A DNA stretch of 24,947 nucleotides from Candidatus Woesearchaeota archaeon (GCA_016180165.1 JACPBU010000015.1:1-24947), one strand, 5' to 3'; shown: positions 1 to 24,947, counted from the stretch's first letter. The notes: a model not told the origin generated them from the letters alone. Translations and numbers: made by a program.

Positions 1-96
1 TTAAGGATTAAATATTAAGGATATAAGACTTTGCCAGAAAGAATGAGCTTGAGAATCCAGTAAAGGATGAGCCTGAGAATCCAGAAAAATTCCAGG

Positions 97-693
97 TCAA
101 AACTTCAAATATGGCAGCTTTCCGGCAACGCTTTCAATCCCTTCCCTGGCTTCTAAGAGCAGCCTTGTGGAATCCCATGTTCCTTCGAGCAATGATTTTC
201 TTGAGCTTTCTTTCATTGAGAACGGGGCTTTATCTTCGGCATACTCAATTTCTTTCTTAGATATATCAATAATAATCTCATGCCCTGGATTTTCTTCGAT
301 AAAGTCCATCAGTTCGTCAATCTCTTCTTTGGGAAGGGTGATGGTAGGAACCCCCATCATGGTGCAGTTCCCCGAAAAAATCTCTGCAAAACTCTCGCCG
401 ACTATTGCCTTGATTCCCCATCTCATGAGAGCCTGTGGTGCGTGCTCCCTGCTCGAGCCGCAGCCGAAGTTCTTGTTGACAACAAGCACCGAAGCTCCAT
501 TGAACCTCTCATCGTTGAAAGGATGGGCTTTCTTGTTTCCGTTCTCATCGAAGCGCTCATCAAAAAAAGGGTATTTCCCCATGCTAGCAAACGTGACTTC
601 CTTCATGTATCGTGCAGGGATGATCCTGTCGGTGTCAATATCGTTTCCCCGGGTGACGATGCCGGTTCCTTTGATGCGGATTATTTTGGGCAT
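97..693 (-). CDS. leuD: 3-isopropylmalate dehydratase small subunit, bacterial-type
   Basis: IDTDRIIPARY, NFGCGSSREHAPQAL and ESFAEIF motifs; ORF intact. Confidence 0.95.
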   Translation of the reverse strand: MPKIIRIKGTGIVTRGNDIDTDRIIPARYMKEVTFASMGKYPFFDERFDENGNKKAHPFNDERFNGASVLVVNKNFGCGSSREHAPQALMRWGIKAIVGESFAEIFSGNCTMMGVPTITLPKEEIDELMDFIEENPGHEIIIDISKKEIEYAEDKAPFSMKESSRKSLLEGTWDSTRLLLEAREGIESVAGKLPYLKF

Positions 694-770
694 TGGTAAA
701 TTAAAGTATTACTCCCCACCATATAAAATTAGCGTTTTCGAGCTGAAATTTAATTTCTTGAAGGATTACT

Positions 771-788
771 CATTAGTGGTCACTAATG
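771..788. promoter_or_regulatory. Perfect 8-2-8 palindrome CATTAGTG-GT-CACTAATG just upstream of a BRE/TATA; operator-like
   Basis: Seen directly between the divergent leuD and methyltransferase genes; function is inferred. Confidence 0.45.
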
Positions 789-827
789 GAAAGATTTATA
801 AAACATTTAGAACACCTTCAATATTAG

Positions 828-1781
828 ATGATTTCTATGAAAAACGCCAAAGGTTCTAAGCCTGACCCTCGACAAATAAGCCCCATTGCTGTAATATGCG
901 CTAAATCCTTGGCAAGAGATTCTAATGTGCCTTATGCTAGAGAAATTTGGAAAGAACTGGGAAGGTATGACACTGCCGTTATTCGAGAAGGGAATCTCCG
1001 CCTTATCAATTTTTTAAGAAGGCTATTGTTTTTATATCCGAGTGTCTCAGGGCTAAAATCAATCCTGGAAGGAAGGCATTTGGCTATTGATTATGCTTTA
1101 GAAGCTGAAGGCAACCCCCATGTGATGGAATTAGCATCTGGGCTTTCTCCAAGAGGCTTGTATTTTACACGATGGGATTCGGGCCTAGTCTACATAGAAA
1201 CAGAATTGGAAGGATTACTACAGATAAAGAGAGAAATTGTAACTGGAATAAGGAAAGCAGAGTTGCTGGAAGGGCGCGCTGCAACCCCAAACTATCATTT
1301 AAGTCCATTAAACGTTGTCGATAGATCCCAGTTTATGGAAGCAGTCAAGCCCTATGCAAGTTCTAAGAAAGATAGGCCTTTGGCAATTGTGCATGCTGGC
1401 CTTTTCCCATACCTTGATAAGGAGGAGCAAAAAAAGATGAGAGATAATGTTGCAGAAGCGTTAAGAACATACAGCCCAAATGGTATGTGGATTACGCCGG
1501 ACTTGGTGATAGATGAAAAAGAATTGAAGTCAAATTTGTTGATGAGATTGTTGATGAAATTAATAGAGATAAAAACGGGCAGAAAGTTTACCTTTTTCGA
1601 AAGTGAAGAGGAAACAGAGAAATTCTTAGCAGAAGGCGGATTTACAAAACAAACCATCCCAAGCGCTTATCTGGCGGATAGATTAAGCTGTGTTGATATT
1701 TTAAAATTAAATCGAGAACAAGTAAGGCAAAAAGCCCGAATGTTTGATATTTATAAAATGAGATTATGCTCACCAACGTAA
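828..1781 (+). CDS. Class I SAM-dependent methyltransferase (LCM/O-methyltransferase-like)
   Basis: Motif I VMELASGLSPRG followed by YIETEL; BRE-TATA aagatttataaaa about 25-30 nt upstream. Start could be 828 or 837. Confidence 0.75.
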   Translation: MISMKNAKGSKPDPRQISPIAVICAKSLARDSNVPYAREIWKELGRYDTAVIREGNLRLINFLRRLLFLYPSVSGLKSILEGRHLAIDYALEAEGNPHVMELASGLSPRGLYFTRWDSGLVYIETELEGLLQIKREIVTGIRKAELLEGRAATPNYHLSPLNVVDRSQFMEAVKPYASSKKDRPLAIVHAGLFPYLDKEEQKKMRDNVAEALRTYSPNGMWITPDLVIDEKELKSNLLMRLLMKLIEIKTGRKFTFFESEEETEKFLAEGGFTKQTIPSAYLADRLSCVDILKLNREQVRQKARMFDIYKMRLCSPT

Positions 1782-1922
1782 GTATTTATACAAAAAAGTT
1801 TGTTGCTTCATAATACGAAAAAACACCTTATGTTTTTTGTATCCCTCTGGGATAAACAAGTGACCTTATGTATAGAAACTAGTGTCACTTGTTATAGATT
1901 AGTGGGGAAGTATGAATTGGGT

Positions 1923-2003
1923 TCACACAAATTCCGTCACATCCACCACTTCCCCATGCACCGCAGCAGCAGCGACTATCGAAGGGCTCATCACAAGTGC
2001 ATC
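1923..2003 (-). pseudogene. Diverged remnant of a LeuC C-terminus (DALVMSPSIVAAAAVHGEVVDVTEFV*)
   Basis: Aligns without gaps to the end of leuC at 2509 ([26 protein letters not shown]). Confidence 0.8.
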
Positions 2004-2061
2004 TTCTTTTTCTGCATTTGTAATAGATAATTATTTAAAGCCTTTGTTCTTTCTGTAATGG

Positions 2062-2280
2062 ATGGAGCGTCGGCTTTCAGTTGTTGTTTCTAAAGAAGAG
2101 GATTTTTTTGTAGCTAGGGGAGTGGAAATAGAGCTTGCCAGCCAAGGAAAAAGTGTAGAGGAGGCTTTAGATAACCTTAAAGATGCCTTTGGCCTTTGGC
2201 TTAAGCATGCAGAGCCCGAAGAGCTTGCCCCTATAAGCGGAAAACAGTCTCCCCTCGTTACCCAAGTTGTCGCTGCATGA
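2062..2280 (+). CDS. hicB: HicB-like antitoxin, short form without DNA-binding domain
   Basis: ASQGKSVEEALDNLKDAFGLWL motif; ATGA overlap with the toxin gene. Confidence 0.88.
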   Translation: MERRLSVVVSKEEDFFVARGVEIELASQGKSVEEALDNLKDAFGLWLKHAEPEELAPISGKQSPLVTQVVAA

Positions 2281-2507
2281 AATTGCCAATACTTTCCGGA
2301 AGAGAGATGGTAAAGATTCTTTGTAACGAATTTGGATTTGCCTTTCTGGACCAGACAGGAAGCCATGTCATTCTGTTCAGGGAGCGTTATGGAATAAAGA
2401 GGAAACCGGTCGTTCCGCAGCATCCAGAGCTTAGGACAGGAACATTGTTAAGCATCTTAAAACAGGCGGGATTGACGAGAAAAGATTTGGAAGATGTTTT
2501 AAAATAA
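2277..2507 (+). CDS. hicA: HicA mRNA interferase toxin
   Basis: LSGREMVKIL...QTGSHVIL...VPQHPELRTGTLLSILKQAGL with the catalytic GSH. Confidence 0.92.
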   Translation: MKLPILSGREMVKILCNEFGFAFLDQTGSHVILFRERYGIKRKPVVPQHPELRTGTLLSILKQAGLTRKDLEDVLK

Positions 2508-2508
2508 T

Positions 2509-3922
2509 CTAAAGAATATTTCTCACATCCACCACTTTCCCATTAATTGCGGCAGCTGCCACCATCGCAGGGCTCATCAGCAATGTCCTTCCTTTTGGGC
2601 TTCCCTGCCTGCCGATGAAGTTCCTGTTCGACGAAGATGCGCAGAGCTGGCCTCCTTTCAGCCTGTCGGTGTTCATGCCGAGGCACATCGAGCAGCCTGC
2701 GCCCCTCCATTCAAACCCAGCGGCAATAAATATTCTGTCCAGCCCTTCTTTTTCAGCAGCTTTTTTCACCTGCTGTGAACCCGGAACGACGATTGCCTTA
2801 ACATGTGCCGCAACCTTCTTTCCCTTAACAATCCCGGCAGCTTCCCTCAGGTCGGAAATCCTTGAGTTTGTGCATGAGCCGAGGAATGCGACATCAATCT
2901 TTTTTCCCTCGATAGGTTCATTCTCCTTAAACCCCATATGCTCCAACGCCCTTTGGGCAGTCATCTGCTCGTCTTTTGGAAATGATGAGATGGCAGGAAT
3001 CCTTTCCGATATCCCGATTGCCTGCCCGGGATTTATTCCCCAGGTAACTGTCGGCTCTATCTTTGAAGCATCGAGCTCAACAATATCGTCGTAAAGCGCA
3101 TCCCTGTCTGATGCGATAGATTTCCAGTATTTCAAAGCTTTCTCGAATATTCCATCATCAGGCTTTGGGGCAAACTCTCTCCCTTTGATGTAAGCAAAAG
3201 TCTTTTCGTCGGGATTCACATAGCCGCAGGTAGCGCCGCCTTCGATGCTCATATTGCAGACAGTCATGCGCTCTTCCATGCCCATAGCTTCCACCGCTGT
3301 CCCTGAATACTCATAAGCAAAGCCGATGCCGCCATTGACTCCAAGTTTTCTGATTATTGTGAGAATGACATCTTTGGCATAGACACCCTTGCCAAGAGCA
3401 CCGTTAATGGCAATTTTCCTCACTTTTGGCTTTGACAGCGCAAGGCATTGAGTAGCGAGGATATCCCTGACCTGCGAAGTTCCTATTCCGAATGCGATGC
3501 TCCCAAAAGCGCCATGCGTCGAAGTGTGAGAATCACCGCATGCTATCGTCATTCCGGGCTGAGTCAATCCCAGCTCCGGGCCGATGACGTGGACAATGCC
3601 CTGCCTTGCATCCCTCATCCCTGACATCAAAAAGGCTGATGCCAAACTCCTTTGCGTTCTTCTCAAGCTCCTGCATCATCTTTTCAGCCATATCGTCGGA
3701 AAATGGCCTGCTTTGATTGTCAGTTGGAACGATGTGGTCAACAGTTGCAAATGTCATTTTTGGATAGAGAACTTTTAATCCCATCTCCCTGAGCATCTGG
3801 AATGCCTGAGGGGAAGTTACTTCATGGATAAGGTGAAGGCCGATAAAGAGCTGGGTCTGGCCGGTTGGCAGTTTTCTGACTGTATGCAGCTTCCAGGCTT
3901 TGTTAAAGAGGTTTTGCGGCAT
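2509..3922 (-). pseudogene. leuC: 3-isopropylmalate dehydratase large subunit, frameshifted by a 7-bp tandem duplication
   Basis: N-terminal part ([17 protein letters not shown]) and C-terminal part ([28 protein letters not shown]) lie in different frames. CATCCCT is repeated at 3609-3622; removing one copy gives [14 protein letters not shown]. Confidence 0.9.
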
Positions 3923-4128
3923 AATAAATGAAAAATGGCTGGAGATTTAAAAGTTGTTGTTTTTTTATATTTCGGCAGATGTATATCCTGAGTCTTTCTG
4001 GGGCTCTACCTCTTATCGGCAAAAAGGAAGGGCATGTGCAGGTGTTTGTTACCGGAGAGTAGCAAGGATAGAAAGATTTAAAAAGGATGATGCATCACCA
4101 TCCCTACCAAATCCGGAGGTTGAGAAAA

Positions 4129-4887
4129 ATGCCAATTCGAGAAGAAGATGTAGGTGAAGGTGAGTTAAAGAGGCGAGCTATGGGTGACGAATCCGCTGAG
4201 GACAGTATGAACTCAGGTGCTGCGGAGCTTAATGATTTTGTACCTTCAAGCTCAAGAGAATCAACTGAAGGATTGCAGATAATCAGCTTAGTTACACCAA
4301 GGGAAGTGAAAACTCAACTTTTGGGGGAAGAAACACGTATACCTGAGCATGTTAAAGGCACCGGGCCTACTCCATCTTATATTATTACCAGCGCAATAAC
4401 TGTTGACCAGCTTGTTGATCGTATCAAGGGTGATGAGGTTTTCCAGGATACTGGATGGAGCAGGAAAGACTTCCATCAATCATTCTTGGAATTATGCAGA
4501 AATGAACCTTCTTATGCAGGCTCTATTGCTGAGGTTGGAGGGAAGGCTACCGGGGTTTGGGATTATAGTGGAACCCGCTCCCAAGAGTTTGAAGGCTCTT
4601 CAAGAACGCATTACAGAGTCTTTCAATTTATTGACCAAAGAGTTAGTTTAAACCCTTCAGAGACGGCCAGGGCCATTTTAGGAAAGCGTGTAGAAGATGA
4701 TGACCCGCTTTTGCGTGCGCTTCAAGAAGAAGCGGAAGATTCCGCTCCAAACCAGCTTTTAACCGCATTGATGGCTCAAATCTATAAGGAAAGCAAAGCT
4801 GAGGGAAAGGGCCCAGTTGTGTTTATTGATGGAAAGTGGCAGGTATTTACTGCCTACCCTTTTAACGCTCGCAAAAAAGGAGCCTGA
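4129..4887 (+). CDS. Hypothetical protein, 252 aa
   Basis: GGAGGT ribosome-binding site at 4115-4120 before ATG 4129; long ORF followed by a T-tract; no recognisable motif. Confidence 0.75.
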   Translation: MPIREEDVGEGELKRRAMGDESAEDSMNSGAAELNDFVPSSSRESTEGLQIISLVTPREVKTQLLGEETRIPEHVKGTGPTPSYIITSAITVDQLVDRIKGDEVFQDTGWSRKDFHQSFLELCRNEPSYAGSIAEVGGKATGVWDYSGTRSQEFEGSSRTHYRVFQFIDQRVSLNPSETARAILGKRVEDDDPLLRALQEEAEDSAPNQLLTALMAQIYKESKAEGKGPVVFIDGKWQVFTAYPFNARKKGA

Positions 4888-5088
4888 GCAAAAAGCTAAA
4901 TAATCATTTTTTTCAGCAGCACATTTTGGGGCTGCTCATTTGCATCTTCAATTTGATAGTATGAGCCATAGCAAATAACGCAAAAATACTTACGGATAAA
5001 TATTGATGGATAATAGTAGCCCTTTCGTAATACGAAAATACGATTGTTGCCCGTTTGTAACACGAAAAACACGTTATTTTTTTGTAAA

Positions 5089-5193
5089 AAAAATGCGAAC
5101 TATCCCCGCCCTAAAGGGCGGGGCTTTTACGTTCGCATTTTTAGATTCAAAAGTCGCTCTAAAGAGCGGGGCTTTACACCCAGCGACTTTTGA
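5089..5193. mobile_element. Two tandem IS200/IS605-type terminal hairpin units with no transposase (PATE-like remnant)
   Basis: CCCCGCCC-TAAA-GGGCGGGG and CGCTC-TAAA-GAGCG, both followed by GCTTT(T)AC and each enclosed by a perfect 12-bp inverted repeat. Confidence 0.6.
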
Positions 5194-5423
5194 GTAATAA
5201 GGGATACGGAAAAACGATTTTCGTTTTTTGTACCACGCAGGTGTAAGCAAACGGCATATCTTTGCCTAACGAAAGCATTCCACAAATCGGAGGGATGTTT
5301 AGTCCTCAAAGCCCGTATAAATTTATTATTATTGCGGTTATTGGCAAAATTGTGTCGTTGGTTAGAATTGGCGATTTACTATTGGCGAATCTGATTTGAA
5401 CAAGATTGAAAAACAGGAAGACA

Positions 5424-6365
5424 ATGGCAAAAAAGCAAACTGACGTCATTAAAATCCCGGTAAAAGAATTCCGATACGAAGCCTGCAGGATTATTCCCCA
5501 GAAGGAGTATTCTATCACTGAACAGCCTTTTTACCGCCCCATAGAGAATGAAGTGGACGATGCCTTAGCTGCTTACCTTGATGGCAAATCGGTCCTTCTT
5601 CTTGGGCCAACCGGAACCGGAAAGAACCGCCTTGTTGAATACCTAAACTGGAGAGCAAACAAACTTTTAAGGGAGCAGGGGGATAAAACTGTCATCCCCT
5701 TATACAAGCTCGTCGGAAATGAAGATATTCTTACATCTGAATTAGTCAGCAGGGGTTCTCTTCAAAAGGCTGTTGAGGAAGGTATACTTGAAAGCTGCGT
5801 AAGGGAAGGGGGCATTTTTTATTTTGATGAAATCTTTCAGGCAAGGGATGAGCTGAGGACAATTGTCCATGAGGTAACTGATAATCGGGGCAGGATGCTC
5901 AGTGATCCAAGGCAGGAGCTGGTTTTCCGCCCCGGGAGGACCTTCGGATTTTTTGCTGCCGGTAACCCGATGTACCTGGGCCCTGACCAGGCGATGAACA
6001 GGGCAACGATGGACAGGTTTTTCACTATCTGGATGAATTATCCCCCTGAGCCTGCAGAAATTGAGATTGTGTTAAAAGAGGGGCAGGTCAACGAAGAAAT
6101 CGCTTCTGCCCTGGTCAAGCTTGCCGGGGAAACGAGAAAACTTAAGGGGAGCTATGGATTAAGGGAAGGTGCCAGCACGCGGGCTCTTGTCGAGGCGGCA
6201 CAGCTTTACGCACAAGGGATGCCTCTTCCAAGGGCAGTCAAGGGCAGGATTATCAATACTCTTACCCATGACCAGGGAGACCTTGCAAAGATACAGAAAG
6301 CCCTCCGCGATGACTCCCTCAAGGTTCCTCCAATAATCTTCGGGGAAGGAAATGGCCAAAAATGA
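5424..6365 (+). CDS. MoxR-family AAA+ ATPase, CbbQ/NirQ/NorQ subfamily
   Basis: PFYRPIENEV N-terminus, Walker A GPTGTGKN, Walker B IFYFDE, AGNP, MDRF, YPPEPAEIEIV and GLREGASTRAL. Confidence 0.9.
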   Translation: MAKKQTDVIKIPVKEFRYEACRIIPQKEYSITEQPFYRPIENEVDDALAAYLDGKSVLLLGPTGTGKNRLVEYLNWRANKLLREQGDKTVIPLYKLVGNEDILTSELVSRGSLQKAVEEGILESCVREGGIFYFDEIFQARDELRTIVHEVTDNRGRMLSDPRQELVFRPGRTFGFFAAGNPMYLGPDQAMNRATMDRFFTIWMNYPPEPAEIEIVLKEGQVNEEIASALVKLAGETRKLKGSYGLREGASTRALVEAAQLYAQGMPLPRAVKGRIINTLTHDQGDLAKIQKALRDDSLKVPPIIFGEGNGQK

Positions 6366-9300
6366 GTGGCTTGAGCAAAGGATTGAGGAAGAGCTCAATA
6401 AAACAAATATTGACTCCCAGGACAGAGCTCGGATAAAAAAGATACTCCGGGAAGCAGTTGGATCCCTCAGCGATTTGATCCGCCCAGGCCTGCAGGAATT
6501 TCCTTTGCCGCCTTTGAGCAAAGCGATAGCTTCCGTCGGCGGAGAAGGGCTTGAAGATTATTTCTCCCTGTACACCCTGTTGTATCGGGGGATCGATAAA
6601 AATTCAGGAATATTTAAAAAAGGCAGATTGCCCACGAAGGTAGAGCCTGTTTCTGAAAAGCTGGATGAGCTTTTGGCGTTGCTGCCCAACGGGCACCTTC
6701 CTGCATTGGCTGAGCTTTCCAGGAAATTCCATTCAACCTACCACCTTCAAGAGCGGGTAGACCAGCAGTTTAAATTCCTCCATGCATATTTATCTGCCAA
6801 TGCTTCCCTCAATGGCGATGCCAGCCAAAAGGATAAGCTGGATATCCAATATAAGGCAGCAGGCTCCCTGCTCTCCAGCGGTGCTGCGTCAAAGACCGTT
6901 TTGGGGTTCCTAAAATGGTGGCCCAAAATCGCCAAACCTCTCAATGTTCAGGATTTGAGGCATTGGAATGATGCTTTTCACCATTATCTCAATCCAAAGC
7001 CGGGAAGACTCCCAGCGAATGATGTTGTATTGTCAAACTTTATTGAAGACGCGGGGGAGCGGCACCGGAATCCCCATCCCATGTATCTTGCCGCACTGAA
7101 GGAGATTTCCCAGGGCCATAATCTTGAGGGGATTCCACAGGTTTATTTTGATATTGCCGATGAATTCCAGGATAGGCTAAAATCAAGATCAGAAAGAAGT
7201 GAAAGGGCAGGATACATCGATGATTTTGCGCAGATAAGCGAAAAGTTATCTTCCTTATCCCCGGAAATAAAGGGCCATCTGAGCAGCATCCAAAAATTGT
7301 CAAAGGATAGGCCCAGCACGTCTTTCACCAGCTATGCTATCATAGTCGATAGCAATTATACTCCCGATGAGTCCCTCGCGCTTTTTAGTTTTATCTCTCA
7401 TGCGGCAGAAAAGCTCAATGGCGACCAGAGGTTTATTGGCCTTTTGGACGATTTGAGAAATGCGGCAATCGAAAGAGGAGGTAGGGACTTAAAGAACATC
7501 CTTTCATTTGCAGGTAGCCTCATACCGGGGAATCTCCCCCTCATGAGCCAATTTCTTGAAGATACCCTGACTTTTGGGCCGGACATCCCCCTTTCAGCTC
7601 CGGCAAGCCTTGCTGATATTGCCATAACACTGTATAAAGAAAATGAATATGCTCCAGAGGGCCAGCGAAAAGACCAAAAGCAGCTTCGCGATTCATTTTC
7701 CATGATTGAACAGAGATTCCACACAATAAAAGATCCAGACATCAAAGTGCTATTGTCTACAGCATACAGGGATATGATTGATGCGCATCCTTACGAATCC
7801 AGGATGGCCGATAATTCTCCACCACTTGATTCTGCTTTATTGATCGATGCCTTTTCAAAAGCTATTGAGGTTTCCCCTGATAATTATTACTTCCAGCACA
7901 CCGTTGCCCAGCTAATAACTTCTGGCTCAAAAAAGATGAGGAGGTTCCTGTCTCCCTTCATTTCGAAACTGGAAGGCATCATGCAGGCCATCTCCTTAGG
8001 AAGGGAGGAGTTTTGCAAATATATGTCCATGCTGGTTGAAATCATCGGAGCGAAAGCATCTGCATCAGAGCAGAATTTTGATAATGAAATAAGGCATTAC
8101 CTAAGAGAGACTAGCGCCATCCCAAAAGCAAGGAACAGGATCAGAGATGCCAATGTTCGGTTTTTTGAAAGACTATACAAGACAAACTTTGATTTTTTCA
8201 CTAATGAAAAAGGCGATGTACCGCCAAATGTAAAGTTTACTCTCGAAGAATTGTTTAAAGTTGGGGAGAGGGTGCCCTATAAGCGAAGGCTAACCTATCT
8301 CGATGTTGAAGGGGCAATCCTCGATTCAGTAAATGCATGGTTGGAAGACAGGATCAAAAGCGCAGAGAAAAGCAGGCTCCATGACATTTTTCTAAGGATG
8401 TATTGCAGCTGTGAAGAGGATGGCTTGCCTCAGATGATCGGGCGCCTTCCGAAATTCAGAGAAGCTTTAGGAACTATGCCTGAAGCCTTCCAAAAAGACG
8501 CTTTGCAGCAGGCTGAAAAACTTCTTGGATTAAACTATGAAGTTGGGATGGCCAATCCAGTCTTTTTGAGAGGGGATAAGTCATCGAAGGATCAGGTGGC
8601 ACTTGCCGCATCATTTCTTGAGCATTCTGGAAAAGCTTATGCCTCGCTTGGCAAGGATGTGGGGCTATGGTTGGAGCAGGGAATACAGCAAGCTCACTCG
8701 CCTCAGGAATTGATGGGTTTCTTAAATGATGAGCATAGCTACTTTATCGGCAAGTTCAAGGAAAGAGCGACTGGATTGAGGCTCGTCGACGTAAGCCAGC
8801 GGATAAAAGTCTACACTCAGATGCTGTCAGGGCAAAGCTTTGAGATACGTTCGACACCCAGCCATCTGCCGACGCGCTTTGAGCAGGGGATCATCTACCT
8901 GCCGGAAGCAGTCTATTTTTCAAAAGATTTTGAAGAAAACCTGTTGGAGTTTAAGGCAAGGGCATCCTATCCATGCGGAGCCTTGTTGTATGGCACATTT
9001 CATTTTACCGATGATGGAAAAGATCTCCTCAGGCAGCGGGGCCTGGATGATGCGGGGAATGTCGAAAGCATTTTTGCATCATACGGCAACAGGCAGTTTG
9101 CCGACACCCTTTTTTACATCCTTGAGGTCAATAGGATTGATGGGCAGTTGAGAAGGGAGTTTCCAAGGATCAGGCCAATCTTAGATGCTTACAAGCGCAA
9201 TACCCTCGAAAATGGAAGGTTCGATCAGGTATCCGGATACGAGGCAGAAGAAGTTTTAGCGCGGTTATACCAGCACTTTCTGGGCGAAGATACAATGCCG

Positions 9301-10473
9301 CAAGTTCCTCAAAAGGGAAAGAAAGCCTTTGGCCAGGCTGTTTCGCTCATGGATAGCCTTTGTGATAGCAAAGCTGTTTCAATAGTCCCCACGCTCAAAG
9401 CCCTCGACACCATTTATACTATTTTTGAGCAGTCAATTGACCTTGAGCTGCCTTCAACTTTCCAGCACCAATCGGCTATGGAAATCAGCCCTCAGGAAAT
9501 TGACCGAATGACTTTAGAAAAAAAGCTTTCTCAGGGGGAAATTTCTAAAGAAGAAGCCGTTGAAGGGACAGATATATTTTGGTATCCTGAATGGGATTCT
9601 AAAAAGAATGCCTATATCGAGCGTTTTGCCAGAGTCCAGGTGCAAAAGCCGCCAATAGATGGCGGACTTGCGGTGGCCCAATCAATTCTTGAAAAAGATT
9701 CATCCATCATCCGCCATCTCAGAAAGATGTTTGAGCTGCTTAAGCCGAAATACAGGCAGATAAGGTCTGGCCTCTCCTCCGGTGAGGTTGACCTTCCGAG
9801 AGCAACCCAGGCGCTTATTGACATGCAGGCAGGCCTTGTTCCTGATGATAAGGTGTACTTTAGGATATTCTATAACCGGAGGGACCTTGCTACCCTCGTG
9901 CTTTCCGAAGTGAGCGGCTCTACAAAACGTTTTGCCGACCTTACTGTTTTACCCCCCGCTAAAGTTATCGATGCCATAAGAAAGACGATGCTCTACTGCG
10001 CTGAGGCATTTGATGCCGCAAATGATTCATTTGCTCTTGCAGCAGGCTCGGGAAAAAGCGAGAAAAATGTCCAGTTTTATGTCATCAAAGATTTTTCTGA
10101 TGGATATGATGATGCTATCCGGGGAAGGATCGGGGGCCTTATCCCGATGCAGGAAAACAGGGACGGGGCTTTGATCAGGCACGCCACCTATTTCATCGGG
10201 CAGCAGCCACAGAGGACAAAACTCCTCATCTATCTTATGGAAGGGTATCCTGAAGATGAGGGCTATGCCGACGAGAGGGCTTTTGAGGACACGAAACAGG
10301 CACTTCTCGAAGCAAAAAACACGCCAGGAGTGTTTCCCATAGTCTTTGCTTTTGGAAGGTCAATTGACCAACGAATACGGTCACTGAGGGAAGAGATGAT
10401 GTATAATGAAGTCAGGAATCCTAATGAGGTCCCGGATGTCCTTCTAAGGGAATATATCAGGCTTACAAAATGA
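6352..10473 (+). CDS. 1373-aa protein with C-terminal NorD/CbbO-like vWA region and about 800-aa unassigned N-terminus
   Basis: IIYLPE, FWYPEWD, GEVDLPRA, RRDLATLVLSEVSGST, NRDGALIRHA and KLLIYLMEGYPED; overlaps the ATPase stop by 14 nt. Confidence 0.85.
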   Translation: MAKNEWLEQRIEEELNKTNIDSQDRARIKKILREAVGSLSDLIRPGLQEFPLPPLSKAIASVGGEGLEDYFSLYTLLYRGIDKNSGIFKKGRLPTKVEPVSEKLDELLALLPNGHLPALAELSRKFHSTYHLQERVDQQFKFLHAYLSANASLNGDASQKDKLDIQYKAAGSLLSSGAASKTVLGFLKWWPKIAKPLNVQDLRHWNDAFHHYLNPKPGRLPANDVVLSNFIEDAGERHRNPHPMYLAALKEISQGHNLEGIPQVYFDIADEFQDRLKSRSERSERAGYIDDFAQISEKLSSLSPEIKGHLSSIQKLSKDRPSTSFTSYAIIVDSNYTPDESLALFSFISHAAEKLNGDQRFIGLLDDLRNAAIERGGRDLKNILSFAGSLIPGNLPLMSQFLEDTLTFGPDIPLSAPASLADIAITLYKENEYAPEGQRKDQKQLRDSFSMIEQRFHTIKDPDIKVLLSTAYRDMIDAHPYESRMADNSPPLDSALLIDAFSKAIEVSPDNYYFQHTVAQLITSGSKKMRRFLSPFISKLEGIMQAISLGREEFCKYMSMLVEIIGAKASASEQNFDNEIRHYLRETSAIPKARNRIRDANVRFFERLYKTNFDFFTNEKGDVPPNVKFTLEELFKVGERVPYKRRLTYLDVEGAILDSVNAWLEDRIKSAEKSRLHDIFLRMYCSCEEDGLPQMIGRLPKFREALGTMPEAFQKDALQQAEKLLGLNYEVGMANPVFLRGDKSSKDQVALAASFLEHSGKAYASLGKDVGLWLEQGIQQAHSPQELMGFLNDEHSYFIGKFKERATGLRLVDVSQRIKVYTQMLSGQSFEIRSTPSHLPTRFEQGIIYLPEAVYFSKDFEENLLEFKARASYPCGALLYGTFHFTDDGKDLLRQRGLDDAGNVESIFASYGNRQFADTLFYILEVNRIDGQLRREFPRIRPILDAYKRNTLENGRFDQVSGYEAEEVLARLYQHFLGEDTMPQVPQKGKKAFGQAVSLMDSLCDSKAVSIVPTLKALDTIYTIFEQSIDLELPSTFQHQSAMEISPQEIDRMTLEKKLSQGEISKEEAVEGTDIFWYPEWDSKKNAYIERFARVQVQKPPIDGGLAVAQSILEKDSSIIRHLRKMFELLKPKYRQIRSGLSSGEVDLPRATQALIDMQAGLVPDDKVYFRIFYNRRDLATLVLSEVSGSTKRFADLTVLPPAKVIDAIRKTMLYCAEAFDAANDSFALAAGSGKSEKNVQFYVIKDFSDGYDDAIRGRIGGLIPMQENRDGALIRHATYFIGQQPQRTKLLIYLMEGYPEDEGYADERAFEDTKQALLEAKNTPGVFPIVFAFGRSIDQRIRSLREEMMYNEVRNPNEVPDVLLREYIRLTK

Positions 10474-10717
10474 TTCTTTCTCAACCTGCCAGAAGTTAGT
10501 ATTATTGTTGAAATCCGGTAACCCCGAGGAGCACTGAAAAAGAATTAGTTGGGAGGATACATCGATGAATACATAGCTGAAGACACTGCTAACAAAGATA
10601 AATAATAGTTATAATAAATTATTGAAATAAAAGAACCAAGCGTATTTAGTCCTGATTTTGTTAGCACTGCTATCTTCCTTGCAGCCTCATAACCTTTCCA
10701 TTAAATCCCCAACTCTT

Positions 10718-11803
10718 CTACTCCTGCAATCTTCCTCCCAGCCTATATGCACTTTGGTTGAAACTTTGCAGTTCCAAAAATTTTTTCTTCATCTCTGCCA
10801 TCTCCCCTTCAATATGGACAAAGGGGTTGAACAAGGTATCGTCGGTAAGAAACTTGCCAAGCAGCAGGCCCAACCTCAAAGAATCAGCTGAGAGGACATT
10901 AAATCCTCTGCCGACATCTGGAGTTATAAGGGCATTGGCAAGGTCAGGCAATATTTCAGGATTCACTTGTGCAGCCATCATATTTTGGAAATATACTCCA
11001 CTGTCTGGATGAGTGGTTGCAAATCTGTGCAGCCTGATATTGCCGATATCCTCAGGCTGGTAATCTTCAGGAGAAGCAACCTCTCGGTACCAATCATTAT
11101 CTCTACCCTGAGCTTTATTCCCCTCATTGGAAGTTGAACTGCTATCAAGAGGGTCAAAATTTTGTTGGCTCTTCATTAATTGTGCCAATTTTGCCCTAAA
11201 TTCATCTCTACTCATATGAAATATATCAACATAAACATCGTTGACTCTTCCTTCAACCATCGCCTTGAATAAATCTGCCCTTGTTATTTGACCGTCTTTC
11301 AGGCCATCAATTTTAGCATACACCTGAAGCGAAAACCCAGTATCACTATTTGGGTTGCCATAGATGATAGAATCCCTTTTAAGGGGGGCAATTCCCAAAA
11401 TCATATGCTCCAAAGGCCAAAGCTCTGATGGTTTTGATTCCTTTCGGCCATTGAGGACTAAAAGGGCATATTCCAACCCAAAGATGAGGGAGAAGCTGCT
11501 CCTCATTATATCAGATGCAGTAATGATCTGTCTAGGGGTTGGATCATCGGCACTAAAGGAAGGATCTTTCTTTACAGCAGATTCATATTCTGCCCAGGGA
11601 TAAGTTGGATCATCAACAACGAAGGGCGCTGGCTTTTCTCCAGAAAAACTGGGATTGCACATCCGCTCATCCAGAGAATGTTCCATAGGCTTGTGGCCCT
11701 TTCGTTTAAGAAATGCTGGGCTGTCAGCGTAATTACCAAAAAGTGCTTGAAAGGCAGCCTGCTGCATCAAATGGTTCATATCGTCGCCTGGCTTATTGCC
11801 CAT
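10718..11803 (-). CDS. Hypothetical protein, 361 aa
   Basis: Long ORF; ATG at 11803 is preferred because the upstream extension overlaps the divergent promoter and gene. Confidence 0.75.
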   Translation of the reverse strand: MGNKPGDDMNHLMQQAAFQALFGNYADSPAFLKRKGHKPMEHSLDERMCNPSFSGEKPAPFVVDDPTYPWAEYESAVKKDPSFSADDPTPRQIITASDIMRSSFSLIFGLEYALLVLNGRKESKPSELWPLEHMILGIAPLKRDSIIYGNPNSDTGFSLQVYAKIDGLKDGQITRADLFKAMVEGRVNDVYVDIFHMSRDEFRAKLAQLMKSQQNFDPLDSSSTSNEGNKAQGRDNDWYREVASPEDYQPEDIGNIRLHRFATTHPDSGVYFQNMMAAQVNPEILPDLANALITPDVGRGFNVLSADSLRLGLLLGKFLTDDTLFNPFVHIEGEMAEMKKKFLELQSFNQSAYRLGGRLQE

Positions 11804-11909
11804 ACTCAAGGTAAAAGATGACGTATTCTTAAACCTTACGGCCAATATTATAAACTTAGAAGTAGTAAAATTAGAAACTTTTATAAATAGAAATAGTTTC
11901 CCAAGACCT

Positions 11910-12884
11910 ATGGATAAAAGCCGCCGGGATATGCTGGAAAGGAAATTAGCAGCCATTAAAGAGATTAAACAGGAGGAATATGTTGGGACAGGAAATGCAT
12001 TAGCCCGACTTGGCGAGTCACCAAGATACCCCGCCACAAGGGAGCGTGTTCTTGGGGTGTGTGATAAAGTAGAGGGGATTTATGAGGGTATTGCATCTAG
12101 GTTTGAAGATATCCTTAGAGCTTCTCCTGAAAACGATGATGACGGAGATGATGGCAGAGATGATGATAGCGGAAATTTGGACAATGAAGATGATTACAGC
12201 CAAATTCAAAGTATGTCTGAAAGATACGTAGATTATCTTGATGCGAATGGACAATTTACATTTCGTGGAGCTAATCCCATTGTCAATTGGAGAGCATTTC
12301 TCATAGGTGACTTCCAAAAAAAAGTTCCGGACCGAAAAAGCCTGGCTGAGCACCTGTCAAAAATATTTATTATAACCAACGATCTTGATGAGCCTTTTGA
12401 TAATAAGTTGGGATATATTGCTGTGATTCATGTGATTTGGCAGGGTGATGTTCCCAAAGACATATACACTCTTGCTGAAATAGCTTCCAGGAATGTTAAT
12501 TGGGCCAGCGTTTTTTCAGAAGGTGGAGTTAGGAAGGTGGAATCTTCTATTAAAAGTAGTTTAAGGGCAGATTATTTCTGTCCTCAAGGGCAGTTTCAGG
12601 TAATGGATTATTGCCATGAATTAGGGAACCATGAAAATAGGAGAAAGCTCCTCACCTCCAAGCTGGAAACTGACGGAGTGGTTTCGCCTGATGGCCTGGA
12701 AGGAGTTAGAGAAGAATGGAAAATATGTTTGGAATGTGCAGCTCAAAGGCGTGATGATTTGATTACCATTCGTGGTCCGGAAGTTATTATTAAAAGCACA
12801 GATACGAGAATAAAATATCTCGAATTTTTACTGAGGACATTGAGGCAGGAGGAGGGATATATCAGGGGGTTTCTTGGTGCATAG
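11910..12884 (+). CDS. Hypothetical protein with Asp-rich tract, 324 aa
   Basis: TATA (aaacttttataaatag) about 25 nt before ATG 11910; tract NDDDGDDGRDDDSGNLDNEDD. Confidence 0.75.
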   Translation: MDKSRRDMLERKLAAIKEIKQEEYVGTGNALARLGESPRYPATRERVLGVCDKVEGIYEGIASRFEDILRASPENDDDGDDGRDDDSGNLDNEDDYSQIQSMSERYVDYLDANGQFTFRGANPIVNWRAFLIGDFQKKVPDRKSLAEHLSKIFIITNDLDEPFDNKLGYIAVIHVIWQGDVPKDIYTLAEIASRNVNWASVFSEGGVRKVESSIKSSLRADYFCPQGQFQVMDYCHELGNHENRRKLLTSKLETDGVVSPDGLEGVREEWKICLECAAQRRDDLITIRGPEVIIKSTDTRIKYLEFLLRTLRQEEGYIRGFLGA

Positions 12885-13072
12885 TTAACGCAGGGTTTTC
12901 TTATTTAATTGGCATCATTTTATATGACATGATTTTGCGGGCATAGAATTATTGCAATTTCCTCAGCCTGTTGAGGATTGTCCGTATAATAACGGATTGC
13001 CACTTTGGGAAGAACAGGCTGACTCATCTTCTGAAGCAAAAGGTTTAAAAATGTGGGGGGATTAGTGACTGT

Positions 13073-13825
13073 ATGAGCGGTGGTTTTCCCAAAGGTAAAG
13101 ATTTTTATGACCAAACAGATTTTGATCAATTATTAAAAGATGCACGTGAACATGCAGAAAGAGTTCGGGCAGGATTAAGGCAACATGGGCCATTGGCTAC
13201 TGCCTATCTCAGGCCGGGGAGCGTTCATCTTAACCCCCTTAGAGACTTTCCTCAACAATTTCCTGCTCACCAAGAAACTCCAGGACAATTCGATATTGTT
13301 TTATTGCCCTTGCCGTCAGGAAAATCCCCAGAAGATGCACCTAAAGAACTTGACCATCCTCAATATGGACATTTAAGATATGTTGGCCCGCATACTTCTT
13401 TCCGGGAAACTTGGGTGAGGGGATCCGACGGTAGGATAGGGCATAGTGCGGGCAGTTCAGTTCAATCAATGTATCAGATCATGGAGCCAGGCAGGGCAGC
13501 AGGGCCAACACCTGGGAAACAACCCATGCAAGAGGCCTATCTTGACCCATTTGAAGATTCTAAAATGGGCAGCCAACATACTGAGCCTCCGGTTATTGAC
13601 GCTGAATTTGAGGTTATTGGTGAAAATCATCCTTTTGCAGGTCAAGAAGCAATTCCGCCACCCCCAAGCAAGGCGGCTAGTTCCGGGCCTTCCTCAAAAA
13701 TACCGGATAGTAAAATATCTTTAGAGGAATTGGTCAGGGATAAATCAATTAATAAATCTCCAAGTATTATTGAATTTGATCCTTCTAAGTATAGTGCCTT
13801 TGATAAAGGAAAAATCATCAAGTGA
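13073..13825 (+). CDS. Hypothetical Pro/Ser-rich protein, 250 aa
   Basis: TATA aaggtttaaaaa about 25 nt upstream; long ORF. Confidence 0.7.
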   Translation: MSGGFPKGKDFYDQTDFDQLLKDAREHAERVRAGLRQHGPLATAYLRPGSVHLNPLRDFPQQFPAHQETPGQFDIVLLPLPSGKSPEDAPKELDHPQYGHLRYVGPHTSFRETWVRGSDGRIGHSAGSSVQSMYQIMEPGRAAGPTPGKQPMQEAYLDPFEDSKMGSQHTEPPVIDAEFEVIGENHPFAGQEAIPPPPSKAASSGPSSKIPDSKISLEELVRDKSINKSPSIIEFDPSKYSAFDKGKIIK

Positions 13826-13826
13826 T

Positions 13827-14021
13827 CTATCCAATCACCCTTTCCGGCATCTTCAATCCCTGCCTGCCAATTCCTGATTTCTTAAACCTTGAGCAGTGAT
13901 GCAGGGCAATGTCAAGCTCATGGATATACATCGCATGGGGGCATTTTGGCGAATACAGGAGCCTGCACCCTATGCAGGATTTGCCAGTGAATCGCTCCAT
14001 TTGTGGTTTTGTTGTTTCCAT
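13827..14021 (-). CDS. Small four-Cys protein (CxxC-x7-C-x15-C), possible metal binding, 64 aa
   Basis: METTKPQ...CIGCRLLYSPKCPHAMYIHELDIALHHCSRF; GAGG upstream of the ATG; converges tightly on the previous gene. Confidence 0.5.
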   Translation of the reverse strand: METTKPQMERFTGKSCIGCRLLYSPKCPHAMYIHELDIALHHCSRFKKSGIGRQGLKMPERVIG

Positions 14022-14304
14022 TGTTCTTGCCTCTGCTCGTTCAAGACTGAAAGTCGCTGCTCTGAAAATCAAGAAAAAAACAAGAAATTAATCAAGTAAA
14101 GCTTGAAAAGACGCTGGCCTCACACTCCCCCCGGAAAATGCAAAGGGCGAGGCGCTTTACAGAATGATGATAACCAAGACTAGCAAAGACACAGAAATTA
14201 TTGACAAAGCAAATTTAATATCTTGTCCTGCCATAGTTCTGATGTGGGGGCAGGTTTTATTTAAATGTTGCGGAAAAATCCAACGGAAAAAACTTAAGAA
14301 GGTG

Positions 14305-14887
14305 TCAGCCGGAAGCTGCTGGCACAGTTAAATGGGCGAATTCATCTTCAGGCAGTTTAGTTTTTATGGGAATATGGGCCATAAAAGTTGTTTTCTCTCC
14401 AGGTATGCTGGCAACAAAGATCCGGCCGTTAAGCTCCTTTTCAACAAATTCTTTCATGGCATACAGCCCAAGGCCGGTTGTCCCCCTTGTGGAATATCCT
14501 GGTTCCCATACTTTATCCAACTGATCTGGTTGAATTCCAGGGCCGTTATCTGTTACTCCAGCCTGATAAAAACCACCTACCAGCTTCAGAAAAATTGTAA
14601 TCGAGAGAGTTCTTTCCCTGAAAATCTGCTTGTCATACTTATTTCTTGGAATCTCTCCAAGTTCTCCTATCTGAAGGATTGACTTAAGGGAATTTTGAAT
14701 AAGCTCCCCAAACACGGAGCGCCTGAGGTTAAGCCAGTGATTCGTCAAAATCCTGCGGATATTCGCCGTCAAGCACCTCTAACCGGTAATCAAAGGCCTG
14801 GCCGTTACTGTGAATTCCATCAATCCAAAATTGTTTCTCCCGAAAGGATTTATCGACGATTTCTTTGAGGGATTGGTCATTGCCCAT
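14305..14887 (-). pseudogene. Stand-alone HATPase_c (histidine-kinase-like ATPase) gene, probably frameshifted near 14730
   Basis: N box ELIQNSLK, G1 DNGPGI, F box VWEPGYST, G2 GTTGLGL. A 52-aa ORF (14729-14887, MGNDQ...DESLA*) ends where the ATPase frame takes over. The domain call is firm; the frameshift is inferred. Confidence 0.6.
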
Positions 14888-14971
14888 AGTGATGGGGGTG
14901 TTGTCTCATTAATAAACTTAATCCTCAATCGTGCGAAGATGTACTGATCTACACCCCTTCAAATCGGAAAG

Positions 14972-15580
14972 TTAATCCTTTAATAGCCATTCCATCCCCT
15001 TATCAACAATCCTTTTGACCTTTGCCTTATTTTTTTCAGTCAAGGAGGTTGCGCCCCCAATAAGAAATACCTTTGCCTTGATCCCAAAAAAACCGAGGAT
15101 ATCATGCCTGATGATTGAGACTGGCCTGTTCATGAGGTAAAATCGGAGAACATACCAGGGCGAGCCTGATGTCGTAAAGACAACTGCTTTTTTGCCTTTC
15201 AGCAGTTTGTGGGGGATCGCAAGCGGGAACCACCAGTGCTTTATGAAGCGGAATGCAAATCCTGAAGTGAAAATCCTGTCAATAAATCCCTTTAAGATCG
15301 CAGGCATCGTGCTCCACCAGACGGGATAGATGAAGACAAGCTTATCGGCTTTTGCAATCATCTGCTGGAATTTTCTGTTTTGGCTGCTTACTTGCCTTCT
15401 TCCTGCGCTGTAGAGCTCGTTATCGTGCAAAACCGGGTCATAACCGATTTTATATAAGTTGATGATATCAAACTTTATATCCCTCTCTTCAAGATGCCTT
15501 TTCACTTCCTTTAAGAATTCCGGGGCGTGGCCTTCAACATCAGGATGAGCATAGATGATAAGCGGTTTTCCTGGAGCCAT
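14972..15580 (-). CDS. NAD(P)H-dependent oxidoreductase, flavodoxin-2 (KefF/NQO-like)
   Basis: IYAHPD, YPVWWSTMPAILKGFIDRIF and FTTSG motifs. Confidence 0.92.
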   Translation of the reverse strand: MAPGKPLIIYAHPDVEGHAPEFLKEVKRHLEERDIKFDIINLYKIGYDPVLHDNELYSAGRRQVSSQNRKFQQMIAKADKLVFIYPVWWSTMPAILKGFIDRIFTSGFAFRFIKHWWFPLAIPHKLLKGKKAVVFTTSGSPWYVLRFYLMNRPVSIIRHDILGFFGIKAKVFLIGGATSLTEKNKAKVKRIVDKGMEWLLKD

Positions 15581-15604
15581 ACACTTTATCAAGAACAAGG
15601 TGGT

Positions 15605-16006
15605 TTAAAAGATTTCCCTTTTGAGGATCGCTTTTTCAAGGCTGAACTTTCCTGCTCCGTGTGAAATTATGATTAAAAACGATGCGAAGTAGAGCAGCGC
15701 CAATTCACCGCCGTTAAGCACAGGGTGCATGGCCTGAGGGGCATGGGCATAAACATATGCTACTGCCATCTCAATGCCTGAGACAAAGGCGGCAATCCTT
15801 GTAAAGAACCCAAAAAGGATCATAAGCCCTGCAATCAGCTCAATGTAGCCAGCAGCCCACATGAGGGTGAAAAGAGGGGCAGGAGCCCCGAAATTGAGTA
15901 CGCCAAACACTTTCTGGATGCCATGCTGCATAAAGAATAACCCAATCACTATCCTGAATATGATATAGAAGGCGTCATGGCTTTTCTTGAAAAACGCATT
16001 GAACAT
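15605..16006 (-). CDS. DoxX-family membrane protein
   Basis: RIVIGLFFMQHGIQK, IELIAGLMILFGFFTRIAA and NGGELALLY; four hydrophobic segments. Confidence 0.92.
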   Translation of the reverse strand: MFNAFFKKSHDAFYIIFRIVIGLFFMQHGIQKVFGVLNFGAPAPLFTLMWAAGYIELIAGLMILFGFFTRIAAFVSGIEMAVAYVYAHAPQAMHPVLNGGELALLYFASFLIIISHGAGKFSLEKAILKREIF

Positions 16007-16181
16007 AAGGTTCCAAATCCGTTAGTCTTATTTAAAACTTTCCCCAAAAAGTTATGACCTGAGGGAGACTATAGACGGGGGGAAGATTCAGCCTATATGA
16101 TAACTTAAGGGTAATCACATAAAAGCAAGATTTATAAAAAACCGGCGATTAATCCCGGCGTAGAATATTTCATCAATCAAA

Positions 16182-16691
16182 ATGGCAGATATCAGCTACT
16201 TAGGTGCGGCTTATGAGGTTGAGCTGGAAAATATGCGGGTTATGCTAACCCATAGAGTAACACTTAATAATTGGTTTTGTGACCAGGAAGATAATGTTGA
16301 AGGCCTCATAGCACGATTGGAATCTGACCTAAACCCTTTTAATCCCAGAAGAATCCATCTTGATAAGGCTTCATGCCAAGATTACAGAGATCCGTTTTCT
16401 AATGTCTTAATACCCGCAGCCAACGAATTAAGCGATCAAAATATAAATCAGGCATCTTTGTTGGTATCACTGCAAGGTTTCCACCAAAATGATGAAAAAC
16501 TTCTTTTTGAGAGATTGTGCCCAGGCATCGACACATATTCAGAACGGGCAGCAGGTAAAACAAGATACCCTCTGATATTTATTTCTGAAAAGAGATTTCT
16601 TAAGGCTTTTTTTGAAGAATCTGAGATTACCATCCCTAATCATGGTGGATTCAAAAGAAGAATGGTTTCGATGAAAGTCTTAAAAAGATAA
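16182..16691 (+). CDS. Hypothetical protein, 169 aa
   Basis: ATG-started ORF with upstream BRE-TATA aagatttataaaaa. Confidence 0.7.
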   Translation: MADISYLGAAYEVELENMRVMLTHRVTLNNWFCDQEDNVEGLIARLESDLNPFNPRRIHLDKASCQDYRDPFSNVLIPAANELSDQNINQASLLVSLQGFHQNDEKLLFERLCPGIDTYSERAAGKTRYPLIFISEKRFLKAFFEESEITIPNHGGFKRRMVSMKVLKR

Positions 16692-16754
16692 GATGAAACC
16701 CTCTATTTTCCGGGAAACAAAACATTTATATAAACGGGTGCCCAAAAAGGTGTT

Positions 16755-17447
16755 ATGAGGAGCAATCATCCGACTTTATTATGGGTGTTTATCGCCGTTT
16801 CTGTTTTCATCATTGCGCTCTTTGTTGTTGATGTGGCAAAAGAGCCTGCCGATGTTTCTGCGGATATGCCTTCTGCCGTTGAGCAGGATACTGCCCAAAA
16901 AGAAGTTATCCAATCTGATATCCTGCCTGAAGCAAAAGAGCTAAACACCGCTGGCCTGGTTGCATCCGTTGAATCAGGCTCTGCCGCCATGCCCGAATTA
17001 AACTCAACTGTTCAGGCAACAGGCGAACAGCTTTCACCTCCAATTATTGAAGTCTTTATTGAAATTAGGGATATGAAGCTTCTTCCGCAGGAGATTACTG
17101 TAAGGCCCGGAACAACAGTCACCTGGGTGAACAACGACGGCAAATCCCACAAGGTGTTTGAGATTACCCGAAAGTTTTATGGGACCAGGATGGAGACCGG
17201 CGACAGGTTCAGCTTTACCTTCGATGTCCCCGGGACTTACCGGTATTTTGATGCCAATTTTGAGGAGCATAAAGGGCTGAGGGGGACGATTAACGTAGAA
17301 GATGCCTCACCCATACTGATAACGGGAGATGCTGTCAGCACCCTTTCAAGACAGGAGGACAACAGCAAATTCTCAGCCATACTCGTGATGTCTGCTATCC
17401 TCTCTGTTGCTGTCGTCACCCTGATAAGGACAAGAAGGTATCACTAA
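16755..17447 (+). CDS. Membrane-anchored cupredoxin-fold protein with degenerate type-1 copper ligands
   Basis: PQEITVRPGTTVTWVNND..H, FSFTFDVPGTYRY and GTINV; N- and C-terminal hydrophobic helices. Confidence 0.8.
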   Translation: MRSNHPTLLWVFIAVSVFIIALFVVDVAKEPADVSADMPSAVEQDTAQKEVIQSDILPEAKELNTAGLVASVESGSAAMPELNSTVQATGEQLSPPIIEVFIEIRDMKLLPQEITVRPGTTVTWVNNDGKSHKVFEITRKFYGTRMETGDRFSFTFDVPGTYRYFDANFEEHKGLRGTINVEDASPILITGDAVSTLSRQEDNSKFSAILVMSAILSVAVVTLIRTRRYH

Positions 17448-17586
17448 CACTATATTAGAGCCAGTGAAGGCCGAAGTGCGCTTTACTATCTGTTGCATAA
17501 ACAGGATGTCCCAGGCTTTTTCATGGGTATTAAAATTCCGGTTTGGAAGGCAATCATTTAACACATTGGCGGATTGTTTATGGCAC

Positions 17587-17604
17587 GAAAGAAAGGCTTA
17601 TAAA
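17587..17604 (+). promoter_or_regulatory. BRE plus TATA box for the polycysteine sORF
   Basis: GAAAGAAAGGC-TTATAAA; TATA centre about 26 nt before ATG 17627. Confidence 0.65.
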
Positions 17605-17626
17605 CCCCTTTCAATTTTCAGGGAAT

Positions 17627-17659
17627 ATGAGAAGTTATGAATCCTGTTGCTGTTGTTAG
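17627..17659 (+). CDS. Putative leaderless polycysteine leader peptide MRSYESCCCC
   Basis: ATG AGA AGT TAT GAA TCC TGT TGC TGT TGT TAG, upstream of tRNA-Cys and cysE. Confidence 0.65.
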   Translation: MRSYESCCCC

Positions 17660-17722
17660 AATTCTTTCATCGTTTTTCCATTTTATCCATTGCTCTCGTT
17701 TGGGGTGCAGCTTATCAAAAAC

Positions 17723-17730
17723 TATTTAAA
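17723..17730 (+). promoter_or_regulatory. TATA box of tRNA-Cys
   Basis: aaaaac-TATTTAAA, ending 27 nt before the mature tRNA 5' end. Confidence 0.6.
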
Positions 17731-17756
17731 CAAAACTGGAATCGGTTTTTATGTTC

Positions 17757-24897: not shown

Positions 24898-24947
24898 ATG
24901 GAATTTAACAATGTAATTGGATTGGGTGTCCCGGAATTTCTCATTAC
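24898..24947 (+). CDS. 5' fragment of a gene (MEFNNVIGLGVPEFLI...), truncated by the window edge
   Basis: TATA aaaatttattaag about 25 nt upstream; GLGVPEFLI resembles TatA-type N-termini but is too short to call. Confidence 0.4.
   Translation, partial: MEFNNVIGLGVPEFLI

What the first reader, a model, noticed from the sequence alone, without database searches (positions are those of the whole stretch)
5424..10473. CbbQ/NorQ-type AAA+ with an oversized NorD/CbbO-like adaptor and no client enzyme nearby
CbbQ-CbbO activate Rubisco and NorQ-NorD mature nitric-oxide reductase, and are usually encoded beside their client. Here the translationally coupled pair sits among orphans. The vWA protein carries about 800 extra N-terminal residues before the NorD-like part, which begins near RLVDVSQRIKVY. 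That region may be a fused client, a new targeting domain or a sensor, making this a possibly new remodelling or conflict module (inference).
Basis: partly seen in the sequence, partly recalled or inferred. Interest (0 to 1): 0.7.

Follow-up and report, generated by a model that had tools for sequence, protein, structure and literature searches.

The report
Mobile NorQ/NorD-like motor, fused adaptor
A tiny groundwater (DPANN) archaeon carries, on a 6.8-kb strain-specific insert, a rare three-gene ATP-driven protein-remodelling machine of the NorQ/NorD type whose giant adaptor is two neighbouring genes of related archaea joined into one protein; what the machine acts on is still unknown.

Summary
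5424-6365 encodes a CbbQ/NorQ-type AAA+ ATPase. It overlaps by 14 nt a 1373-aa ORF (6352-10473) whose C-terminus is a NorD-type VWA domain.

The extra N-terminus is not a fused client enzyme. Residues 1 to about 525 are a fast-evolving all-helical repeat arm. This arm matches a separate 430-480-aa gene that lies between the ATPase gene and an 800-aa CbbO/NorD-like gene in a conserved four-gene cassette of eight Pacearchaeota/Woesearchaeota genomes. Residues from about 525 to 1373 are that 800-aa protein. One-polypeptide versions also occur in two genomes of the same order.

The upstream "orphan" (4129-4887) is a divergent member of the cassette's small first-gene family, so the unit has three genes. 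The whole unit (3923-10678) is absent from the same-genus genome and from a co-occurring relative in the same groundwater samples.

I found no Rubisco, NorB-type oxidase or CobN in five carriers that are 95-100% complete. I found no paper on the cassette.

The most likely function is a NorQD-like finger-in-pore remodeller, with the helical arm as scaffold or target binder and the small protein as client or cofactor. A conflict role is not excluded.

This scan had already noted three-gene and four-gene forms on other DNA. The link between the two forms is new here.

The parts
3923..10678 (.). About 6.76-kb insert holding exactly the three cassette genes; absent from the same-genus genome and from a co-occurring relative
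   Evidence: In G001:C36, leuC (matching window 2516-3925) is followed after about 290 bp by sequence matching window 10651-11998. Contigs in runs X1, X3 and X5 join 3922 to 10679, skipping 6756 bases. No flanking direct or inverted repeats were found.
4129..4887 (+). Small first-gene protein, a divergent member of family 'fam2' with an insertion of about 47 aa. The ORF is open from ATG 4087; the likely start is ATG 4129.
   Evidence: hhalign against the fam2 profile gives probability 92%, E 7e-7. hmmsearch gives E 1e-8. It shares the invariant columns GD, G, P, I, W-x-Y, R-x-F, L, L..E, N and M in an 11-sequence alignment. GGAGGT lies 7-12 nt before ATG 4129, and MPIR aligns with the family's MPER/MPDR start.
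5084..5368 (.). MITE-like multi-copy repeat inserted between gene 1 and the ATPase gene. It includes a GC-rich hairpin with a T-run (5104-5123).
   Evidence: Pieces of 5084-5368 match at least 8 places on other contigs of G001. Summed contig depth here is about 5-fold higher than in the flanking bins, and many contigs end with unrelated sequence (loose ends) in the metagenomes. A terminator-like hairpin of 8 GC pairs is present. In relatives gene 1 and the ATPase gene are 2-20 nt apart.
5424..6365 (+). CbbQ/NorQ-type MoxR AAA+ ATPase (313 aa). Walker A GPTGTGKN is at 5604-5627, Walker B FYFDE at 5817-5831, and the helix-2-insert motif SRGSL at 5748-5762.
   Evidence: Pfam AAA_5 plus CbbQ_C. 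Matches to PDB CbbQ and NorQ run nearly full length. Alignment with 10 relatives is. Mean identity to the ATPases of the four-gene cassettes is 34%.
6352..7929 (+). Residues 1 to about 525 of the 1373-aa protein: helical-repeat arm equivalent to the separate third gene ('fam3', 430-480 aa) of the four-gene cassettes
   Evidence: hhalign score is 51.0 (probability 85%, E 6.5e-6) for residues 136-271 against fam3 columns 66-196. The alignment is collinear over 26-519 against 2-439 of 451 in greedy mode. Forty block-shuffles scored 16.8 +/- 2.6, maximum 23.9. The MAFFT alignment is collinear. The AF2 model is all-alpha with 27 helices and pLDDT 65-84 over residues 185-520. Fold searches returned only generic helical-repeat matches.
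7930..10473 (+). Residues from about 526 to 1373: CbbO/NorD-like adaptor ('fam0', about 800 aa when free-standing), with a helical N-domain, a linker, a finger and a VWA domain
   Evidence: BLASTP of residues 608-1371 against P0004 residues 75-810 gives 32% identity, E 7e-105. An hhalign profile built without the window sequence aligns residues 498-1373 to columns 2-800 of 800. NorD 9qhd_G matches at 3e-23.
9745..9888 (+). Residues 1132-1179: counterpart of the NorD 'finger' that enters the NorQ pore
   Evidence: This stretch aligns without gaps to PdNorD residues 403-448 (alignment). The finger is defined in PMC13036017.
9907..10257 (+). VWA metal site in non-canonical form: E1186-V-S-G-S1190 (9907-9921), N1269 (in ENRDG, 10153-10167) and E1297 (in MEGYPED, 10237-10257)
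   Evidence: Alignment of 16 VWA domains and alignment with NorD. The same E / N / E pattern is present in L039 and in most four-gene forms. The bacterial relatives L013 and L014 have the canonical Asp at both carboxylate positions (L013 also Thr; L014 has Asn at the Thr position).

Best explanation
The locus is a self-contained, horizontally mobile three-gene cassette found so far almost only in DPANN archaea. It has three genes:
- a small soluble protein (about 180-250 aa);
- a CbbQ/NorQ-type AAA+ ATPase;
- a 1373-aa adaptor.

Shown: the adaptor is the single-polypeptide form of two proteins that eight related genomes encode as adjacent genes. These are a fast-evolving helical-repeat protein of about 450 aa and a CbbO/NorD-like protein of about 800 aa ending in a finger plus a VWA domain.

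Inferred from the solved NorQD complex:
- The ATPase forms a hexamer.
- The VWA domain of the adaptor docks on the ring with its finger in the pore.
- ATP-driven rotation stretches the linker between the VWA domain and the helical N-terminal parts.
- This force remodels a bound target, possibly to insert or remove a metal or to open a complex.
- The added helical-repeat arm is a protein-binding scaffold that holds or selects the target. It is not a client enzyme.
- Because the small first-gene protein is the only other constant partner and no known client exists in carrier genomes, that protein is the best candidate for client or specificity factor.
For: Family assignment:
- The ATPase and the VWA part are assigned.

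Four-gene cassette in relatives:
- The order small protein, AAA+, helical protein, 800-aa VWA protein is conserved in 8 DPANN loci.
- Each part of the window's genes matches its counterpart in the same order. Identities are 24.5%, 34%, 15.6% and 30%, the same rank order as among the cassettes themselves (46, 67, 24, 45).

Equivalence of the N-terminal arm to the third gene:
- Profile score 51 against shuffles of 16.8 +/- 2.6, and a collinear alignment over about 490 residues.
- The sizes add up: 450 + 800 is about 1250-1370.
- The fam0 profile covers residues 498-1373.

Other one-polypeptide forms:
- G293 has small protein, AAA+ and a 1244-aa adaptor. G056 has a 1196-aa adaptor.
- These two fall in one 98%-supported clade with the window and the four-gene forms.

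The three genes move as one unit:
- The indel is seen against the sister genome and in the metagenome contigs.

No known client:
-.
- Flanking genes differ at every locus.

Mechanistic features:
- The NorD finger region is retained without gaps.
- The helical arm is all-alpha with no catalytic fold.
Against: - No experiment or complex prediction supports any contact.
- The window's copy is the most divergent. Its Walker A reads GKN instead of GK[ST]. Its helix-2-insert motif reads SRGSL instead of GRYLL, so 2 of the 4 NorQ contact residues are kept.
- The adaptor ends in RLTK rather than the hydrophobic IAI/IAF of relatives.
- A repeat with a terminator-like hairpin separates gene 1 from the ATPase gene.
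- The metal site is non-canonical, E/N/E for D/T/D, so metal-dependent grip is assumed, not shown.
- Similarity of the arm to the third gene is weak (15.6% identity; 85% hhalign probability). It is not significant for the other fused forms.
- The AF2 models are of modest confidence (pLDDT 61.5 and 70).
Confidence: 0.6

Rival explanations
1. Conflict (defence or host-interaction) module. The cassette would be an archaeal analogue of the MoxR-vWA 'ternary' conflict systems. The motor would restructure a complex with a third protein to release or activate an effector when an invader or partner cell is sensed. The fast-evolving helical arm would be the sensor.
For: - Patchy distribution: a fam0-like hit at E <= 1e-10 in 21 of 401 sampled genomes of the order, and clear cassettes in about 5 of them.
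- Only 8 four-gene loci were found in one genome per species across 185,579 species.
- It is a strain-specific insert with island-less relatives in the same samples.
- Mobile-element genes lie beside two cassettes: LAGLIDADG in L039 and IS110 in L043.
- The helical part evolves fastest (24% against 67% for the ATPase).
- A conceptual precedent exists in PMC7159879.
Against: - No PADLOC hit.
- No recognisable effector (nuclease, protease, pore or toxin) in any component.
- No copy in viral contigs or phage records.
- The described ternary systems have an N-terminal vWA domain with C-terminal effector domains and occur in multicellular bacteria. Here the vWA domain is C-terminal and NorD-like.
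Confidence: 0.2
2. The N-terminal extension is a fused client: the substrate enzyme has been joined to its own chaperone adaptor.
For: Only the size of the extension and the lack of a separate client nearby.
Against: - The model is all helical hairpins, and the best fold matches are designed helical repeats (Z <= 9.6, below the tool's stated noise level for helical proteins).
- No Pfam, NCBIfam or PDB sequence hit.
- It is the least conserved part of the system.
- No homologue was found in 1.84 billion cluster representatives. That is unlike an enzyme needing a dedicated chaperone.
Confidence: 0.05
3. The window's copy is a decaying, no longer functional remnant of the cassette.
For: - Walker A reads GKN, the pore-insert motif is degenerate and the C-terminus is altered.
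- A repeat element with a terminator-like hairpin splits the operon.
- The small protein carries a 47-aa insertion.
- The window has one of the long terminal branches in the tree (1.99 against a median of 1.31).
- The neighbouring leuC is frame-shifted.
Against: - All three ORFs are intact, including 1373 codons without a stop at 45% GC and about 30% identity to relatives. This requires long-term purifying selection.
- The sequence is identical or nearly so in four runs of two studies.
- Walker A Lys, Walker B DE, sensor 1 Asn, the arginine finger and sensor 2 are all kept.
Confidence: 0.1
4. An ordinary CbbQO or NorQD chaperone that serves Rubisco, nitric-oxide reductase or a chelatase encoded elsewhere in the genome.
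For: Sequence similarity to CbbQ/NorQ and NorD. Three of five genomes with the four-gene form do have an unlinked form-III-like Rubisco.
Against: - Rubisco was found in 0 of 5, and COX1/NorB in 0 of 5, genomes (95-100% complete) that carry long-adaptor pairs.
- CobN was found in 0 of 5 genomes tested, including the window's own genome and the same-genus genome G001, which lacks the cassette.
- None was found in the window's own genome, which is only 62% complete.
Confidence: 0.03

Closest known systems
NorQ/NorD (FeB-insertion chaperone of cytochrome c-dependent NO reductase; PDB 9qh4-9qhg; PMC13036017, PMC9976466)
   Same: - The ATPase has AAA_5 plus a CbbQ_C-type C-terminal domain (E 7e-33 to NorQ).
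- The adaptor C-terminus aligns to NorD residues 331-604 (E 3e-23), including the pore-entering finger without gaps.
- The ATPase gene comes first and overlaps the adaptor gene.
   Different: - No NorB/NorC in the genome.
- The adaptor is 1373 aa against 640 aa, with an extra helical-repeat arm of about 525 aa and a larger N-domain.
- MIDAS reads E-x-S-x-S / N / E instead of D-x-S-x-S / T / D.
- The helix-2 insert is 3 residues shorter and reads SRGSL.
- Walker A reads GKN.
- A conserved small third protein is part of the unit.
CbbQ/CbbO Rubisco activase (PDB 5c3c, 6l1q)
   Same: Best-scoring solved relatives of the ATPase (1.5e-34, 2e-33). The free-standing relatives of the adaptor (about 800 aa) are CbbO-sized (about 770 aa).
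   Different: - Rubisco is absent from the five near-complete genomes with long-adaptor pairs and was not found in the window's genome.
- The cassette is never beside Rubisco in any of the loci examined.
- Two extra components are present, the small protein and the helical protein or arm.
DPANN four-gene and three-gene CbbQ/CbbO-like cassettes noted earlier in this scan on other DNA (e1-2879274, e1-2843043, e1-3815887)
   Same: Same description: an ATPase, a CbbO/NorD-like VWA protein and small or unknown partner proteins, with no client, in Woesearchaeota-type archaea. One is on a strain-specific island.
   Different: No sequence look-alike was returned by the scan's index, so identity of the families is not verified. 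New here are the homology link 'long adaptor = gene 3 + gene 4' and the population-level indel.
MoxR-vWA-centric ternary conflict systems (Kaur, Burroughs, Iyer & Aravind 2020, PMC7159879)
   Same: A MoxR-clade AAA+ ATPase, a vWA protein and a third conserved protein form a mobile, patchily distributed unit. The proposed logic there is that the pair restructures a complex formed with the third protein.
   Different: - Those systems have the vWA domain at the N-terminus with C-terminal effector domains, and VMAP, iSTAND, FtsH or beta-propeller third components. They occur in multicellular bacteria.
- Here the vWA domain is C-terminal and NorD-like, no effector domain is recognisable, and the hosts are DPANN archaea.

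Membership tests
CbbQ/NorQ subfamily of MoxR AAA+ ATPases | AAA_5 core followed by the CbbQ/NirQ/NorQ C-terminal domain | tested here: met
   Pfam AAA_5 2.1e-15 and CbbQ_C 3e-20, both above their cut-offs. Matches to 5c3c, 6l1q, 9qh4 and 9qhd run nearly full length.
CbbQ/NorQ subfamily of MoxR AAA+ ATPases | Canonical Walker A GxxGxGK[ST], Walker B hhhhDE, sensor 1, arginine finger and sensor 2 | tested here: inconclusive
   Walker B FYFDE, sensor 1 AAGNP, Arg in TMDRF and sensor 2 GASTR are present. Walker A reads GPTGTGKN, with Asn where all 10 relatives and CbbQ/NorQ have Ser or Thr. The base calls are confirmed by independent contigs.
CbbQ/NorQ subfamily of MoxR AAA+ ATPases | Helix-2 insert hairpin with motif GRxLL/IxxxxT, which grips the adaptor's finger (PMC13036017) | tested here: not met
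   The window reads S-R-G-S-L-Q-K followed by a 3-residue gap. Only Arg and the second Leu of the four NorQ contact residues are kept. DPANN relatives read GRYLL, also with the 3-residue gap and without the Thr.
NorD/CbbO VWA adaptors | C-terminal VWA domain preceded by the finger element | tested here: met
   phmmer E 3e-23 to NorD 9qhd_G. Residues 1132-1179 align without gaps to the PdNorD finger 403-448. The profile of the family hits NorD at 7e-33.
NorD/CbbO VWA adaptors | Canonical MIDAS DxSxS ... T ... D | tested here: not met
   The window reads E1186-V-S-G-S, N1269 and E1297. The same pattern is present in most DPANN relatives. The canonical Asp at both carboxylate positions is present in bacterial L013 and L014 and in NorD (L013 and NorD also have the Thr; L014 has Asn there). 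Whether the E/N/E site binds metal cannot be tested here.
NorD/CbbO VWA adaptors | Hydrophobic extreme C-terminus that docks on the ATPase post-sensor-1 loop | tested here: inconclusive
   DPANN relatives end in RIAI, RIAF or QIVI. The window ends in IRLTK. The requirement is taken from PMC13036017.
NorD/CbbO VWA adaptors | Encoded directly after, and coupled to, the ATPase gene | tested here: met
   14-nt overlap at 6352-6365.
NorQD system (functional) | NorB/NorC client present | tested here: not met
   PF00115 was not found in the window's genome (62% complete) or in five 95-100% complete genomes with long-adaptor pairs.
CbbQO system (functional) | Rubisco client present and usually adjacent | tested here: not met
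   PF00016 was not found in the window's genome or in five near-complete genomes with long-adaptor pairs. It is present but unlinked in 3 of 5 genomes with the four-gene form.
DPANN small-protein / AAA+ / helical / VWA cassette (defined here from loci L004-L011) | All four protein families present in the same order on one strand | tested here: met
   fam2: hhalign 92%, hmmsearch 1e-8. AAA+: 5e-117 to the family HMM, which included the window sequence; 34% mean identity. fam3: as residues 1 to about 525. fam0: as residues from about 525 to 1373.
MoxR-vWA ternary conflict systems (PMC7159879) | VMAP, iSTAND, FtsH or beta-propeller third component, and effector domains C-terminal to the vWA domain | tested here: not met
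   No Pfam, NCBIfam or PADLOC hit in the small protein or the N-terminal arm. The vWA domain is the C-terminal domain, so nothing follows it.

The most novel reading that the evidence does not exclude
The cassette is a new, archaeal class of self-contained mobile MoxR-vWA machine whose client is its own small first-gene protein. The motor, held on a rapidly diversifying helical arm, would convert that protein from a latent to an active state. The result would be an effector, or a structural or adhesion factor, used in virus defence or in the DPANN-host interaction. Fusion or fission of the arm would tune this coupling.
Probability: 0.2. Interest if true: 0.75.

Novelty: new variant of a known kind. 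Interest (0 to 1): 0.5.

Why it matters
NorQD and CbbQO are the only structurally understood members of this motor type, and both are tied to a known metalloenzyme.

This cassette occurs in organisms with minimal metabolism that lack all known clients. It moves as a unit and brings its own two uncharacterised partners. It offers a compact three-protein system to ask what else finger-in-pore MoxR-VWA motors can remodel.

The finding that the giant adaptor equals two neighbouring genes tells experimenters two things. The helical protein is a physical part of the machine. The fused version provides a natural 1:1 complex for structural work.

The E/N/E metal site is a natural variant of MIDAS that is worth testing.

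Tried and rejected

Searches that returned too little to use:
- The search for homologous proteins returned almost nothing, because its candidate list was truncated. This is not evidence of rarity by itself.
- The metagenome scan with the small-protein profile gave only 7 loci. Their complete-gene scores matched (most of them exactly) those of the GTDB loci already held.
- The viral contig scan found none. The phage tblastn search gave only a marginal VWA hit.

Comparisons without result:
- The third-gene family is not a duplicate of the adaptor N-domain (hhalign probability 0.2%).
- No PDB sequence relatives were found for the small or the helical family.
- Foldseek and VIA searches of both AF2 models gave no specific fold.
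- The N-terminal extensions of the other long forms (L039-L043) show no BLAST similarity to each other or to the window. They show no significant hhalign match to the third-gene profile.

Other checks:
- No RNA holder was listed among the sequencing runs, so nothing can be said about expression.
- No terminal repeats or target duplication were found at the insert borders.
- The careful tree did not finish in time. Only the quick tree is used, and it cannot decide fusion against fission.

Claims that touch unpublished genomes:
- The order tally (21 of 401) includes the unpublished genomes G218, G325 and G256. One of the long open frames (G218, 1247 aa) is known only from that table.
- No sequence from these genomes was fetched, and no other claim rests on them.
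Full report
**1. What is in the sequence**

The window is contig C163 of a 1.23-Mb, 62%-complete metagenome-assembled genome. Its relatives have 0.6-2.2-Mb genomes. Related loci carry the names Pacearchaeota, Woesearchaeota and Nanoarchaeota, so this is a DPANN archaeon. The runs that hold the sequence are groundwater metagenomes.

On the + strand, an ORF from ATG 5424 (or TTG 5406) to 6365 overlaps by 14 nt a 1373-codon ORF at 6352-10473.

The first protein is a CbbQ/NorQ-type MoxR ATPase:
- Pfam AAA_5 2e-15 and CbbQ_C 3e-20.
- CbbQ 5c3c 1.5e-34 and NorQ 9qh4 6.8e-33, over nearly its whole length.

The second protein has no Pfam, NCBIfam or PADLOC hit. Its residues 1050-1330 match NorD (9qhd_G residues 331-604) at E 3e-23. 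NorD genes on bacterial plasmids match from residue 912 on.

Contigs from four runs of two studies cover 5170-10584 with no indel and 0-2 substitutions. The giant ORF is therefore real and not a frameshift artefact.

**2. How much of the protein is really 'extra'**

An exhaustive phmmer search with residues 1-800 against 1.84 billion cluster representatives found only three proteins besides the query. All three are about 810 aa, and they match residues 613-800 to their own residues 75-260.

BLASTP shows that one of them (P0004) aligns over its residues 75-810 to residues 608-1371 of the window protein (32% identity, E 7e-105). A profile of seven such proteins, built without the window sequence, aligns to residues 498-1373 over columns 2-800 of 800.

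The C-terminal 850 residues or so are therefore a complete member of a CbbO-sized, DPANN-specific NorD/CbbO-like family. I call it fam0. The truly additional part is residues 1 to about 525.

**3. The extra part is a neighbouring gene in relatives**

A scan of one genome per species (185,579 species) with the fam0 alignment returned eight DPANN loci with full-length relatives, and three bacterial loci matching over the C-terminal 300-330 residues of the query (the local profile search also aligns part of the N-domain of L013 and L014).

In all eight DPANN loci the same four genes lie head to tail on one strand:
- a protein of about 180 aa (fam2);
- the AAA+ ATPase (about 285 aa);
- a protein of 430-480 aa (fam3);
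- fam0 (about 800 aa).

fam2 and fam3 have no Pfam or PDB sequence relatives.

Residues 136-271 of the window protein match fam3 columns 66-196 by hhalign (score 51.0, probability 85%, E 6.5e-6). In greedy mode the alignment is collinear over residues 26-519 against columns 2-439 of 451. Forty composition-preserving shuffles scored 16.8 +/- 2.6 (maximum 23.9), and the reversed sequence scored 22.9. MAFFT gives the same collinear alignment, with invariant F142, Y146, W205, F266, L299, Y328 and R484.

The sizes also fit: about 450 + about 800 is close to 1244-1373.

The 1373-aa protein is thus the single-chain form of gene 3 plus gene 4.

Two genomes of the same order carry the same arrangement:
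- G293 has fam2 (E 2e-44), the AAA+ ATPase and a 1244-aa protein whose residues 497-1243 are fam0.
- G056 has the AAA+ ATPase, cut by the contig end, and a 1196-aa protein.

In a quick maximum-likelihood tree of the fam0 part, the window, G293, G056 and the seven four-gene forms make one clade (SH-aLRT 98). The four-gene forms are a sub-clade (93), and the three long forms are unresolved outside it. The data therefore do not say whether the long form arose by fusion or the four-gene form by fission.

**4. The upstream 'orphan' is the third component**

ORF 4087-4887 matches the fam2 profile (hhalign 92%, E 7e-7; hmmsearch 1e-8). In an 11-sequence alignment it keeps the family's invariant residues. 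It carries an insertion of about 47 aa.

The family N-terminus (MPxR...GD) and a GGAGGT box point to ATG 4129 as the start.

In relatives the small gene abuts the ATPase gene. Here 536 bp intervene. This spacer contains a repeat (5084-5368) that is multi-copy in the sister genome and over-represented in the metagenomes. It includes a GC-rich hairpin with a T-run.

**5. The three genes are one mobile unit**

In the same-genus genome G001, leuC (90% identical to window 2516-3925) is followed after about 290 bp by sequence matching window 10651-11998. The 6.76 kb in between is missing from G001. It holds exactly the small gene, the ATPase gene and the adaptor gene.

In three of the four runs laid, a contig joins 3922 to 10679. 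It carries about 8% substitutions, so it comes from a G001-like relative. In run X5 its depth is 46.5, against about 4 for the island-bearing form.

No terminal repeats were found.

Neighbours of the cassette differ at every locus:
- DEAD helicase, PAP2 phosphatase, CBS-domain protein, HisRS, rhomboid protease and ABC transporter genes;
- a LAGLIDADG endonuclease gene beside the G293 copy;
- an IS110 transposase gene beside the more distant G095 cassette.

The cassette is rare:
- 21 of 401 sampled genomes of the order have any fam0-like hit at E <= 1e-10, and about five have a clear cassette. This tally includes three unpublished genomes, which I did not read.
- None of 13 genomes of the same family has it.

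**6. Known clients are absent**

| Client family | Window's genome (62% complete) | Genomes with long-adaptor pairs (95-100% complete) |
|---|---|---|
| Rubisco large subunit | not found | 0 of 5 |
| COX1/NorB | not found | 0 of 5 |
| CobN/ChlH | not found | 0 of 3 |

Three of five genomes with the four-gene form have an unlinked Rubisco. There is no consistent association.

**7. Anatomy relevant to mechanism**

The solved NorQD complex (PMC13036017) shows the following:
- A finger (PdNorD 403-448) protrudes from the VWA domain into the NorQ pore. There it contacts the helix-2 insert motif GRxLL/IxxxxT.
- The NorD C-terminus docks on the post-sensor-1 loop.
- The NorD N-domain binds the small subdomain of one subunit.
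- ATP-driven rotation stretches the linker.

In the window protein, the finger region (residues 1132-1179) aligns without gaps.

Deviations in the window's proteins:
- MIDAS reads E1186-V-S-G-S, N1269 and E1297 instead of D-x-S-x-S, T and D. This is a clade feature shared with G293 and most four-gene forms. It is not present in the bacterial relatives.
- The ATPase's helix-2 insert is 3 residues shorter in all DPANN members. In the window it reads SRGSL rather than GRYLL.
- Walker A reads GKN rather than GK[ST].
- The adaptor ends in RLTK rather than RIAI or RIAF.

All other ATPase motifs are intact.

An AF2 model of residues 1-540 was built with the fam3 alignment. It is entirely helical, with 27 helices, mean pLDDT 61.5 and pLDDT 65-84 over residues 185-520. 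Foldseek found nothing at E <= 1e-3. The best VIA matches are designed helical-repeat proteins at Z <= 9.6, below the tool's stated noise level for helical proteins.

The small protein models as short hairpins plus three helices with a disordered middle (pLDDT 70). It has no fold match.

Conservation among the four-gene cassettes:

| Component | Mean pairwise identity among the four-gene forms | Window against the four-gene forms |
|---|---|---|
| AAA+ ATPase | 67% | 34% |
| Small protein (fam2) | 46% | 24.5% |
| Adaptor (fam0) | 45% (VWA part 56%, N-half 38%) | 30% |
| Helical protein (fam3) | 24% | 15.6% |

The window's parts show the same rank order.

**8. Interpretation**

Shown:
- The locus is a three-gene, mobile, DPANN-specific NorQD/CbbQO-like cassette.
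- The giant adaptor equals the helical gene plus the VWA gene of four-gene relatives.
- Known clients are absent.

Inferred:
- It works as a finger-in-pore remodeller like NorQD.
- The helical arm is a scaffold or target-binding extension of the adaptor N-domain. It can be a separate subunit, is all-helical and evolves fast.
- The small protein, the only other constant partner, is the client or a specificity factor.

Rivals:
- A conflict role is plausible from the distribution and the island context. It lacks any recognisable effector, any PADLOC hit and any viral copy. The described MoxR-vWA ternary systems have a different architecture.
- Decay of this particular copy is suggested by the motif changes and the repeat insertion. 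It is contradicted by three long intact ORFs.
- The fused-client idea is rejected.

**9. Novelty**

I found no paper that mentions such a cassette. A search for CbbQ with DPANN returned one unrelated paper, and a search for MoxR with Woesearchaeota returned none.

This scan has already reported, on other DNA, a three-gene form, a four-gene form and an island-borne form (e1-2843043, e1-2879274, e1-3815887). The scan's index returned no sequence look-alikes, so I cannot verify that these are the same families.

New here:
- the homology that links the long adaptor of the three-gene form to genes 3 and 4 of the four-gene form;
- the population-level presence/absence polymorphism;
- the E/N/E metal site.

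I rate it a new variant of a known kind, of moderate interest.

Noticed in passing
window 2509-3922 (- strand): leuC is split into two overlapping ORFs in different frames (2509-3666 and 3533-3922). The 90%-identical gene of the same-genus genome G001 is a single 468-aa ORF (L048 1132-2538). This is either a frameshifted gene or an assembly error.
   Followed up: partly
window 695-2515: A second insertion relative to G001. There leuD and leuC are 28 bp apart. Here 1.8 kb lies between them, with a 317-aa ORF (828-1781; weak LCM methyltransferase hit, E 0.0055) and small ORFs. A 50-nt piece (1807-1859) is repeated on several G001 contigs. The leuCD neighbourhood looks like an insertion hot spot.
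   Followed up: partly
window 5084-5368: MITE-like repeat with two nested GC-rich hairpins. It is multi-copy in G001 (at least 8 places). Its summed contig depth in the metagenomes is about 5 times that of the flanking bins, with many contigs running on into unrelated sequence at 5084, 5144 and 5197-5199. No transposase is in the window.
   Followed up: partly
L007 864-4123 (- strand): The Pacearchaeota contig with a four-gene cassette also carries, 3 kb upstream on the other strand, a second and very divergent AAA+/VWA pair (282 aa and 798 aa). This pair has no small-protein or helical-protein gene.
   Followed up: no
L039 7662-8516; L043 2028-3725: A LAGLIDADG homing-endonuclease-like ORF lies directly beside the G293 cassette. 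An IS110-family transposase gene lies upstream of the G095 cassette. Both are hints of mobility.
   Followed up: no
L041 5246-9475; L042 5477-9148: More distant AAA+ plus giant VWA pairs (1409 and 1223 aa) occur in the same order. They have a degenerate MIDAS (D-Q-S-K-F and N-Q-S-K-N) and no fam2 gene. Their N-terminal 700-800 residues match nothing.
   Followed up: no
window 10651-13143: The 'orphan' genes downstream of the insert (about 10718-11800 on the - strand, 11796-12884 on the + strand) are conserved at 73-84% DNA identity in G001 as divergent 361-aa and 362-aa ORFs. They are genus-level genes of unknown function and not part of the cassette.
   Followed up: partly
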